Assembly (NCBI GenBank): GCA_963767735.1
Contig: CAVYES010000004.1
Span: forward strand, 480,001 to 544,000
Direction of reading: 5' to 3'
Source: Candidatus Bathyarchaeota archaeon
GTDB lineage: Archaea; Thermoproteota; Bathyarchaeia; Bathyarchaeales; Bathycorpusculaceae
DNA: 64,000 nt
This document shows, piece after piece, positions 1 to 64,000 of this stretch (positions are counted from its first letter, which is position 1; the number at the start of each line of letters is the position of its first letter). The notes below the pieces were generated by a model, which saw nothing but the letters and a program-made list of their open reading frames with translations, was not told the DNA's origin and searched no databases. Both the position numbers and the translations under genes were made by a program.

Positions 1-643
1 TTCTGCCCAATGCGCTGACTATTCCTGTGGTCATTGAGCCAGTTAATCCGTAGGGAGTGCCGATTGCTATTACTTCGTCTCCGACTTGTAGGCTTGATGA
101 GTTGGTTATTGTTAGTGGGACTAGTTCGGATTGTGGGGCGTTAGTTGAAAGTACAGCTAGGTCTGAGTAGGGGTCTGAGCCTAGTACCGTGGCGGTATAA
201 GTATTGCCGTCTTGGAAGGTAACTGTGATGTTTACGCCGGTGTTTACCACGTGGTCGTTTGTGATTATGATGTCTTGGCCGTTGAGGTCGTAAGTAAATC
301 CGGAACCGAGGACTTGTTCATAGGTGGGTTGGTTGAATATGGTTGTTGTTGGTTGGAAGTCTTCGACGACTACGACTGAGGGTGACACCTGCTGGTATAT
401 TTGTGAAAGTGTCGCATTGTCAGGTAAAGTGGCGTCGGTTTGAGCGGTGGAGGTGGTTGCGGCGGTTGAGGTAGATGAGGTGGAAGTGGTTTGGGCTTGG
501 TTTTGTTGATTGTTGTTAGTGGAGGTGGTTGGGTGGCCTATGTAGTAGCCAGCTACTCCGCCTGTTAAGGTGGCTACGATGAGTATGGTGACTACGAAAA
601 TGGCAAGTTTGGTTTTTTTGGGCTTTATCGTTGGGTTTTCCGT
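1..643 (-). CDS. HtrA/DegP-like trypsin-family serine protease, N-terminal part (runs off the window start)
   Basis: Manual translation: TM anchor, Thr/Ser linker, then GSGF..IITNDHVV..SDLAVL..VGDEVIAIGTPYGLTGSMTTGIVSALGR. Paralog of 4017-5231. The apparent start is ACG at 643, 9 nt after GAGGAG. Not in the ORF track. Confidence 0.9.
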
Positions 644-671
644 TGGTTTTGTCTCCTCGCGAATGTTTCGC

Positions 672-692
672 GCTACTAGCGTTGGTAGTAGC
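672..692. promoter_or_regulatory. Palindromic operator GCTACTA-N7-TAGTAGC (copy 1)
   Basis: Perfect 7-bp arms, just downstream of the minus-strand TATA-like box of the htrA gene; identical arms at 810-830. Confidence 0.7.
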
Positions 693-809
693 TTAGCGAT
701 ATAAACCTTATTCCAATTCACACCCGATTTATTCTATTTGAGGCCGCAATTGTGCCAAATGATGCAGAAAATAAGCGGGCGGTATTTGCGGTTCTATTTT
801 CCCATAGCA

Positions 810-830
810 GCTACTACCTTAAATAGTAGC
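810..830. promoter_or_regulatory. Palindromic operator GCTACTA-N7-TAGTAGC (copy 2)
   Basis: Perfect arms; the site overlaps the TATA-like CTTAAATA of the wHTH gene. Confidence 0.7.
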
Positions 831-874
831 ACTGTGTAATTGGTTAAACAGTGAAAAACTGGCAGGCAACCAAC

Positions 875-1207
875 ATGATAAACAGCAATCTACCCATAAG
901 GCAATTACTAGGATGGCTAATCACGGGAACGAAAGGCGGCAAAACCCGAGCCCACATAATCAAGACCCTAAAAAAATCCCCCCGAAACTCAAACCAACTA
1001 GCCATGCTCCTCAAAGTAAACTACAGAACGATTAGACATCACATCACAATTTTAGAGAAAAACAAATTAATCATCTCCGCAGGAGACCACCACTACTCTG
1101 CCGCATACTTCCTCACGGAATTAATGGAAATAAACTATGGCTTATTCGAAGAAATAACAAGCACAATGAATGATACTAAGAAAAGGGCAATTAAAGTGGC
1201 ACAATAA
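875..1207 (+). CDS. ArsR-like winged-helix transcriptional regulator
   Basis: LLGWLITGTKGGKTRAHII..PRNSNQLA..VNYRTIRHHITILEKNKLI, typical archaeal wHTH. Confidence 0.85.
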   Translation: MINSNLPIRQLLGWLITGTKGGKTRAHIIKTLKKSPRNSNQLAMLLKVNYRTIRHHITILEKNKLIISAGDHHYSAAYFLTELMEINYGLFEEITSTMNDTKKRAIKVAQ

Positions 1208-1500
1208 TAACTAACTTATGCGCCACAATCTTAATCTCGTCCTTACCATACCTCTTGCGCTTACAAGCATCCTCAAACACCCCGGGAGTTACCGTTTTCC
1301 AAACCATAATTTCTAACAAACTTACTCTTTTTAGCAAACTAATTGACTATGATGGATTTGAACCCCTAACGCAGCGAAGATATCACCCCAATTCCGCCTT
1401 TTTCTCAACAGTGATCTTAGTTCGTGATGTTGAGAAACACATGACTTCAAAACGTAAAGAAGCAACGTCTTTCTCTCATTGCAATGTCTATCGCTTGATC

Positions 1501-1550
1501 AAATCTGTAATAATTTGGGGTCAAATCTGGATATACTTGGGGTCAATATT
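1501..1550 (+). promoter_or_regulatory. 11/22-bp periodic direct repeats upstream of the ABC operon
   Basis: AAATCTG at 1501 and 1523; TTGGGGTCAA at 1515 and 1537; just upstream of TATA-like TTTAAC at about 1560. Confidence 0.45.
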
Positions 1551-1721
1551 GAAAAATCATTTAACAAGTCTTCAACAGTATGGAGGGAAAGGGCAATCAA
1601 GAAGAGAAGAGAAAATAGAAAAACAAGGCCATAAGCCCAATAACCGCCTAAATAAAATATCCCCTCAATTCTCTTTTTGATTGCCTTTTTTACAATAAAA
1701 AAATGAAAGGTGTAAAATATT

Positions 1722-3161
1722 ATGGGAATAGTAAGTAGAGCGGTAAGAAATATTTCGAGAAGAAAAATGCGCGCGTTACTAGTAATTATCGCATTAGGTT
1801 TTGCTTTGTCAATCATGATTTCAATTCCTGCAGGTGTTTTGGCTAATGAGAAGACAGCAAACACGGTTTCATCAAGCCTAAGCAACATTATTAGCCAAAC
1901 TGGAGCAACAATTAACCAAACTTTAACTCAAATAGACTGCAGTCTTGCGTCAAGCAATTCAGGGTTCGGTTTTTCTCCACCAAGCGGCACGTCTGGCAGC
2001 AGCGGTTTTTCTCCACCAAGCGGCACGTCTGGCAGCAGCGGAGGCTTTACGCCTGGTCAATTCGGCGGTGGCACTGTAATTGGTCAGTTCGGTGGCGGTG
2101 CATTTGGTGGTGGCCAAGCAAGCCCTATGAACGAGAGCCTATACAATGATATCAACACTACCATCTCTGGAATTGCAGATGTTGAGCCAATACTGCAAGC
2201 TTCTGAAGGAAACAACGTAACAAGAAATTTGGATTTTAATGGGTACACGCGAACCATCACGATTCTCGATGTCACGTACGAGATTGAAGGGGTTCCGCTG
2301 ACTGCCGATCTTGTCAACAACTATCCGATTCTGCCAACAAATATAACTGCTGGAAGTAACTTGCAGGCAGGCGATAGCGGAGATGTCTTGCTTAGCGAAA
2401 ACAACTCTGCGTACTTTGGAGCAGGAGTAGGCGACTCAGTTAGCATTTTAGGTCAGAGCTTTACGGTGGTAGGTATCTACAGTCCATCATCAGTTTCGGA
2501 CACGCAAACGTTATACATGAGTCTATCCGACGCTCAAGCAGTAACTAACAATACAGGATACATAACTAGCCTTACAGTCTTTGCCCAAAACAGTGGTGAT
2601 GTTTCGTCGGTAGCTAGCGCCATAAGTACATTGCATCCAGAGCTTACGGTTACGACAGCCCAAGATCGCGAAAGCACGCTGTCAACTGAGGAATCGGGTT
2701 ATACTACTGCACTGGCAACTGCGAATGCATCTGATAGCAAAACAAATTCAACTGCAATTGAAGAAATTGTCGTGGTGGTTTTAGCAACAAGCTTGATAGT
2801 GTTATTTGTCATGCTCTACACTGTCAAGGAAAGAACCAAAGAGATTGGCACGCTTAAAGCAATAGGCTTTAGCAACTCTACAGTCATGAGCCAATTTATG
2901 CTCGAAGGCATCCTCTTAAGTGTGATTGCGGGCGTAGTTGGTATTGCAATAGGCAGCATAGCAGCACCCACGATTTCATCACTTCTGCTTCCGAGCGTTT
3001 CAGGCACTACGAGATTTGGCGGATTAGCAGTAGCATCGTTGACTCCTGAGCTTGTATTGTTGGGTTTCGGTGTAGCTATCCTGCTTGGAACATTAGGCAG
3101 CCTGTATCCAGCGTGGAGAGCAGCAAAAATAAGACCAGCAGAGGCAATGAGATATGAGTAA
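1722..3161 (+). CDS. MacB/FtsX-family ABC transporter permease
   Basis: RAVRNISRRKMRALL N-terminus, large extracellular domain, [33 protein letters not shown]. Confidence 0.92.
   Translation: MGIVSRAVRNISRRKMRALLVIIALGFALSIMISIPAGVLANEKTANTVSSSLSNIISQTGATINQTLTQIDCSLASSNSGFGFSPPSGTSGSSGFSPPSGTSGSSGGFTPGQFGGGTVIGQFGGGAFGGGQASPMNESLYNDINTTISGIADVEPILQASEGNNVTRNLDFNGYTRTITILDVTYEIEGVPLTADLVNNYPILPTNITAGSNLQAGDSGDVLLSENNSAYFGAGVGDSVSILGQSFTVVGIYSPSSVSDTQTLYMSLSDAQAVTNNTGYITSLTVFAQNSGDVSSVASAISTLHPELTVTTAQDRESTLSTEESGYTTALATANASDSKTNSTAIEEIVVVVLATSLIVLFVMLYTVKERTKEIGTLKAIGFSNSTVMSQFMLEGILLSVIAGVVGIAIGSIAAPTISSLLLPSVSGTTRFGGLAVASLTPELVLLGFGVAILLGTLGSLYPAWRAAKIRPAEAMRYE
1967..2041 (+). repeat. Exact 36-bp tandem duplication (GFSPPSGTSGSS x2) within the permease
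   Basis: cggtttttctccaccaagcggcacgtctggcagcag repeated twice. Confidence 0.9.
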
Positions 3162-3963
3162 ACCAGTACTGCAATTACAGAACCTGAGCAAGACATATGC
3201 ACTTGGCAAACGCGACGTTCCAGCCTTAGCAAATTTGAATCTTACGGTAAACGCTGGTGAATTTGTGGCCATCATGGGTCCCTCAGGCTCCGGCAAAACC
3301 ACACTGCTAAACGTTATTGGCTGCATTGATAAGCCAACCAAAGGTAAAGTTTTACTGGACGGCATTAATGCATCAGAGCTCCCGGAAAACCAGCTATACA
3401 AGATTAGAAGAGACAAGATGGGTTTTGTATTTCAAACCTTCAATCTTCTGCCATATCTAAACGCTAGAGAAAACGTCGAGTTACCCATGGAAGGACGAGG
3501 CAAACCAAAAAGCGAACAAACAAAAAAAGCAAAAGAACTCTTAGCAATGGTTGGATTGTCAGGAAGGGAAGAGCATAGACCTCAGCGTCTCAGCGCTGGA
3601 GAGCAGCAACGGGTAGCAATTGCACGAGCGTTAGCAAATGACCCCGCTATAATTCTTGCTGATGAACCTACAGGAAACTTAGACAGCCAAAATAAGCAGG
3701 GAATCATAAAGCTGCTTGCAAACCTCAACCTCACGCAAGGCACCACAATAATCATGGTAACCCATGATAGTCAAGCTGCACGCAACACAGAACGAATGCT
3801 TCTGCTCAAAGACGGAAAAATAGTTAAAGAAATGCAAGGCCTGCATGCAAATAAAAAGAACCAGACATGCCCACACTGCGGAAGCCGCATACAAACCACT
3901 GACGATAAATGTCCCACATGCAAAAAACCCATCTACGCAAGCGATGACCTCTTCTCATCCTAA
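3154..3963 (+). CDS. LolD/MacB-type ABC ATPase with C-terminal zinc ribbon
   Basis: [28 protein letters not shown]; C-terminal CPHCG..CPTCK. Confidence 0.93.
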
Positions 3964-4016
3964 AATGCAAAGACAACAAACCTCCACAAAACTTTTTTAA
4001 ATTTTTGAGGATTTTT

Positions 4017-5231
4017 ATGGAAACTCCAACTATCCCAACTATTCCTTCATCTCCGCTGCCTCAAAAAACTAAGCGTTTTTCAGTCGTTATTATAGTGGTT
4101 CTTCTGGTCGTAGGCTTGGTTGCAGGAGGTTTAATCGGGTACGCGGTAACTTATTCAAATTTTAACGGGAAACTCAATAACATACAAGCTCAATTGCAAG
4201 ATTATTCTCAAAATGCCACAACTTATCCAAACGCATCATTCGTATTAGGCAATAATGTTTCGCTTTCAAACCTATACCAACAAATTCAACCGTCAGTGGT
4301 TGTAATCACAGATCTCTTACCCGTAACAAGTTTCTTTGGTACTAGTTACGATGAACTGCAGGGCTCAGGATTCATAGCTTCGGTGGACAATCAATTGGTC
4401 ATTGTCACCAACGACCACGTAGTGCAGGGTACAACTAATATAACTGTAAGCTTCGCAGATGGAGACAGCTACACCGCACAATTATTAGGTTCAGACCAAC
4501 TAGCTGACCTTGCAGTTTTAACGATAACTCCCATGCCTAGCGGTTTAACACCTTTGACGCTTGTTAGCTCCAGCACTTTACAGGTTGGAGAACCCGTCGT
4601 CGCGGTAGGTTCACCTTACGGCTTATCGGGAACGCTAACCACAGGTGTAATCAGCGCGTTGGGAAGAGTAATAACTGAAACGACTGAAACCGGAGCTACA
4701 GGTCCAACAATCCCTGACATAATCCAGACAAGCACCGCCATAAACGCAGGCAACTCAGGCGGACCCCTACTCAATTATGCAGGCGAAGTCGTTGGCATAA
4801 CGACAGCTGCTGTGAGTGATTCTCAGGGTTTAGGGTTTGCAATTCCATCAGATACCATAATGCGCGAACTCAGCTCACTGGTGACAACTGGTTCATACAA
4901 TCAGCATCCCTCCATTGACGCCACACTAACAGACATGAACCTTCAGATTGCTCAAGCCATGGGAACCAGCGTTACCTATGGATCGCTCGTCGAAAGCGTT
5001 TCAACACAGAACGGCCTTAAAGGCGGCTCAACCCAAGTTACAACTTTAGGCTCAACCGTAACCATCGGCGGCGACATAATAATAGCCATCAACGGAACAA
5101 GAATAACCAACACTGACTCACTACTTACCTACCTAGAACAAAATATGCTACCAGGACAAACCTTTAATTTCACAGTCATACGTAACAACCAAACGCAAAC
5201 AATTGCAGTCACAATCGGAAAACTCTCCTAA
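4017..5231 (+). CDS. HtrA/DegP-like serine protease with PDZ domain
   Basis: TNDHVV, DLAVL, INAGNSGGPL catalytic motifs; GDIIIAING PDZ; N-terminal TM. Confidence 0.93.
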   Translation: METPTIPTIPSSPLPQKTKRFSVVIIVVLLVVGLVAGGLIGYAVTYSNFNGKLNNIQAQLQDYSQNATTYPNASFVLGNNVSLSNLYQQIQPSVVVITDLLPVTSFFGTSYDELQGSGFIASVDNQLVIVTNDHVVQGTTNITVSFADGDSYTAQLLGSDQLADLAVLTITPMPSGLTPLTLVSSSTLQVGEPVVAVGSPYGLSGTLTTGVISALGRVITETTETGATGPTIPDIIQTSTAINAGNSGGPLLNYAGEVVGITTAAVSDSQGLGFAIPSDTIMRELSSLVTTGSYNQHPSIDATLTDMNLQIAQAMGTSVTYGSLVESVSTQNGLKGGSTQVTTLGSTVTIGGDIIIAINGTRITNTDSLLTYLEQNMLPGQTFNFTVIRNNQTQTIAVTIGKLS

Positions 5232-5272
5232 ACCCCGATTTCCCCCAACGTCGTTATCTCCAATACCTTATA

Positions 5273-5398
5273 ACTAATATCGCCATTCTTCAAGAAATTA
5301 GCCTTGCCGTCGCCGCGGCCATTCTAATAGATATTACCGTGGTCATCCTTTTCTTTGTGCCCTCGCTAGCGCGGGCCGTGAGCAGCTCTTCAGACTAA
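5273..5398 (+). pseudogene. C-terminal fragment of an MMPL/RND-family transporter
   Basis: Translates as NIAILQEISLAVAAAILIDITVVILFFVPSL, resembling the last MMPL TM helix; no start codon. Confidence 0.55.
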
Positions 5399-5529
5399 GG
5401 GACATACTCAATGAGCTAAAATGCAAACAGGTGATTACAGTTTCCCACGAAGCGGAATTGGAAAGCTTTGTAGATAAAATTTTTAGGATAACAAAGGTTA
5501 ATGGTGAATCTACAATTTCGGCGGTTTAG
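5377..5529 (+). pseudogene. C-terminal fragment of a Rad50/SbcC-like ATPase
   Basis: REQLFRLRDILNELKCKQVITVSHEAELESFVDKIFRITKVNGES*, with the H-loop (VSH) and terminal strands. Confidence 0.65.
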
Positions 5530-5775
5530 AGGTTAAGGGATTCTGCCGTCAGCTTAACATTAACTGTTATTCAGTAGATGTAGTTCCAAAACTTCCTTGC
5601 AAATTAACCGGGTAACCACTGCCTAACTCTGCAATTGTTACATCGACGTGTTTCTTGAAAACTTTGGCTATACATGCGTGCTCAGGCGATAACTTAGAAA
5701 GTTTTCGCTTTTAAGCAGCCCACTTTGCCGTTTTCAAGATTTAAAAGGCTCCAGAATATTTCATGGGGACGTAAA

Positions 5776-6078
5776 ATGACAAAACAAGCAGAACCAGAAA
5801 AAACCGTTACGTTGACCTTTGACGAATTTGAGAACGCGCTCTTAAAGGTGTCACGATGTCTAACCATTGAGCAAAAACGAGTTCAAGAAGAACTTGAGAA
5901 GGCGTTTACCCAATATGGGCGAGCGTTACTTTATGCGAAGCATAATCTGAATGAGCCGTCGGTTCAAGTCAGGAGAGAACTTGTAGACAACCCGAGTGCA
6001 CAACTGAATCTCTTAAACTCAATTTCAAAGGCTATTCAACAAAGTATTTTCTATTCCATTGAAAAATATTCCACCTGA
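5776..6078 (+). CDS. Hypothetical protein
   Basis: About 100-aa ORF with ATG after GGGGA; no recognisable motif. Confidence 0.55.
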   Translation: MTKQAEPEKTVTLTFDEFENALLKVSRCLTIEQKRVQEELEKAFTQYGRALLYAKHNLNEPSVQVRRELVDNPSAQLNLLNSISKAIQQSIFYSIEKYST

Positions 6079-6651
6079 CACCTGAGCTTTACTAAATAGC
6101 CTGAATGGATTTATGGGCTTCTCCGACACATTTTTTTGGTGAGTCGGGCTGAACTTAGACTTACTTTTCTTAAACCCGGCTCCCTTTGGAAACAATGAAG
6201 TACCTTGACTATTAAGTTGTGGTATTTCATACCAAAAAACCGTCTATAAAGTTGGGGTATTACCATATACTTTTCTTTTTCCATTTAGTTTACCAGACTG
6301 TAGTTAGGCTGATGCGACCATAAGTGCGTTTTGTAGACCAAAAGGCTCGCTCACTAAAAGAATGAAGTGGGAATTGTTCACTTTCACTAAACCCTCACCT
6401 GTTCTAAACCGTCGTTTCGGCATTGGACTTTTAACAGGTGTTTACACTGCTCCAGCGCGCTTTGACGATAAATAACTTTGGACTGGAGGTCTACAGACAC
6501 AAGATTGTTAATTTTTCGAGGGTTTTCTGTTGACCTGTTGTACAGTTCCTTTTAAGCCAAATAAATGTTTGAAATTATTAGTTTTAAAGATCTATTTTAC
6601 ATATTGACATGTTCTTATGTTCGACAACTAGGGGTTCTCAGTGTGATTTGA

Positions 6652-6754
6652 TATGCTTGTGTTATGTATGAGGGTTTATCTAATGGTTTATGCATTATTA
6701 AGACATGACAAATGTGTCTTAAAAAGACATATCGTACATATGTAGAACAAAACT
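6652..6754 (+). promoter_or_regulatory. Conserved promoter/leader of PadR paralog 1, with inverted repeat
   Basis: Aligns by eye with the reverse complement of 44558-44662; ATGTGTCT-TAAAA-AGACATAT at 6712-6732. Confidence 0.65.
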
Positions 6755-6776
6755 ACACAAACAGAAGGAACAAAAA

Positions 6777-7178
6777 ATGATTAACAACCACCCCAAAGAA
6801 ATCCAAACCAAACTCACCAAAGGCTTACTCGACATGATCATACTTCAATTTCTCGAACAGCAACCCATGCACGGCTACCAGGTAATCACCAACATCCGTA
6901 AAAGCTTTGGCGTCTACTTCGGTCCCAGCACAATCTACCCCCTCCTCAACACACTTGAAAAAAAAGGCTACGTCAAAAGCCAATGGAACATGCTCACCGA
7001 ACGACCCAGAAAAGTTTATAGTCTTACACATGAAGGAAAAACTGTATTGAATTTCACCGAAGGATCACTGACTCTAATATGCAAAACCATGTCTTCTGAG
7101 AACAAAGTAAGAATAGAAGCGTCACCACTCCAAGCAAAAAGGTCCGAGTTCCCACCATTAGGAATTCATGCGAGATAA
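6777..7178 (+). CDS. PadR-family transcriptional regulator
   Basis: LDMIILQFL..MHGYQVI..GPSTIYPLLNTLEKKGYV..RPRKVYSLT. Confidence 0.93.
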   Translation: MINNHPKEIQTKLTKGLLDMIILQFLEQQPMHGYQVITNIRKSFGVYFGPSTIYPLLNTLEKKGYVKSQWNMLTERPRKVYSLTHEGKTVLNFTEGSLTLICKTMSSENKVRIEASPLQAKRSEFPPLGIHAR

Positions 7179-7371
7179 AAGCGACTAACGCGCGGTGAAT
7201 TCCTGAAAAAGTTAAGGGTTGTGAGTATTTTCAAATGGGAAGGACTATGGCAAGCGCTACACAATCCCTCACCATCTTATAATTAAACAATACGTAACAA
7301 AAGATTTTTCCACAATTCGATACAAACTTCATAAGGGTAGAATAGCGCGCTGCTTATTATCTAAAAAAATA

Positions 7372-7569
7372 TCAGGAAAGCGCGCGTTCTGACGCATTCA
7401 TCAGAATTTTTAACGCTTTAACTTCGTCTCGCAATGCATTAACTTCACTTTCTAAAACAGTAGACTTTGCCTCAGCTGTTTTTTTGAGTTCGTCAATTTC
7501 AAGTAAAAGGCTTTTCTGTTCGGTTTTTAGATTTTTTATTTTTTCAATTGCGTTTTTGGGGGCGCTCAT
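7372..7569 (-). CDS. Small coiled-coil protein
   Basis: Likely start MSAPKN; heptad pattern IKNLKTEQKSLLLEIDEL..LRDEVKALK. Confidence 0.65.
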   Translation of the reverse strand: MSAPKNAIEKIKNLKTEQKSLLLEIDELKKTAEAKSTVLESEVNALRDEVKALKILMNASERALS

Positions 7570-7909
7570 CTCTGCGGTTAAATCAACCTCTAATCCCTTA
7601 TTATTTTCCTCTAAACTTGAAAGTGAAAAAGATCTATAATATCTCTCTTCATCTACTCGCCGCTGCAGGAAAACTCTAATATGTCTCAAGAATTCGGTTT
7701 TTTGAGATTTAGAAAGCATGCGCAGATCAACTATTGTTTTTTCCATGTTTACTTTACCCAAGTTTAAGAAATCTTATTTCTTAATAAATAGCTTATTTCA
7801 AAAGCAAACATATGTCCCAATTGGGTACGCGCGCGGTTTTGGGAATATTACGTGAACTGGCTCATAATTATTATATATTAATACTTGACATGTACTCAAG
7901 GTGAAACGG

Positions 7910-8551
7910 ATGGTTGACGTATTCAAAAAAAGAAACAGACCTGAATCCAATAAAACAGAGCTATATTCAAATGAAGAAAAAATGACTCAAAGACCTATTA
8001 GCAACACGACAAACTCCTCGAAGAAATTTATCCTAATACATCAAATAACTTGAGTAATGGCAATGCACAAAGAAAACGAAAGCATCTACTTGTTTATAAT
8101 AGAAGAAGAATACAAAAGAAACAAAACAAACCAAAATGCCCACGAGGACTTGTTAGGAAAAGCAGAGCTGTCAATCTTAACCGAACAAAATCATGCATCT
8201 GTTCTTCAAGAATTAGAAAAGATGCATCCAACCTGCGAAGTAATTCAAGAACCCAAACGGCGTCAAAGACCTAAAAGACACAAACAAACAGTTCCAACCC
8301 AAATTGCAGAACCGCCAAACACACCTGACGACTTGGACCTTTTGGAATCTTGTCCAAAAAATAAAAGCAGAAGAAAGAGAACTGCTCGAACAAAAACAAG
8401 ACCCATTAACAACACACAACTCCTCTACAACAAACTCATCGAGGAAACTGAGAAAAAGAAGACAGCAATCAATAACTTGAAAACAGAAATCAACAGATGC
8501 AAAGAACTCACACAATCGCTCGAATCCTCGTCAACAATTAGCGTGTTGTAG
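7910..8551 (+). pseudogene. Hypothetical coiled-coil protein interrupted by an in-frame TGA (8051-8053)
   Basis: ATG 7910 after SD AGGTGA is in frame with ORF 8057-8551. Confidence 0.4.
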
Positions 8552-8881
8552 AAAAGTTTCTTCATTGTTTGTATCGTCAAGCTTCTTTGACACTCAACTT
8601 TTTCGATTCAGTATTCACGACAAGCAACAACATTCTCCTTCTCGAGTAAACTCAAGCTATAATTAACGCCATAACTCTTGTAATAGCTAAGAAGTATATG
8701 CCTAAAAACTTGTAAATGGTGTCTATGTACCTGAGAATGACCCATGTTAAAGTTAACACGTGCTTGGCAAGGTGGGCGAGAAATAAAATAAAGAACACAA
8801 AGTTAGACATTTTGCAAATTAACAGATTTGTCGCAACATTCCGGACTCCACTAATTACAGAAACGCGCGCTAACCGCCACA

Positions 8882-9117
8882 TTAACTGTGTAGTTGTGTT
8901 TTTATTATTTCTGCGTTTATTTTTGGGATTGTTATTCGTCCCTCTTTGTTCATTTTTGTGTATAGGTTTTCTTGGATTCCGCGTTCGAACAGTCGGACGG
9001 ATACTGTTAGGAGTTGGGTGGGTTCTAATTTGAATTCCCATCTGATGAGGGTGGGGATTTGTATTCGGTTTCTTTTGCCTATGGCTGCTTTGAAGCGTAC
9101 TGAACGCGTTAGGGCTT
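8882..9117 (-). pseudogene. Tandem AbrB/SpoVT-like (MraZ-like) DNA-binding protein with damaged start
   Basis: Frame LTRSVRFKAAIGKRNRIQIPTLIRWEFKLEP..LYTKMNKEGRITIPKINAEII*. The start reads AAG CC CTA instead of ATG CCC CTA. Not in the ORF track. Confidence 0.65.
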
Positions 9118-9137
9118 AACCCTTTTCCTGCCAAATA

Positions 9138-9203
9138 CAACCGTTTTAAACCAGACTTAACCATTACTAACGGTTACTAACCATTTTTAACCGTAGCCTA
9201 ACT
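9138..9203. repeat. Degenerate repeat array with 10-bp period ((T)AACC core)
   Basis: AAC[C/G] at 9139, 9149, 9159, 9169, 9179, 9189. Confidence 0.75.
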
Positions 9204-9344
9204 TTGATTTAAGACTTGTTCCAAAAAAGCAACCCATTTCACTAAGAAAAAATTCCCGAGGCGAAAATAGTCGTTTAATTTTAAAGTTATTAGGCTATAT
9301 TCTAAACGTCTCGTTTCTTGAGGAGGGCAAAATAAATAAAAAGT

Positions 9345-9680
9345 TTAGGTTGGTGCCTCTTTGAAGAGGTCCTCTGTTTCTTGCGTTTCTTTTTCCTTTT
9401 CTGGGGTTGCTTCTTGTTCGGGTTGTGGTTCTGTTTCTTTTTTGGCTTCTGATTTTGTTGAGAATAAGCTAAGGGCTAATACTATGAATGAGAGAACAGC
9501 GAAGGCTAGGAACGGTAGCATTGCTTGAAAGATGGTGTAATCAATGAAGCTCGCAGGAGCAGATGACGAATACAATAACCTATCTATCTTGAAATTTACG
9601 TATCCAGCTATCACCATAAAGGCTATAAATACTATGCCTGACGCGAGGGCAAATTTAGTTATGTTTCTCCAGTTAACCAT
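9345..9680 (-). CDS. Hypothetical membrane protein (2 TM, acidic tail)
   Basis: Two hydrophobic segments, E/K/P-rich C-terminus. Confidence 0.7.
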   Translation of the reverse strand: MVNWRNITKFALASGIVFIAFMVIAGYVNFKIDRLLYSSSAPASFIDYTIFQAMLPFLAFAVLSFIVLALSLFSTKSEAKKETEPQPEQEATPEKEKETQETEDLFKEAPT

Positions 9681-9975
9681 TTGTTTCGCCAGTGCTCTGT
9701 TTTACATCTTCTTTACTTTTAAACTATTGCTATTTCAATTTAAAACTGTTCTATCTTAAAGACCGTTGCCTTCAAGTAGACTGAATTAGGCGTGGATGGG
9801 TTTGAGGATTTCAGAACGGAAGTCGATTGAGGTTAATTATGAATTTTATCTGTTGCATAAATTTAAATAATAAAACAATTTCCACACAAGGTTTCATTAA
9901 ACGTTAAATATATTTATGCTTAAACAACTATTAAATAAACAGTTAATCACACGCTAAATAAAAGGTGAAAGATAA

Positions 9976-11345
9976 ATGAGAAACTTCAAAGATGCGTCTT
10001 GGAAAGAAAACGTAACAAAGGTAATTCAAGCAAATACAGTGAACAAGAAATTAAATTCATTCGACTTCAATTCACAGACATTAACGGTATGTTAAAGAAT
10101 TTGGCTGTAAGCTCAAAAAACATTGAGTCAATATTTGAAAACGGCCAATCTTTCGACGGATCCTCCATAACAGGCTACAGGCCTATTGAAGAATCAGACA
10201 TGGTGCTGTACCCTGACCCAACAACCTTCGCGGTTCTGCCTTGGCGACCAAAAGAAAAATCATCTGCGCGGCTGATCTGCGACATTTACACTCCCCAAAA
10301 CAAACGTTTCGAAGGAGACCCACGGTACGTTCTTGAACGAGTCAGTCGATAAAGCGTCCAAAGCAGGCTACACATTCATGTGTGCTCCAGAACTGGAATT
10401 TTTCATAGTGAAAGAAAGCGAAACTGGAGGTTTGCCGACGCCGATAGACATGGCGGGTTACTTTGATTTTCATCCTGGCGACTTAACGGACGATTTGAGA
10501 CGTGAAATCGCTGACACTGCTGAAGCTTTCGGCATAGAAATAGAGATTTCTCATCATGAAGTTGCACTTGGGGCAAAACGAAATTGACTTCAAATATGAC
10601 GAAGCCTTGAAAACGGCTGACCGAACTATTACTATGAAAATGTGCGGGAAAGTGGTTGGCGCAAGAAACGGCTACATAACCACGTATATGCCTAAACCCT
10701 TCTCAGGCATAAACGGTTCAGGAATGCACACTCACCAAAGCCTCTGGAACAAAAACGTGTCGCAAAACCTCTTTTACGCAGACGATGAGAAAAACGGTTT
10801 CCTCTCAGACTTAGCAAGAAACTTTATCGGCGGGCAACTGGCTCACGGACGCAAAATGTGCGCAATCCTAGACTCATGGCCAAACAGCTTCAAACGATTA
10901 GTCCCAGGCTACGAAGCACCAGTATATCTTGCTTGGGCACACAAAAACCGTTCCCCGCTTATCCGCGTACCAAACTTTGGCGGAAGAAAAAACGCTGCCC
11001 GATGCGAAATCCGCTGCCCAGACGGCGCAGGAAACCCATATCTGCAGTTTGCAGTGCTTCTCGCGACTGGTTTAGACGGCATCAAAAACAGGATTGACCC
11101 AGGCGACCCAGTGGAATTAAACGTTTACCAAATGACCTATGAAGAACGCAAAGAACGAAACATCGTTTCCCTGCCAGAATCCCTGCAAGAAGCCCTAGAC
11201 GAGCTGGAAACCAGCGATTTAATGCGTGAAACACTAGGCGAAACCGCATTCGACAAACTTCCTGAGTGAAAAACGCAGAGAATGGGACCTCTACCGCACA
11301 CAAGTCACCGAGTGGGAAGTCAACCGCTACATCAAACGACTCTAA
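9976..11345 (+). CDS. glnA: Glutamine synthetase type I (about 4 frameshifts, probably sequencing indels)
   Basis: FDGSSI, PELEFF, HHEVA-GQNEI, FMPKP-like TYMPKP..GSGMH, KRLVPGYEAP, NRSPLIRVP, EIRCPD spread over consecutive frames. Confidence 0.92.
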
Positions 11346-11456
11346 GCCAAAACGGCTTATTTTTCTTTCTTTTAATTGTTTTTGTTGTGTCAATGTTGTA
11401 GTCACAATTTCTTATTTTTAGGTCTAAGTAACTGTGTGACTAGAGGTGATTCATTT

Positions 11457-11762
11457 ATGGAAATGAACCAGAAAGCGGACCCTTTGGTGTCGGCTAAAAA
11501 CGTTTACAAGTTCATAAATGAAAATGACCGAATGCGCGTTCTCAAAGTAACTTTCAAACCTGGCGATACAGCTAAAATGCATCATCATCCTCAACACATG
11601 GTTTATGTTTTGAAAGGTGGAAAACTAAAACTTATCTCAGAAGGCAAAACCCAAGAGATGGATTTGAAGGAAGGCTCCGCTGTTTTCTTAGATGCCCAGA
11701 ACCATGAAGCAACAAACATTGGCGACACAGTGATTGATTTGTTAGTTGTAGAATTGAAATAA
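11457..11762 (+). CDS. Cupin-domain protein
   Basis: MHHHP..VYVLKGG..HEATNIG..VVELK. Confidence 0.85.
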   Translation: MEMNQKADPLVSAKNVYKFINENDRMRVLKVTFKPGDTAKMHHHPQHMVYVLKGGKLKLISEGKTQEMDLKEGSAVFLDAQNHEATNIGDTVIDLLVVELK

Positions 11763-11806
11763 TAGCTACTATTGTGCTTGCTTTCAACTCTTATTTTTGT
11801 TATTTT

Positions 11807-13080
11807 TTAGTCCTTGATTTTTTCAGTCAACTCTTTAATTGGACGGTTGTTTGTTCCCGTTTAGCTAAATTCTTTAGCATCACAGCACCCTCTTTCAATT
11901 CTCGCTCGCCAACGATCACGGCGTAATCAACTTTGCGTTTGTCCGCATCCTCCAAAGCCTTACCCATCTTGCGTCCCATAATCTCAAACTCAACAATAAC
12001 TCCTGAAGTTCTGAGCATCTGCAGCAATTTTTAATGCTTCAACTTTCAAGGCATCATTTACTGCCAGAACAAGAACCCTTTTCTCAACCTTACCTCCTAA
12101 CGTTGCTTTTTGAGTTTGCAAAGCAAGCGCAACCCTGTCAATTCCATGTGCACACCCAACCGCTGGCGTGGGTTCGCCGCCGAACAATTCAATAAGCCTA
12201 TCGTATCTGCCTCCGCCGCCCAAAGCAATGTCCAACTCGGGAATGTAGATTTCAAAAATCATGCCAGTGTAATACTCTAAGCCTCGTGCGAACGCAGGCT
12301 CCACAACTTGAACTGGGCACCCGCTCTCTACAATGAGCTTAAGGATTTCGCCGAGGTTTTCTGCTGCCGCCTTAGCTTTCTCGCAACCAGCCACATAAGC
12401 TTTGATTTTTTCAACCGTTTCAAAACAGTCGTTGCTTTTCAGATTCAGTAATCCTTCCAGCATGCTGCGGCACTTATCTGTTGGCGCCAGCTTGAAAGCT
12501 TCCTCATACTCTTTCTTGTCCATGCGCTGCAAAATGGCGTTCTGAGTTTTTTCATCCACGCCTTCTTGGCTGAGAATGCCCCGTATGACGCCTATATGCC
12601 CGATTTTGAATGCGTAACCCTGCAAACCCAACGCTTTCATCAAACTGTTAGTTAGCAAAACAATTTCGGCGTCTGCCTCTGGCTTGGCTGAACCCATGAG
12701 TTCAAAGTTTGACTGCCAAAACTCCCGTAACGCCCCCGCTGTGGCTCATCATAACGGTAAACACTGCCCACAGAGAAAAGCCTAAGAGGTTTAGGCTCGT
12801 TTTTCAGCGCTGTCGTGGCTAAGCGTGCGATTGAGGCAGTGAATTCTGGGCGTAACGCCACTTGGCGCTCGCCGAGGTCTTTGAAGATGAACATGCGTTG
12901 GCGAATTTCCTCACCCGACTTCGCGCTTAAAAGCTCAAGCGGTTCAACTACTGGCGTTATGACTTCTTTGTAACCATAAAGCGCCGCTGTTTCTCGGGCT
13001 TTAGCGATGATGTATGTGAAGGTTTGTGCTTCTTCACCGAGTAAATCTCTCATTCCACGGACAGTTTGGAAAGTGGGCAT
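11807..13080 (-). CDS. hisS: Histidyl-tRNA synthetase (about 3 frameshifts, probably sequencing indels)
   Basis: RGMRD, LRPEFTA, YRYDEPQRGRY, ARGLEYYTG, GGGRYD, anticodon-binding domain. Confidence 0.95.
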
Positions 13081-13217
13081 AACGTTTTCTCCTTACCTGT
13101 AAACTTGCAGTGAAAATGTGCAATTGTTTGTATTTAGCTCTTGGCTTTCGAGTAGGGCACAAGCATCAATCGTGGCTTTCTGTGAAAGAAAAAGACATAA
13201 AATAGTGTGTAAGTTCG

Positions 13218-13817
13218 TTAAGGCTGCCTTATACCCAGGGCGTCCTTTGTTTCTTTAACTGTTTGTTCAAATTCGCTGTGTTCCATTGACTCTTTTATTT
13301 CATTTACCATGTGGTAGCTTCCCTGTTCAACTATGTTTTCTAAGAAGCTGAGGTCCGCAGCATCTGGCGTCAGTTCCCATTTATACTGGCGCACATCGCA
13401 TACAGCGCAATATTCAAAATCGAATTCAAAAGGTTCAGAAATTTTGCTTTCATCAAAGGCGGGTTTAAACTCAGTTCCTTTGTTCTCACCCACATCACTT
13501 AAAACTACGTGGGTTGACCGCATAACGTGTTCTCTGCATTCAATTTCAGCCAAAAGATTCTCTAAATTATCAATCTCTTTACCTGAAGGCGTTTGATCTG
13601 AATACTCGACTAGGGCTTTCCTTAAAGCATGTTTAGACGCTACTGATAAATCATCAAACGCCCATTCAGTATCATAAAAAAACTCTCTGTTCTCCGGATA
13701 TTTATCCAACAACAAATCCCTAATCTCAGAGGGCACACTGCAGCTTTCCAGCGCATTTCTAATAGTTTTAACTTCACTAAAATCCAGAAAGTTGTCTTCT
13801 TTTTCAACGTTGCTCAT
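13218..13817 (-). CDS. Hypothetical acidic protein
   Basis: About 200-aa ORF with no recognised motif. Confidence 0.6.
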   Translation of the reverse strand: MSNVEKEDNFLDFSEVKTIRNALESCSVPSEIRDLLLDKYPENREFFYDTEWAFDDLSVASKHALRKALVEYSDQTPSGKEIDNLENLLAEIECREHVMRSTHVVLSDVGENKGTEFKPAFDESKISEPFEFDFEYCAVCDVRQYKWELTPDAADLSFLENIVEQGSYHMVNEIKESMEHSEFEQTVKETKDALGIRQP

Positions 13818-14037
13818 TCGTTTATTCCTCAATTAAACGGTTGTTATGCAGATTAAAAAATTTTCCTAAACTTGAATTTTGCAATCGCGATAACGGGTGG
13901 GGTTAATTTTGAAAAGGGGCTCCATGATTTTTCGTTTACTTCTTTTAATCTGCGCTTTTTGATTGCCTCAGCCAAAAGAACCCCAGTTTGAAAGTTCAGG
14001 CGAACCACAAAGAGATCCAGATAAGTTGCCTGTGAAG

Positions 14038-14769
14038 TTAATTAAGGCGGGCAATGGGGCTTCGTATCTTGTGCGAGCCTTGTCTTGACTGCCTTAATAC
14101 CATAACTGCAGAGGATACAGATACCGCAATCATTAACGTCAGAATTGCCAATATCCAAGGAAACTCTGGAACCGTAGGGGTCGACGTAGATTTTGGAGTT
14201 GGTGAAGGCGAAGATACAATTTGGAAAACCGTAGTTGCAAAACTATGGGAACCATCATGCGTATTGGCGTAGACCGTTACTGTATGGTTTCCATCAGGGA
14301 TTTCGGTAAAGTTCACAGTTATTGAAGCATTAAGCGCGTCAACATAGTTTGGCTGAACGCCCAAAACTTGGTGAATCCCCTCAATCCAATTTGCCTCATA
14401 ATAAACACTGTCAATCACCCAAAAATACGAAGCTACGTTTACATTTAATGAAAAGTTACCTGTTTGCAATACAGTTTGATTTTCAGGAGATACTATTTCA
14501 CAGATTGGAGGTATATCTGCCTCGCGGATGGCTGGTGGCTGTATAACAGTCAAATTTGTATTCCAAGGAGTAAAAGAAACAGTTGGTTCTGGAATTGTTG
14601 GAGTTGAAACAGGTGAAGAAGTGGGTGTTGGAGTAAAGGTAGGTAAGGCGGTAGGTGTTAGAGCTAAAGCTGTGTTTGGACGTTTTAGTTCGGTAGGTAA
14701 ATCAACAGCAAAAAAAGCTACGCTAATCAAGACGGCCATAATTAAGGCTTTTATTCTTCTATCCAACAT
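14038..14769 (-). CDS. Secreted Ig-like surface protein with PEF-CTERM-type sorting signal
   Basis: Signal peptide, PT-rich linkers, DGNHTVTVYAN, VPEFP + TM + basic tail. Confidence 0.8.
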   Translation of the reverse strand: MLDRRIKALIMAVLISVAFFAVDLPTELKRPNTALALTPTALPTFTPTPTSSPVSTPTIPEPTVSFTPWNTNLTVIQPPAIREADIPPICEIVSPENQTVLQTGNFSLNVNVASYFWVIDSVYYEANWIEGIHQVLGVQPNYVDALNASITVNFTEIPDGNHTVTVYANTHDGSHSFATTVFQIVSSPSPTPKSTSTPTVPEFPWILAILTLMIAVSVSSAVMVLRQSRQGSHKIRSPIARLN

Positions 14770-14867
14770 CCTCACCAGCATTAAAGTAAGCAAAAGGTCA
14801 TTTTTAACTCTCCCCTAAGAACAATCTGTTCCGCTAAAAGAACAGCAAGTTTCTTGACCAACCATCG

Positions 14868-15188
14868 TTGAGCGAACAAAAGCGGGAAGTTATGCTGGAG
14901 ATATATTCAGATGCGGTTAACGCCGTTATGGCAGTTAAAAGCTTCCAAGCGGCTGTTGTGGATCCCAACATCAAATTTTCTACCTGGCTATTTGTCAACT
15001 CAGGCAATCCCAACACTTGCAAAAAATGCGACAATTACAGCGGCGACGAATATGAGCTTGAGGACCCTGACGATTTACTGGATATCTTCCCATACGGGAC
15101 CTTTGTTGCAGAGGACACTTTCGCCTGTAACGTTCACCCGAATTGTCTGTGCTATTGTGTTGAGCAGTCGGATTATAGGAAAACTTGA
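14868..15188 (+). CDS. Phage minor head (MuF-like) C-terminal domain protein
   Basis: W..TCKKC..HPNCLC matches the MuF CxxC...HPNCRC motif. Confidence 0.6.
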   Translation: MSEQKREVMLEIYSDAVNAVMAVKSFQAAVVDPNIKFSTWLFVNSGNPNTCKKCDNYSGDEYELEDPDDLLDIFPYGTFVAEDTFACNVHPNCLCYCVEQSDYRKT

Positions 15189-15228
15189 TCTCAATGATGC
15201 TGTCCGCTTGCTAGGCTTTAACGCAGAG

Positions 15229-15696
15229 TTATGAAAGCGTAGCTTCAGTATAGTACAATGCTTGTGGCGTTGAAACGCAAATCGCCATAATTGATTCTGA
15301 AGCGTAGTTCGAGCCGGGTACTATGAGGTTAGCTTGGAGGATATCGCCGCTTTTTAGGTCATAATTAAGAGACGTTGCCGCATTAACGATAGTACCATTT
15401 AAGTAAATGGTTAAGCCTGCGACGTTTTCTTGGCTTACTTGGTTAACAAGAAACTTATCTAATTGGGTAGGGACAGCCGCTGTATTCGTAATTGATAATG
15501 AGACATTGTAAAATCCGTTATTTTCTGAAATACCCTGCATATTTAGGCTTAAACTTTCAGGTGGCATTCTAATGCTAATTGGCGGATTTGTTATAGCTGA
15601 AATTTGTGGGGTTAATACTATGAACAATAGGCAGGCTACTCCAAGTGCTATAATACATATTGAAATGATATTCGTCGCTGTAGACTTTTTCACCAT
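15229..15696 (-). CDS. Membrane-anchored Ig-like/pilin-like protein
   Basis: N-terminal TM followed by a beta-rich domain (LSITNT..LKSGD). Confidence 0.6.
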   Translation of the reverse strand: MVKKSTATNIISICIIALGVACLLFIVLTPQISAITNPPISIRMPPESLSLNMQGISENNGFYNVSLSITNTAAVPTQLDKFLVNQVSQENVAGLTIYLNGTIVNAATSLNYDLKSGDILQANLIVPGSNYASESIMAICVSTPQALYYTEATLS

Positions 15697-16031
15697 TAAG
15701 CGCCTGCTACTTCATAAGATAATTTCCTTAAGATTATGATATGTACGTCTTAGCGGTCTCAGACACTCGGAAAAAATCCCGTATAAAACATAGAATTTAG
15801 CTGGAGAACTGCTCTTTGGAATTGATTTATGATGTCGATGTAAAAGCCAGCCTTGATGACCTAAGGAAAACAGGCATGGAAAGGTACGCGATTGATTTTT
15901 CAGTTAACAAAAACCGCTGGCAAGTACCCGACACGAACATCGACTATTTTGCTTCTATGCTACAGGAGACGCAGATTCGGGTTAATCGCCGAGAAAAAGT
16001 TGAGACCATTAAAGGTGATAATAATATTTCT

Positions 16032-16832
16032 TTACGGTTTGTATGCTTCTGCTTCTATGCGCATCATGCTTACATGAACTGTGCTATCAGCGTCTGGAGA
16101 GTGATTATTTAGATAGCGGTTAACGATTTGTTCAACGAATTTTGGTTTAAGTTCAGTTGGAAGTTTGTCTGTGAAGGGCAGCCATGTGTTTCGTATCCAC
16201 CCAGCTAAGCCTTCTGCGCCGTTAAACTTCATGTCTTTTGGAAAAAGCTCCACCTGCTCAGGCTCCAAACCCGCCTGCTTCAGGAAACTCTTGTACTCTT
16301 CTGGGTCGTAGAAGCCGTAGGGAAACGCCATTTTATGGAAATACCCTGTCCAAGGCTCCATATCCACAAGCTCGTAAATGATGTCGAGAATGTCTTTGGC
16401 GTTGCCTTTGCCCGCCATCTGAAACAGCAGCCTGCCGCCTGGCTTTAAGCTCCTCTGTACGCCCTCGAGCACGGCTTTTTGGTCCACAATCCAATGCAAT
16501 GCAGCATTAGAAAACACTACGTCAAATTGCGATTGAAAAGCCAGTTTCCTTGCATCCATCACCTGAAAAGTCAGGTTCGGGTAATCTTTTTGCGGGAAAG
16601 AGTTTTGTGCCAGGTTTATCATTTTTTCTGAGCTGTCAACGCCAACTGCCCAGCCCTCGGGTAGGCTCCGTGCGAGCTCAGCCGTGATTTTGCCGTCGCC
16701 GCAGCCGATGTCGAGTAGCGCTTCGTTTCCTTTGAGTTTTAGTTTGGGAAAAAGTTCTCTTGCCCATTGCTGCTGGTTTGCGCTGTTTTTGGCGTAGTCC
16801 TGTGCATTCCAGTTGTAAGGGGAGTTTGCCAT
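16032..16832 (-). CDS. Class I SAM-dependent methyltransferase (Tam-like)
   Basis: WNAQDY, LLDIGCGDG, FDVVFSNAALHW, LKPGG. Confidence 0.9.
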   Translation of the reverse strand: MANSPYNWNAQDYAKNSANQQQWARELFPKLKLKGNEALLDIGCGDGKITAELARSLPEGWAVGVDSSEKMINLAQNSFPQKDYPNLTFQVMDARKLAFQSQFDVVFSNAALHWIVDQKAVLEGVQRSLKPGGRLLFQMAGKGNAKDILDIIYELVDMEPWTGYFHKMAFPYGFYDPEEYKSFLKQAGLEPEQVELFPKDMKFNGAEGLAGWIRNTWLPFTDKLPTELKPKFVEQIVNRYLNNHSPDADSTVHVSMMRIEAEAYKP

Positions 16833-16843
16833 GTTTTCACTGG

Positions 16844-17395
16844 CTATTTGAATGTTAGTTGTGAGACGGAGTAGTAGACTATTTCGCCTCGGCGGTTCAT
16901 GACTGCTAGGGTTAGTTCTTTCTTTTGGTTTTGGCACTGCTGCATGGCTTCGGCTAATTCATCTATGCCGAGCGGTTTGCCCTCTTGCGTGCTCATTACC
17001 AGATAGGGCGCGGTGTCTTTGCCGTATTCGCCTCGTTCGTACATGCGAAAATCTGTTCCAGCGCCAAACCCTTCCCGCGCCACGTAACCGCGGCTTCTCA
17101 GGTCACGGTAGACAAGGTAGCTGACCCAGCCGTTCTCGTTTTTGGCTTCGTAGCAGTGCAGGAGCATTTGGAAATCCGCCACTTTGCCGCTTTCATCTTT
17201 GACTTCAAGCATCCCCTTATCCACAAGATACAATGCTTCAAAAAAGGTAAGCGTGAAAACCTTGTCCTCTAATGTGCCATACCCCCGCGAAGTAAGCGCG
17301 TCTATGCTGCTCTGCTCAGCGACCACAACGCCTTTTTTTGCAAAGGCGCCGTTTGTTCTAAATTCCGGGGGCTGCACCTTTTTGTTTTCGCTCAT
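16844..17395 (-). CDS. endA: tRNA-splicing endonuclease subunit
   Basis: EALYL, YLVYRDLRSRGY..GFGAGTDFRMY, IVYY. Confidence 0.85.
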   Translation of the reverse strand: MSENKKVQPPEFRTNGAFAKKGVVVAEQSSIDALTSRGYGTLEDKVFTLTFFEALYLVDKGMLEVKDESGKVADFQMLLHCYEAKNENGWVSYLVYRDLRSRGYVAREGFGAGTDFRMYERGEYGKDTAPYLVMSTQEGKPLGIDELAEAMQQCQNQKKELTLAVMNRRGEIVYYSVSQLTFK

Positions 17396-18422
17396 TTTGC
17401 TCTTTTCCTTCATTCTTGAACTTGCTAAAATCTTTACTGTAGTAAACTTGGGTTTCGCATATGATTGCTGACACGTATTTTAACGGGGTGATGTCGAAGG
17501 CTGGGTTCATGACGTTGACGCCTTCGGGAGCAATTTGCTGGAAACAGATCTGCGTGACTTCTTCTGGTCTGCGTTCCTCAATAATTACATCTGACGCTTT
17601 ATGCTGCAGGTCGAAGGTGGATTTTGGCGCCGCCACATAAAACGGTATGCCATGCTCATGCGCAAGAATCGCCACCGAGTAAGTTCCAATCTTGTTAACC
17701 ACGGCGTCTTGGACGATGCGGTCGGCGCCCACAATAACCTTGTTAACGAGGCCTTTGCTCATAACGTAACCCGCCATATTATCCGTAATCAAAGTAACAG
17801 GAATGCCATCGCGCTTCAGCTCATAAACCGTAAGCCTCGCACCCTGCAGCAAAGGACGGGTTTCGTCGGCGATAACCTTGATTTTTTTGCCCTCTTCCCA
17901 AGCCGCCCGAATAACACCCAAAGCGGTGCCGTACTCGACTGTTGCCAACTCACCCGCGTTACAATGGGTCAAAATAGTGTCGCCGTCCTCAATGAGCACT
18001 GCTCCGTTTTTGCCAATTGCACGGTTCTGCCTCGCATCTTCATCCGCAATTTTCTGCGCCTCCTCAATCACCGCTGCCTTTAGTTCTTCAACATTTCCTG
18101 AAAAGCCCCTTGCGACGTTTAAGACACGGTCTACGCCCCAAAACAGGTTTACGGCAGTTGGACGTTGATGTTTAATAATTGCGCCCGCGTTCTCCAGTTC
18201 AATTAACAATTTTTCTTTACTCTGCGCTTTTGAGTGGCAAACTGCTAACGCAACTCCGAATCCTGCAGCTGCACCCAACAACGGGGCGCCCCTGACGCGC
18301 AGGGTTTTTATGGCTTCAGCCATCTGCTCAACAGTTTTGATCTCTAAAGTGACTTCTTGAAGGGGGAGTTTGGTTTGGTCAATTGTAATGACCGTTCCAT
18401 CGCGCCACTGTATCATTCGCAT
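17358..18422 (-). CDS. mtnA: Methylthioribose-1-phosphate isomerase (eIF2B-like family)
   Basis: DQTKLP, VRGAP, RPTAVNL, LTHCNAG, ETRPLLQGARLT, NKIGTY, NPAFDITP. Confidence 0.9.
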   Translation of the reverse strand: MRMIQWRDGTVITIDQTKLPLQEVTLEIKTVEQMAEAIKTLRVRGAPLLGAAAGFGVALAVCHSKAQSKEKLLIELENAGAIIKHQRPTAVNLFWGVDRVLNVARGFSGNVEELKAAVIEEAQKIADEDARQNRAIGKNGAVLIEDGDTILTHCNAGELATVEYGTALGVIRAAWEEGKKIKVIADETRPLLQGARLTVYELKRDGIPVTLITDNMAGYVMSKGLVNKVIVGADRIVQDAVVNKIGTYSVAILAHEHGIPFYVAAPKSTFDLQHKASDVIIEERRPEEVTQICFQQIAPEGVNVMNPAFDITPLKYVSAIICETQVYYSKDFSKFKNEGKEQNERKQKGAAPGI

Positions 18423-18711
18423 TTTCCATGAACCTCGAACTGATTGTATTAATGCTTAGTTGAAAGCCGTTCTGTTTAAGATTTCGGAAAAAACCTTCAA
18501 TTAAATCTCGTAAGATTAACAAAATATTTGGCTTGGCAAAATTCAAAGATCCAAAAAACCTAAGTCAATGCCTATAATTTTTGTTTTTTTATCTGTGCGA
18601 ATTTTAAATAAAATATTGATTCATTTAAAATAAAAAGAGCACATGCGTCAACATAATTGACAAATATTTAGCGTAAGTGATAAATATTAACGAAAACCAT
18701 ACGAGTGGTAA

Positions 18712-20064
18712 ATGGAAACACAACGCATGTTCGACAGACTGAAGCTTGAGCTAACAGGCGACCAAGAAGGCAAATACAGAGAATTTCATCTTCGCAAAGA
18801 CATAAAGCAAGCCAGAATAGCAATACTACTTTTTGCGGTTCCTTTAATCGGTTTTGCCTTTAATGATTACCAGTTTTTCGGATTATCCCAAGAATTCTAC
18901 GGTCTCGTTGCGCTTAGATTGGGTGTGTTATTGTACACTGTTTTTGTGTTGTTTCGAATAGGGAAGGAGACGAGTTATAGGAAGTACGACCGATCCATTA
19001 CCGCATTCACTCTGATTGTTTTGATTTGTAGCGGAATCATAAATGCGACAAGACCGCAGAACTTTATTGCGCAGGTCATAATCACCATTATTGCTTTATT
19101 TGTGATATGCATGGTTGCTCCTAATCGGTTTGTTAACCAAATTGTCTTGTCATCAATCGCGGCGGTAGGTGAGGCAGCAATTGTAATATGGGTTCTGCAG
19201 CCTTCTTCCATAACCTACGTTTTCACGATATTTCTCGGTTTAATTCTAGCGTACGTTATTGCCCTATCAGGCTCATGGCAACTACACGTCTACCGCCGAA
19301 AAAGCTTCCAAGACCTAACAAAAAACATTGAACTCAAAAACGAACTCAAAAAGCATTCAGAAAACCTGGAGAAGCTGGTCGAGGAAAAAACCGTGGAACT
19401 GCGAAAATCAGAGAGGATGGCTACCATTGGGCAATTAGCCGGGATGGTGGGGCATGATTTGAGAAATCCTCTCACAAGCATAGCTGGCGCAGTCTATTAC
19501 CTAAAGAAGAAAGCTGGTCCAAAATTAAATGAAAAAGAGAAGGAGATGATAGCTACAATCGAGAGATCAGTGGATAATTCTAACAAAATAATAAGCGAAC
19601 TTCTTGACTACTCTAGGGAAATAAATCTGAATCGAAGCGAAACAGATCCACAGTCACTTTTGGAGGAGACCTTGACTTCACTCGAAGTTCCAGAAAAAAT
19701 CACTCTCGTGAACAACACAGAAAAAGAACCAACTTTCGCAGTAGATAAAGACAAGATGCAAAGGGTTTTTGTTAATTTGATCAGAAACGCGTTTGACGCC
19801 ATGCCTAACGGCGGAACATTGACAATCAGAAGTGAAAGAGTTGAAAACAAGGTTGCTTTTAGTTTCGCAGATACGGGCGAGGGAATGAGCGAAGATACTT
19901 TGCAGAAGCTTTGGACACCGCTTTTCACAACCAAAAGCGGAGGAATGGGTTTAGGGCTGCCAATATGCAAACGCTTCGTAGAAGCCCATAACGGAACCAT
20001 TGCCGTCAGCAGCATACCAAACCAAGGATGCACATTCGTTGTGAATTTGCCTATCCAAAACTGA
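18712..20064 (+). CDS. Membrane-bound sensor histidine kinase
   Basis: About 6 TM, GHDLRNPL H-box, NAFDAM, DTGEGM, GMGLGL. Confidence 0.92.
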   Translation: METQRMFDRLKLELTGDQEGKYREFHLRKDIKQARIAILLFAVPLIGFAFNDYQFFGLSQEFYGLVALRLGVLLYTVFVLFRIGKETSYRKYDRSITAFTLIVLICSGIINATRPQNFIAQVIITIIALFVICMVAPNRFVNQIVLSSIAAVGEAAIVIWVLQPSSITYVFTIFLGLILAYVIALSGSWQLHVYRRKSFQDLTKNIELKNELKKHSENLEKLVEEKTVELRKSERMATIGQLAGMVGHDLRNPLTSIAGAVYYLKKKAGPKLNEKEKEMIATIERSVDNSNKIISELLDYSREINLNRSETDPQSLLEETLTSLEVPEKITLVNNTEKEPTFAVDKDKMQRVFVNLIRNAFDAMPNGGTLTIRSERVENKVAFSFADTGEGMSEDTLQKLWTPLFTTKSGGMGLGLPICKRFVEAHNGTIAVSSIPNQGCTFVVNLPIQN

Positions 20065-20138
20065 AATCGGCTGAATATAGTCAAGTTTCTAACTAAATGC
20101 TAGCGCCGTTCTCCCCAAAAATAAAAAAAGCGGGAAAA

Positions 20139-20528
20139 TCAATCCTTGCTTCGTTGAATTAGGTCAATTAGGTTACCATAGAGGTCTTCGAAAACAACTT
20201 CAACGCCATAAGGCTGCTCTGCCGGTTCTCCGTAGAATTTTATTCCTTTAGCCTTCATTTCATTGTAGTCTCTTTGGCAGTTATCGGTTTCCAAAGTTAG
20301 AAACACATGGTCTCCCGCCTGCTTTCCCACCGCTTTAAGCTTGTCTTCGCTGTCTGCCTTCACAAAAGTTAACTCAAGGTCCGGCTGGTCTTGTGGCGAA
20401 ACAGTAACCCACCGCATATTTTCTCCAAAATAAGTGTCCTGTCGCTTTTGGAATCCAAGCTTTTCAATATAAAACTTGGCTGCTTGGTCTTGATCTTTGA
20501 CGAGGAGGGTGATATGGTCTATCTTCAT
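20139..20528 (-). CDS. VOC/glyoxalase family protein
   Basis: HITLLVKDQDQAAKFY..FEDLYGNLIDL. Confidence 0.9.
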   Translation of the reverse strand: MKIDHITLLVKDQDQAAKFYIEKLGFQKRQDTYFGENMRWVTVSPQDQPDLELTFVKADSEDKLKAVGKQAGDHVFLTLETDNCQRDYNEMKAKGIKFYGEPAEQPYGVEVVFEDLYGNLIDLIQRSKD

Positions 20529-20591
20529 TTAAGTCCGCTCACTAAGGAGTAATTGGTAACTGAAAAGAAAAATGTTATCCCAAGCTTGCAT

Positions 20592-21353
20592 TTAGGTGGA
20601 GCGGTCAAAGGGTGATTTTAGGGCTGTGACAACTTCCACCGGGGAGTCTTCGCCTGATTTTAGCCGTTTCTTCCATTCCTCTCCCACAGAGATAAGCGAG
20701 AAGATGCCTGAAACTTCAGCCTTTGATTTCTTGACGAGGGTTACGAGCGCTTCTTGTGTTTCTCCGCTTTTAATCATATCGTCAACGATCAGTACGCTGT
20801 CGCGTTTTTTGATTGCTTCTTTTGGAATGTAGAGCGTCACGGTTACGCCTGAATCTCTCCCTAAAATGTACGTTTCGTCCAGGAAGGCTTTAACGCCGAC
20901 TTCCTTGTTGCGCTTTGCAACGATAAGGTTCACGCCTAACGCGTTGGCAACCATGGTGGCTAAGGGAATGCCGTCAACGGCTGCTGTTAAAACTTTTGTT
21001 ACTCGTTTTCCGGCAAAATTTGCAAGTGCATGGTTTGCCGCTTGCTGCAAAATGTTGTAGTCGCCGACAATTTCTGTGTTATCGAAGTAACCTGCGTCGT
21101 CAAATTTTATTCTGCTGCGCAATTCGGCTTCTAAACCAACAATCTTGTTTAGAACTCGCCACAATTGCTTGGCTCTTGTTGTGTTCGGCAGCACGTGGCC
21201 TTTTGCGTAGCGGCTCAGCACGGTGACTGGTAAATCGGTTTTTGAGGCTAATTCGCGGTAAGTGATGTTGCGCTTGTATTTCGCTGTTCTCAACAGTTCG
21301 ATTGTCATTAAGCGAAGTTTCAAATCTTCTGCATGAGTGCTCAATTTTACCAT
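20592..21353 (-). CDS. HTH-phosphoribosyltransferase fusion (PurR-like regulator / APRT family)
   Basis: TYRELASKTDLPVTVLSRY HTH; VLIVDDMIKSGET PRPP loop. Confidence 0.85.
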   Translation of the reverse strand: MVKLSTHAEDLKLRLMTIELLRTAKYKRNITYRELASKTDLPVTVLSRYAKGHVLPNTTRAKQLWRVLNKIVGLEAELRSRIKFDDAGYFDNTEIVGDYNILQQAANHALANFAGKRVTKVLTAAVDGIPLATMVANALGVNLIVAKRNKEVGVKAFLDETYILGRDSGVTVTLYIPKEAIKKRDSVLIVDDMIKSGETQEALVTLVKKSKAEVSGIFSLISVGEEWKKRLKSGEDSPVEVVTALKSPFDRST

Positions 21354-21535
21354 GTCCCCTTTTTCACATTTATAAGTCAAATATAAGCTATTTATTTAAT
21401 ATTGTATCTTGCCAATTTATGCTTTTCTGTTTAAAATAATCAAGGCTCATCAAAGTTGTAGCAAGACTCAATCGTTCACTGTTTTACATTAAACTTTTTA
21501 AACAGTAAAGGAACTCGTATATCAAAAGGGGGTAT

Positions 21536-22087
21536 ATGACGCAGAGACTTAGCCAATTATTCTTAATAGCGCTTTTCGGCTCAATAATATTTGTCGTCAA
21601 CATGTTTCTGCCAGCCCCCTTAAACTATGTCCTAATAATCGTTGAAGCAGTTCTTCTCGCCCTCAGCAGCTTATTCATCAAAAAGTTAGGCGCCACCTAC
21701 GTAGGAGCAGTTGGCGGACTCTTGACAGCATTGGGAAGCCCCGCTTTGGGACCATTCACCTTCCTCTTCACGTTTCTCTTCGGCGTTTTAGTCGACGCGT
21801 TCTTGTTTATTTTCAGAATCAAAGGATCCCACGAAGGCGTAAACCGCAATAGGCTAATGGCTGCGATGGCGTTTAGCACAATGCTAATTGGCTTAATCAG
21901 CTATTCCGCATTTGCTTTTTTTCCACAGTTTATTCCCTTTGCGAAAGAGTTTTCCGTCGGCTTATTTATCCAAAGAAGCACCATGCTTGATGCGCTGGTA
22001 TTGTTCATGGGTCCAGTCACAGGTGTAACGGCTGGTTATGCCGCATCTTACTTGTGGAATAAATACCTGCGACACATCTGCCTCTAA
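21536..22087 (+). CDS. Membrane protein, possibly an ECF-type S component
   Basis: About 180 aa with 5-6 hydrophobic helices; divergent from the HTH-PRT gene. Confidence 0.55.
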   Translation: MTQRLSQLFLIALFGSIIFVVNMFLPAPLNYVLIIVEAVLLALSSLFIKKLGATYVGAVGGLLTALGSPALGPFTFLFTFLFGVLVDAFLFIFRIKGSHEGVNRNRLMAAMAFSTMLIGLISYSAFAFFPQFIPFAKEFSVGLFIQRSTMLDALVLFMGPVTGVTAGYAASYLWNKYLRHICL

Positions 22088-22353
22088 AATCGAAGCTGCT
22101 TGATTTTTTCATCAACTAATTTTGCAATCATCAAATTGGAAATAAAAACGCATTTGACACCCATTAATTCAGCAAGTTCGGCTGGCTTTTGGTCCTGAGT
22201 TACAAGGATTAAATCGTGTTTGCCCGCGTACTCCACGATTTCCCGGTCTTTAGCGCTTTTCAACCCGGCTTCCTGAGCAGTCAATACTTCATAACCTAAA
22301 GTTTCAAAGTACTCCTTTAAACCAGCATACATCTCGTCAAGCAGAATCTTCAT
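22084..22353 (-). CDS. DUF5615/Mut7-C PIN-like protein
   Basis: MKILLDEM..LGYEV..DREIVEYA..ILVTQD. Confidence 0.8.
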   Translation of the reverse strand: MKILLDEMYAGLKEYFETLGYEVLTAQEAGLKSAKDREIVEYAGKHDLILVTQDQKPAELAELMGVKCVFISNLMIAKLVDEKIKQLRF

Positions 22354-22411
22354 GAATTCACTTTCCACTTTTGCAGTTAAATTATTTGAGCTTTACCTTG
22401 GCTGAAGCCAT

Positions 22412-23056
22412 TTAATCTATAAGCAGCAGCGCGAAAGATTCGGGATTTTTGGAAAAGGGAAAATTAACTTGGATTCCAGCGTTGCTTGCGGTTTTTCTTA
22501 CATTTACTCCAACTGCATCCTCGGACCATCGCGCCAAGTTTGGATGAGCGCAAATCCGTGTTTCAGTGTTGCATTTTTCGCACAGTTGGCATGTTCCTGA
22601 AACGAACGCCACGGCTAGGCTATAGCCTTTGTTCATTGCTGCTTTTTCCAAATCAACCACGCTTTGGAGCATTTTCTTTTTGTCGTCTTTCCATTCTGCC
22701 CAAAACTTCGTCGCTTTCTCTTTTACTTCTTTTGGAACCGTGGGGTCGGTTTCAGCTACCGTAAGCTGCTTATACACTTCGGGGTCAGCTTGGGCTTTGG
22801 ACTTGAACTTCATGAACATTGCATAATTATATTCGCTTACGATTTTTCTAAATTCTTCAGCTGAGGGTGTGTAAGGTGGGCAAGCCAATGTTTTGCCGTA
22901 GTTGTTGCAGCCGATTTTGCACTTGAGCACCACCCGGTCTTCAACCACGACTTTTTCTGCAGGGATGATTTTGGCGTCGGCAGCACCCTTATCCAACGCT
23001 AACTTTACGAGAAACTGGTATTTTTCAGCGCCATTTTGCAGTGTCATTTTTTTCAC
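22412..23056 (-). CDS. DUF2284 metal-binding protein
   Basis: KCKIGCNNYG..ACPP, GTCQLCEKC, SEDAVGVNV. Confidence 0.85.
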   Translation of the reverse strand: MKKMTLQNGAEKYQFLVKLALDKGAADAKIIPAEKVVVEDRVVLKCKIGCNNYGKTLACPPYTPSAEEFRKIVSEYNYAMFMKFKSKAQADPEVYKQLTVAETDPTVPKEVKEKATKFWAEWKDDKKKMLQSVVDLEKAAMNKGYSLAVAFVSGTCQLCEKCNTETRICAHPNLARWSEDAVGVNVRKTASNAGIQVNFPFSKNPESFALLLID

Positions 23057-23239
23057 TACTCCTCTGCGTGACGGCTTCTTTTGATATAAATATTTAGGGG
23101 AACTGTTGAGAAACCTTTGCTACAGAATCGTTAGCAGTTAAGCAGTTAATTGAATAGTTGGCGTTTTTACATGCTTGCAAGCGCAAGGATAATATAGAGA
23201 TTCATTAAATCATGTCTTTGAACTGAAGGTGCGGTAGCC

Positions 23240-24394
23240 ATCAAAAGCAAAATTAGCAGCGTCGGGTACGTCAACAAAATTCAGGAAAATATTTTAAGCA
23301 TCAAACGAAAAGAGCTCTCACCGTTATTTGATGAACTTAAAGCGGCTGACTGCGTAATCTGCGGAGGATCAGGCAGATCTCTGTACTCTTTGAATGCTGC
23401 ACTAAGCCAAATTGCGTTGAGCCAAGCTGGCTGGAGAAACAAGGTTGTTTTAACTCCAGATGACCCAGGTTTTCCAGGCAAAAGCATGTATGATGCAGCA
23501 GCTGACCTTGCCAGGCGTTACAAGAAAACCCTGCTTTTGATAAATTCCGGCAGCGGCTACTCCGATGACCCGCTAGTGATGGCTCAAGACCTAGCCAAAT
23601 ATATTGAAGAAAAAAAATCAAACAAGTTCACCATGGGCCTTTTTACTTCCGCTGTTGAATCACCTCTAGGGGAAATAGTCGGTAAATACGGTAATGTTGT
23701 TGAACTTAAGGGACGCGGCAAATCTAAGCCAGGCACTGAATACAGCGAAACTGGCATGATGGGCGACATATTCGAGTTAGGAACCCTTGAACTTCTGAAC
23801 AGCATGGTTGAAGCTGTATTCCGTAACCTTGAAGTTGATGATGTGTTTTCGCTTTGCGTTGAAGAATTCGAGAAAATCGGCGAAATGATCGACTCCAACG
23901 TTAACTCTGAAACCTACACACAACTCGTCAACTTACTTGAAAAACGCACAAACGTGTTTCTGGGCGGAAAAGGCACCGCAAACGAAATCGCCAAAATGAC
24001 GGGTGTGAGACTTTTCCACATCAAAAGTTTTCTGGGCGACAACGTCTACATAACACGAGGCGTTAACACTCCACATCCAAGAGCAGGCGACCTCGAAATC
24101 CTCCTCTCATACTCAGGCGAAACAAGACCCGTCATCATCTGGGCTGACGTAATCAAAAAATTCGCTGGAACCGTATTTGCAATAACAACCTCACCAGACT
24201 CAACTCTGGCAAAGAAAGCAGACTTAAAAATCATCCTTCCAGAAGAAGCTAAGCCAATGACGCCAAGACGCTTCTACACAAGAGCTGCCTACGTGCTAAG
24301 CCCAATTCCAGTAAAACTCGCTGAGCGACTGGGTCAAAGAGGACTTAACCTGCCTGAATACATAATCAGCTGGTACCACTCCGTAACACAATAA
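23240..24394 (+). CDS. Tandem SIS-domain sugar-phosphate isomerase (PHI/HxlB-like)
   Basis: The frame extends 50 codons upstream of 23390 and includes GGSGRS; NSGSG and SYSGET motifs in the two domains. Start uncertain. Confidence 0.75.
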   Translation: MKSKISSVGYVNKIQENILSIKRKELSPLFDELKAADCVICGGSGRSLYSLNAALSQIALSQAGWRNKVVLTPDDPGFPGKSMYDAAADLARRYKKTLLLINSGSGYSDDPLVMAQDLAKYIEEKKSNKFTMGLFTSAVESPLGEIVGKYGNVVELKGRGKSKPGTEYSETGMMGDIFELGTLELLNSMVEAVFRNLEVDDVFSLCVEEFEKIGEMIDSNVNSETYTQLVNLLEKRTNVFLGGKGTANEIAKMTGVRLFHIKSFLGDNVYITRGVNTPHPRAGDLEILLSYSGETRPVIIWADVIKKFAGTVFAITTSPDSTLAKKADLKIILPEEAKPMTPRRFYTRAAYVLSPIPVKLAERLGQRGLNLPEYIISWYHSVTQ

Positions 24395-24402
24395 ACACGT
24401 GT

Positions 24403-25002
24403 TCACGGGTGCCCTGTTTTTTGAAGCATAACAATCCTCGCGTCCATGGAACCTTCAACAGAGAGGAGTGGTATCGGCAGCACTGGGCCTCTTTTGAATT
24501 TGGACCTGGAGAAATATTTGTCGATGGCTTCTTCGGTTATAGCATTGAATTGGTCATGGGGTGATTCCCCGCTCGCCCCTCTTATCAGGGCGTGTCCCCC
24601 ATTTTTCAATACCCGAAAAAGCTCTGAAGCATAGTGAGGTCTGTCATGGTCTTCTATGAGATGAAATAGACCGCGGTCGGTTATGAAATCGATAGACGCG
24701 TCGACTATGGGGAGCTCCAAGACGTTTCCCCTGAACCAATCCACTTCAACATGGGCTTTTTTCGCTCTTTTTTCTGCGATTGTAAGAGCGGCGGAACTGA
24801 TATCGACGCCTATGACTCTAAATCCTTGTTGCGCCATGAAAATAGAGTCGGTTCCGCCGCCTGAGCCAACGTCGAGAACTCTCGCATTTCTCTGAGGTAC
24901 GCCTGCGGCTGCAAGAGCTATAAGCTCGGGAGAGGGGTAATTGAACTCCCAGTGCTTGTATTCCCCGCTTTCATAAGCACTTTCCCAATAATCATTAGTC
25001 AC
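24403..25002 (-). CDS. Class I SAM-dependent methyltransferase
   Basis: VLDVGSGGG, GVDIS, DRGLFH. Confidence 0.88.
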   Translation of the reverse strand: MTNDYWESAYESGEYKHWEFNYPSPELIALAAAGVPQRNARVLDVGSGGGTDSIFMAQQGFRVIGVDISSAALTIAEKRAKKAHVEVDWFRGNVLELPIVDASIDFITDRGLFHLIEDHDRPHYASELFRVLKNGGHALIRGASGESPHDQFNAITEEAIDKYFSRSKFKRGPVLPIPLLSVEGSMDARIVMLQKTGHP

Positions 25003-25063
25003 GGTTCATCCCAGGTAAGGTGCGATTCCTTTTGTGCGGTAAAAGATGTTAAAGATGCCCTCT

Positions 25064-25828
25064 TCAAAACTTGCCATTTGGATTTTTCCATTCTTCACGC
25101 GGGGGTATTACTTGGATAGTGTCCCAGTGTTCAGCAATTTTCCCATTTTGGATTCGATATAAGTCATAATACGATGATAGCTTGTCACCGAAGTTGCCCT
25201 CCGAAACCACGAGTACGAAGTTTCCTTCTCCCAAAATTTTATGAACCTTGGTGTACTTCACAGCCAACCCCTGTGTAGCCAAAGCCTGCAATCCAGCTAC
25301 CAGTCCTGAAAGATCATCAGCAACCAGAGGATTATGTTGTATATAGTTGTCTCCATCAAAATAGCCTGCGAACTTCTCTTTGCGGCCATTAAGCAGGTCC
25401 TCCATATAAGTTCGCATAAGCTCTTTATTCGCTTCTGTCTTGTCAAGCCCCCAAGCAAATGTAGGTCCATCTATCATAGTGTGCCCGCTCGGGTTTGATT
25501 TCTCAGCTTTAGGCTGAAAGTTATCCCAGTGTTCCACAATCTTTCCATCTTCAAATCGGTAGATATCAAAACCAATCAAAGAAACGTTTGGGACGTTGAA
25601 CTCTGAGTGCAAAAATACGAAATTACCATCCTGAAAGGCGCGTACTGGATTGACTTTAAACGAGATCTTCTGATTAATTGCCCTACGCTCGATTAATCCT
25701 TGAATACCGTCTTTCAATGTAAGATTGTGCTGAACAAATTTATCTGAGTTTATGTAAGAAAGCGGTCCGTTATCCCCTGTCTCACCACTTTTAAATAATT
25801 CCAACGCCTGTTGCTTATAATTTTCCAT
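25064..25828 (-). CDS. Tandem SnoaL/NTF2-like protein
   Basis: Two repeats of QHN..GKI(V/A)EHWD. Confidence 0.85.
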   Translation of the reverse strand: MENYKQQALELFKSGETGDNGPLSYINSDKFVQHNLTLKDGIQGLIERRAINQKISFKVNPVRAFQDGNFVFLHSEFNVPNVSLIGFDIYRFEDGKIVEHWDNFQPKAEKSNPSGHTMIDGPTFAWGLDKTEANKELMRTYMEDLLNGRKEKFAGYFDGDNYIQHNPLVADDLSGLVAGLQALATQGLAVKYTKVHKILGEGNFVLVVSEGNFGDKLSSYYDLYRIQNGKIAEHWDTIQVIPPREEWKNPNGKF

Positions 25829-25992
25829 AAAAATTACCATATTTCAACTAGTATTGGTGATTCTTATTGCTTTCCATCACACCCTATTGCAAAGTTTCTA
25901 CTTTCAATTTTGCTTGAGAAATTCCGTTGCTAAATTGATCCCCTATCCCGCGTCAACTGTTGCTTACAACAAAGACATAGATTCTCAAAAAA

Positions 25993-27414
25993 TCAGCAGA
26001 TTTTGTCAGATTTTAGCCAAAAAGGTTTGCCTTCAAGAAAATCTGTTAAGAACTCGGCAAAATCGCTGTTCTCAAGGTACAATTCAGAAATTTCATCGTT
26101 AACTAGAATTTTGTGGTTTTTTAGGATTGATTTTGCAATGAGTTCTGCGACGCCTGCAGTTTTGCCTCCATCTGCCAGCTGCTCTTTTAAGAGTGCAACT
26201 GCATCGGTCGTTTTGCGGTTTACTTCAATTATCCAGCGTCCATCCGCAATGTAGGGTCCAGAAATAACGTTCTCGTTACAAGCATATTTAGCTAAGAAAC
26301 GTTCGCACTCTGCTTCTCGCTCCAGCGGTGGGCCGAGATGCTTTTTGATGTTTGGCAAAACGTGCTTTTCAAGCTCAAATATGTATATGCTGATGGTTGT
26401 TTCGTTGCTCCAAACCGTGTCTTTTAGGATTTTGTAATTGTTTAACTCTATTAATCTGTGGAGTGAGCGTTTTGTTCTGTATAGTTGTCCCCATAAGACG
26501 TCGGGAACAGCGCCTACTTGGTCTAAAGCCAGAAATACAGTTGATGAGCCGCGGCTGGCAAGCTGGCTTTTTAAGGTGGCAACGGGTAGCGCTTGAGTTT
26601 TTGGAGGATAAAAGAATGATTCATCGGACTTTTTCTGGAAAGCTCTAGCTGCGCCAACAAAACTGTAAAGCTTCTCTGGTTGCACGGCTGAAGCCACGTT
26701 TCTTCCTTTGTCAACGGGGTCAATGATCACTAATGGTTCTGGGAAGAGTAGGGAAAGCTCGTTTTGTCTGTTTTCGTAATAGTTTTCGATGTCTATTATT
26801 ACTCGTCTGTTGTATCGTGCGAAGGCTTGTATTGTTTCAGCGAACGAGCGGTATTTCATTATCAATAGTTCGCAGAGGTAGCCGCTGAATCCGCCGACTT
26901 TTATTTCCGCACCATAAACGCTTGTGCCCTGCATGAACCTTTTAAGAAGCCTAACTTCCCCACGCAGCTCCGTGGTTAAGTGTTTTTTGATGTAGTCTGT
27001 GTGGTAGGGTGTTCTGTCAGTTGCGCTCTGCCATTCGCCAGGTTTGGCATTATAGCAAGGGACAATGTCCACTCGGTAACCGTCAACGATTATTTGTAGG
27101 TAAGGGTGCTCAGCGAAACGTTCAATCTGCTCGTAATCGCCAGCCGCTTTTTTAGCAACCTTTAAGCCGATGTCCCCAAGGTCTTTTCGCGGAATCGATG
27201 TTGGCAGCCGCATGAAAATGTCAATGTCCGGGTTTTCCCGAAGCCACGTGTCTTTGGCAACTGAACCTTCAACACGCACAATTGCGCCAACCCCTTCCTG
27301 CTTGCAAGCCAAAGCTACCTTCTGCTCAATCTCGCCGGTGATAGCATAAACTTTTGCTCGGTCCTCTTTTGTGGGAGTAATTTTCTGGAGAACCTGCTCT
27401 GTTATTTCCTGCAT
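25993..27414 (-). CDS. cca: Archaeal CCA-adding enzyme
   Basis: GSVAKDTWL..DIDIF, AEHPY, SATDRTPYH, GGFSGYLCE, DPVDKGRNVA. Confidence 0.96.
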   Translation of the reverse strand: MQEITEQVLQKITPTKEDRAKVYAITGEIEQKVALACKQEGVGAIVRVEGSVAKDTWLRENPDIDIFMRLPTSIPRKDLGDIGLKVAKKAAGDYEQIERFAEHPYLQIIVDGYRVDIVPCYNAKPGEWQSATDRTPYHTDYIKKHLTTELRGEVRLLKRFMQGTSVYGAEIKVGGFSGYLCELLIMKYRSFAETIQAFARYNRRVIIDIENYYENRQNELSLLFPEPLVIIDPVDKGRNVASAVQPEKLYSFVGAARAFQKKSDESFFYPPKTQALPVATLKSQLASRGSSTVFLALDQVGAVPDVLWGQLYRTKRSLHRLIELNNYKILKDTVWSNETTISIYIFELEKHVLPNIKKHLGPPLEREAECERFLAKYACNENVISGPYIADGRWIIEVNRKTTDAVALLKEQLADGGKTAGVAELIAKSILKNHKILVNDEISELYLENSDFAEFLTDFLEGKPFWLKSDKIC

Positions 27415-27418
27415 GGCT

Positions 27419-28000
27419 TCATTTTTGCTCCATTGGCGGGCAGACTTCTCTGAGCGTTGTGTAAGTTGGACCTTTAGGTGATAATTGGCTTCTTTTCAGC
27501 CTAAGGCAGTCGGCTTTGATTATGCCAAATTCGTAATCAGCTTTCTTCGTTACAAACTCAGCTAGGCGCTCTTTGTCTCTGCCTGATCTTACCCGCGCAA
27601 TGGTCAAGTGCGGGCTAAACCCATAAGCATCCGCCGCAAACCCCAAGGCGCGAATCTGTGGTTCAAGCTGAGTGAAAATGCTTTTGAGTTGCTCGACGCC
27701 ATCAGTCATCCCCGCCCAAACAACTCGGGGATAATTGAGGCTTGGAAAAACGCCTAAACCGCAGAGTTTAATATTGAAAGGGGTAAATTTGACGTTTTTC
27801 ATCGCCTCGTAAACCTTGTCAACCATGCCCGGGTTGATGTCACCCAAAAATCTGGTCGTTATATGGATGTTTTGCGTCGCTACAGGTCTGAGGTCTGCAC
27901 CTGTTTCAACCAGAAGCTTCTGGGCGGCAGCTAGCCGACTGAGAACCTGCTCGTTTTGCATGTCAAATGCAATGAAGCTCCTTATCTGTTCAGACATCAC
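27419..28000 (-). CDS. thpR: RNA 2',3'-cyclic phosphodiesterase (2H family)
   Basis: RSFIA, HITT and HLTI motifs; adjacent to cca. Confidence 0.92.
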   Translation of the reverse strand: MMSEQIRSFIAFDMQNEQVLSRLAAAQKLLVETGADLRPVATQNIHITTRFLGDINPGMVDKVYEAMKNVKFTPFNIKLCGLGVFPSLNYPRVVWAGMTDGVEQLKSIFTQLEPQIRALGFAADAYGFSPHLTIARVRSGRDKERLAEFVTKKADYEFGIIKADCLRLKRSQLSPKGPTYTTLREVCPPMEQK

Positions 28001-28172
28001 GTGTTCCTTCAGCTATTTTTAACACTTACCCTCATAAATGCTTTTAACACGAAGGATGCAGCCCGAGTGGTTCAAATTAACCAAAGGATTCGGATTAGCT
28101 GTCGGTGACCTCCTTATATAAAACATTTTTAATTATCACTAAAGAATTGAAGCTGAATCGCGGGCTAATAGC

Positions 28173-29096
28173 ATGATTGAGACTGAGAACCTTACAAGGA
28201 AGTTCGGTAACCTGACTGCGGTCGACAACCTAACTCTTCGCGTAGACAAGGGCGAAGTCTTCGGTTTCCTTGGACCAAACGGGGCAGGAAAGACCACCAC
28301 AGTCAGAATGCTCTGTTGCCTGATATCCAAGACAAGCGGCAAAGCCCGAATTGGCGATTACGAGATTGGCAACCAAGAAGCTGCCCTGAAGATCAGGAAG
28401 ATCATCGGGCTTGTCCCTGACAACGTGGGCCTCTACGAGTCGCTGACCGCCTATGAGAACCTGGACTACTACGGAACGCTTTACAGACGCAGTGACTCAG
28501 AGCGAAAGGAGAGCAACGAGTACTTCCTCAAGCTGCTTGGGCTCTGGGAAAAAAGAGATGCTCTTGCGGGGTCGTTCTCGAAAGGGATGAAACAGAAGCT
28601 CGCCATAGCACGCGCGCTTGTCCATGACCCTGAAGTTCTTTTCATGGATGAACCAACCGCAAACCTAGACCCTGAAGCCGCAAAAGCGGTGAGGGAGTTC
28701 ATCCTTGATTTGAAAAAGGAGAAAAAAACCATCTTCATCAATACGCACAACCTTGATGAGGCTCAGAGGATCTGTGACAGGATCGGCATTTTGAATACTC
28801 GGCTGATGGCTGTCGGTACCCCTGAAGAGATCAAGCGGACGATACGAGGAAGAAAGACTGTGATTCAGCTGATACAGGTGAACGAAGCAATTTTGATCGC
28901 GTTGAAGAGACTCCAGGTCAAGAACATGGTCAGGGACGGCAACAAGCTCTATGTCGATGTAGAGAACTCTGAGGAAGAGAATCCTGACATTATAAACGCG
29001 ATTGCCGCAGCAGGCGGACGCATCGAGACAGTTACAGTGATTGGCAGCTCGCTCGAAGACGCTTACCTAAAACTCGTGAGGGAGAACGCACAATGA
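28173..29096 (+). CDS. ABC-2 type ATP-binding protein
   Basis: GPNGAGKT, FSKGMKQK, FMDEPT. Confidence 0.93.
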   Translation: MIETENLTRKFGNLTAVDNLTLRVDKGEVFGFLGPNGAGKTTTVRMLCCLISKTSGKARIGDYEIGNQEAALKIRKIIGLVPDNVGLYESLTAYENLDYYGTLYRRSDSERKESNEYFLKLLGLWEKRDALAGSFSKGMKQKLAIARALVHDPEVLFMDEPTANLDPEAAKAVREFILDLKKEKKTIFINTHNLDEAQRICDRIGILNTRLMAVGTPEEIKRTIRGRKTVIQLIQVNEAILIALKRLQVKNMVRDGNKLYVDVENSEEENPDIINAIAAAGGRIETVTVIGSSLEDAYLKLVRENAQ

Positions 29097-29830
29097 CCGC
29101 TTGGATGCCGTGGAAGATAGCGCGCAAGGAGTTGAAGGTGATCAGCAGAAAAAAGAGCATAATGTTCTATACCATTGCGCTTCCCCTTCTTATGGCCGTT
29201 CTTTTTTCACTCGTCATCAGAAATCAAGTAGCCTCTGGAATTCCCACGGCGCAACAACTACAACTTGGTGCAGAATCAATCATTTACTTGTACGTTGTTT
29301 TAGCCGCTGCTCTGCCTAGTACGATTGCAGCCTACAGTATAGTGGGCGAAAAGATTGAGAAGACGTTGGAACCTTTGCTCGCGACCCCCACGACTGACGG
29401 CGAAATTCTTCTTGGGAAAAGCATCGCAGCGTTCTTGCCGCCTTTGCTCTCGACGTGGGCCGGAGTGTCAATCTTCATGGCGGCATCGGACTACATACTG
29501 CACAACGCGGGGTTAGGCTACTATTATTTTCCCAATTGGAACGCGGGGGTTATGCTGTTAATCCTCGTGCCTCTCGCAGCAGTTTTCAGCGTTGAAGTAG
29601 GCGTGATTGCTTCATCCCGCGTGAGCGATGTACGAGGCGCAAACCAGATCTCGGGCCTGATGTTTATTCCGTTCATGGCTGTCTTTCTTGCGGGAGTAGA
29701 AGGAATCATTACACTAAGCATCAATACCCTACTGGTCTTCGCCGTCGGCGTGCTCATTGTCGATTTAGCTTTATATTTCGTGAGCACAGGCACTTTTAAG
29801 CGAGAAGAAATACTTACAAAGTGGAAATGA
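29093..29830 (+). CDS. ABC-2 type permease
   Basis: IARKE, SIVGEKIEKTLEPLLATP, 6 TM. Confidence 0.9.
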   Translation: MTAWMPWKIARKELKVISRKKSIMFYTIALPLLMAVLFSLVIRNQVASGIPTAQQLQLGAESIIYLYVVLAAALPSTIAAYSIVGEKIEKTLEPLLATPTTDGEILLGKSIAAFLPPLLSTWAGVSIFMAASDYILHNAGLGYYYFPNWNAGVMLLILVPLAAVFSVEVGVIASSRVSDVRGANQISGLMFIPFMAVFLAGVEGIITLSINTLLVFAVGVLIVDLALYFVSTGTFKREEILTKWK

Positions 29831-29930
29831 GGCAAGATCGATTGTGCGAGAAGGCCCACATGAACTCAACCATTGGGCACGTCAATTGTTTCAACAAAGT
29901 TTAAAAATCCCATTAAGAATGATTTGAAAT

Positions 29931-29997
29931 CATGGCGGGTGAGTGGACCTCCATCCGTTCCGCCATAATAAAACCCGGAGTAGGAGGAAAAAATTTG
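29931..29997 (+). ncRNA. Candidate cis-regulatory leader RNA (putative preQ0/7-deazaguanine riboswitch)
   Basis: Follows TATA-like TTTAAAAA at 29900. Stem ATGGCGG/CCGCCAT; loop CCTCC-A-TCCG is complementary to downstream CGGA-GTA-GGAGG (SD); A-rich linker between them. Confidence 0.55.
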
Positions 29998-30114
29998 AAA
30001 ACCATAAAAACAAAAATAGCCATATTGAGTAATTTAGCCATTTTATATGTGGCGTTAACCCAAATTTTAACCATGCAGTCTTTTCATTCTTCCCCTTGTG
30101 AGGTGAAAGTATGA
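29995..30114 (+). pseudogene. 39-aa QueT-like leader ORF, stop overlapping the queC start
   Basis: TTG 7 nt after GGAGG; MKTIKTKIAILSNLAILYVALTQIL resembles QueT TM1; ATGA overlap with queC. Confidence 0.5.
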
Positions 30115-30874
30115 GGAAAGCGGTAGTGATGTGCAGCGGAGGCGTTGATTCCGTAACAGCTCTCTATTACGTTGCTAAAATTATTCGGGCTAACCCAATC
30201 TTGGTCATTAACGCCGATTACGGTCAACGGATGGTTAAGGAAGAGCGTTGGTGCGTCAAGAAAGCCGTTGAAGATTTAGAAAAACAAGGCTTCAAAAGCT
30301 CATACAAAGAAATTGATATTTCATGGATGAAAGAGCTTTCCACAAGCTTACTGGTCCAAGAGAACGTTCCCGTGCCAGAGACGCCTCAAGAAGACATCTG
30401 GGACGCAGGAAAAAGCAAAAAACAGAATCCTCAGATGGTGGGATGTCGTTCGCAACACAATGTTGCTGACTATCGGTTTGGCTCATGCAGAACACTTTGA
30501 CTTAGACAGCTACATCAAAACAAAAGAACGCGACATCTACGACGTTTACATAGGAATCAGAAGAGAAGGACCCGTCGCGATGAAAGACAACACCCCCGAA
30601 TTCGTCGCAGAGATGAATCGTCTTGTTGAGCATGCAACCCACTTTGGCGGATACAAAATCTCAGCGCCCCTGCTTGAACGTCGACAAAGACGGCGTGGTC
30701 GCACTAGGAAAAGCGTTGGGCGTAAACTACCTTTACACTTACAGTTGCTATCAAGGATGGGACTGGACAGACAAAGGCGAACCCGTTCACTGCGGATTCT
30801 GCAGCAACTGCCGACGAAGAAAAGAAGCGTTTGCGCTCGCAGGAATACAGGATCCAAGTAAATACGCTCGGTGA
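30111..30874 (+). CDS. queC: 7-cyano-7-deazaguanine synthase, divergent (2 frameshifts)
   Basis: SGGVDS PP-loop, DYGQR, TYSCY..HCGFCSNCRRRKEAF..DP. Confidence 0.88.
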
Positions 30875-30879
30875 AAAAG

Positions 30880-30941
30880 ATGAAGACAAAAACCATCGCT
30901 TTAGCAGCCGAGTGGCAGTGAGTTCTTTATGGGGAACCTGA
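30880..30941 (+). pseudogene. Internally deleted QueT-like relic
   Basis: MKTKTIALAA start, joined out of frame to VAVSSLWGT* ending 2 nt before queD. Confidence 0.4.
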
Positions 30942-30943
30942 GA

Positions 30944-31303
30944 ATGTATCGTTTAAGAGTTGAATCGACCTTTGACGCAGCCCACAAACTCGTTGGCTTC
31001 GTTGGAAAATGCTCTAACCTTCATGGACACACTTGGAAAGCCGAAATCTTCGTCGTAGGAAATGAACTGGACAAAATTGGAATGCTCGTAGACTTTGGAT
31101 TGCTAAAAGAAAAACTGCGCGAAATAACAGATAAACTTGACCATAGCTTTCTCAACGACTTCGATGAAATAGGCAATCCCACATCCGAAAACATTGCAAA
31201 ATACATCTTCCAAAACCTCAAAGACCTGCCGAAAAACGTAGTCTTGGAAAAAGTCAGGGTCTGGGAGAGCTCCCAAAGCTGGAGCGAATACTTTGAAAAC
31301 TGA
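30944..31303 (+). CDS. queD: 6-carboxytetrahydropterin synthase
   Basis: FDAAH..CSNLHGHTW..DFG..LDHSFLN..NPTSENIA..VWES. Confidence 0.95.
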   Translation: MYRLRVESTFDAAHKLVGFVGKCSNLHGHTWKAEIFVVGNELDKIGMLVDFGLLKEKLREITDKLDHSFLNDFDEIGNPTSENIAKYIFQNLKDLPKNVVLEKVRVWESSQSWSEYFEN

Positions 31304-31313
31304 ACAAGTAAAG

Positions 31314-31421
31314 ATGAGAATAGGTTTGCTTAAAGGTGGCGCAGATTCCACTAAGCGCGTACAAGAATCAAGCATCGAAGAACCGCCTATTTTGAGGTTG
31401 AAAAAAGAGGGTAAAATGTGA
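31314..31421 (+). pseudogene. Internally deleted QueC-like (PP-loop) relic, 35 aa
   Basis: MRIGLLKGGADST resembles SGGxDST; QESSIEEP resembles the QueC C-terminal AGIEDP; its stop overlaps the queE GTG. Confidence 0.45.
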
Positions 31422-32056
31422 GAATCTCAGAGATTTTTTACTCCGTCGAAGGGGAAGGCATTGAGATTGGCAGAGTAGAAGTCTTTGTTAGGCTTTCGAA
31501 TTGCAACCTTAATTGCAAATGGTGCGACACAAAATATGCTGAGCAAGATGGCAGAGAAATGGAAATACAAGAGGTCCTTTCAGAAATTGAGAAGTACCCC
31601 TGCAAAAACATTTCCATAACTGGTGGAGAACCGCTCTGCCAAAGCAGTCAATTGCTTGACCTATTAAGCCAGCTAAAGAGTTTGGGTTATTGGGTGCAGA
31701 TTAATACAAACGGCACATTGTTCGACCGAAGGATTTTTGAATTAGTAGATTTGGTAAGCATGGACTGCAAGTGTCCATCTTCGGGCGAGGAAAGTAACAT
31801 GGCGGTTATAGAAAAAACCAGAGCGTTGTTTGATCATAAGACTCAACTTAAATTTGTGGTTTCAGACAAAACAGACTTAGATTACGCCAAACGCGTAATT
31901 AAAAAATTAAACCCGACCAACTCCATTATCCAACCCGAATGGACACACAGAAAATTTGCGAGTAAAATAGTGGATTCAGTTAAAAAAGACGGGTTGAACT
32001 CAAGAATCATAATTCAACAACACAAGGTAATATGGGGAAACAAAAAAGGAGTCTAG
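31418..32056 (+). CDS. queE: 7-carboxy-7-deazaguanine synthase (radical SAM)
   Basis: EIFYSVEGEG, CNLNCKWCDT, ITGGEP, QQHKVIW. Confidence 0.93.
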   Translation: MRISEIFYSVEGEGIEIGRVEVFVRLSNCNLNCKWCDTKYAEQDGREMEIQEVLSEIEKYPCKNISITGGEPLCQSSQLLDLLSQLKSLGYWVQINTNGTLFDRRIFELVDLVSMDCKCPSSGEESNMAVIEKTRALFDHKTQLKFVVSDKTDLDYAKRVIKKLNPTNSIIQPEWTHRKFASKIVDSVKKDGLNSRIIIQQHKVIWGNKKGV

Positions 32057-32065
32057 GTTGCTGAA

Positions 32066-32151
32066 ATGAGGTTCTTAGTCCCGAGGAGGGCGACTTTGAT
32101 GACCCAAATTGCGCATATTACCTTGCAACTGATTCTCGAATTATCAATTAA
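32066..32151 (+). pseudogene. Possible N-terminal relic of a DpdA/TGT-like transglycosylase
   Basis: With one C restored it reads MRFLVPEEGDFDDPNCAYYLATDS, recalling the DpdA-type start (F-x-P-E/D-W-D-D-x-V-D-P); similarity judged from memory only. Confidence 0.3.
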
Positions 32152-32257
32152 GGTAGATTGGGGATATGGTTTGGGGATTCAATTTTTGGCTTCATAGTTT
32201 TTATTATCCACGCCGTTGGGTTATAGTCTATGATTCAGAAAAGCTGGAGGAGCCGTT

Positions 32258-32716
32258 GTGCTATCTAATGTGTTAATTATTGACGATGATGAAGGAACAA
32301 GAAACTTGTTTTCTACAGTTTTGTCTGATGCTGGATATTTAGTTGAAGCCGTAGGAAAAGGTAAAGATGCCATTAAATTGTGTAAAGAAGGCCCATTTGA
32401 TATTGCCCTCATCGATATTGAGTTGCCTGACATTAAGGGAATTGAGCTCCTCAAAACATTACGAGAGCTTCAGCCCAAAATGGTTAATATAATAGTTACA
32501 GGTCATCCATCAATTGAAAATGCCGTGAAATCAGTGAACGAGAAGGCTGATGGGTACCTGTTGAAGCCTGTTAAAATCCCGGAAATGCTGGAAATGATAA
32601 AAAAAGTCTTGGCGGAGAAGGCAGACGAATATGTTAAGATGATTAAAATTGTGGAACAAGCTAAAGAATCAACTCCGTTCGTCAAGTATCAATACCCCGA
32701 CGGATGGCAAGGATAA
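32258..32716 (+). CDS. Response regulator (REC)
   Basis: LIIDDD, LIDIELPD, VTG, YLLKP. Confidence 0.92.
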   Translation: MLSNVLIIDDDEGTRNLFSTVLSDAGYLVEAVGKGKDAIKLCKEGPFDIALIDIELPDIKGIELLKTLRELQPKMVNIIVTGHPSIENAVKSVNEKADGYLLKPVKIPEMLEMIKKVLAEKADEYVKMIKIVEQAKESTPFVKYQYPDGWQG

Positions 32717-32803
32717 AAGCAGTATTTTACATTGATTGTGCTTTAGATAAAGAATCATTCTTCACTTTAGTTCTAATTCAATTTTAATGATTAAAAATAT
32801 TAT

Positions 32804-33253
32804 TTATTTTTTGAGATTAGCGTTTGCCATCCATTCATGTCTTAACTCAATATACTCAGCTACTTTTTTCTCGTCAAATTGTATTTTCTTTCGCTGTTCT
32901 TTCAATTTACTCTCTATTAGATTTGTTAGTTTTTTAGGGTCAAATGGTTTCACAACATAACCATCTATTCCTTTATTTGCCGCTTCAATAGAATTATTTA
33001 AGGTCGCATTCCCCGTTAGGATTATCTTTATCATGTCAGGCTCTGTTTTTCTAAGTTGACCTAGTAATTCTATTCCTTCCCCATCAGGTAGATGAATATC
33101 TATAAGAGCTAAATTGTAGAGTTGTTTAAAACTTTCATCAACAGCTTTCTTGCCGTTTCCAACGCATGTAACCGAGTATCCTTTATCGGTTAGGATTTCA
33201 GTCAACATTTCCTGCATTTTTTCGTCATCGTCAACCACTAAAATATTTTCCAA
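32804..33253 (-). CDS. Response regulator (REC)
   Basis: LVVDDD, LIDIHLPD, LTG, YVVKP. Confidence 0.92.
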   Translation of the reverse strand: MENILVVDDDEKMQEMLTEILTDKGYSVTCVGNGKKAVDESFKQLYNLALIDIHLPDGEGIELLGQLRKTEPDMIKIILTGNATLNNSIEAANKGIDGYVVKPFDPKKLTNLIESKLKEQRKKIQFDEKKVAEYIELRHEWMANANLKK

Positions 33254-33423
33254 TGCCGGACACCTTCAGGTTAAGTTTAGTTATGTGGCATCATTTTTAT
33301 TTCTTATTAATCACTAATCCATTTCAAGCATAATTATTTCTAAGCTTGAGTTTCAATCCGTAAGCCATTTTATAGATGAAATCGTAGGCTTAAATTGCAG
33401 GTTATTGCTAAATAGGCGAGATA

Positions 33424-35313
33424 ATGTTTGAAACCGCTTCAAGAGAGAGTAATGCTGCAGTAATTTCTAACAATCCTATCAGCATCTTGCATGTTGATGG
33501 CGATGACGCGTTTTTAAGCATGGCAAAACGATGCTTAGAAATGCAGGCAAATTTTGAAGTTGAATCAGCCCTGTCTGTTCAGGAAGCACTTGAAATTCTG
33601 AAAACTAGGAAATTTGATGTTATAGTTTCAGATTACCAGATGAATGGGAAAGATGGTTTAGAATTTTTGGAGGAGATAAAAGCCGCTGGAATTACGACAC
33701 CTTTCATTTTATTCTCAGGTAAAGGACGAGATGAGGTTGCCGTAAAAGCGCTGAATTCTGGCGCGTTCAGGTATATAGATAAACGCGGTGCCTTAGATGC
33801 AACATATGCTGAATTGGCATCCTGTATTCTTCAAGCAACACACTACAGTAGAGCTCAAGCGATGCTTAAGGACAGAGAAAGGCGATTTAGGGCAATTTTT
33901 GATTCTTCCATTGACGCGATCTTAGTTCTCAACGATAATGGGGAAATTGTTTACAATAATAAAGCAGCAAAAAACATGATGGATTACGCTAAGGATCAAA
34001 TTGCCAAGGCATTAAACCAGCATTTTAACAAACAATTCGCATCAACATATGAACAAAACATGAATGATGGCTTTAAGCAATTATCCGATGGCAACTTATT
34101 AATGACTGGAAAGACAGTTGAGCTCACCCTCAAGGACAATTTAGGCAAAACGACCGTAGTTGAACTTTCATTTTCTGCTTTCATTGAGAGTGGTCAATGG
34201 TTTGGGGTAAGCATAGTTCGAGATGTAAGTGAACGTAAAAGGCAAGAAAAACTATTAGAGAAAAGCCAACAGACACTGAAAGCGCTTTTTGCCTATAATC
34301 CAGAAGCGATTGTTTTCACGGATAAGAATTTCCGCGTGACTGATGTCAATCGTAGCTTTATTGATCTTTTTGGTTTTACCATTGAAAGTATCAAAGGCAA
34401 GAAACTTACGGATTTTATTGTTCCTGCTGAATTTAAAAAAGAGTCGAAAACTATCGAGAAGTTAATTGCGAAAGGGCAAGTAACCTTCAGTGCAAAACGG
34501 AAAAGGCGCGATGGCACTATTATCGATGTCAGTTTGTCTGGTGGACCATTAGTAGTGAAAGGCAAAATTGTCGGGTTTTTTATGTCATACTTGGATATTT
34601 CCAACTTAATTATAGTTCAGAACGTGTTAGCCAGTGCTCTTTCAAAAGCAGAACTGCTAAACGAAAAAATTACTGTTTTAGGCGGTTTTACAAGGCATGA
34701 TGTCAGAAACAAACTTGGTTTAATTCAGGGTAACCTGTATTTGGCAAGAAAAAAATGCAAAGCCGACTCTAACTTGGAAAAGTATCTTGGAAACATTGAT
34801 GCTTCCATTAAAAATATTTGTGATATTTTTGATTTTGCAAAAACTTACGAAATGATAGGTGTTGAAGAATTAGTTCCTGTGGATATAGGTCAAATGGTTC
34901 AAAATGCGCTTTATCTCTTCTCAGATCTTAAAGGTGTAAAAGTTCAAAACCACTGCATTGGATTTGAAGTGATTGCGGATTCTTTACTTACACAAGTTTT
35001 CTACAATCTTATTGACAACTCATTGAAATATGGCGAAAAAATAAGCACGATAAGCATATTCGCACAAAAACTAGGTGAAAACTCCGTTAAATTATGTTTT
35101 AGGGATGACGGTGTTGGCATAGATAAGAAATTTAAAGACCGCCTATTTGAGAGGGGCTTTGGAAAAGGCACAGGATTTGGGCTGTATTTGATACACAAGA
35201 TATGCGAGGTTTACAATTGGAAGGTAAAAGAGACTGGTCAGCTAGGTCAAGGCGCTCAATTTGAATTTATTATCCCCGTTGAAAAAGTTAAGAGGTTTGT
35301 GGAATCCAGATAA
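33424..35313 (+). CDS. Hybrid REC-PAS-PAS histidine kinase
   Basis: VSDYQM, two PAS domains, RHDVRNKL, NSLKYG, DDGVG, GTGFGL. Confidence 0.92.
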   Translation: MFETASRESNAAVISNNPISILHVDGDDAFLSMAKRCLEMQANFEVESALSVQEALEILKTRKFDVIVSDYQMNGKDGLEFLEEIKAAGITTPFILFSGKGRDEVAVKALNSGAFRYIDKRGALDATYAELASCILQATHYSRAQAMLKDRERRFRAIFDSSIDAILVLNDNGEIVYNNKAAKNMMDYAKDQIAKALNQHFNKQFASTYEQNMNDGFKQLSDGNLLMTGKTVELTLKDNLGKTTVVELSFSAFIESGQWFGVSIVRDVSERKRQEKLLEKSQQTLKALFAYNPEAIVFTDKNFRVTDVNRSFIDLFGFTIESIKGKKLTDFIVPAEFKKESKTIEKLIAKGQVTFSAKRKRRDGTIIDVSLSGGPLVVKGKIVGFFMSYLDISNLIIVQNVLASALSKAELLNEKITVLGGFTRHDVRNKLGLIQGNLYLARKKCKADSNLEKYLGNIDASIKNICDIFDFAKTYEMIGVEELVPVDIGQMVQNALYLFSDLKGVKVQNHCIGFEVIADSLLTQVFYNLIDNSLKYGEKISTISIFAQKLGENSVKLCFRDDGVGIDKKFKDRLFERGFGKGTGFGLYLIHKICEVYNWKVKETGQLGQGAQFEFIIPVEKVKRFVESR

Positions 35314-35544
35314 TCTTTGAGGTAGCGCATTTATTTTTGTAATTTTATGGTACTGGGCTGAATTTGGTGAGTCGAAAAATAACCCGCTAGACTTTTTGGA
35401 TCTGAATAGATTAATTTTTAATGTACATTTACTGCGGTTGGTTCTTGGGTAAGCGTTAGCTCCTGTTTTTCTTAGTTTTTCATAAAAAAACAAACGCTTT
35501 TTAATGCAAACGTTGGCTAATATCAAACGAAAAGGGTTCGATAG

Positions 35545-36111
35545 ATGAACGTTGATAGGGTAGTTGTTGGTTTGGCTGGGATGCCTGGATCAGGCAAATC
35601 TTTGGTCGTTGACGCAGCGCGCGAATTAGGATACGCCATAGTTGTTATGGGCGATGTTATTAGGGGGGAAACAGCAAAGCGAGGCTTGGAGTTAACTCCG
35701 CAGAACGTTGGAAAAGTCATGCTTCAACTGCGAGAAGAAGGCGGAAACACTGTTGTTGCTCAGAAATGCATTCCCAAAATTGAAGCACAAGCAAGCAGTA
35801 AAGTTCTTGTTGACGGTTTAAGGAGCCTCTATGAAGTCGATGCTTTTAAGGCGCATTTTGCCCGGTTTAGTCTTGTCGCCGTGCATACTTCTCCCGAAAC
35901 AAGGTTTAACCGCCTTTTCAGTCGTCGCCGAGGCGATGACCCAAGCGGCTGGGAGGTTTTTCACGACAGGGATATGCGTGAGCTTAGTGTTGGTTTGGGA
36001 AATGTGATTGCGATGGCTGAGCAGATGATAGTTAACGATAATAATGTTGAGAAGATTAAGCCTAAAGTTGTTGAGGCTTTGGGGAGGATTGAGGAAAAAT
36101 GGGTGAAGTAG
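35545..36111 (+). CDS. UPF0200 nucleoside-monophosphate-kinase-like (dephospho-CoA kinase-like) protein
   Basis: GMPGSGKS, MGDVIR, VDGLRS, RDMREL..GLG. Confidence 0.85.
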   Translation: MNVDRVVVGLAGMPGSGKSLVVDAARELGYAIVVMGDVIRGETAKRGLELTPQNVGKVMLQLREEGGNTVVAQKCIPKIEAQASSKVLVDGLRSLYEVDAFKAHFARFSLVAVHTSPETRFNRLFSRRRGDDPSGWEVFHDRDMRELSVGLGNVIAMAEQMIVNDNNVEKIKPKVVEALGRIEEKWVK

Positions 36112-36497
36112 TTGTTCGCGTTGAAGCTGAAATTAGCCCAACCGAAAGCGAAGATAAAGTGAAGACAGCTGTTACTAATGTTTTAGGCAACGCTTCTATA
36201 ACAATTAAGCCTTCAGGCAGATCAAATGCGTTAACGGCTGAAGCTACGGGGCGGGGTTCTCTTGTGAAACTGCGAAATATTCTTTGCAATGACAGGATTC
36301 GTGATGCATCCAGAAAAGCACTTTTTCGCAGTTTGAGAGGGAACACTATTAGTTTTTGTTTAAACAAGCAGGTAGCATTTGCAGGGCACATTTCCTTCTC
36401 AGAGGAAACAGCAGAATCACCCTTGGGACCTATGCGTGTAACGATTGAAACTGACGATCCAGGCCAGCTTATTGAGTGGCTTGCAGAAAAAACTTAG
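36099..36497 (+). CDS. DUF54/UPF0201 RNA-binding protein
   Basis: PTESEDKV, LNKQVAFAG, SPLGP. Confidence 0.85.
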   Translation: MGEVVVRVEAEISPTESEDKVKTAVTNVLGNASITIKPSGRSNALTAEATGRGSLVKLRNILCNDRIRDASRKALFRSLRGNTISFCLNKQVAFAGHISFSEETAESPLGPMRVTIETDDPGQLIEWLAEKT

Positions 36498-37531
36498 CCG
36501 AGAAGGATCAAAACTTGTCTGCGAGGGCTAAAATAACAAAAAACGGCGCAGTTCTGCTTGGCGACAGCGTTGCCTGCGACGCTTTTGACGAGTCAAGACC
36601 CCTGCGTATTGTAACTCATGCGCACGCAGACCATCTGGGCGGCTTACGAAGAAGTTTGAAGTGCTGTGAGAAAGTTTTGATGACCAAAGCCACAAGAGAT
36701 CTTGCGGAGACACTTGACTCAACGCTGAAACTTCGAGAGGCGGCAATCGAGACAATTGAATACGGCAAAACCATCAAGTATGGCGAAGAGCGGATTACGC
36801 TTGTTAAAGCAGACCATATCTTGGGTGCAGCGCAGGTGCTGGTTGAGGATGCTGGCGGAATACGGGTTGCTTACTCTGGCGACTTCAGAATTGATGACAC
36901 TCCCGTTGTTGAATGTGACGTCTTGGTTGTTGATGCAACTTATGGAAGCCCATCATGCAGGCGCTCTTTTGATGTGGATGTGCGTGAACTTTTAGTTACC
37001 ATGATTGAGAAACGTTTGCGCGGCGGCACCGTTTACGTTTTCGGGTATCACGGCAAACTGCAAGAAATCATGCAGCTTCTAAGAAATGCGGACGTCGCTG
37101 TGCCGTTTGTTATGCCCGAGCGGGTTTATCAGGTTACGAAAGTTTGCGAGCAACACGGTATGCGGCTAGGTTGCTTGTCGCTCTCTACAGATGGGGATGG
37201 GCAGGAGCTTTTGGGTGGGAACCTTCCATGCGTCGCTTTTTATCACATGAATTCTCGGGGATACGTGGGTTTGAATAATGCGCGTATCTGCGTTAGCGGT
37301 TGGGAATTCAATTCGCCTTGCAGGCAAATCGGCGACAGGGAATATTTAGTTGCTTTAAGTGACCACTCTGATTTCGACGGTGTAATCGAGTACGTTAAAC
37401 GTTCAAAGGCAAAAAAAGTTATCACAGACAACTATCGGAGTCAGGGCGCAGTTTTAGCCAAGGAAATTCATAAGCGCCTAGGCGTTTCCGCAGTAGCAAT
37501 GCCTAGAAACCAGGGGCAAACAACACTGTAG
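36476..37531 (+). CDS. Metallo-beta-lactamase/beta-CASP nuclease
   Basis: THAHADH, HILG, YSGDF, DATYG, LSDHSDF. Confidence 0.88.
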   Translation: MACRKNLAEKDQNLSARAKITKNGAVLLGDSVACDAFDESRPLRIVTHAHADHLGGLRRSLKCCEKVLMTKATRDLAETLDSTLKLREAAIETIEYGKTIKYGEERITLVKADHILGAAQVLVEDAGGIRVAYSGDFRIDDTPVVECDVLVVDATYGSPSCRRSFDVDVRELLVTMIEKRLRGGTVYVFGYHGKLQEIMQLLRNADVAVPFVMPERVYQVTKVCEQHGMRLGCLSLSTDGDGQELLGGNLPCVAFYHMNSRGYVGLNNARICVSGWEFNSPCRQIGDREYLVALSDHSDFDGVIEYVKRSKAKKVITDNYRSQGAVLAKEIHKRLGVSAVAMPRNQGQTTL

Positions 37532-37622
37532 CCATGATGTTGTATGCTGAGGATAAGTTAAAGCTTAAAAGCGAAAAATCAAATTACTCTCTCGACTTAC
37601 ACGTAAGTAAACGGGATTAAAA

Positions 37623-38894
37623 ATGACTAAAACCTCAGTAATCTCAGGCTTCTACAAGCTTACACCCAAGGAGCGTTTAGCAATCGTTAAAGATTTCGCG
37701 GGCTTAACCGACGAGGAAGTCCGCTTACTTGAAGACACAGGTTCGTTGCCTATTGACTTGGTTGATCACATGGTGGAAAATGTTATAGGCGTTTTTCCCG
37801 AGCCATTAGGCATCGCGGGTAACTTCCAAATTAACGGAAAAGACTATTTGATTCCGATGGCTACGGAGGAGCCAAGCGTGATTGCCGCCGCCAGCTACGC
37901 TGCTAAAATGGTTCGCGACGGCGGAGGGTTCCACACAAGCAGCACAGCCCCCGTCATGATTGGGCAAATTCAAGTTGTCGGCATCAAAGATGCTAAAGTG
38001 GCTCAAAAGCAGGTTTTAGATGCTAAAGCTGAGGTTCTAAAGAAGGCAAATGATCAAGACCCAGTTCTGAACTCTTTTGGCGGCGGAGCGAAAGACCTCA
38101 ACGCTAAAATCATCGACACCTCGATGGGTCAAATGTTGATTGTAGAATTGAACGTTGATTGTCGAGATGCCATGGGCGCAAACGCTGTTAACACGATGGC
38201 TGAGGCAGTAGCGCCGCTAATTGAGCAGCTCACAGGCGGCCACGTTTATTTGCGCATCATCTCCAACTTGGCCACTAAACGACTTGCAAAAGCATGGTGT
38301 ACCGTGCCCAAAGAATCGCTTGGCGGAGAAGCCGCCGTGGATGGCATCGCTTACGCCTCGGCTTTTGCAGAAGCTGACCCCTACCGCGCAGCAACACATA
38401 ACAAAGGCGCCATGAACGGCGTAATAGCCGTGGTTCTCGCAACTGGAAATGATCACCGCGCCATCGAAGCCGGAGCGCATGCCTACGCCGCCCTAAAAGG
38501 ACCATACACCAGCATATCAAAATGGACTAAAAACAAAAACGGCGACTTAGAAGGCACAATCGAGCTCCCGATGGCAGTAGGCTTAATCGGAGGAGCAGTA
38601 AAAACCCACCCCATCGCAAGGATCGCAATGAAAATCCTCAACGCCAAATCAGCAAATGAGTTCGCAGAAGTCTTAGCCGCTGTCGGCTTAGCCCAAAACC
38701 TTGGTGCCCTTCGAGCGTTGGCGAATGAGGGAATTCAGCGTGGCCATATGTCTTTGCATGCAAGAAACATCGCCATCACCGCAGGTGCAAAAGAAGAGCT
38801 GGTAGATAAAGTTGCGGCGCAGATGGTTAAAGAGCGAAAAGTTCGAGTCGACCGGGCCAAAGAAATAATAGAAGAACTAACCAAAAAACAATAG
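37623..38894 (+). CDS. mvaA: Hydroxymethylglutaryl-CoA reductase, class II
   Basis: ENVIG, PMATEEPSVIAA, DAMGAN, ATHNKG, GIQRGHM. Confidence 0.95.
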   Translation: MTKTSVISGFYKLTPKERLAIVKDFAGLTDEEVRLLEDTGSLPIDLVDHMVENVIGVFPEPLGIAGNFQINGKDYLIPMATEEPSVIAAASYAAKMVRDGGGFHTSSTAPVMIGQIQVVGIKDAKVAQKQVLDAKAEVLKKANDQDPVLNSFGGGAKDLNAKIIDTSMGQMLIVELNVDCRDAMGANAVNTMAEAVAPLIEQLTGGHVYLRIISNLATKRLAKAWCTVPKESLGGEAAVDGIAYASAFAEADPYRAATHNKGAMNGVIAVVLATGNDHRAIEAGAHAYAALKGPYTSISKWTKNKNGDLEGTIELPMAVGLIGGAVKTHPIARIAMKILNAKSANEFAEVLAAVGLAQNLGALRALANEGIQRGHMSLHARNIAITAGAKEELVDKVAAQMVKERKVRVDRAKEIIEELTKKQ

Positions 38895-39334
38895 TTTGGG
38901 CAAATAGCCCATTTCTTAAATAAAAGGTGAAAAGGCTAAGTACCCCGCTACCTTCGCTTCTTAAACAGCAGCTTGATGTCCGCCATTCCGATGAAGAAAA
39001 CGGAAACTAACATCTAAAACTATTAGAGGCGAGCCTTCCTCTTTCTTCTCGAGGATAAGTTAGAAAACCCGCTTTTCCCGTAAATAGTCGGTGGTATATT
39101 TGGTTCATCTAGAAAACCGGAGGTTAGGCTTGTGAGCACACACAAATTTTCATAGCTAATGCACCTGGAAAAAATACTGTGTTGGCTTGTCCATAGCCAG
39201 TTTCGTTGTGATGTAACTCCGATAATCTAAGAGGCGTTCTAGTTGAAAATGGCTGATTTGGCGTCTTGTGGATAGAAAAGAAAGAAAACCAAATATTGCA
39301 AGAGACATTATTACATCAGATAGGAACTTTAAGA

Positions 39335-39628
39335 ATGGACACTCTTGAAGAGCTCAAATCTAAGCTGGAAGCTATTAAACCTGAGCTTAACGCATGTTAC
39401 AAAGTGGAAACTATCGGCATATTCGGTTCGTATTCTCGAGGAGAACAAACAGAAAAAAGCGACTTGGATCTTTTAGTCACATTTTCAGGTCCAATAGGTG
39501 TTTATCGGTTCATTGAGGTTGAGGAGTTCATAAAGAAAAGGTTAGGCGTGAAAGTAGATTTGGTTCAGAAAGGCGCGCTCCTTCCCATTATAAAAGAGCA
39601 AATACTAAATGAGACAGTGCAAGTATGA
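39335..39628 (+). CDS. MNT minimal nucleotidyltransferase antitoxin (MntA-like)
   Basis: IFGSYSRGEQTEKSDLDLLV..KVDLV. Confidence 0.9.
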   Translation: MDTLEELKSKLEAIKPELNACYKVETIGIFGSYSRGEQTEKSDLDLLVTFSGPIGVYRFIEVEEFIKKRLGVKVDLVQKGALLPIIKEQILNETVQV

Positions 39629-39968
39629 AAAAGGACTTTCGAATCTACATCAACCAGATTCTGGAAGCTATCAGCGAAATTGAGGAATTCACAAAAGACT
39701 TAACTTATGAAGACTTTTTGAAAAATAAAATGGCGATAAAAGCCTTATCTATGAATCTGATTCTCATAGGAGAAAACGTAAACAGGTACCTGTAGAAATT
39801 AAGCAAGAATATCGACAGGTCCCATGGACAAGAATGAAGTCTGCACGTAATTTCGTCGCACATGAATATCCCAAAATAGAATTCAAAGAAATGTGGGATA
39901 CCGCAAATTTTGAATTACCACCAATCAAAGAAACGCTACAAAAGATATTGGCTGAGGAATTGAATTAA
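39625..39968 (+). CDS. HEPN/DUF86 RNase toxin (HepT-like), one frameshift near 39787
   Basis: IGENV..VPW..RNFVAHEY (RX4H); ATGA overlap with MNT. Not in the ORF track. Confidence 0.85.
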
Positions 39969-40224
39969 ATCTCACAAAAACTATTTTCCCAAAAAATTAA
40001 CTTAAAAATCCTTCATTCCTCCAGGGCTCTACTAATTACTAAAAACTTCACAATAGAAAAAGCACTGTTCTGCTTAGAAAGTGCGGAACGTTTCGTTTAT
40101 GCTGAAGTATGTTGAATTATGTTAGGCGTCTATTTGGATCATCTAGTGAACTGGGGGTAGACTGTAGCTCACACGCAAAGTCCTAAAAAACAAAAGATTA
40201 GTACCTATATTGACTTGCGATCTT

Positions 40225-40466
40225 CTATTTAGATTGGCCCTCTGGGAAATCAATCAAAACTTTTGTTTGAGGAATCGAAGTCTGAAGGGTCTTTTTCCCG
40301 ACTAAATCAGCTGGTAAAACAATGCTTTTTTCGCCCGCTTTTATGGTGATTTTTTTGTAGTTCACATAGTCTTGGAATTCTTCGAGGGCTTCTATAATCC
40401 AGTAACCTTCACTTTTAGTTAAACTTTAACCTTGTAGAGTCCTTTGTAGTAGCATAATTTGCTCAT
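40225..40466 (-). pseudogene. Tandem paralog of 40565-40837 (one frameshift)
   Basis: MSKLCYYKGLYKVKV/LTKSEGYWIIEALEEFQD; duplicated upstream AAAGTAAATAAATACTC. Confidence 0.75.
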
Positions 40467-40564
40467 AAAAATCTACTATTAATATTGACATCAAAGTAAA
40501 TAAATACTCGCCTGCATGCAGGATGCAATGGGACAACTCTTTCTTAAAAATAAATTTGAATGCT

Positions 40565-40837
40565 CTATTTTTTTTCAGCTTCATCTTCTGCGATCATTCG
40601 TTTAAGCTTCTTCTCCATGTTAAGTTCATATTCGTGCTCTTTAACCATCGGCGGCAAGGTTTTTTGCTTAAACAAAGTGTCCGGCTCTACAATCCGCTGT
40701 TCGCCTTTTTTAACGGTAATTCCCGCGCCTTCAGAGCAATCCTCAAAATTCTCCAATGCCTCAACAATCCAGTAGCCTTCACTTTTAGTTAAAACCTTAA
40801 CCTTGTATAATCCCTTATAGTAGCTAAATTCACTCAC
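40565..40837 (-). CDS. Small hypothetical beta-rich protein
   Basis: YYKGLYKVKVLTKSEGYWIVEALE, conserved in the adjacent paralog. Confidence 0.75.
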   Translation of the reverse strand: MSEFSYYKGLYKVKVLTKSEGYWIVEALENFEDCSEGAGITVKKGEQRIVEPDTLFKQKTLPPMVKEHEYELNMEKKLKRMIAEDEAEKK

Positions 40838-40890
40838 AAAATCACCAATAGTATTTACTTTTGAAAGTAAATAAATACTCTCTTAGAATG

Positions 40891-42234
40891 CTACAGCGGG
40901 TATTCTTTGCTTTTTTCCACCAGCGTCACTTTACCGGCAGCATTTCCCATAAACTTCTTGAATAACTCTGCGTTCTCAGTGTGAACTGGGAAAACCTGTT
41001 TAGCATTTATCTTTCTAAGCGCTGCCTTAAGCTGAAGAGGCATCATGTGCCCCGAGACGTGTACGTGGTACTGCGGCAAACCATAATGGCTAAGCCAATT
41101 GACCAAGCGTTCATAATCAATCTCCATTTCCTCATTGAACGGTTCCGATGCGGAAAGCACATAGCAGCTTCCGGCTACTGGCTGAATATTATTAAGTTCT
41201 TCAAAATCGTAAAAGGAAACGGCTAAAACCATTTTGCACTGCTGCTTCGAAACCTCGAACACATCGAAAATCTTGCCCTCGCCGTCAAAGCGTTCAATTA
41301 ATTTGGTCTCCCACTTTTCATACCGCTTCTTCGACTTTCGAAAAATTAATATTCCATCATCATCCAACGCTGGAACCTGCAAGTGCATGTCTTTGTGAAG
41401 TGCATCCAGCAAATAGGCTTGTTTTAGTGAAACAGCCAAGCACCGATTATTCTTCTTGGCAATTCGATAAAACGTATTGAAGCGGTCAACATCCGAGTAG
41501 CCAAACTCTGCAAGCAGGATCCCGTCAACTTGTGATGAAATCTTGTCCAGTTTGGTCTCCACTTCCACTTCGTTGGAAACTGTTGCTCCTGTCATGTTGG
41601 TGGCTTCAGTCACAATTGCCACAGGCTCAACTTCCCGAGCTTTTTCCACAAATTCTTGAGTCATCTCTGGCTTGGCACCATGATCTCGAAAATCACCCGT
41701 GTAAACTATTGTGCCATTTGAAGTGTGAATCAGAAAGCCGTAAGCGCCCGGAATTGAATGGTCAACATGGATTGGCTCAACGACTACATTATCAACTTTG
41801 ATTTTGTTGCCCGTCCTAAAAACGTTAAAGTTGATGTCTCCGACATCGAATTCCAAATCAGCACGCCGAGTTTCGCTTAGGGTTCGCAGAATAGTTTGGG
41901 TTGTTTCGCCGCAGTAGACGGGAATTTCCCGTTTAATAAATGACAAATACGCCGAATGATCAAGATGACCATGAGAGAGGAATATGGCGTTTGTTTCAGG
42001 CGGGGTTTGGTCAAACTTGTATATTCCCTGAATTTGAGGTAAGATTCCGAGTTCTTGCAGGCTTTTTTCGTTTTTAGGTGAAAGGAACGGAGGCGAATAA
42101 AACTTTTTTTTAGCGGTAAAAGACATGCCGAAATCAAAGAAAACTTTAGTGTCTTTGTCTTGAAGCAGGATTTTGTTCCCGCCAATCTCATTAACTCCGC
42201 CGTAGAAAGTTAATGTTGTCTGGTCTTTTACCAT
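40891..42234 (-). CDS. RNase J-like MBL/beta-CASP ribonuclease
   Basis: GGVNEIGGN, SHGHLDH, VDHSIPG, YTGDFR, HVSGH, PVHTE. Confidence 0.88.
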   Translation of the reverse strand: MVKDQTTLTFYGGVNEIGGNKILLQDKDTKVFFDFGMSFTAKKKFYSPPFLSPKNEKSLQELGILPQIQGIYKFDQTPPETNAIFLSHGHLDHSAYLSFIKREIPVYCGETTQTILRTLSETRRADLEFDVGDINFNVFRTGNKIKVDNVVVEPIHVDHSIPGAYGFLIHTSNGTIVYTGDFRDHGAKPEMTQEFVEKAREVEPVAIVTEATNMTGATVSNEVEVETKLDKISSQVDGILLAEFGYSDVDRFNTFYRIAKKNNRCLAVSLKQAYLLDALHKDMHLQVPALDDDGILIFRKSKKRYEKWETKLIERFDGEGKIFDVFEVSKQQCKMVLAVSFYDFEELNNIQPVAGSCYVLSASEPFNEEMEIDYERLVNWLSHYGLPQYHVHVSGHMMPLQLKAALRKINAKQVFPVHTENAELFKKFMGNAAGKVTLVEKSKEYPL

Positions 42235-42240
42235 GCGTTT

Positions 42241-43956
42241 TCACTTTGGAGCTTCTGTTTTTTTGAGGACGTTTGAAATAACTGAAATAATATTCCACAT
42301 TGTGAATATACTAAAAATCCGCGTGTACTTAGGAGCTCCGGCTTTTTTGATTACGTTGACCTCTCCGCCAGCCGTCAAGTAGCCATTGATGAACGCTTTT
42401 GCAATTGATTCAGCTTTAATGGCGCCATTAAGGGGTTGAAGGTAATGCCCCGAATAATACAGAAACACAGCGACATCCCACGACTTATCCCCCTTATCGT
42501 CTTGAGCTGCCTGCTCAAAGTCAATCATATAGATAGTGCCATCAGGTTTAACCAGCATGTTTTCCGGCTTGGAATCTCCTAAAACGACATTATGTGAATG
42601 AACCTTAGCAAGTAGTTCGCCTGCTTTCTCTATGATAGCAAGTTCCTCTTTGCATGTTTCTCGCTCTGTAGCTGTGGCTATGCGTTTGATACTTTGGCTA
42701 AGGCTTTCTCCTTCAATGTATTCCATGAAAATTAAACGCTCAGCATTGCTTACATGCAAAATCTTTGGAACCTTAAACCCTTCACTAAGCAAAAGTTCAC
42801 TTATCGCGCACTCCTTCGCAAGTCTAGCCTGGGCTGTAATGGCTAAAGGTTTTGCGCGTCTTGTACCAAGAGACCATATCGTTAACGGGAACCATTTGAA
42901 TCCAGACCAATCCTTAAAGCGTTTTGCCAGTACCTTCCTTTCAGCGCCATGCCCACGAACATTAATCAAGTAGACATCATTTAGCATTCCGCCGATGGGT
43001 TCAACTTCAACGTCTTCGCTTGGGTCTTTCAAAAGCATCTTTTGAACATATCCTTTAATGTCGATTTTATCTGCTAATGAAATCAACCCTTCTGAAGTTT
43101 GAAAGAAAACGTATTTTTGAGGATCTATAAATAGGTAGGATGAATCAGGCACTTTTCTCCAATTAATCTTTTGAGACTTCACGAAATCCTCAGTATTTTG
43201 GGAAATAATATTTATTAACTGAGGAAAAGTCCCGAATAATGATGTGAAGATTCTTCTTGGAGCGTTTTTTGACAAGTTAAGCAGTTTGATTATTGGATCC
43301 TGGCATTCTACTAAAAATCGCTTTGACATCCTTACGTAACCATTTGAGAAATAAATTTTTTCTTCCGCTTCTAGTTGCCTTAAAGCGTTATTGTAACTGA
43401 TTAAGTTTTCAGCTTCATTTAATGTAAGTCCCTTAACTAGGTCTTCGGCGTTATAGCTAAGTAAAGGGAAAATTCGGATTCTGTTCAAGAGCACCTCATA
43501 CATGAAGTATTGCGGTTTAATTTGAAAATGCTGCGTAAGCTCAGGAAAACTGGAAGCTAAATTTTGGAGTAACTCCAAAATTAAACGTTTCTTTAACGTC
43601 ACTTCTTTACTCATTAAATAGTCTTCGCCATAAAGAGGAGAGTGGGGGAAAATTAGTTTACTTGCAATGGCTTCGCCCAGAAGGCCTATTCCGATGTCTC
43701 GCTCGAAAATCCATTGATCAACCGCAAGAACAAAAATGGTTTGTTCATTGAATGTTTTTATGTATCTCATTATTCTTGGTTGAAAATTTTTGATTACAAG
43801 CATTACGTCGATTATTGTTTTCTCATTGATTGTTTTGTTTGAATAGTTGTCAACGTGGGCTATAGCGGTGATACTTGCGGAGCCTGCGACATGTCTACAA
43901 AACTCGAGTATTTGGTTATTTAATTCATCGTTTGTGAGGTTGCTAATTTGTTTCAA
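42241..43956 (-). CDS. Bud32/RIO-like protein kinase with a large N-terminal extension
   Basis: LAKRF, FMEYIEG, H..GDSKPEN, IDFEQA, WDVA. Confidence 0.8.
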   Translation of the reverse strand: MKQISNLTNDELNNQILEFCRHVAGSASITAIAHVDNYSNKTINEKTIIDVMLVIKNFQPRIMRYIKTFNEQTIFVLAVDQWIFERDIGIGLLGEAIASKLIFPHSPLYGEDYLMSKEVTLKKRLILELLQNLASSFPELTQHFQIKPQYFMYEVLLNRIRIFPLLSYNAEDLVKGLTLNEAENLISYNNALRQLEAEEKIYFSNGYVRMSKRFLVECQDPIIKLLNLSKNAPRRIFTSLFGTFPQLINIISQNTEDFVKSQKINWRKVPDSSYLFIDPQKYVFFQTSEGLISLADKIDIKGYVQKMLLKDPSEDVEVEPIGGMLNDVYLINVRGHGAERKVLAKRFKDWSGFKWFPLTIWSLGTRRAKPLAITAQARLAKECAISELLLSEGFKVPKILHVSNAERLIFMEYIEGESLSQSIKRIATATERETCKEELAIIEKAGELLAKVHSHNVVLGDSKPENMLVKPDGTIYMIDFEQAAQDDKGDKSWDVAVFLYYSGHYLQPLNGAIKAESIAKAFINGYLTAGGEVNVIKKAGAPKYTRIFSIFTMWNIISVISNVLKKTEAPK

Positions 43957-44087
43957 TTGAGTCTTCCAATATAGAATTAACTGTGGATATATTTAAAACA
44001 CGGTTGTCAAAAGTTGGCAAGTAACTTTTTGGGTAAATACCAAAGCCAAGAAAAGGCTACTTTCCTCCCGAAACGCCCTTATTTTTC

Positions 44088-44522
44088 TTAGCGCATTTGT
44101 AATGCTAAGTGGTTCGTTTGTGCACTTATCCCTTTCTTAGCTATCATAGCTACACCCGGCTGGGCAGACGGCTCCATAGTTTCTGTGTTTGTTTGTGTTC
44201 CTATTTTTCGGCATATCAAGTTTAGAGACTCTTCAGTGAAGTTCAGCATGTTTTGTCCATCGCTTGTCAAGCTGTAAATTTTTCTTGGCCTATCAAAGTT
44301 CATGTTCCACTCGCTTTTTACGAAGCCTTTCTTTTCAAGAGTATTTAGCAGGGGATAGACGGTGCTTGGGCCGAAGTATACGCCAAAGTTTTTGCGGGTT
44401 TTGGTTATTATTTGGTATCCGTGCATCGGTTGTCCGCTTAGAAACTGCAGTATTATCAGGTCTAGTAGGCCTTTGGTTAGTTTGGTTGAAACCTCTTTTT
44501 GAGAATTTATCGCTTTTAACAT
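44088..44522 (-). CDS. PadR-family transcriptional regulator (paralog of 6777-7178)
   Basis: KLTKGLLDLIILQFL..MHGYQII..FGPSTVYP. Confidence 0.93.
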   Translation of the reverse strand: MLKAINSQKEVSTKLTKGLLDLIILQFLSGQPMHGYQIITKTRKNFGVYFGPSTVYPLLNTLEKKGFVKSEWNMNFDRPRKIYSLTSDGQNMLNFTEESLNLICRKIGTQTNTETMEPSAQPGVAMIAKKGISAQTNHLALQMR

Positions 44523-44557
44523 TTTTCTCTTTCTCCTCAAGTGTTTATCTGTCGAAC

Positions 44558-44662
44558 AGTTTTGCTGTTCTACGTATATACAATATGTCCTTTTTCGGAC
44601 ATATCTTGAGTATGTAATATTAATAGACGCTAATATAAAGCTTCATACATAACCTAAGCATA
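44558..44662 (-). promoter_or_regulatory. Conserved promoter/leader of PadR paralog 2, with perfect inverted repeat
   Basis: ATATGTCC-N6-GGACATAT at 44583-44604; similar to 6652-6754. Confidence 0.65.
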
Positions 44663-44762
44663 CACTAACATACCAACGCAATATGCAATAAAGCAAAATT
44701 AACGCAAACTAAATAAATCGAAACGTAAAACAGTCCCTATTATCGCCGACAGGAAAGAAACT

Positions 44763-45095
44763 ATGTCTGAAAGATACAGAAAAGAAATTGTACAACACAT
44801 AATCAGAAACTTACTTGACATGCAACTTTTACGAATAGTACAAGCTCAACCAACATGGGGATATAACATCAAAAAACAAGTAGAAGCAGATTTCAGCATA
44901 AAACTAAGACATAGCGCACTCTACCCCGCGTTAAACTCTCTTGAGCAAAGAGGGTTTCTTGAAAGCAAAAAGCAGCAAAAAGATGGGCGTTCCCGCAAAG
45001 TCTACGCCATAACCGAAAACGGCAAAACTTACCTACAAACCTACTACGATATACTTCAAAGTCAATGCGGCAGTGAAACTGTAAAAACCAGTTAA
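44763..45095 (+). CDS. PadR-family transcriptional regulator
   Basis: WGYNI..LYPALNSLEQRGFL..RKVYAITENG. Confidence 0.9.
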   Translation: MSERYRKEIVQHIIRNLLDMQLLRIVQAQPTWGYNIKKQVEADFSIKLRHSALYPALNSLEQRGFLESKKQQKDGRSRKVYAITENGKTYLQTYYDILQSQCGSETVKTS

Positions 45096-45226
45096 GCTTA
45101 ACCTGCGTTGTTCCTAAGAAAATTTTGTTTTTGAATCATTTTGTACACGTTAACTGCGTAGTCAATGGATAAGCATGAAAAAGCTTTTATTCTAAAAAAG
45201 ATGACAAGGAATCAGAGGGAAAAGCG

Positions 45227-45895
45227 ATGAATTTAGAATCAAGCAAGACCTTGGGCGGCGTTGGAGCGATACTAATCTTAATAGGTTCATTGGTTTCCAC
45301 CTATACTTTTGGTGTTCTTGATCTTATTGGCGTAATAATGGTTTTCATTGCACTGAACGGTTTAGCGAACTATTATAAAGAAAGTGGCATATTTACTAAC
45401 GCGATTTACAGCCTCGTTGCAGGTATAGTAGGCGTAGTAGTAGCGGTTGCGGCGGCTCTCTACATAATTTTTGACACATCCCTAGTTACAAACCTGATTC
45501 GAGATGTTTATCCGACGTGGAACGGCAGCTGGTCAACAATTTCATCATTACGCGGTATGACCCCAACCACTTCAAATATACCCATGGGCGATGTTACATC
45601 AGCATTAGGGGCGATATTTTTAGTCGTAGTGGTTCTATGGGTTTTCGCTATTGTCGCAGCGTTCTTCGCCAGACGATCACTCAAAACACTTTCATCAAAA
45701 GCAAGTGTAGGCTTATTCTCAACGGGTGCCTTACTGCTTATAATTGGTGCATTTCTATTAATAATTTTCATAGGCGCTATTCTAATGTGGATCGCAGTAC
45801 TGTTAATTGCAATCGCCTTCTTCCAAATAAAACCGCAACCCGAACAACCCATGACAACAATGACTCCTCCACAATCAACACCGATGCCAACTTAA
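45227..45895 (+). CDS. DUF996 family membrane protein
   Basis: KTLGGVGAIL..LANYYKE..IFTN..IAFF. Confidence 0.85.
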   Translation: MNLESSKTLGGVGAILILIGSLVSTYTFGVLDLIGVIMVFIALNGLANYYKESGIFTNAIYSLVAGIVGVVVAVAAALYIIFDTSLVTNLIRDVYPTWNGSWSTISSLRGMTPTTSNIPMGDVTSALGAIFLVVVVLWVFAIVAAFFARRSLKTLSSKASVGLFSTGALLLIIGAFLLIIFIGAILMWIAVLLIAIAFFQIKPQPEQPMTTMTPPQSTPMPT

Positions 45896-46220
45896 AACCC
45901 AAAAAAACTCCATTTTTTTATTTTTTGTTTCTACAGCAAAGCGCTTATTTTCACGTGGATTGATCTCATGCGGGAGAGCTTGGATGAAAAGAGGCGAAGC
46001 GAGAGCTCTGTTGATTGGAAATATTGTTTCTAGCTTCATAAATCCTAAATGTTAAAGCGCCAATTTTTCAGTGAAAATTCATGTTGACTATTCCCATAGA
46101 GGTTCTGCGGTTAGACGCAGAAAATGCAGCAGCCACATTGCAAGAAAAGAAACTGGCAATAGCGAATATACATTGCGTTTCAGCACCATTTGATCTATCT
46201 ATCCTCAGGATGAAATAAAT

Positions 46221-48056
46221 ATGAAGAAACTACAAATCATAATAATCGCATTTCTAATTTCGTTATCAATCTGTGCATTCGCAAGTATGCAAGTCAAAGC
46301 TGATCCTTGGTATCAAGTGTCTTTCATTCAGACTGGAATAAGCAGCGAAGCTGGTTCTAACACTGTTCTTACGGTGGGAGAAGAAACGTACGCTTGGAAT
46401 ACTTTGCCCACTAACCTTTGGGTTGATAATGGAACAACATTTACTTGGTCATCTACTGTCGCAGGCAATTCAGGTGAGCAATTTGCTTTGACGAGCGATG
46501 ACGGCGGTCTTACTTCGCCCATAACAGCCTCAGGAACAGAGTCGGCGACTTACACGACTCAGTACCAAGTGACTTTTGATGCTTCAAGCAACGTTAAAGG
46601 GGACAGTTCCGCTACTATCGTGACTGTCAACGGGGTTTCTGAGACCGCGACAAGTTTGCCTTATAGCGTGTGGGTTGACAGCGGCAGTTCAGTTACGTAT
46701 AATTTTGCGAGTCCAGTGGCCAGTTCTTCAGCGACCAATACTCAGTATCGTTGGGGTACCACGAGTGGGCTTGATACGTCTCAGTCCGATATTTTGACTG
46801 TTACGGTTGCTGGCACGGTTACTGGCAACTACGTGACTCAGTATGATTTGCAGTTTGCTCAGTCAGGTCTCGATAGTTCGGCGCAGGGTGATATCGTCTC
46901 CGTCACCGTGGGAGCTAACCCAACGGTCAACCTAGTTCAAAGCCAGTTCCCCTACGACTTTGGCTACGTGGACCAAGGCACGACTATAACGTACACTTTC
47001 ACCTCTACGGTCGGCAGCTCTAACAGCGGTGAGCAGTTTGTTCTTACTACGCCAGCAGCTACACCTGCATCAGGTTTTTCTCTTGATGGAGCGACTACCG
47101 TTACTGGCACCTACCAAACTCAGTTCTTGGTGACTTTTGTCGCGAGTCCTTCTGGTAGCGGGTCAACGTCTCCTGCCGGCACCAATGTTTGGGAGAATGC
47201 CGGTACTCTTTCCTTAACAGCTACACCTAACGCCGGTTACACTTTTTCCACTTGGTCGTCTAACACTGAATCAATCACATTTAACAATGCTAATTCTGCT
47301 TCAGCAACAGCGACGATAGGCGGAACAGGTACCATCACTGCGACTTTCGCTATTAACACCTACACGATTACGGTTACTCAGGGGTCAAATGGTCAGATTT
47401 CTCCTGGTACAAATTCTGTTAATTATGGCGCTACTGCGAGCTACATCATTACGCCTGCCACTAACTATTTCATTGCAAGCATAACTGTTGATGGTTCTTC
47501 AGTAGCGGTTACTTCATCTTTGGGTCAAACAGTTGGCTTCACTAATGTTCAGGCTGATCACTCGATCACTGCAACTTACGCGCCAAACAACTATAGGCTC
47601 ACAGTATACACAAATGGTCAAGGCTCAGTAACTCCTGGCAACGGAACCTACCCATACGACACTGTGGTTAATTTGACAGCGACAAGCGCGGACGGCTGGA
47701 CTTTTGAAGGCTGGAGCAGCGAAGCTACCGGTCTAACAACCACAGTTAACATGAGTGCGGATCAGACGATAACCGCCGATTTTATGCAAAATCTTCCAAC
47801 AACTCCTACGCCAACTCCGACTCCAACATCTACGGTTAGTCCCACACCTGCACCAACCCCAACGCCAACAACCCCGTCTACACCTACAAGCACCCCTACC
47901 GCAACAGCTAAACCGCCTGCAGCAACCCAGACGCTTTTACTTGCGGCAATGGGTCAATTCCTCCCTGTCATAGCGGCTGTAATCATCCTCGGAGCCATAA
48001 TAACAGGGTTGCTCTTTCAGAAAAGAAAACGCCCAAACATAATCGTTCTAAGTTAA
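46221..48056 (+). CDS. Cell-surface protein with InlB B-repeat-like domains, PT linker and C-terminal anchor
   Basis: Signal peptide, TQYQVTF repeats, ATPNAGYTFSTW, GWTFEGWS, TM + KRKR. Confidence 0.85.
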   Translation: MKKLQIIIIAFLISLSICAFASMQVKADPWYQVSFIQTGISSEAGSNTVLTVGEETYAWNTLPTNLWVDNGTTFTWSSTVAGNSGEQFALTSDDGGLTSPITASGTESATYTTQYQVTFDASSNVKGDSSATIVTVNGVSETATSLPYSVWVDSGSSVTYNFASPVASSSATNTQYRWGTTSGLDTSQSDILTVTVAGTVTGNYVTQYDLQFAQSGLDSSAQGDIVSVTVGANPTVNLVQSQFPYDFGYVDQGTTITYTFTSTVGSSNSGEQFVLTTPAATPASGFSLDGATTVTGTYQTQFLVTFVASPSGSGSTSPAGTNVWENAGTLSLTATPNAGYTFSTWSSNTESITFNNANSASATATIGGTGTITATFAINTYTITVTQGSNGQISPGTNSVNYGATASYIITPATNYFIASITVDGSSVAVTSSLGQTVGFTNVQADHSITATYAPNNYRLTVYTNGQGSVTPGNGTYPYDTVVNLTATSADGWTFEGWSSEATGLTTTVNMSADQTITADFMQNLPTTPTPTPTPTSTVSPTPAPTPTPTTPSTPTSTPTATAKPPAATQTLLLAAMGQFLPVIAAVIILGAIITGLLFQKRKRPNIIVLS

Positions 48057-48171
48057 AAGAAGGCAAAAAGTCCTTATCTATTTTATTTATTTAGTACTTG
48101 GCTTCTAATTAGGGCTTTTGTGTGTGCGCTACATTCTACCCCCCGGTCTGCTAGATGCTCCTATTAGATGC

Positions 48172-48354
48172 CTAACATGATTCAACATAGTTCAACATAG
48201 ACGAAAGGTCCCGCACTTTCTATGCAGAACAGTGCTTTTTCAACATGGATGCGTGTTTTTTACTTGCTTTTTTATAGGTGTGCTATTGCATAAGAGACGA
48301 TTGTTAACACGCAAAGTGCGATGCATATGGGTGCCCCCGCTTTTCTTGAAAAAA
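48172..48354. repeat. Short direct repeats and GC-motif cluster at the island edge
   Basis: TTCAACATAG x2 in tandem (48181-48200), TTCAACATGG (48239), AGGTCCCGC (48206, again at 52950), CCCGC..TCTTGAAAAA (about 48336, again about 52954). Confidence 0.5.
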
Positions 48355-48512
48355 TCGTCGCGTAATATTCCGAAATCTCAGTCTTTAGGGCCGATTTGAG
48401 CCCTCTAAAGCAACGTCTTACCCTAAAATCCACTGGACTCTACCTTCTCCAAGCCAATTAGAAAAGTTGCTCCTAATAAATTTCGTTCCGCACCTGTAAT
48501 ATGGCTGAAAGC

Positions 48513-48710
48513 TTAAGATTTCATTTCACGCTTGTTTTGCGTTCGAGCTAACAAAGCACCTGATATGCCTAAAACAAAACCTAGTAACTCTAAACCCGCG
48601 GTGGCACCATCGTATGGGGCTTTTAAAGCAAAAAATTCAATCCCCAAATAGATTAGGACTGCCGAACCAACTGCAAAAAGAAAAAACCCCGCCAATCTTA
48701 AACGTCTCAT
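48513..48710 (-). CDS. Small 2-TM membrane protein (array gene A)
   Basis: Two hydrophobic helices; own TATA-like box upstream. Confidence 0.65.
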   Translation of the reverse strand: MRRLRLAGFFLFAVGSAVLIYLGIEFFALKAPYDGATAGLELLGFVLGISGALLARTQNKREMKS

Positions 48711-48788
48711 GATGTGCACGAACTTTGTATTAGTTTGAACCTAGCTTAAAAAATTTTATTCTCAAGAAAGTAGAGGACTATGAAGCCA

Positions 48789-48806
48789 ACCGTGGGGAAA
48801 GGTCTT
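48789..48806 (-). repeat. Inter-gene motif, copy 1 (AAGACCTTTCCCCACGGT)
   Basis: Directly after the stop of 48807-49127. Confidence 0.7.
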
Positions 48807-49127
48807 TCATTCTGTTATGTATTTGACCTGCTTTTGGAGTTTGAACGCTAAGTAAAGGTTTAGAATCACCGCAAGTATGAGTAAAATCAGACCAAAATTA
48901 AAGTCATTAAAAACTAGAATATCATATCCTGCTTTTGTACCGCCAAACTGGATGGATACGGGAAAGTGAGAGTTTACTGCTACCTGATACATCCCATTTA
49001 ACCCTGAATATTCAGCCCAATTCCAAAGCAAGTATAATGCAATAAAAAAAGCGTTAGATAAAACCATTAACTTGAATTCTTTTTTGAGCATTCCTGACCA
49101 ACTTGAAATAATATGTTTATTATCCAA
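48807..49127 (-). CDS. Small 2-TM membrane protein (array gene B)
   Basis: N..Y..W..N..ILN module shared with the repeats in 49592-50395. Confidence 0.7.
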   Translation of the reverse strand: MDNKHIISSWSGMLKKEFKLMVLSNAFFIALYLLWNWAEYSGLNGMYQVAVNSHFPVSIQFGGTKAGYDILVFNDFNFGLILLILAVILNLYLAFKLQKQVKYITE

Positions 49128-49208
49128 TTGGTTACTAACCGCTTTTATGACTTATGATTAGAACGATTGTACTTAAAATTAAAACGTGCTAGACGGTTGG
49201 TACACCCT

Positions 49209-49227
49209 ACTGTGGGAAAAGGTCTTA
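49209..49227 (-). repeat. Inter-gene motif, copy 2 (TAAGACCTTTTCCCACAGT)
   Basis: Starts with a TAA that closes a short relic frame. Confidence 0.7.
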
Positions 49228-49261
49228 CTTACCAATTACGGTTTTTTCGATAGGGTTGCAA

Positions 49262-49510
49262 CTAGGCATCATTGTCAAAATAATGAAAACCTAACTCCCT
49301 TAATCCAAGAACAATAAGCACAATTCCAAGAATCGCGAATGTTACGGCAATAACAATTGCGAACCATACAGGTACGGTGTTTGCAGGTAGGGTGCTTGCA
49401 TATGTAAAACTACTAAACATTTCGCTATATATTCCGAGACCGATTCCAATAAGCAGTAAAGCGATTCCTATAATTAGTATTATTTCACCAAAGCCTTTGT
49501 TACCCAACAA
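49262..49510 (-). CDS. Small 2-TM membrane protein (array gene C)
   Basis: Two hydrophobic helices; SD-like GGGA before TTG. Confidence 0.65.
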   Translation of the reverse strand: MLGNKGFGEIILIIGIALLLIGIGLGIYSEMFSSFTYASTLPANTVPVWFAIVIAVTFAILGIVLIVLGLRELGFHYFDNDA

Positions 49511-49576
49511 TCAATCCCTGTCGGTTTTAATTAGTAATACCTTCCTACATTCAGGTTTTAAGTTTTTGTATCGCTT

Positions 49577-49594
49577 GACGTGGGAAAAGCTCTA
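49577..49594 (-). repeat. Inter-gene motif, copy 3 (TAGAGCTTTTCCCACGTC)
   Basis: Begins at the stop codon of 49592-50395. Confidence 0.65.
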
Positions 49595-50395
49595 CAAATG
49601 GTTGATACTAACTTGCTTAATGACTTTAATCACTATCAACACGTTCAGAATTAATGCTAAAGCAAAAATGAGTAAAGGCATATTGATGTATGTTAAAGTA
49701 TCGCTGTAATTTATTGTGAAGGAACTTACCCATAAACCGTAATGTGAACTTATTGTGTGTCCATTTGTCATGTCATACCATACAAAATCTTCCAGCCCAA
49801 TGTAGGCAACTATCAAAAGAAAGTTAAGCAAAATAGCCATCGGCACATTCAACCAACCACTTCTTGGGTTGATATTGCCCGAGTTTCTGCTTTTTAGCGT
49901 CATTATAGAGATGAAAACGATATTTACAATACATGCTGTTATGAAAAAGCATAGAGGTGTATTTTGGAAAAAGAAAGTACCCGTACCAGCACCCGATAAT
50001 GGGAAATAGTAAAAAGTATTTATCAAAAAGTTGTATGTCGGATAGTATCCACTAAAATTAATTACACCTTCCATGTTAAACCATGCCAAAGCATCAAACG
50101 ATATATAGAGAATAAGCAATAGGATATTGAGAAAAATAGCCCCTTTAAGCCAATCACTTAGTTCGTCACTTTTCAAAGTTTTCTTTATGGTGTTTGTTAT
50201 AGCAGTAAAGCTCAGAAGAATAAGGAAGCTACCTATTGCAATGCAAATTAGACTTCCGAAGTAAAGTAAAAATGCAGAAAATAAGTTATAGGGTTCAGCT
50301 CCGGGCAGTAATGCTTCATGCAAAAATAGACTCCCAAATATAATGATAACTATTCCCGCTGTTGTAAATTGAGCGTTGATTTTCGGCAGTTTCAT
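49592..50395 (-). CDS. 6-TM membrane protein built from three 2-TM modules (array gene D)
   Basis: Internal repeat LN.LL..Y...W..M...N.PL..(I/L).N occurring twice. Confidence 0.75.
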   Translation of the reverse strand: MKLPKINAQFTTAGIVIIIFGSLFLHEALLPGAEPYNLFSAFLLYFGSLICIAIGSFLILLSFTAITNTIKKTLKSDELSDWLKGAIFLNILLLILYISFDALAWFNMEGVINFSGYYPTYNFLINTFYYFPLSGAGTGTFFFQNTPLCFFITACIVNIVFISIMTLKSRNSGNINPRSGWLNVPMAILLNFLLIVAYIGLEDFVWYDMTNGHTISSHYGLWVSSFTINYSDTLTYINMPLLIFALALILNVLIVIKVIKQVSINHL

Positions 50396-50497
50396 GTTGT
50401 CACTTGTTCTCTTTTTTTAGAATAAAAGGCTATTCGTAAAAGTTCCTTGACTGGCATTAGTCAAACTTTCTTGACTGATAGGGATCAGTATACACTT

Positions 50498-50513
50498 GCT
50501 TGGGAAGAGGTTA
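50498..50513 (-). repeat. Inter-gene motif, copy 4 (TAACCTCTTCCCAAGC)
   Basis: Upstream of the gene D promoter; same orientation as copies 1-3. Confidence 0.55.
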
Positions 50514-50615
50514 AGTTATTTCTGATAGTTTGACAGGTGGATAAATAAAAAAGTCCAGAATGTGCTTAATCTGTCTCTCAAGCACTTTTTTCAACAGTTT
50601 TTGGAGGTGAAAAAA

Positions 50616-50864
50616 ATGCATAAACAAAGAAATTGCAAAATCTGCAAGTCAGACTTCGCAATAGTTTTACTTTTCATGAACCATTGCAATCACATGCCTT
50701 ATGTAGAACTAATCGAGAGATATGAAAAATACATCCCACGTCTGAATTTATATAATATCTCTACCCATTTCAATAGACACATGGAGCAAAAAGATATCAT
50801 TGAAGATGAAGCTTGCAAAAAACGTTTTGACAAAGAAAAGCAAGAACCGCAAGCTAACGATTAA
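50616..50864 (+). CDS. CxxC...HxxxH zinc-binding protein (viral terminase-small-subunit-like N-terminus?)
   Basis: SD GGAGGTG; CKIC..ISTHFNRH. Confidence 0.55.
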   Translation: MHKQRNCKICKSDFAIVLLFMNHCNHMPYVELIERYEKYIPRLNLYNISTHFNRHMEQKDIIEDEACKKRFDKEKQEPQAND

Positions 50865-50996
50865 GTTTAGGCACTGTCAAAAAATTGAATAATTGTCCAT
50901 GGAAGATTTAAAGCATGAGCAAAGCTCCGCTGGCGAGAATCGATACCCCAACGTCTCTAAAAGATATCTGATTGAACTACAAAAATTTTCATCGAA

Positions 50997-52613
50997 CTAC
51001 CATTCAGCGTTGCCAGCGTTGCCTGTCTTTCGTTTTTTAAGCGTAAGCGCAACTGAAGCGGAGGCTGCTAATATGATGACCAGCGACAAGGTTACTGCTG
51101 AGGGAAACTCTGGAATGGTAGGCGTTGAAGAAGGCGTTGATTGAGTTATTGGAGTTGAGGTGGGTGTAGAGTTTGGAGTTGTTGTTGATGTTGGAGTTGC
51201 AGTTGGTTGGGAGGTAGCAGCTGGTGCAGTTGTTGGAGTTGCGGTTGATGAAGGAGCAGGTGTTGGTGTTGGAGACGGCGTTGAAGTAGGGTTAGTTGCA
51301 AATGTTGCTGAGATAGTTGTTGCACTGTTAACATTTTTGACAGTGTAGGAACTTACCGAACCAATCGTAGTTCCATTAACTAAAACGGTGGCTATGCTGT
51401 AGCCACTATTTGCTGCTATATCGAAAGTTTGACTGCCACCATAGTTGAGGCTGATAACTCCACTTGGAGAAATGCTGCCGCCGGTGCCTGCACTGGCTGT
51501 AATGAAGGTTGGTGCTTCAGCGTTCGGTGTGGTCAAAAATGGACTGTACGTGACTACCCCTAAGTTAAAATCTTTGTAGTAGTCATAGATTGTTTGGCTT
51601 ATTGCATCTGGGTCTGTTGTTCCCCACCAGTTGGAGGTTGCGTTAACGTTGGAGTTGAAGGTTAAGTAAATGTTATAGTATTGGTTGCCGTAAATGTTGT
51701 TGTTTGTAAGTATCGTTACTGGAGCACCGCACACTGAAATTCCATAGGAATTGCCAGAAACAGTGTTGTAAGTCACGTCGCAAACGTAAGATGACGTTTC
51801 GCCACTGCTAATGACGATACCTGCGCTGCCGCCGGATGCAGGGTTAAACGCTTGGCTTCCTTGACTGTCCGTGATGACGTTTAGTGTGACGGTGGCTGTC
51901 CCTGAAAAAATTGACAAGCCATTAATTATGATGCCTACTGGGTCATTATACAGGATATTACTAAATATAGTGGGGGAGCATGTGATTGCTGATGAGGTTC
52001 CGCTGACGAAAATTCCCCAGTCACTATCTGAAATCAAATTTCCATTTATCGTTGGTGTACCAGCGCTAATGTCTACCCCATAATAATAACTTGAGATAGT
52101 ATTATCACTAATTATCGGGGAGCCACCTGAAATTAGGATGCTGGATGAACTGTCGGCGATGTTAACAGAAGTGCCTTGCATAATATTGTCGCTTATGTTT
52201 GCTGAGCTGCTGATAGAAAGAGTTGAGCTTACAATTGCATCCTGTATTATGCAACCTGCGCCTGTAGATTCTATCCAGTTAGTGCTGCTTTGCGTAAAAG
52301 TGATTTGTCCACCATTAAAAGTGATTGGTTGGGCATTGGTTCCGATTGCTTGTAACGTTCCGTTTACTTCTATGTAGTAGCTACCCAGATTCACAGTAGT
52401 TCCTACATCAATTGTCAAGGTTACACCGTTATTTACGAGAACATTTCCCGTTAATGTGTATGGACTGTTTGCTTGTGTCCAAGTAGTGTTTGATGTTATT
52501 ATGCCCGTGACGTTTGTGCCACTTTGAGCTGTACCAAAATGAGCAGTGCCGACAAAAGTTAATCCGCTAATCATAACGGCTATCAAGAACGCGCTCAACA
52601 GCAACTTTCTCAT
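50997..52613 (-). CDS. Right-handed beta-helix (NosD-like) surface protein with PEF-CTERM signal
   Basis: WTQANSPY, N-rich PbH repeats, NATSNWWGTTD, PT linker, IPEFP + TM + KKRK. Confidence 0.88.
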   Translation of the reverse strand: MRKLLLSAFLIAVMISGLTFVGTAHFGTAQSGTNVTGIITSNTTWTQANSPYTLTGNVLVNNGVTLTIDVGTTVNLGSYYIEVNGTLQAIGTNAQPITFNGGQITFTQSSTNWIESTGAGCIIQDAIVSSTLSISSSANISDNIMQGTSVNIADSSSSILISGGSPIISDNTISSYYYGVDISAGTPTINGNLISDSDWGIFVSGTSSAITCSPTIFSNILYNDPVGIIINGLSIFSGTATVTLNVITDSQGSQAFNPASGGSAGIVISSGETSSYVCDVTYNTVSGNSYGISVCGAPVTILTNNNIYGNQYYNIYLTFNSNVNATSNWWGTTDPDAISQTIYDYYKDFNLGVVTYSPFLTTPNAEAPTFITASAGTGGSISPSGVISLNYGGSQTFDIAANSGYSIATVLVNGTTIGSVSSYTVKNVNSATTISATFATNPTSTPSPTPTPAPSSTATPTTAPAATSQPTATPTSTTTPNSTPTSTPITQSTPSSTPTIPEFPSAVTLSLVIILAASASVALTLKKRKTGNAGNAEW

Positions 52614-52689
52614 GGTATTCCACAGTCTATTACTGTCTTGTTCTGGTTTATTATTTGTGGATGAATCCTCTACTTGCGTTTCTGAAACA

Positions 52690-52752
52690 AATATTGAGCA
52701 GCAAGATATTCGTGAAGTTGAAGCATTCAAAGCGAAATATGAACCCGATTAA
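52690..52752 (+). pseudogene. Relic paralog of the C-terminal half of 50616-50864
   Basis: NIEQQDIREVEAFKAKYE versus HMEQKDIIEDEACKKRFD. Confidence 0.45.
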
Positions 52753-53104
52753 TGAAAGATTAGCAAATCTCTACCAAAGAGCTCCCTTGAGTTAGTCTAC
52801 GAGATAGCAAGCGGCAAACCTGTGGTAAACAAGTGAATTTTCTTTAGTTGTTGCTATGTTTTTGCTCTGAACGCTTTAATCTCTCTTCAAGTCTTCTTTC
52901 CCGTTCTTTTCTCTCAAGCTCAACCAACGGAGCCATCGCAAGAACAGTTAGGTCCCGCTCAATTCTCTTGAAAAAGTTCATGGAGCTTTTCTCCTTTCTC
53001 CTCTGAAACATCTAACGATTTCATGTTTTTAAGCCAAGTTTCTTAAATTGAAATATATCGTGAACTGGAACATCCCGCTTAAGCCCTCAATTGATGAATG
53101 TTGA

Positions 53105-53281
53105 TACATCAATGGAGTACTTGATACAACTGCAGGAGCCTCGCCAACTGCGTTAACACAAGGGGATACTGCAACAATAGCCACCGCAGGTCTCGCAAAC
53201 TACGCTCAAGAAAGCACAATTACAATTAAAGTAACCACGCAAGGCGGTACATACAGTCAAGTAAACGAACAGGTTCCTTAA
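53105..53281 (+). pseudogene. C-terminal fragment of an archaeal type IV pilin-like protein
   Basis: YINGVLD..LTQGDTATI..ITIKVTTQGGTYSQ*; no start codon. Confidence 0.55.
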
Positions 53282-53371
53282 GTAAATTAATCGCTAAAGA
53301 AAAAAACGATAAACACGAAAAATCCCCTATATTATATTATGGGGAAAAAATTGTGTGAAATCTCAAAATCT

Positions 53372-53448
53372 ACCCTTTAGCGTTGTCAGCTTTTGCTTAT
53401 CTTTCTTTTTCTAAACGTAAGCACAACTGCAACGGAGCTTGCTAATAT
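53372..53448 (-). pseudogene. C-terminal relic of a PEF-CTERM surface-protein paralog
   Basis: Nucleotide similarity to 50999-51073 (TM end + basic tail). Confidence 0.6.
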
Positions 53449-53485
53449 TCACAATGTTAAAAGACTGGGACGCTGTTTTATCAGC

Positions 53486-53548
53486 GGGGGATGATGTCGC
53501 CGTCCCAGTCTGATAGGGAAAGATGAAGAAGTAAAGTTGACAGACCCC
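53486..53548 (+). ncRNA. Box C/D guide sRNA; predicted target 23S rRNA G2251 (E. coli numbering)
   Basis: Terminal stem GGGG/CCCC; C ATGATGT 53491, D' CTGA 53510, C' ATGAAGA 53523, D CAGA 53541. The D' guide GCCGTCCCAGT is complementary to the P-loop ACUGGGGCGGC. TATA-like GTTAAAAG about 30 nt upstream. Confidence 0.8.
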
Positions 53549-53651
53549 AAACAGTTTAGAGTCTATTTGCCTGTATGATTAGCGCCAAAATGCCATTATT
53601 ATATTAGTGCTCACTAACTAAGTAGTACCCGTTTACTGGTGCATCTGAAGA

Positions 53652-53909
53652 ATGACTAAGATCAGAAAAAGTGCTGTTCAAATTCGATTTGAAATACTGG
53701 AATATCTGTTCTTTAATTCAAAACCTCAGCTACGCACCGTGATTTGGCGGAAATCAACAAACGTCTCCTATGACGATTTTTTGAAACATTTGGCTTTTCT
53801 TGAAGAGAGAAAACTGGTTAAGGAAACTGCAGATGGTTACAGTTCGTTAACGGATGAAGGAAGAAAACTCTACGTTGAACTGCGCAAGTCGTTGCCTTCG
53901 ATACTTTAA
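53652..53909 (+). CDS. Winged-helix transcriptional regulator
   Basis: RKSAVQIRFEILE..NVSYDDFLKHLAFLEERKLV..LTDEG. Confidence 0.82.
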   Translation: MTKIRKSAVQIRFEILEYLFFNSKPQLRTVIWRKSTNVSYDDFLKHLAFLEERKLVKETADGYSSLTDEGRKLYVELRKSLPSIL

Positions 53910-53980
53910 GCGGTTCTAGTTCATCTTTGGTGCATCAGGTATAAAAACTCAAGAACGCTGAATAAGGACGGTAAGAAAAA

Positions 53981-54331
53981 TTGACCAGTGAACGTAGTGA
54001 GGAGAAGGTTTACCCCGTCAGGTCTCTACATGACTTTTTGTCTGAGTTAGATAAGGAATGGACGAAGTTTCGAAATGGCACTCTTATTGGGCTTGGTTCT
54101 TCAGTTGTTTTGTTCTTGGTTGTTGTTTTTTTGATTTTGAGAACTAGGCATTTTGGGTTGGGTTTGGTAGGTTTTATTCTTTTGATTCTTGCAGCAATCG
54201 TGATTGCTTACAGCATTTACGCGATGTATGCTCAATACCGGTTCTTGAACAGGTGGGAACGGCGAATCGGGTTGCTTGTGCATATGGAAGAAGAAATGTT
54301 ATCTGAAAAACTAGATGAAGCCAAGGCTTAG
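53981..54331 (+). CDS. Hypothetical 2-TM membrane protein
   Basis: Two TM helices; RWERRIG tail. Confidence 0.7.
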   Translation: MTSERSEEKVYPVRSLHDFLSELDKEWTKFRNGTLIGLGSSVVLFLVVVFLILRTRHFGLGLVGFILLILAAIVIAYSIYAMYAQYRFLNRWERRIGLLVHMEEEMLSEKLDEAKA

Positions 54332-54419
54332 TGTACATTTAAGGTGCACATCAGAAGTGCGGCTTCCTTTTTAAACACTCCAACAGAGTTGTTGATATCA
54401 AACAGTTGGAGGAAAAAAA

Positions 54420-54923
54420 ATGGTAAATTTAAAAAATAAAAATAAAGTAGTTTTGGCAGCGATGGCTGCTTTTGCAATATTGTTGATGATTGCAGTACCC
54501 TTTGTCGGTGCTCAACCCGTTTCAAACGGCGCAGTTGGGAGTGTTAAGACTATGAAAGCGCAGGGCTTTGCTTACCAAGAAATCAACGGTCAAACCGTGA
54601 AATATCAAGCGAACTTCGCTTTGATGCTTCAGCAAACATCCACTATCAGTGTACCCAAGGAATTTGATGTTGCGGGCGGAACAATAGTGGTAAACGGTGT
54701 AACTTACACGATGACAAGCGGAAACGGCGTTGTACGACCAGACAGACACATTTTCATGCTGCAGGCTCAAGGCACAAGCCTCGACGGACAAGCAGTAACA
54801 CTGAAACTTGAAGGTCGATACTTCTGGCTGGGTGGACAGCTATACGTCGCCAGAATAGGAGCTAAACTGCAAACAGACAACGGCAACTACTTGTTACTAA
54901 TGCGCGCAGCAATACGAGTGTAA
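54420..54923 (+). CDS. Hypothetical secreted beta-rich protein
   Basis: SD GGAGG, signal peptide, beta-strand pattern. Confidence 0.7.
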   Translation: MVNLKNKNKVVLAAMAAFAILLMIAVPFVGAQPVSNGAVGSVKTMKAQGFAYQEINGQTVKYQANFALMLQQTSTISVPKEFDVAGGTIVVNGVTYTMTSGNGVVRPDRHIFMLQAQGTSLDGQAVTLKLEGRYFWLGGQLYVARIGAKLQTDNGNYLLLMRAAIRV

Positions 54924-55325
54924 TAACGCACTCGACATCTGTTTTCTTTCTTTGTTTTCTCTTATTTTTTGGTTTCTTAAATTAACATAAGGAACTTAAT
55001 CGCCATTACAGCCAACTACACGATTCTTCTTCTGCAAAATCACATTGAAACTTACCCTTTGAGTCAACGGCAAGAAACAATGTCTCCTTTAGGGGAATTC
55101 AGAAAAGCAAAAATTTCCTTGCACTAGTGGTTGTTCCAAAATTAGTTTGCAAAGTACCTGATGCGTCTGGATATGGCCACCGAGAAGAACATAAGATTTT
55201 GAGAGAGCGGAGTTAAGGGAAGGGAGCGTTATCCATCTCTGGGCAAGGTTCATTCCGAGAGTCTTTCCCGTCTGGCTATTAATTTATCTATTTGCTCTTA
55301 GCAAATTATAATCATATCGCTCCCT

Positions 55326-56434
55326 TTGGACAAGGTGTTGTTAAGAACGCTAATAACGATAAATGAGTGTAGTCCCTTGAAAGAAAAACCCAATGTTTTA
55401 ATCGTTGGTGCGGGGGCAATCGGTTTAAGCATAGCAGGCTGGATTTTTCCTAACAATGAAAACTTGACTCTTCTAGCACGAGGCGAAAGCATTGCTGCAC
55501 TTAGAAGATATGGGTTACGGCTTTACAAAATAGGTCAAGAAGCAACAACTGCTCCAATGCCGATAAAAGTAATTGAATCACTAGACGAGATTCCGCCTCC
55601 AGACATTATAATCATTACCGTGAAAAACTATGATCTCGATGGAATAGCACAAACGCTTCGGCAACAGCTTGGAAATTTCCAGCCAATTGTTGCTAGCCTT
55701 CAGAACGGCTTAGAAAACCAACAGATACTACCCAAGTATTTTTCTAGAGCAATATACGGTGTTGTTTGCTACAACGCATGGCGAGACGGTTTCGGGAAAG
55801 CCACATATGTAAAACGAGGATACCTAATTATTGGAACCCCAAACAATGACCTACAACTCGAACTTAAAAGCGTTAAAAACGCTTATATCCCGGATTAGAA
55901 TGCTTTATCACCAATCGTTTACAAGATGCAGTTCACAGCAAGCTAGCAATTAACCTCATAAATGCTTTAATGGCACTAGTAGGATTCCGAAAACGATCAG
56001 TCGAGTCTGAAAAGATTCTTGTGCACATGACTACAAGACTTCTAGGTGAAGGAATCCAAGTGCTTCAAGCAGCCGGGTTTAAAGAGCATAAGCTGGGCAG
56101 CCTGCCCTCTTGGAACGATATCCAAATAGCAGTCAACATGCCAGAATCCCCCACAAATCCACTTCATGACTTCATCGTCAACAGAATCGGACCAACCAGC
56201 ATGACACAAGACGTATTCAGCGAAAAACCAACCACAGAACTAGAATCATTAAGCGGATACATGCTTGAATTAGCCCGCAAAGTAGGTGTTTCAATGCCAA
56301 TTAACCAAGCAATCTATGAGATTGCAAAAGAACAATTCCGTCCCAGCTTTCGACCCATCCCAGAAATTGACCTTTGGGAAATGATAAACAACAAAATTCT
56401 CGACTCAAAAGAAGCTCGCGATAAAAAAATCTAA
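55326..56434 (+). CDS. panE: Ketopantoate reductase family (one frameshift near 55890)
   Basis: VGAGAIG, TVKNYD, SLQNGL, KLAIN, SMTQD..TELE..G. Confidence 0.8.
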
Positions 56435-56820
56435 AGGGTTAACAGTTTAGCTATATCGTTTTCCTTGTCGTATACCCATCTGTTGGCTTCGGGAGAAAAA
56501 ATAATATATTGCAATTCAACCCTTTTAAAAATACTTTGGTTAATCTGCCTTCTCTGCAAAAAACTATTCAGCTCTTCCTTAGTGGGTGTTTGGATCATGA
56601 CTTATCCTGCGACATCTTCCATACGGTGATTATCGACTCATCGTTCAACCAACAAAGAAATGCATTTTATCTCGGTTCTCTTGCGGCACCTGGGGGTACC
56701 GGGATTCTTTCCGTGAGAATAGAATATTAACGACGAGGGAAGTGTTCCCCACGGGATTTTTATAGAACACGAGTCAACAGTCTTAAATCGTTATTGCTGT
56801 CTATTCTATTCTGTTAACAA

Positions 56821-57300
56821 ATGACACAATTATTAGACTGGAGCAAAACTGTAGTGCCTCAGCGTCACGAATCTGGTTGTGTTCCAACAGGCTATGAGTG
56901 GATAATTCGATATTTGAAGATTCAAGGAGTGAATCTTGTGACCTTTCAGGAGGATTTTGACCTTGGGCAAGATAATAGTTTTGACTCTGTTTCAGCTAAG
57001 ATTAGAAGTGTGTATTCTATAATTAACATTAAAGTGGAAAGTTTCATTAAGGGAATAGATAAAGTGGATCGGATTAAATCCCTTTTAGAAGAGCAAAAGC
57101 CTTGTCTGATTTCATTAGCTTTAGGCAACGGTCAGGGTTGGCACATAATGCCCGTTGTGCGCATCGATGAAACTATACAACTGATACATCATGCGGATGC
57201 AGATGGACAATGTACTTGGGTTTTTCCTGTTGCAGAAATCGTTTGGAGACATGATTACTTGCAAGGTGGACATGATATATCGTGGGTTGAACCTCTATAG
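56821..57300 (+). CDS. C39-like papain-fold cysteine peptidase
   Basis: Q-x4-GCVP and WHIMPVVRID. Confidence 0.55.
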   Translation: MTQLLDWSKTVVPQRHESGCVPTGYEWIIRYLKIQGVNLVTFQEDFDLGQDNSFDSVSAKIRSVYSIINIKVESFIKGIDKVDRIKSLLEEQKPCLISLALGNGQGWHIMPVVRIDETIQLIHHADADGQCTWVFPVAEIVWRHDYLQGGHDISWVEPL

Positions 57301-57392
57301 GTCCCTAATTATCTGTAACTAAATCGTTTAGTGAAAGAATAAGCTTTGTCACTCTATCAAATCATCTGAAAATGTATCCAGTATTTGGGTCT

Positions 57393-57806
57393 CTATGCTT
57401 GACTTCCGAACTTTTTCTTCATGCATTCGTCACAAAAATTGTTCTTGAACTTTCTTATCCGTTTGGACTGGAAGAGTTTTCCACAACCACTGCACTTTAT
57501 TTGATTGACCACTTTTGGCTCAAGCAGTTTAAGTCTCCGCTCTATCTCAGCTTTAATTTCAGAATCATCCTCTCTCTCCCAAGCAGCTTTCAACAAAGAC
57601 ATAGCTTGTTCCAAGCTTTTGTCTCCAAATAACTTAAGGAAAGCACTATCTACCTTCCCTTTTCCGAATTGTGAAGGTAACATACAAACAAAATTTTGAG
57701 GATAACTTTTAGACTTACTCGAGTCAACTACAGCGAAGCGAAAGCTCTTTCTCGAATAATTATCATCATCCGCATAATACTCGAAAACTTGTAGCTTAAT
57801 ATCCAA
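57393..57806 (-). CDS. Hypothetical protein with C-terminal zinc ribbon
   Basis: YPQNFVCMLP; CSGCGK..FCDEC. Confidence 0.75.
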   Translation of the reverse strand: MDIKLQVFEYYADDDNYSRKSFRFAVVDSSKSKSYPQNFVCMLPSQFGKGKVDSAFLKLFGDKSLEQAMSLLKAAWEREDDSEIKAEIERRLKLLEPKVVNQIKCSGCGKLFQSKRIRKFKNNFCDECMKKKFGSQA

Positions 57807-57930
57807 GTTGATAAACCTTGAATGGAAGAAAAGACCGGTCAAGTTAATATCTGTGTCTAAATAAATGAAGCCATCAAAAATAGTGTAGTTTCATCAAGTT
57901 TTGGTTTCTGTGTAGTAGATTTTAAAAAGT

Positions 57931-58386
57931 TTAGAGAGTAGGTGGATTTTTCTTAAGAGAGTCACGCATTTCTCTTATAGTTTCTTTTTCATTTTTGGTT
58001 TTTAAATTTTCCTTTTCGTTTTGTTCGTTTACTTCTTTGTTGTGTTGGTCAACTCGATTATTGACAATTTTTACCAACTGCATAACTAATTTAATATCTT
58101 CTTGGAGCTTCTTTGGATTAGTAATAATTGAAATTGTATCCCCTTGCGAACTATTTGGATAGTTAGGTTCAACTATCGGGAAAGAATCATTTGGTTTTGT
58201 CAGTACAGCTACTAATGGTTGAGGGGTTTTTTTCAATTCCTTTTCAAATAACTCTTGCCAATCCTCTTGCGGAATTCTATCTAAAGGCAATTCAACAAAA
58301 AAGGTATCTTCTTCTGTTGACAGTTTGGTTATTTTCAACGTTTCAGGGTCAATTGGTTTCAGATTTGTTTTCTCAATCATGTTCAC
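57931..58386 (-). CDS. Hypothetical protein
   Basis: 151-aa ORF with coiled-coil C-terminus. Confidence 0.65.
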   Translation of the reverse strand: MNMIEKTNLKPIDPETLKITKLSTEEDTFFVELPLDRIPQEDWQELFEKELKKTPQPLVAVLTKPNDSFPIVEPNYPNSSQGDTISIITNPKKLQEDIKLVMQLVKIVNNRVDQHNKEVNEQNEKENLKTKNEKETIREMRDSLKKNPPTL

Positions 58387-58582
58387 TTATGGCTAACCCT
58401 CAAGCATATGAGCTTGAATCCGCCTTTAAGTTTTTGTATAAACCCAGCATAGCAATCCATCTCCCCTTTCAGCTTCCAGTTTTCCAAATCTTTCAAAAAT
58501 TAAGCTGATAATCAAATGAACATGTTTTTCACTACGCACATATCGTTAATTCTGATTTCAGATTAACATTAAGACGATTGGT

Positions 58583-58876
58583 ATGAGGCGCTCCAAACTA
58601 GAAATGTATGTTGATATTCTTCAGGTCTTAGCACAAAGAGGACCGCTAAAACTAACACATGTTATGTATAAAGCGAACGTTAACTGCAGTGTCCTAAAAG
58701 AGTATCTTGATTTCCTCTTAAAACAAGGCTTGGTTGAAGAACGCACAATCAGAAAACAACGAATAGTTTACGCTGTTACACAACGTGGAATAACCGTTCT
58801 GAAATACTTCAAAGAACTAAAACAGGTACTGCCCATAATGGAGGAAGCACGAAACCAAACAGCAATACCTTCCTAA
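58583..58876 (+). CDS. Winged-helix transcriptional regulator (archaeal COG3432-like)
   Basis: MRRSKLEMYVDIL..THVMYKANVN..YLDFL..YAVTQRG. Confidence 0.9.
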   Translation: MRRSKLEMYVDILQVLAQRGPLKLTHVMYKANVNCSVLKEYLDFLLKQGLVEERTIRKQRIVYAVTQRGITVLKYFKELKQVLPIMEEARNQTAIPS

Positions 58877-58920
58877 AATCCCAGTTCCCCTGGTAAGAAA
58901 AATATATTTGTGTGAGGGAT

Positions 58921-59121
58921 TTATTTCTTTAATTGTTTAACTTTTTCCCATGGAACTTCTATTTTTACTTCTTTTCCATTTTCATCTTTGCACGTTATAG
59001 CCATGGTTTCTTTTCCATTTACGTCATGCTTTATTTCAAAATTTGCTTTATCGCGTTTTTTGTTAACAATTACTTCAATGGTTTCGACTATTCCAACTTC
59101 TTCCTTTTGTTTTTTTGACAT
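58921..59121 (-). CDS. Small hypothetical protein
   Basis: SD GGTG before MSKKQK. Confidence 0.55.
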   Translation of the reverse strand: MSKKQKEEVGIVETIEVIVNKKRDKANFEIKHDVNGKETMAITCKDENGKEVKIEVPWEKVKQLKK

Positions 59122-59287
59122 AACCTTTTCACCATTATAATTGTAATTAATAGTCTGCTTAAGAGTTTTTTCTTGCATTTCGGATTAGCGTTATCAGGTC
59201 AAGGTGAAAGGTGTCTGGCAGTAACTTTTCTGGCAGGTTACTGAGTGGACAAATGCTTAAAAAACAATCATTATGTAATAGCTCTCT

Positions 59288-59560
59288 ATGACAGAAGATG
59301 TTGTTAACCTAACTTCTCAAAGGATAATGTTGATTATCAAAGAAAAACTGAAAGAGACTAAAGGTGAATGCATCGACTATTGTTTAGAACATATATTTGA
59401 TGAATGCGAACTACCAAAACTTAAACTAAAACTGCATATAGCTTGCAAAGGAATCTGTACTAGCCAAGTAGTAAGTGACTGTCTTTCCCTTGAGCACATA
59501 CGCAAAATTCATGTTATAATAGAAGAGTTCGCCAAACAAAACAAAATAAATATTATGTAA
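59288..59560 (+). CDS. Hypothetical Cys/His-rich protein
   Basis: CIDYC, CKGIC; TATA-like CTTAAAA upstream. Confidence 0.55.
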   Translation: MTEDVVNLTSQRIMLIIKEKLKETKGECIDYCLEHIFDECELPKLKLKLHIACKGICTSQVVSDCLSLEHIRKIHVIIEEFAKQNKINIM

Positions 59561-60042
59561 AAAAGTGTCTGATTATTTTTTTCATTGTTTTCTGCTTGCA
59601 TTTTGTTTTAGTGTTTTCCACTTATTATGTTCTTCAAGTTGTATTCCCTTGCCTATGCTTTTCTTGTTTCGGGTTTCATGTGGTGTAATTTAGTTATGAT
59701 AAAGTTGGTAACGCTGAAGGATTACTGTTGTATGTTCTTAGTTGTATGTAGAAAAATCAGGTTCCTACTTCCTTGAAATTTGAGCTGGAAATTTTATCTT
59801 CTGTATTTACTTGTGGTTGCTTCTTTGAAACAACATAAATCTTATATCTTACTATTAGTGATGTATTCAAAGACTGCATGAAACATCGAGAGGTATAAAA
59901 TGAATAGTCAATCTGAACATAGCAAGCTAAAGCCTGATGGTAGCGTTGTTCCAATAGTTTTGACGCTAAACGACGGGCTACTTGAAGCAAGAAAAAAATC
60001 TGCAAACGAACCAATTTACATTGACCATTTATAAAAAGCTGT

Positions 60043-60252
60043 TTAACTCTCGAAAATAACCAAATAATCTTTGTTTTCTTCTGCTGAGAATTTATTTTTG
60101 AGAAATTGTTTTACTGCTTGAAGGTCATAATCGCCTTTAATTTTCAATTGGTAAATATCTGGAAATCTGTGTTCAATACTAACAACTGTAGGGCTAACAA
60201 GTTGGTTGACACTTAAGTTTTTCAGAAGGGCAACAGACTCTTCTCTATTCAC
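60043..60252 (-). CDS. Small hypothetical protein
   Basis: GTG after GGGGGA; NREESVALLK..YQLKIKGDYD..YLVIF. Confidence 0.6.
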   Translation of the reverse strand: MNREESVALLKNLSVNQLVSPTVVSIEHRFPDIYQLKIKGDYDLQAVKQFLKNKFSAEENKDYLVIFES

Positions 60253-60614
60253 TTGCTTCCCCCAAGTCCCTAATGGACGTACAAAACTAATAACACTTTG
60301 CTGAAAAATTGTGTAAATAAACGTTACACTGTCAGGCAAATTTGCATTGTAAAACGCATTTACCTGAAACCATTAAAATCTATGCTGAAATGTCTTTGTT
60401 TGCTCTATTTTACTTAGTACAGACCTTTAGTTTACAGAAATTAAAGTAATCTGTTAGAAATATTATGTGAAATAGTTACGCTTACCAAAATCATAATTCA
60501 TCTGAACTGCCGACTTGTTAGTTTTAAGGAATTTGATTGTGTAATAAGCGGAAAGTTTACAAAAGCGTATATAAACCGCTCCAAGCCCTTGGAAAAATCT
60601 GGAGAGAACGGAAA

Positions 60615-60797
60615 ATGCTTAAAATAATAGTCAACAGCGATACTTGTAGCGGATGCGAAACCTGCGTAAACTCTTGTCCAGTGGGCGTCTACGAAATGAG
60701 AGACGGCAAATCGTCCCCAGTCAACGTAGATTGCTGCTTAGTCTGCAGAGGCTGCGAAATCCAGTGCCCAACTGACTCCATTCAAGTAATTGAATAG
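60615..60797 (+). CDS. 2x[4Fe-4S] ferredoxin
   Basis: CSGCETCVNSCP and CLVCRGCEIQCP. Confidence 0.92.
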   Translation: MLKIIVNSDTCSGCETCVNSCPVGVYEMRDGKSSPVNVDCCLVCRGCEIQCPTDSIQVIE

Positions 60798-60963
60798 TGC
60801 CAACTCAACTTCCTTAAAGTTTGAGCTCGAAAACCCAGTTTCAAGAAAATCCTTTCAATTTTCGACATATTAGTGCAGACGAAATCAGCTTTAAATTAGT
60901 TGAAGTCTTGAATGCATAGGTGCGCACGACATTAGTGAAAGAAGAAGTTAGGATGGTGACGTT

Positions 60964-61071
60964 TTGGCTGTGAATGATAGCAAGTGTTCCTGCGGGGAAA
61001 ACGCCACTGTTTTCGAGAACAACGAGAAGTTCTGTAGCAAATGCTACTTGAAAAATAAAGGCAGGCGCTAA
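60964..61071 (+). CDS. 35-aa zinc-finger microprotein
   Basis: SD GGTGA; MAVNDSKCSCGENATVFENNEKFCSKCYLKNKGRR. Not in the ORF track. Confidence 0.6.
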   Translation: MAVNDSKCSCGENATVFENNEKFCSKCYLKNKGRR

Positions 61072-61075
61072 CCTG

Positions 61076-61519
61076 ATGTTTGACGAAAACACAGAAGATG
61101 CAATATGTGAGGGAGGCAAGTCAGTGGAAACTAAAAAAGCTGAAGACAAAGCTGGTCCAAAAATAGCCACAAATATTCTGAGAATTGTGTCCACCAATAA
61201 TGCCTTCTACTTCTTCACAGATGTTGGACAGTACACTGATAGATGTTCATCCTGCCTTGCAGATTTTTGTAACACAATACAAACGATAGATGTCAAGTCA
61301 GTAGAGTTCCACTTTAGGCGTGGAGACTTTGCATTATGGATAAGCGAAACCTTGGGAGACAACGAACTAGCAAACGAAATTGATAGAGTTAGCAAGGTTA
61401 GCAAGACAATTCGAGGAGAAGAACTCAGAACAACAATACATCAAACCGTAGATGCACGTTTGATTAAACTGAAAAAACTCCAAGCTTCCGAAGAGCCTTA
61501 TCTAGAACGAGATGAATAA
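61076..61519 (+). CDS. DUF5752-like protein
   Basis: AFYFFTDVGQYT..SVEFHFRRGDFALWI..LGDNELA. Confidence 0.8.
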   Translation: MFDENTEDAICEGGKSVETKKAEDKAGPKIATNILRIVSTNNAFYFFTDVGQYTDRCSSCLADFCNTIQTIDVKSVEFHFRRGDFALWISETLGDNELANEIDRVSKVSKTIRGEELRTTIHQTVDARLIKLKKLQASEEPYLERDE

Positions 61520-62055
61520 GCACATCGCGATTTTATCCAAACTTATAGCTATCTCTGAACTCTAAATTTCCTTGAATTTTTTAGCTGGTACCGCTTTATC
61601 TGCTGATATTACATAGTACATGGTTTATAGTAAAGAAGTTTGGTTCACTATCCAAACGTTGATTCTGGTTTAACTTCATTTTGGTAATGTACGACTTTCT
61701 TAGAAAGAAAATAAATTGCTGTACAAGAAACGGTTTTGAATGGAGAAAGAAAAAATTACTGTGAATCCTTAATTGAGTGACTATCGAAACTTAGCTGGAT
61801 TAAGGATGGTTGAGCCCTCCCAGACGTGAGGTAGTTGGAACATAGAGTGGTCAAGAGTTTGTTTCCTTGGGAATATTTAGAACTCCATGCCGATCCTTAT
61901 GTAGCAATCGTTTACTTCTTAATTGCTTAGTTAAGCTCACGAAACTACAATAAAGCTGTTTAAGAAAGTTCTAAGATGGGGTTAACTGAAAATAGGTGTA
62001 TTTTTATATTTCTAGGTGCGGTATCTTTGGTAATTTAAACGGGTGAAGCCTACTC

Positions 62056-64000
62056 ATGTCATCAGACGTTTTAGCGGGTGGAAGGGCGAAGGCTCTTAGC
62101 GGCGATCGGAAACAGTTTGACATGTTTTTCAATAAGATGCTGGATGGCTTTGCTTATCACAAGATTGTTGTTGACAAATCGGGTAAGCCAATTGATTATG
62201 TTTTTCTTGAGGTTAATCATGCTTTTGAAGAAATGACGGGGCTCAAGGGAGAGCGAATTATCGGCAAGAAAGTAACGGAAGTTCTTTCTGGAATTGAGAA
62301 AGACCCTGCTGATTGGATTGGAGTTTACGGGAAAGTTGCTTTAACGGGCAAGTCACTTCAGTTTGAGAATCATGCGATTCCTTTAGGTAAATGGTATAAA
62401 GTCTCGGCTTATTGTCCAGAGAAGGGCTATTTTATTGCTTTATTTGAGGACATAACTGAGAGCAAGAAAGCTGAGCACGAGCTTTGGCAAGCAAAGAAAG
62501 ATTGGGAACGAACTTTTGATAGCGTCCCCGACTTTGTGGCTATTCTTGATAATCAGTTTAGAATCGTGCGGGCTAATCGAGCCATGGCGCAACAGCTTGG
62601 AGTAACTCCCGAAAAAGCCATCGGACTCTTCTGCTACCAGTGCGTTCATGGATTAGATAGTCCCCCTGCTTTTTGTCCACACGCACAAACAGCGAAAGAT
62701 GGAAAAATACATCAAGCTGAGGTGTATGAACCCCGCCTCGGAGGAGATTTCTTAGTAACTACGACTCCTTTAAAGGATGAGCAAGGGTGCTTGGTTGGGT
62801 CAGTCCACGTAGCGAGGAATATTACTGAGCTCATGCAGCGAGAACGAGAAATTGAAAACGTAGCAAAGTTTCCTTCTGAAAATCCTAACCCTGTATTTCG
62901 CATAGATGGAAAAGGCACAATTCTGTTCAGCAATGCATCTGGAGCTTCCGTTTTGACGGCATGGAGCAGGCGGATTGGTGAGCGTTCTCCTGAATACATA
63001 AGCAAAGCTGTTGCCGAGGCTTTAGCATCTAATAGAAGGATTGAGGTAGAAGAAACATATGGAGATACTGTATTTTCGCTATTGTTTGTTCCTATCACTA
63101 GGGAAGGGTACGTAAATATTTACGCAAATGACATTACGGAGCGTAAGAAAGCTGAAGAAGTGATAGTGGCATCTGAGAAGAAGTACCGTAGACTTTTTGA
63201 GACTTCGCAAGATGGAATAATGGCTAGGGATTTAGAGGGGCGGATGATTGACTGCAATCAGGCTTATTCGAGGATGATAGGCTACTCAAAAAAAGAACTC
63301 ACAAATGTATCCGCTACTGACCTTTTGCCCGAAAAATGGTGGGGACAGAGGGAAAAAATCGTAAAGGAGGTCTTGGAGACTGGGGGTTCAATTGTTTTTG
63401 AAAGAGAGTATCGCAGGAAGGACGGCGTCGTCTTTCCTGCTTCAGTTAGGACTTGGCGTCTAACAGATGAGAAAGGGAATATGGTTGGTACGTGGTCTAT
63501 GGTTCGGGATATTACGCAGCAGAAGGAACTTCAAGAGAAACTGCAACGGCACACAACACATCTAGAGCAACTTGTTGAAGAGCGCACTCAACAGTTGAAG
63601 GATTCAGAGCGGTTGGCTGCTATTGGAGCTACTGCGGGTATGGTTGGTCATGATATTCGTAATCCTTTGCAAGCAATTATTAGTGACGTGTACTTGGCTA
63701 AAACTGAGTTGGCTTCGATTCCTGAAAGCGAAGAGAAAAAGAATACCTTAGAAAAGTCTGGAGGGAATTGAAAAGAACACTGAGTACATTAACAAGATTG
63801 TGGCTGACCTGCAAGACTTTGCCCGACCGCTTAAACCTAATGCTGAAGAAGCCGACTTAAAAATCATAATTGAAGTTTTATTGAAAAAGAATGGTTTGCC
63901 AGAAAACATTAAAGTAACCTTTAAAATAGAAGCTGAAGCTAGGAAAGTTGTGGCTGACTGTTCTTACATTAATCGCATCATGTATAATTTGGTGAATAAT
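62056..64000 (+). CDS. Multi-PAS sensor histidine kinase (frameshift near 63755; runs off the window end)
   Basis: Four PAS domains, GHDIRNPL; continues as IEKNTEYINKIVADLQDFARP..NLVN in another frame. Confidence 0.9.

What the first reader, a model, noticed from the sequence alone, without database searches (positions are those of the whole stretch)
29895..30114. Candidate archaeal preQ0/7-deazaguanine riboswitch: SD-sequestering pseudoknot heading the queC-queD-queE operon
Seen: TATA-like TTTAAAAA (29900) would place the transcription start near 29930. P1 = ATGGCGG (29932-38) / CCGCCAT (29960-66). Its loop holds CCTCC-A-TCCG (29948-57), complementary to CGGA-GTA-GGAGG (29976-87), the SD 7 nt before a TTG start; an AATAAAA linker joins them. 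GGGT (29937-40) / ACCC (29973-76) is an alternative pairing. Known: bacterial preQ1 riboswitch classes I-III are pseudoknots, many bury the SD, and they sit before queCDEF or queT. Archaea make preQ0 for archaeosine, and few archaeal riboswitches are described. Inference: the topology and gene context match but the sequence does not match the classes as I recall them, so this may be a new class sensing preQ0 or a related base. It could control queC through the translationally coupled QueT-like leader.
Basis: partly seen in the sequence, partly recalled or inferred. Interest (0 to 1): 0.88.

Follow-up and report, generated by a model that had tools for sequence, protein, structure and literature searches.

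The report
Archaeal queT-leader riboswitch candidate, new class
A short folded RNA at the start of a 7-deazaguanine (archaeosine precursor) operon is conserved across Bathyarchaeia, related archaea and Asgard archaea, almost always in front of the transporter gene queT, and looks like a so far undescribed riboswitch class that hides the ribosome-binding site.

Summary
Window 29932-29987 is one copy of a 56-70 nt leader RNA. A covariance model built here finds it in 113 of 151 genomes of the window's order, 90 of 151 of its class, other classes of the phylum, and 21 of 121 Asgard genomes. Named records are Bathyarchaeia, Methanomethylicota, Nitrososphaerota and Asgard MAGs. A TATA-like box lies 32-36 nt upstream, so the element starts the transcript. 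Of 128 downstream ORFs, 121 are QueT, 3 are QueE-like and 1 is QueC. No Rfam 15 family matches, preQ1-I/II/III included, and eight literature searches found no description. QueF was not found in 41 genomes searched, so preQ0 is the likeliest ligand. Ligand binding is untested. In this window queT is a 39-codon remnant joined to queC-queD-queE, and the genome has no other queT. The two frameshifts in queC look like assembly indels. This is a candidate fourth architecture for 7-deazaguanine sensing, so far found only in archaea.

The parts
29900..29907 (+). TATA-like box TTTAAAAA; predicted transcription start about 29929-29932
   Evidence: Across 141 homologous leaders, TATA-like 7-mers pile up 32-36 nt before the first core P1 base. 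Here the distance is 34. The start itself is inferred, not mapped.
29932..29938 (+). P1, 5' strand (AUGGCGG)
   Evidence: Pairs with 29960-66. The third pair is paired in 139 of 142 distinct sequences: G-C 103, A-U 23, G-U 6, U-A 4, C-G 3. The fourth pair is G-C 141, A-U 1. The inner three pairs never vary.
29939..29942 (+). J1/2, GUGA; the first G and U are invariant
   Evidence: the first four letters are GUGA in 107, GUGG in 19, GUAG in 9, GUAA in 4 and GUUG in 3 of 142.
29943..29954 (+). P2 inner hairpin: GUGG (29943-46), loop ACCU, CCAU (29951-54)
   Evidence: MFE fold. The four pairs are paired in 121, 129, 125 and 117 of 134 sequences. The second pair is U-A 109, G-C 16, C-G 2, U-G 2. 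On alignment A4, 97.2% of cells are paired and 2 of 4 pairs change on both sides.
29948..29952 (+). anti-SD CCUCC, 5' strand of the pseudoknot; shares 29951-52 with P2
   Evidence: Pairs with GGAGG at 29983-87. For covariation.
29954..29959 (+). J2/1 (CCGUU, 29955-59); UCCG (29954-57) can extend the pseudoknot by pairing with CGGA (29976-79)
   Evidence: CCGUU in 137 of 142 sequences. CCG with CGG is invariant, so covariation cannot test it. The flanking pair is weak.
29960..29966 (+). P1, 3' strand (CCGCCAU)
29967..29978 (+). A-rich linker (AAUAAAA) and conserved CCCGG
   Evidence: AAA and CC-CGG are invariant or nearly so in 137 aligned sequences. CGG is replaced by AAA in 3 (L079, L080, L086).
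29983..29987 (+). Shine-Dalgarno GGAGG, 3' strand of the pseudoknot
   Evidence: It lies 7 nt before TTG at 29995. In 128 homologues the commonest gap from the pseudoknot's end to the start codon is 6 nt (31 cases).
29995..30114 (+). 39-codon remnant of queT (TTG start; stop overlaps the queC ATG)
   Evidence: No Pfam hit and no BLASTP alignment to one QueT. Smith-Waterman against the N-terminus of a same-genus QueT scores 58, against 19.8 +/- 3.9 for shuffles (0 of 1000 reach it). BLASTN matches run about 33 nt into the ORF.
30111..30874 (+). queC, read in three frames in this assembly
   Evidence: The Pfam QueC model is matched in three pieces and three frames. Short-read contigs lack 1 nt at 30408 and 1 nt at 30677/30679.
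30929..31303 (+). queD
   Evidence: Pfam PTPS 4.5e-38. NCBIfam QueD TIGR03367 scores 102.6 bits, over its cut-off of 89.25.
31418..32056 (+). queE (radical SAM)
   Evidence: Pfam Radical_SAM and Fer4_12. The three best NCBIfam hits are QueE models matched over nearly the whole protein, all under their equivalog cut-offs.

Best explanation
Window 29932-29987 is the aptamer and expression platform of a translational OFF riboswitch. It belongs to an archaeal family that normally heads queT, often followed by queC, and sometimes heads queE or queC directly. Transcription starts a few bases before P1. The leader folds into P1 enclosing a small hairpin P2, joined by nearly invariant junctions (GU.. 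and CCGUU), and is followed by an A-rich linker and CCCGG. The P2 loop and 3' strand carry an anti-SD that pairs with the Shine-Dalgarno sequence downstream (an H-type pseudoknot), probably extended by CCG:CGG. P2 and the pseudoknot share two or three bases, so they compete. The inferred ligand is a free 7-deazaguanine base, most likely preQ0 because these genomes lack QueF. It is proposed to bind the conserved junction and tail nucleotides and lock the pseudoknot, so the ribosome cannot load. Shown here: conservation, covariation of P1, P2 and the pseudoknot, promoter spacing, and gene association. Inferred: ligand identity, direction of the switch, and the pocket. In this window the controlled ORF is a 39-codon queT remnant whose stop overlaps the queC start. 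Control of queC-queD-queE would therefore need translational coupling or an effect on the whole transcript.
For: Distribution with model R1: 113 of 151 genomes of the order (52 of 63 genera), 90 of 151 of the class, 27 of 151 of the phylum including other classes, and 21 of 121 of the Asgard phylum. Most genomes carry one copy. In named records, 75 of 80 pattern-matched loci pass the model, and the 5 failures are the 5 bacterial records. Structure: P1, P2 and pseudoknot counts are. On A4, P1+P2 is 89.6% paired against 84.9% in shuffles (0 of 500 reach it) and at most 59% when slid. P1+pseudoknot is 86.0% against 79.6% (0 of 500) and at most 66% when slid. The anti-SD and SD change together: CCUCC:GGAGG, UCUCC:GGAGA, CCACC:GGUGG, UUCCGA:UCGGAA, CAUCUC:GAGAUG and CUCGCA:UGCGAG. 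Cognate loop-tail duplexes average -12.40 kcal/mol against -10.75 for swapped partners, and 0 of 5000 permutations reach the observed mean. Context: 121 of 128 downstream ORFs of at least 100 aa are QueT, 3 are QueE-like and 1 is QueC. At least 45 loci show a queC match downstream of the element, mostly just after queT. In the order, the motif is present in 110 of 132 QueT-positive genomes and 3 of 19 QueT-negative ones. Genomes with two motifs have one before each QueT copy (G124, G085, G158). Promoter spacing. Ligand: QueF was found in 0 of 41 genomes while 7 control bacteria scored, and a TGT gene is present.
Against: No binding or probing data exist. The single-sequence fold is not better than shuffles (z -0.88). 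In the order, 22 of 132 QueT-positive genomes gave no motif hit. Strict filters or variant forms may explain part of this. The conserved CGG is missing in 3 sequences. The pair flanking CCG:CGG is weakly supported. The pseudoknot duplex (mean -12.3 kcal/mol) is far stronger than the P2 hairpin (mean -3.7), so the SD could be masked without any ligand. Related sequences inflate the shuffle statistics. In this window the regulated ORF is a remnant, and no structure around the queC start stands out (z 0.27).
Confidence: 0.7

Rival explanations
1. The leader is a protein-operated or ligand-independent SD mask. A queuosine/archaeosine-pathway protein or another RNA-binding protein binds the conserved junction nucleotides, or the pseudoknot simply damps translation constitutively.
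For: The pseudoknot is predicted to be much more stable than P2 without any ligand. No ligand data exist. Archaea are known to use few riboswitch classes (passages of PMC5473149).
Against: About 20 unpaired positions are invariant across TACK and Asgard lineages, which is typical of a small-molecule pocket. The motif goes with transport and synthesis genes of a single metabolite. No conserved protein gene travels with the motif other than queT and queC.
Confidence: 0.12
2. It is a riboswitch, but for another ligand: preQ1, CDG, guanine or another purine, or a nucleoside form.
For: Gene context cannot separate preQ0 from close relatives. The review notes Tte preQ1-I crystal structures bound to both preQ0 and preQ1 (section 4 of PMC11625349).
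Against: QueF was not found in 41 genomes searched, so preQ1 should not be made. queC, queE and queT have preQ0 as their common product or cargo. The pathway roles are established knowledge and appear in the introduction of PMC5372724.
Confidence: 0.1
3. In this particular genome the element is a relic. The deletion that removed queT left a riboswitch that no longer controls anything useful.
For: queT is cut to 39 codons and the genome has no other QueT. queC has its own SD-like GAGGUGA six bases before its ATG. No notable structure masks that site.
Against: The copy scores 72.5 bits, like intact loci, and keeps every invariant position. The same remnant arrangement occurs in short-read contigs of other samples at 93-98% identity. 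All five differences listed for the records spanning 29914-30099 fall in the remnant ORF and none in 29932-29987, though that table is truncated. The stop of the remnant overlaps the queC ATG (ATGA).
Confidence: 0.15
4. The conserved block encodes a small protein: the 60-aa ORF 29932-30114, or the 53-aa ORF on the minus strand at 29913-30074.
For: Both ORFs exist.
Against: The ATG at 29932 is absent in most homologues, which begin UUAGG, AUUGG, GUUGG and so on. Insertions and deletions of 1-8 nt lie inside the block. Substitutions are compensatory for base pairs.
Confidence: 0.01

Closest known systems
preQ1-II riboswitch (Rfam RF01054; Bacillota; COG4708/queT leader)
   Same: It sits before queT. 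It controls translation only. The whole SD is paired in a pseudoknot helix made with a hairpin loop. The ligand family is the same (section 6 of PMC11625349).
   Different: No covariance-model match. The consensus sequence differs. Here P1 encloses the loop-donating hairpin, and no P4-like hairpin is seen in the tail. The hosts are archaeal, whereas class II is described as limited to Bacillota. The likely ligand is preQ0, not preQ1.
preQ1-I riboswitch (Rfam RF00522; H-type pseudoknot)
   Same: H-type topology: the P1 loop pairs with a 3' tail that carries the SD. An A-rich stretch follows the 3' strand of P1. It is associated with que biosynthesis genes (section 4 of PMC11625349).
   Different: No model match. 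It is about twice the size, with a hairpin inside the first loop. The base just before the 3' strand of P1 is U in 142 of 142 sequences, not the specificity C preceded by A or U that defines class I.
preQ1-III riboswitch (Rfam RF02680; Ruminococcaceae and metagenomes)
   Same: It sits before queT, and an anti-SD in a hairpin loop pairs with the SD in the 3' tail (section 7 of PMC11625349).
   Different: No model match. Class III is about 100 nt with five helices and two pseudoknots, and its platform lies far from the pocket. This element is 56-70 nt, and its platform overlaps the conserved core.

Membership tests
preQ1-I (RF00522) | Match to the Rfam covariance model | tested here: not met
   No hit at gathering score on the window. 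No hit at E <= 10 on 29700-30300, on the 91-nt element, or on 19 homologous loci.
preQ1-I (RF00522) | Specificity cytosine (preceded by A or U) immediately 5' of the 3' strand of P1 (PMC11625349 section 4) | tested here: not met
   The two bases before the 3' strand of P1 are UU in 140 and CU in 2 of 142 sequences.
preQ1-I (RF00522) | H-type pseudoknot with an A-rich loop after P1 and the SD in the second helix | tested here: met
   P1 and pseudoknot covariation. The AAA in the linker is invariant.
preQ1-II (RF01054) | Match to the Rfam covariance model | tested here: not met
preQ1-II (RF01054) | Leader of queT with the whole SD paired in the pseudoknot | tested here: met
   121 of 128 downstream ORFs are QueT. 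The SD pairs with the anti-SD over 5-9 bp.
preQ1-II (RF01054) | Four pairing regions P1-P4 in an HLout fold, with a P4 hairpin | tested here: inconclusive
   Only P1, P2 and one pseudoknot helix are supported. The 9-15 nt linker has no room for a hairpin. The three-dimensional fold cannot be tested here.
preQ1-III (RF02680) | Match to the Rfam covariance model; about 100 nt with five helices | tested here: not met
   The element is 56-70 nt long.
Riboswitch (generic) | Conserved structured 5' leader with covarying helices and invariant unpaired bases, tied to the genes of one metabolite | tested here: met
Riboswitch (generic) | Direct, selective binding of a small molecule that changes the fold | not testable with these tools
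   Needs in-line probing, ITC or a structure.
QueT (PF06177), for the 39-aa ORF | Match to the Pfam model | tested here: not met
   No family for the 39-aa ORF. It aligns only to the first 39 or so residues of QueT proteins, so it is a remnant, not a transporter.

The most novel reading that the evidence does not exclude
This would be a fourth structural class of 7-deazaguanine riboswitch and the first riboswitch class seen only in Archaea. It is widespread in Bathyarchaeia, Methanomethylicia and some Nitrososphaeria and is present in Asgard archaea. It would be tuned to preQ0, the archaeosine precursor, rather than preQ1. It would work through competition between an inner hairpin and an SD-sequestering pseudoknot.
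Probability: 0.55. Interest if true: 0.9.

Novelty: new variant of a known kind. Interest (0 to 1): 0.82.

Why it matters
A 2017 survey lists only TPP and fluoride, and occasionally FMN, Mg2+-I and guanidine-II, as riboswitch classes found in archaea (passages of PMC5473149). A 2024 review of preQ1 riboswitches names three classes and never mentions archaea (0 occurrences of the word; sections 4, 6 and 7 read). An abundant class seen only in archaea would show that archaea evolved their own metabolite-sensing RNAs. It would give a new RNA fold for a guanine-like ligand. It would support preQ0 salvage by archaeal QueT. It would offer a natural SD-masking switch for engineering archaea. It also points to an unannotated membrane protein (L126) as a possible new 7-deazaguanine transporter. 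Its presence in both TACK and Asgard lineages raises the question of how old it is.

Tried and rejected
Rfam gave nothing related. The gathering search of the whole window had 0 hits. E-value searches of 29700-30300, of 19 homologous loci and of the 91-nt element gave only chance snoRNA or lncRNA matches at E 1.5-7.

Single-sequence folding statistics are not significant and were not used as support.

An alternative fold predicted by RNAalifold (CGGGUG with CACCCG, plus UCCG with CGGR) is compatible in 94.4% of cells. It has no change on both sides and equals the shuffles. I keep it only as a possible ligand-free conformer, not as a finding.

The pair flanking CCG:CGG is weak.

BLASTP of the 39-aa ORF against one QueT found no alignment. 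I replaced it with Smith-Waterman scoring against shuffles.

The same DNA pattern found 0 matches in viral contigs.

The laid runs are contigs, so they cannot show a transcription start or strand. RNA-library contigs cover 29944-30099, 30096-30179, 30365-30722 and 31070-31216. This shows presence in RNA libraries of one study, not proven transcription. Parts without cover are not interpreted.

An HMM that I built from all downstream ORFs did not discriminate and was dropped.

No oligo-U terminator is conserved after the element by eye, so I did not pursue transcription attenuation.

Eight literature searches found no paper describing an archaeal preQ0/preQ1 riboswitch or a queT leader RNA in archaea. 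The library lacks most subscription journals. McCown et al. 2014 (PMC4145258) is not held. Supplements are closed, so a listing there could have been missed.

Full report
**What is in the window**

- TTTAAAAA at 29900-07.
- AUGGCGG at 29932-38, pairing with CCGCCAU at 29960-66.
- CCUCC-A-UCCG at 29948-57, complementary to CGGA-GUA-GGAGG at 29976-87.
- A TTG at 29995, seven bases after GGAGG.

The TTG ORF has 39 codons, and its stop overlaps the ATG of queC at 30111. queD (30929-31303) and queE (31418-32056) follow.

The fold of the single sequence is no better than shuffles (z -0.88).

**Conservation**

BLASTN of 29831-30200 against 40 relatives matched only window 29933 to about 30000. It did so in 26 of 40 genomes at E <= 1e-4, at 73-89% identity, across 12 families of the order. 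Alignment of 20 copies shows invariant blocks GGCGGGUGAGU, CCGUUCCGCC and AAA.CCCGG, a hairpin of variable length, and a TATA-like box upstream.

A covariance model (R1) found the element as follows:

| Group searched | Genomes with a hit |
|---|---|
| Order of the window | 113 of 151 (52 of 63 genera) |
| Class | 90 of 151 (52 of 79 genera) |
| Phylum | 27 of 151, including other classes (families f44 9/15, f56 3/3, f60 2/2) |
| Asgard phylum, reached from a named Asgard locus | 21 of 121 |

Most genomes carry one copy.

Of these, 75 pass R1. They are titled Bathyarchaeia or Bathyarchaeota (most), Methanomethylicota, Nitrososphaerota, Nitrosopumilales, Nitrososphaerales, Promethearchaeota and Hodarchaeota. 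The 5 that fail are the only bacterial records and fit the number of chance matches I estimated beforehand. Viral contigs gave 0 matches.

**Structure**

I collected 151 model hits, of which 148 are unique and 143 are distinct after parsing; 142 have a full P1.

*P1.* The three inner pairs never vary. The next pair is G-C in 141 and A-U in 1. The pair after that is paired in 139 of 142: G-C 103, A-U 23, G-U 6, U-A 4, C-G 3. One further pair is paired in 96 of 142.

*P2.* Its four pairs are paired in 121, 129, 125 and 117 of 134 sequences. U-A changes to G-C, C-G or U-G at the second pair. Mutual information ranks the outer P1 pair and this P2 pair among the top true pairs.

*Formal counts on 74 distinct rows of A4.*
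- P1+P2 is 89.6% paired against 84.9% in shuffles (0 of 500 reach it), and at most 59% when partners are slid.
- P1+pseudoknot is 86.0% against 79.6% (0 of 500), and at most 66% when slid. Four of the five pseudoknot pairs change on both sides.

*Pseudoknot.* It keeps pairing while its letters change: CCUCC:GGAGG, UCUCC:GGAGA, CCACC:GGUGG, UUCCGA:UCGGAA, CAUCUC:GAGAUG, and in Asgard variants CUCGCA:UGCGAG. Each loop binds its own tail better than the tails of others: -12.40 against -10.75 kcal/mol, and 0 of 5000 permutations reach the observed mean. Relatedness inflates all these shuffle tests, but the many independent letter combinations do not depend on them.

*Overlap of P2 and the pseudoknot.* The 3' strand of P2 is part of the anti-SD, so P2 and the full pseudoknot exclude each other. 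The duplex is much stronger (mean -12.3) than the hairpin (mean -3.7).

Both are invariant in most sequences, and CGG is missing in three. An alternative fold that frees the SD is compatible in 94.4% of cells but has no covariation.

**Promoter**

In 141 leaders with 60 nt of upstream sequence, TATA-like 7-mers peak 32-36 nt before the first core P1 base; 32 leaders have none by my pattern. The window's box is 34 nt away. This is inference.

**Gene context**

Of 143 distinct elements, 128 have a downstream ORF of at least 100 aa. The rest are cut by contig ends, frameshifts or my start-codon choice.
- 121 of the 128 match Pfam QueT.
- 3 are radical SAM proteins whose best NCBIfam hits are QueE models, under their cut-offs (L103, L109, L158).
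- 1 is QueC (L144).
- Of the last three, L006 and L057 are QueT read in a wrong or broken frame. L126 is a 277-aa membrane protein with no family, followed by queC.

At least 45 loci show a queC match downstream of the element, mostly just after queT.

In the order, QueT is found in 132 of 151 genomes. The motif is in 110 of those 132 and in 3 of the 19 without QueT (the two draws list the same handles as far as printed).

The gap from the pseudoknot's last paired base to the start codon is mostly 3-10 nt, with 6 nt the most frequent (31 of 128).

**Ligand**

QueC, QueE and QueD make preQ0, and QueT is the predicted precursor transporter. This is established pathway knowledge, described in the introduction of PMC5372724. 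QueF, which reduces preQ0 to preQ1, was found in 0 of 41 genomes (own plus 40 relatives), while 7 control bacteria scored. A TGT-family gene with a 551-aa open frame is present. preQ0 is therefore the most economical candidate. This is inference.

**This window's peculiarity**

The 39-aa ORF aligns along its length with the first 39 or so residues of same-genus QueT proteins: score 58 against 19.8 +/- 3.9 for shuffles, 0 of 1000 reaching it. The genome (94.9% complete) has no QueT match anywhere, whereas 12 of 12 other genomes of the genus have one.

Its QueC is closer to that of L109 (43-55% identity) than to the QueC after queT in same-genus loci (35-40%). So a queC-queD-queE block seems to have replaced most of queT and the original queC.

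Short-read contigs from other samples carry the same junction. X2 record 13 spans 30051-30199. X2 record 12 spans the whole element. An RNA-library contig spans 29944-30099.

The same contigs lack one base at 30408 and one at 30677/30679. These are exactly the places where queC changes frame in the window. By frame arithmetic, those two differences join the three frames into one ORF. The frameshifts are therefore most likely indel errors in this assembly, or changes private to this strain.

**Comparison with known classes**

No Rfam 15 model matches.
- Like preQ1-II and preQ1-III, the element heads queT and pairs the SD with a hairpin loop.
- Like preQ1-I, it is an H-type knot with an A-rich stretch after P1.
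- It lacks the class I specificity cytosine: U precedes the 3' strand of P1 in 142 of 142 sequences.
- Its size and consensus differ from all three classes, and it occurs in archaea.

For the literature I read sections 4, 6 and 7 of the 2024 review PMC11625349, passages of PMC11602147, and passages of PMC5473149. Eight searches found no prior description. The held library is incomplete, and supplements are closed.

**Verdict**

This is a well-supported new riboswitch candidate. Its mechanism (SD sequestration by a ligand-stabilised pseudoknot) is of a known kind, while its architecture and host domain are new. Ligand binding and the direction of the switch remain to be shown.

Noticed in passing
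window 30408 and 30677-30679 (queC, 30111-30874): queC is read in three frames. Short-read DNA and RNA-library contigs of close relatives each lack one base at these two places, so the frameshifts are probably assembly indels.
   Followed up: yes
window 29995-32056; G000 whole genome: queT is cut to 39 codons and the genome has no other QueT, unlike 12 of 12 other genomes of the genus. The window's QueC is closer to that of a Nitrososphaerota record (L109, 43-55%) than to same-genus QueC (35-40%). This suggests the original queT-queC was replaced by a foreign queC-queD-queE block.
   Followed up: partly
L126:5727-6557 (-): In one Bathyarchaeia record the motif is followed by a 277-aa multi-pass membrane protein with no Pfam or NCBIfam family, and then by queC. 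It is a candidate new 7-deazaguanine transporter.
   Followed up: partly
L222-L229 (Asgard genomes): A variant subtype has extra bases in J2/1 (CCGUGCU instead of CCGUU), anti-SD CUCGCA pairing with UGCGAG, and no clear P2. All copies lie before QueT-like ORFs, and all score only 25-30 bits with R1.
   Followed up: partly
L079, L080, L086: Three weak-scoring copies (25-28 bits) have CCCCAAAAGG in place of CCCCGG.., so the proposed CCG:CGG extension cannot form in them. The anti-SD:SD helix is kept.
   Followed up: no
G124, G085, G158 (order-level genomes): Genomes with two motif copies have two QueT genes, each directly after one copy.
   Followed up: partly
order-level genomes G132, G140, G093, G125, G044, G064, G075, G086 and others: 22 of 132 QueT-positive genomes gave no R1 hit. 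They may carry an undetected variant leader or none at all.
   Followed up: no
window 32258-35313: Two small ORFs on opposite strands (32258-32716 +, 32804-33253 -) resemble response-regulator receiver domains, and a 629-aa ORF (33424-35313) has a receiver-like start and a histidine-kinase-like end. This is judged by eye from the translations and was not tested.
   Followed up: no
window 27419-28000 (-): A 193-aa ORF has two H-x-T/S motifs (HITTRF, HLTIAR), reminiscent of 2H phosphoesterase / 2'-5' RNA ligase proteins. The resemblance is recalled, not tested.
   Followed up: no
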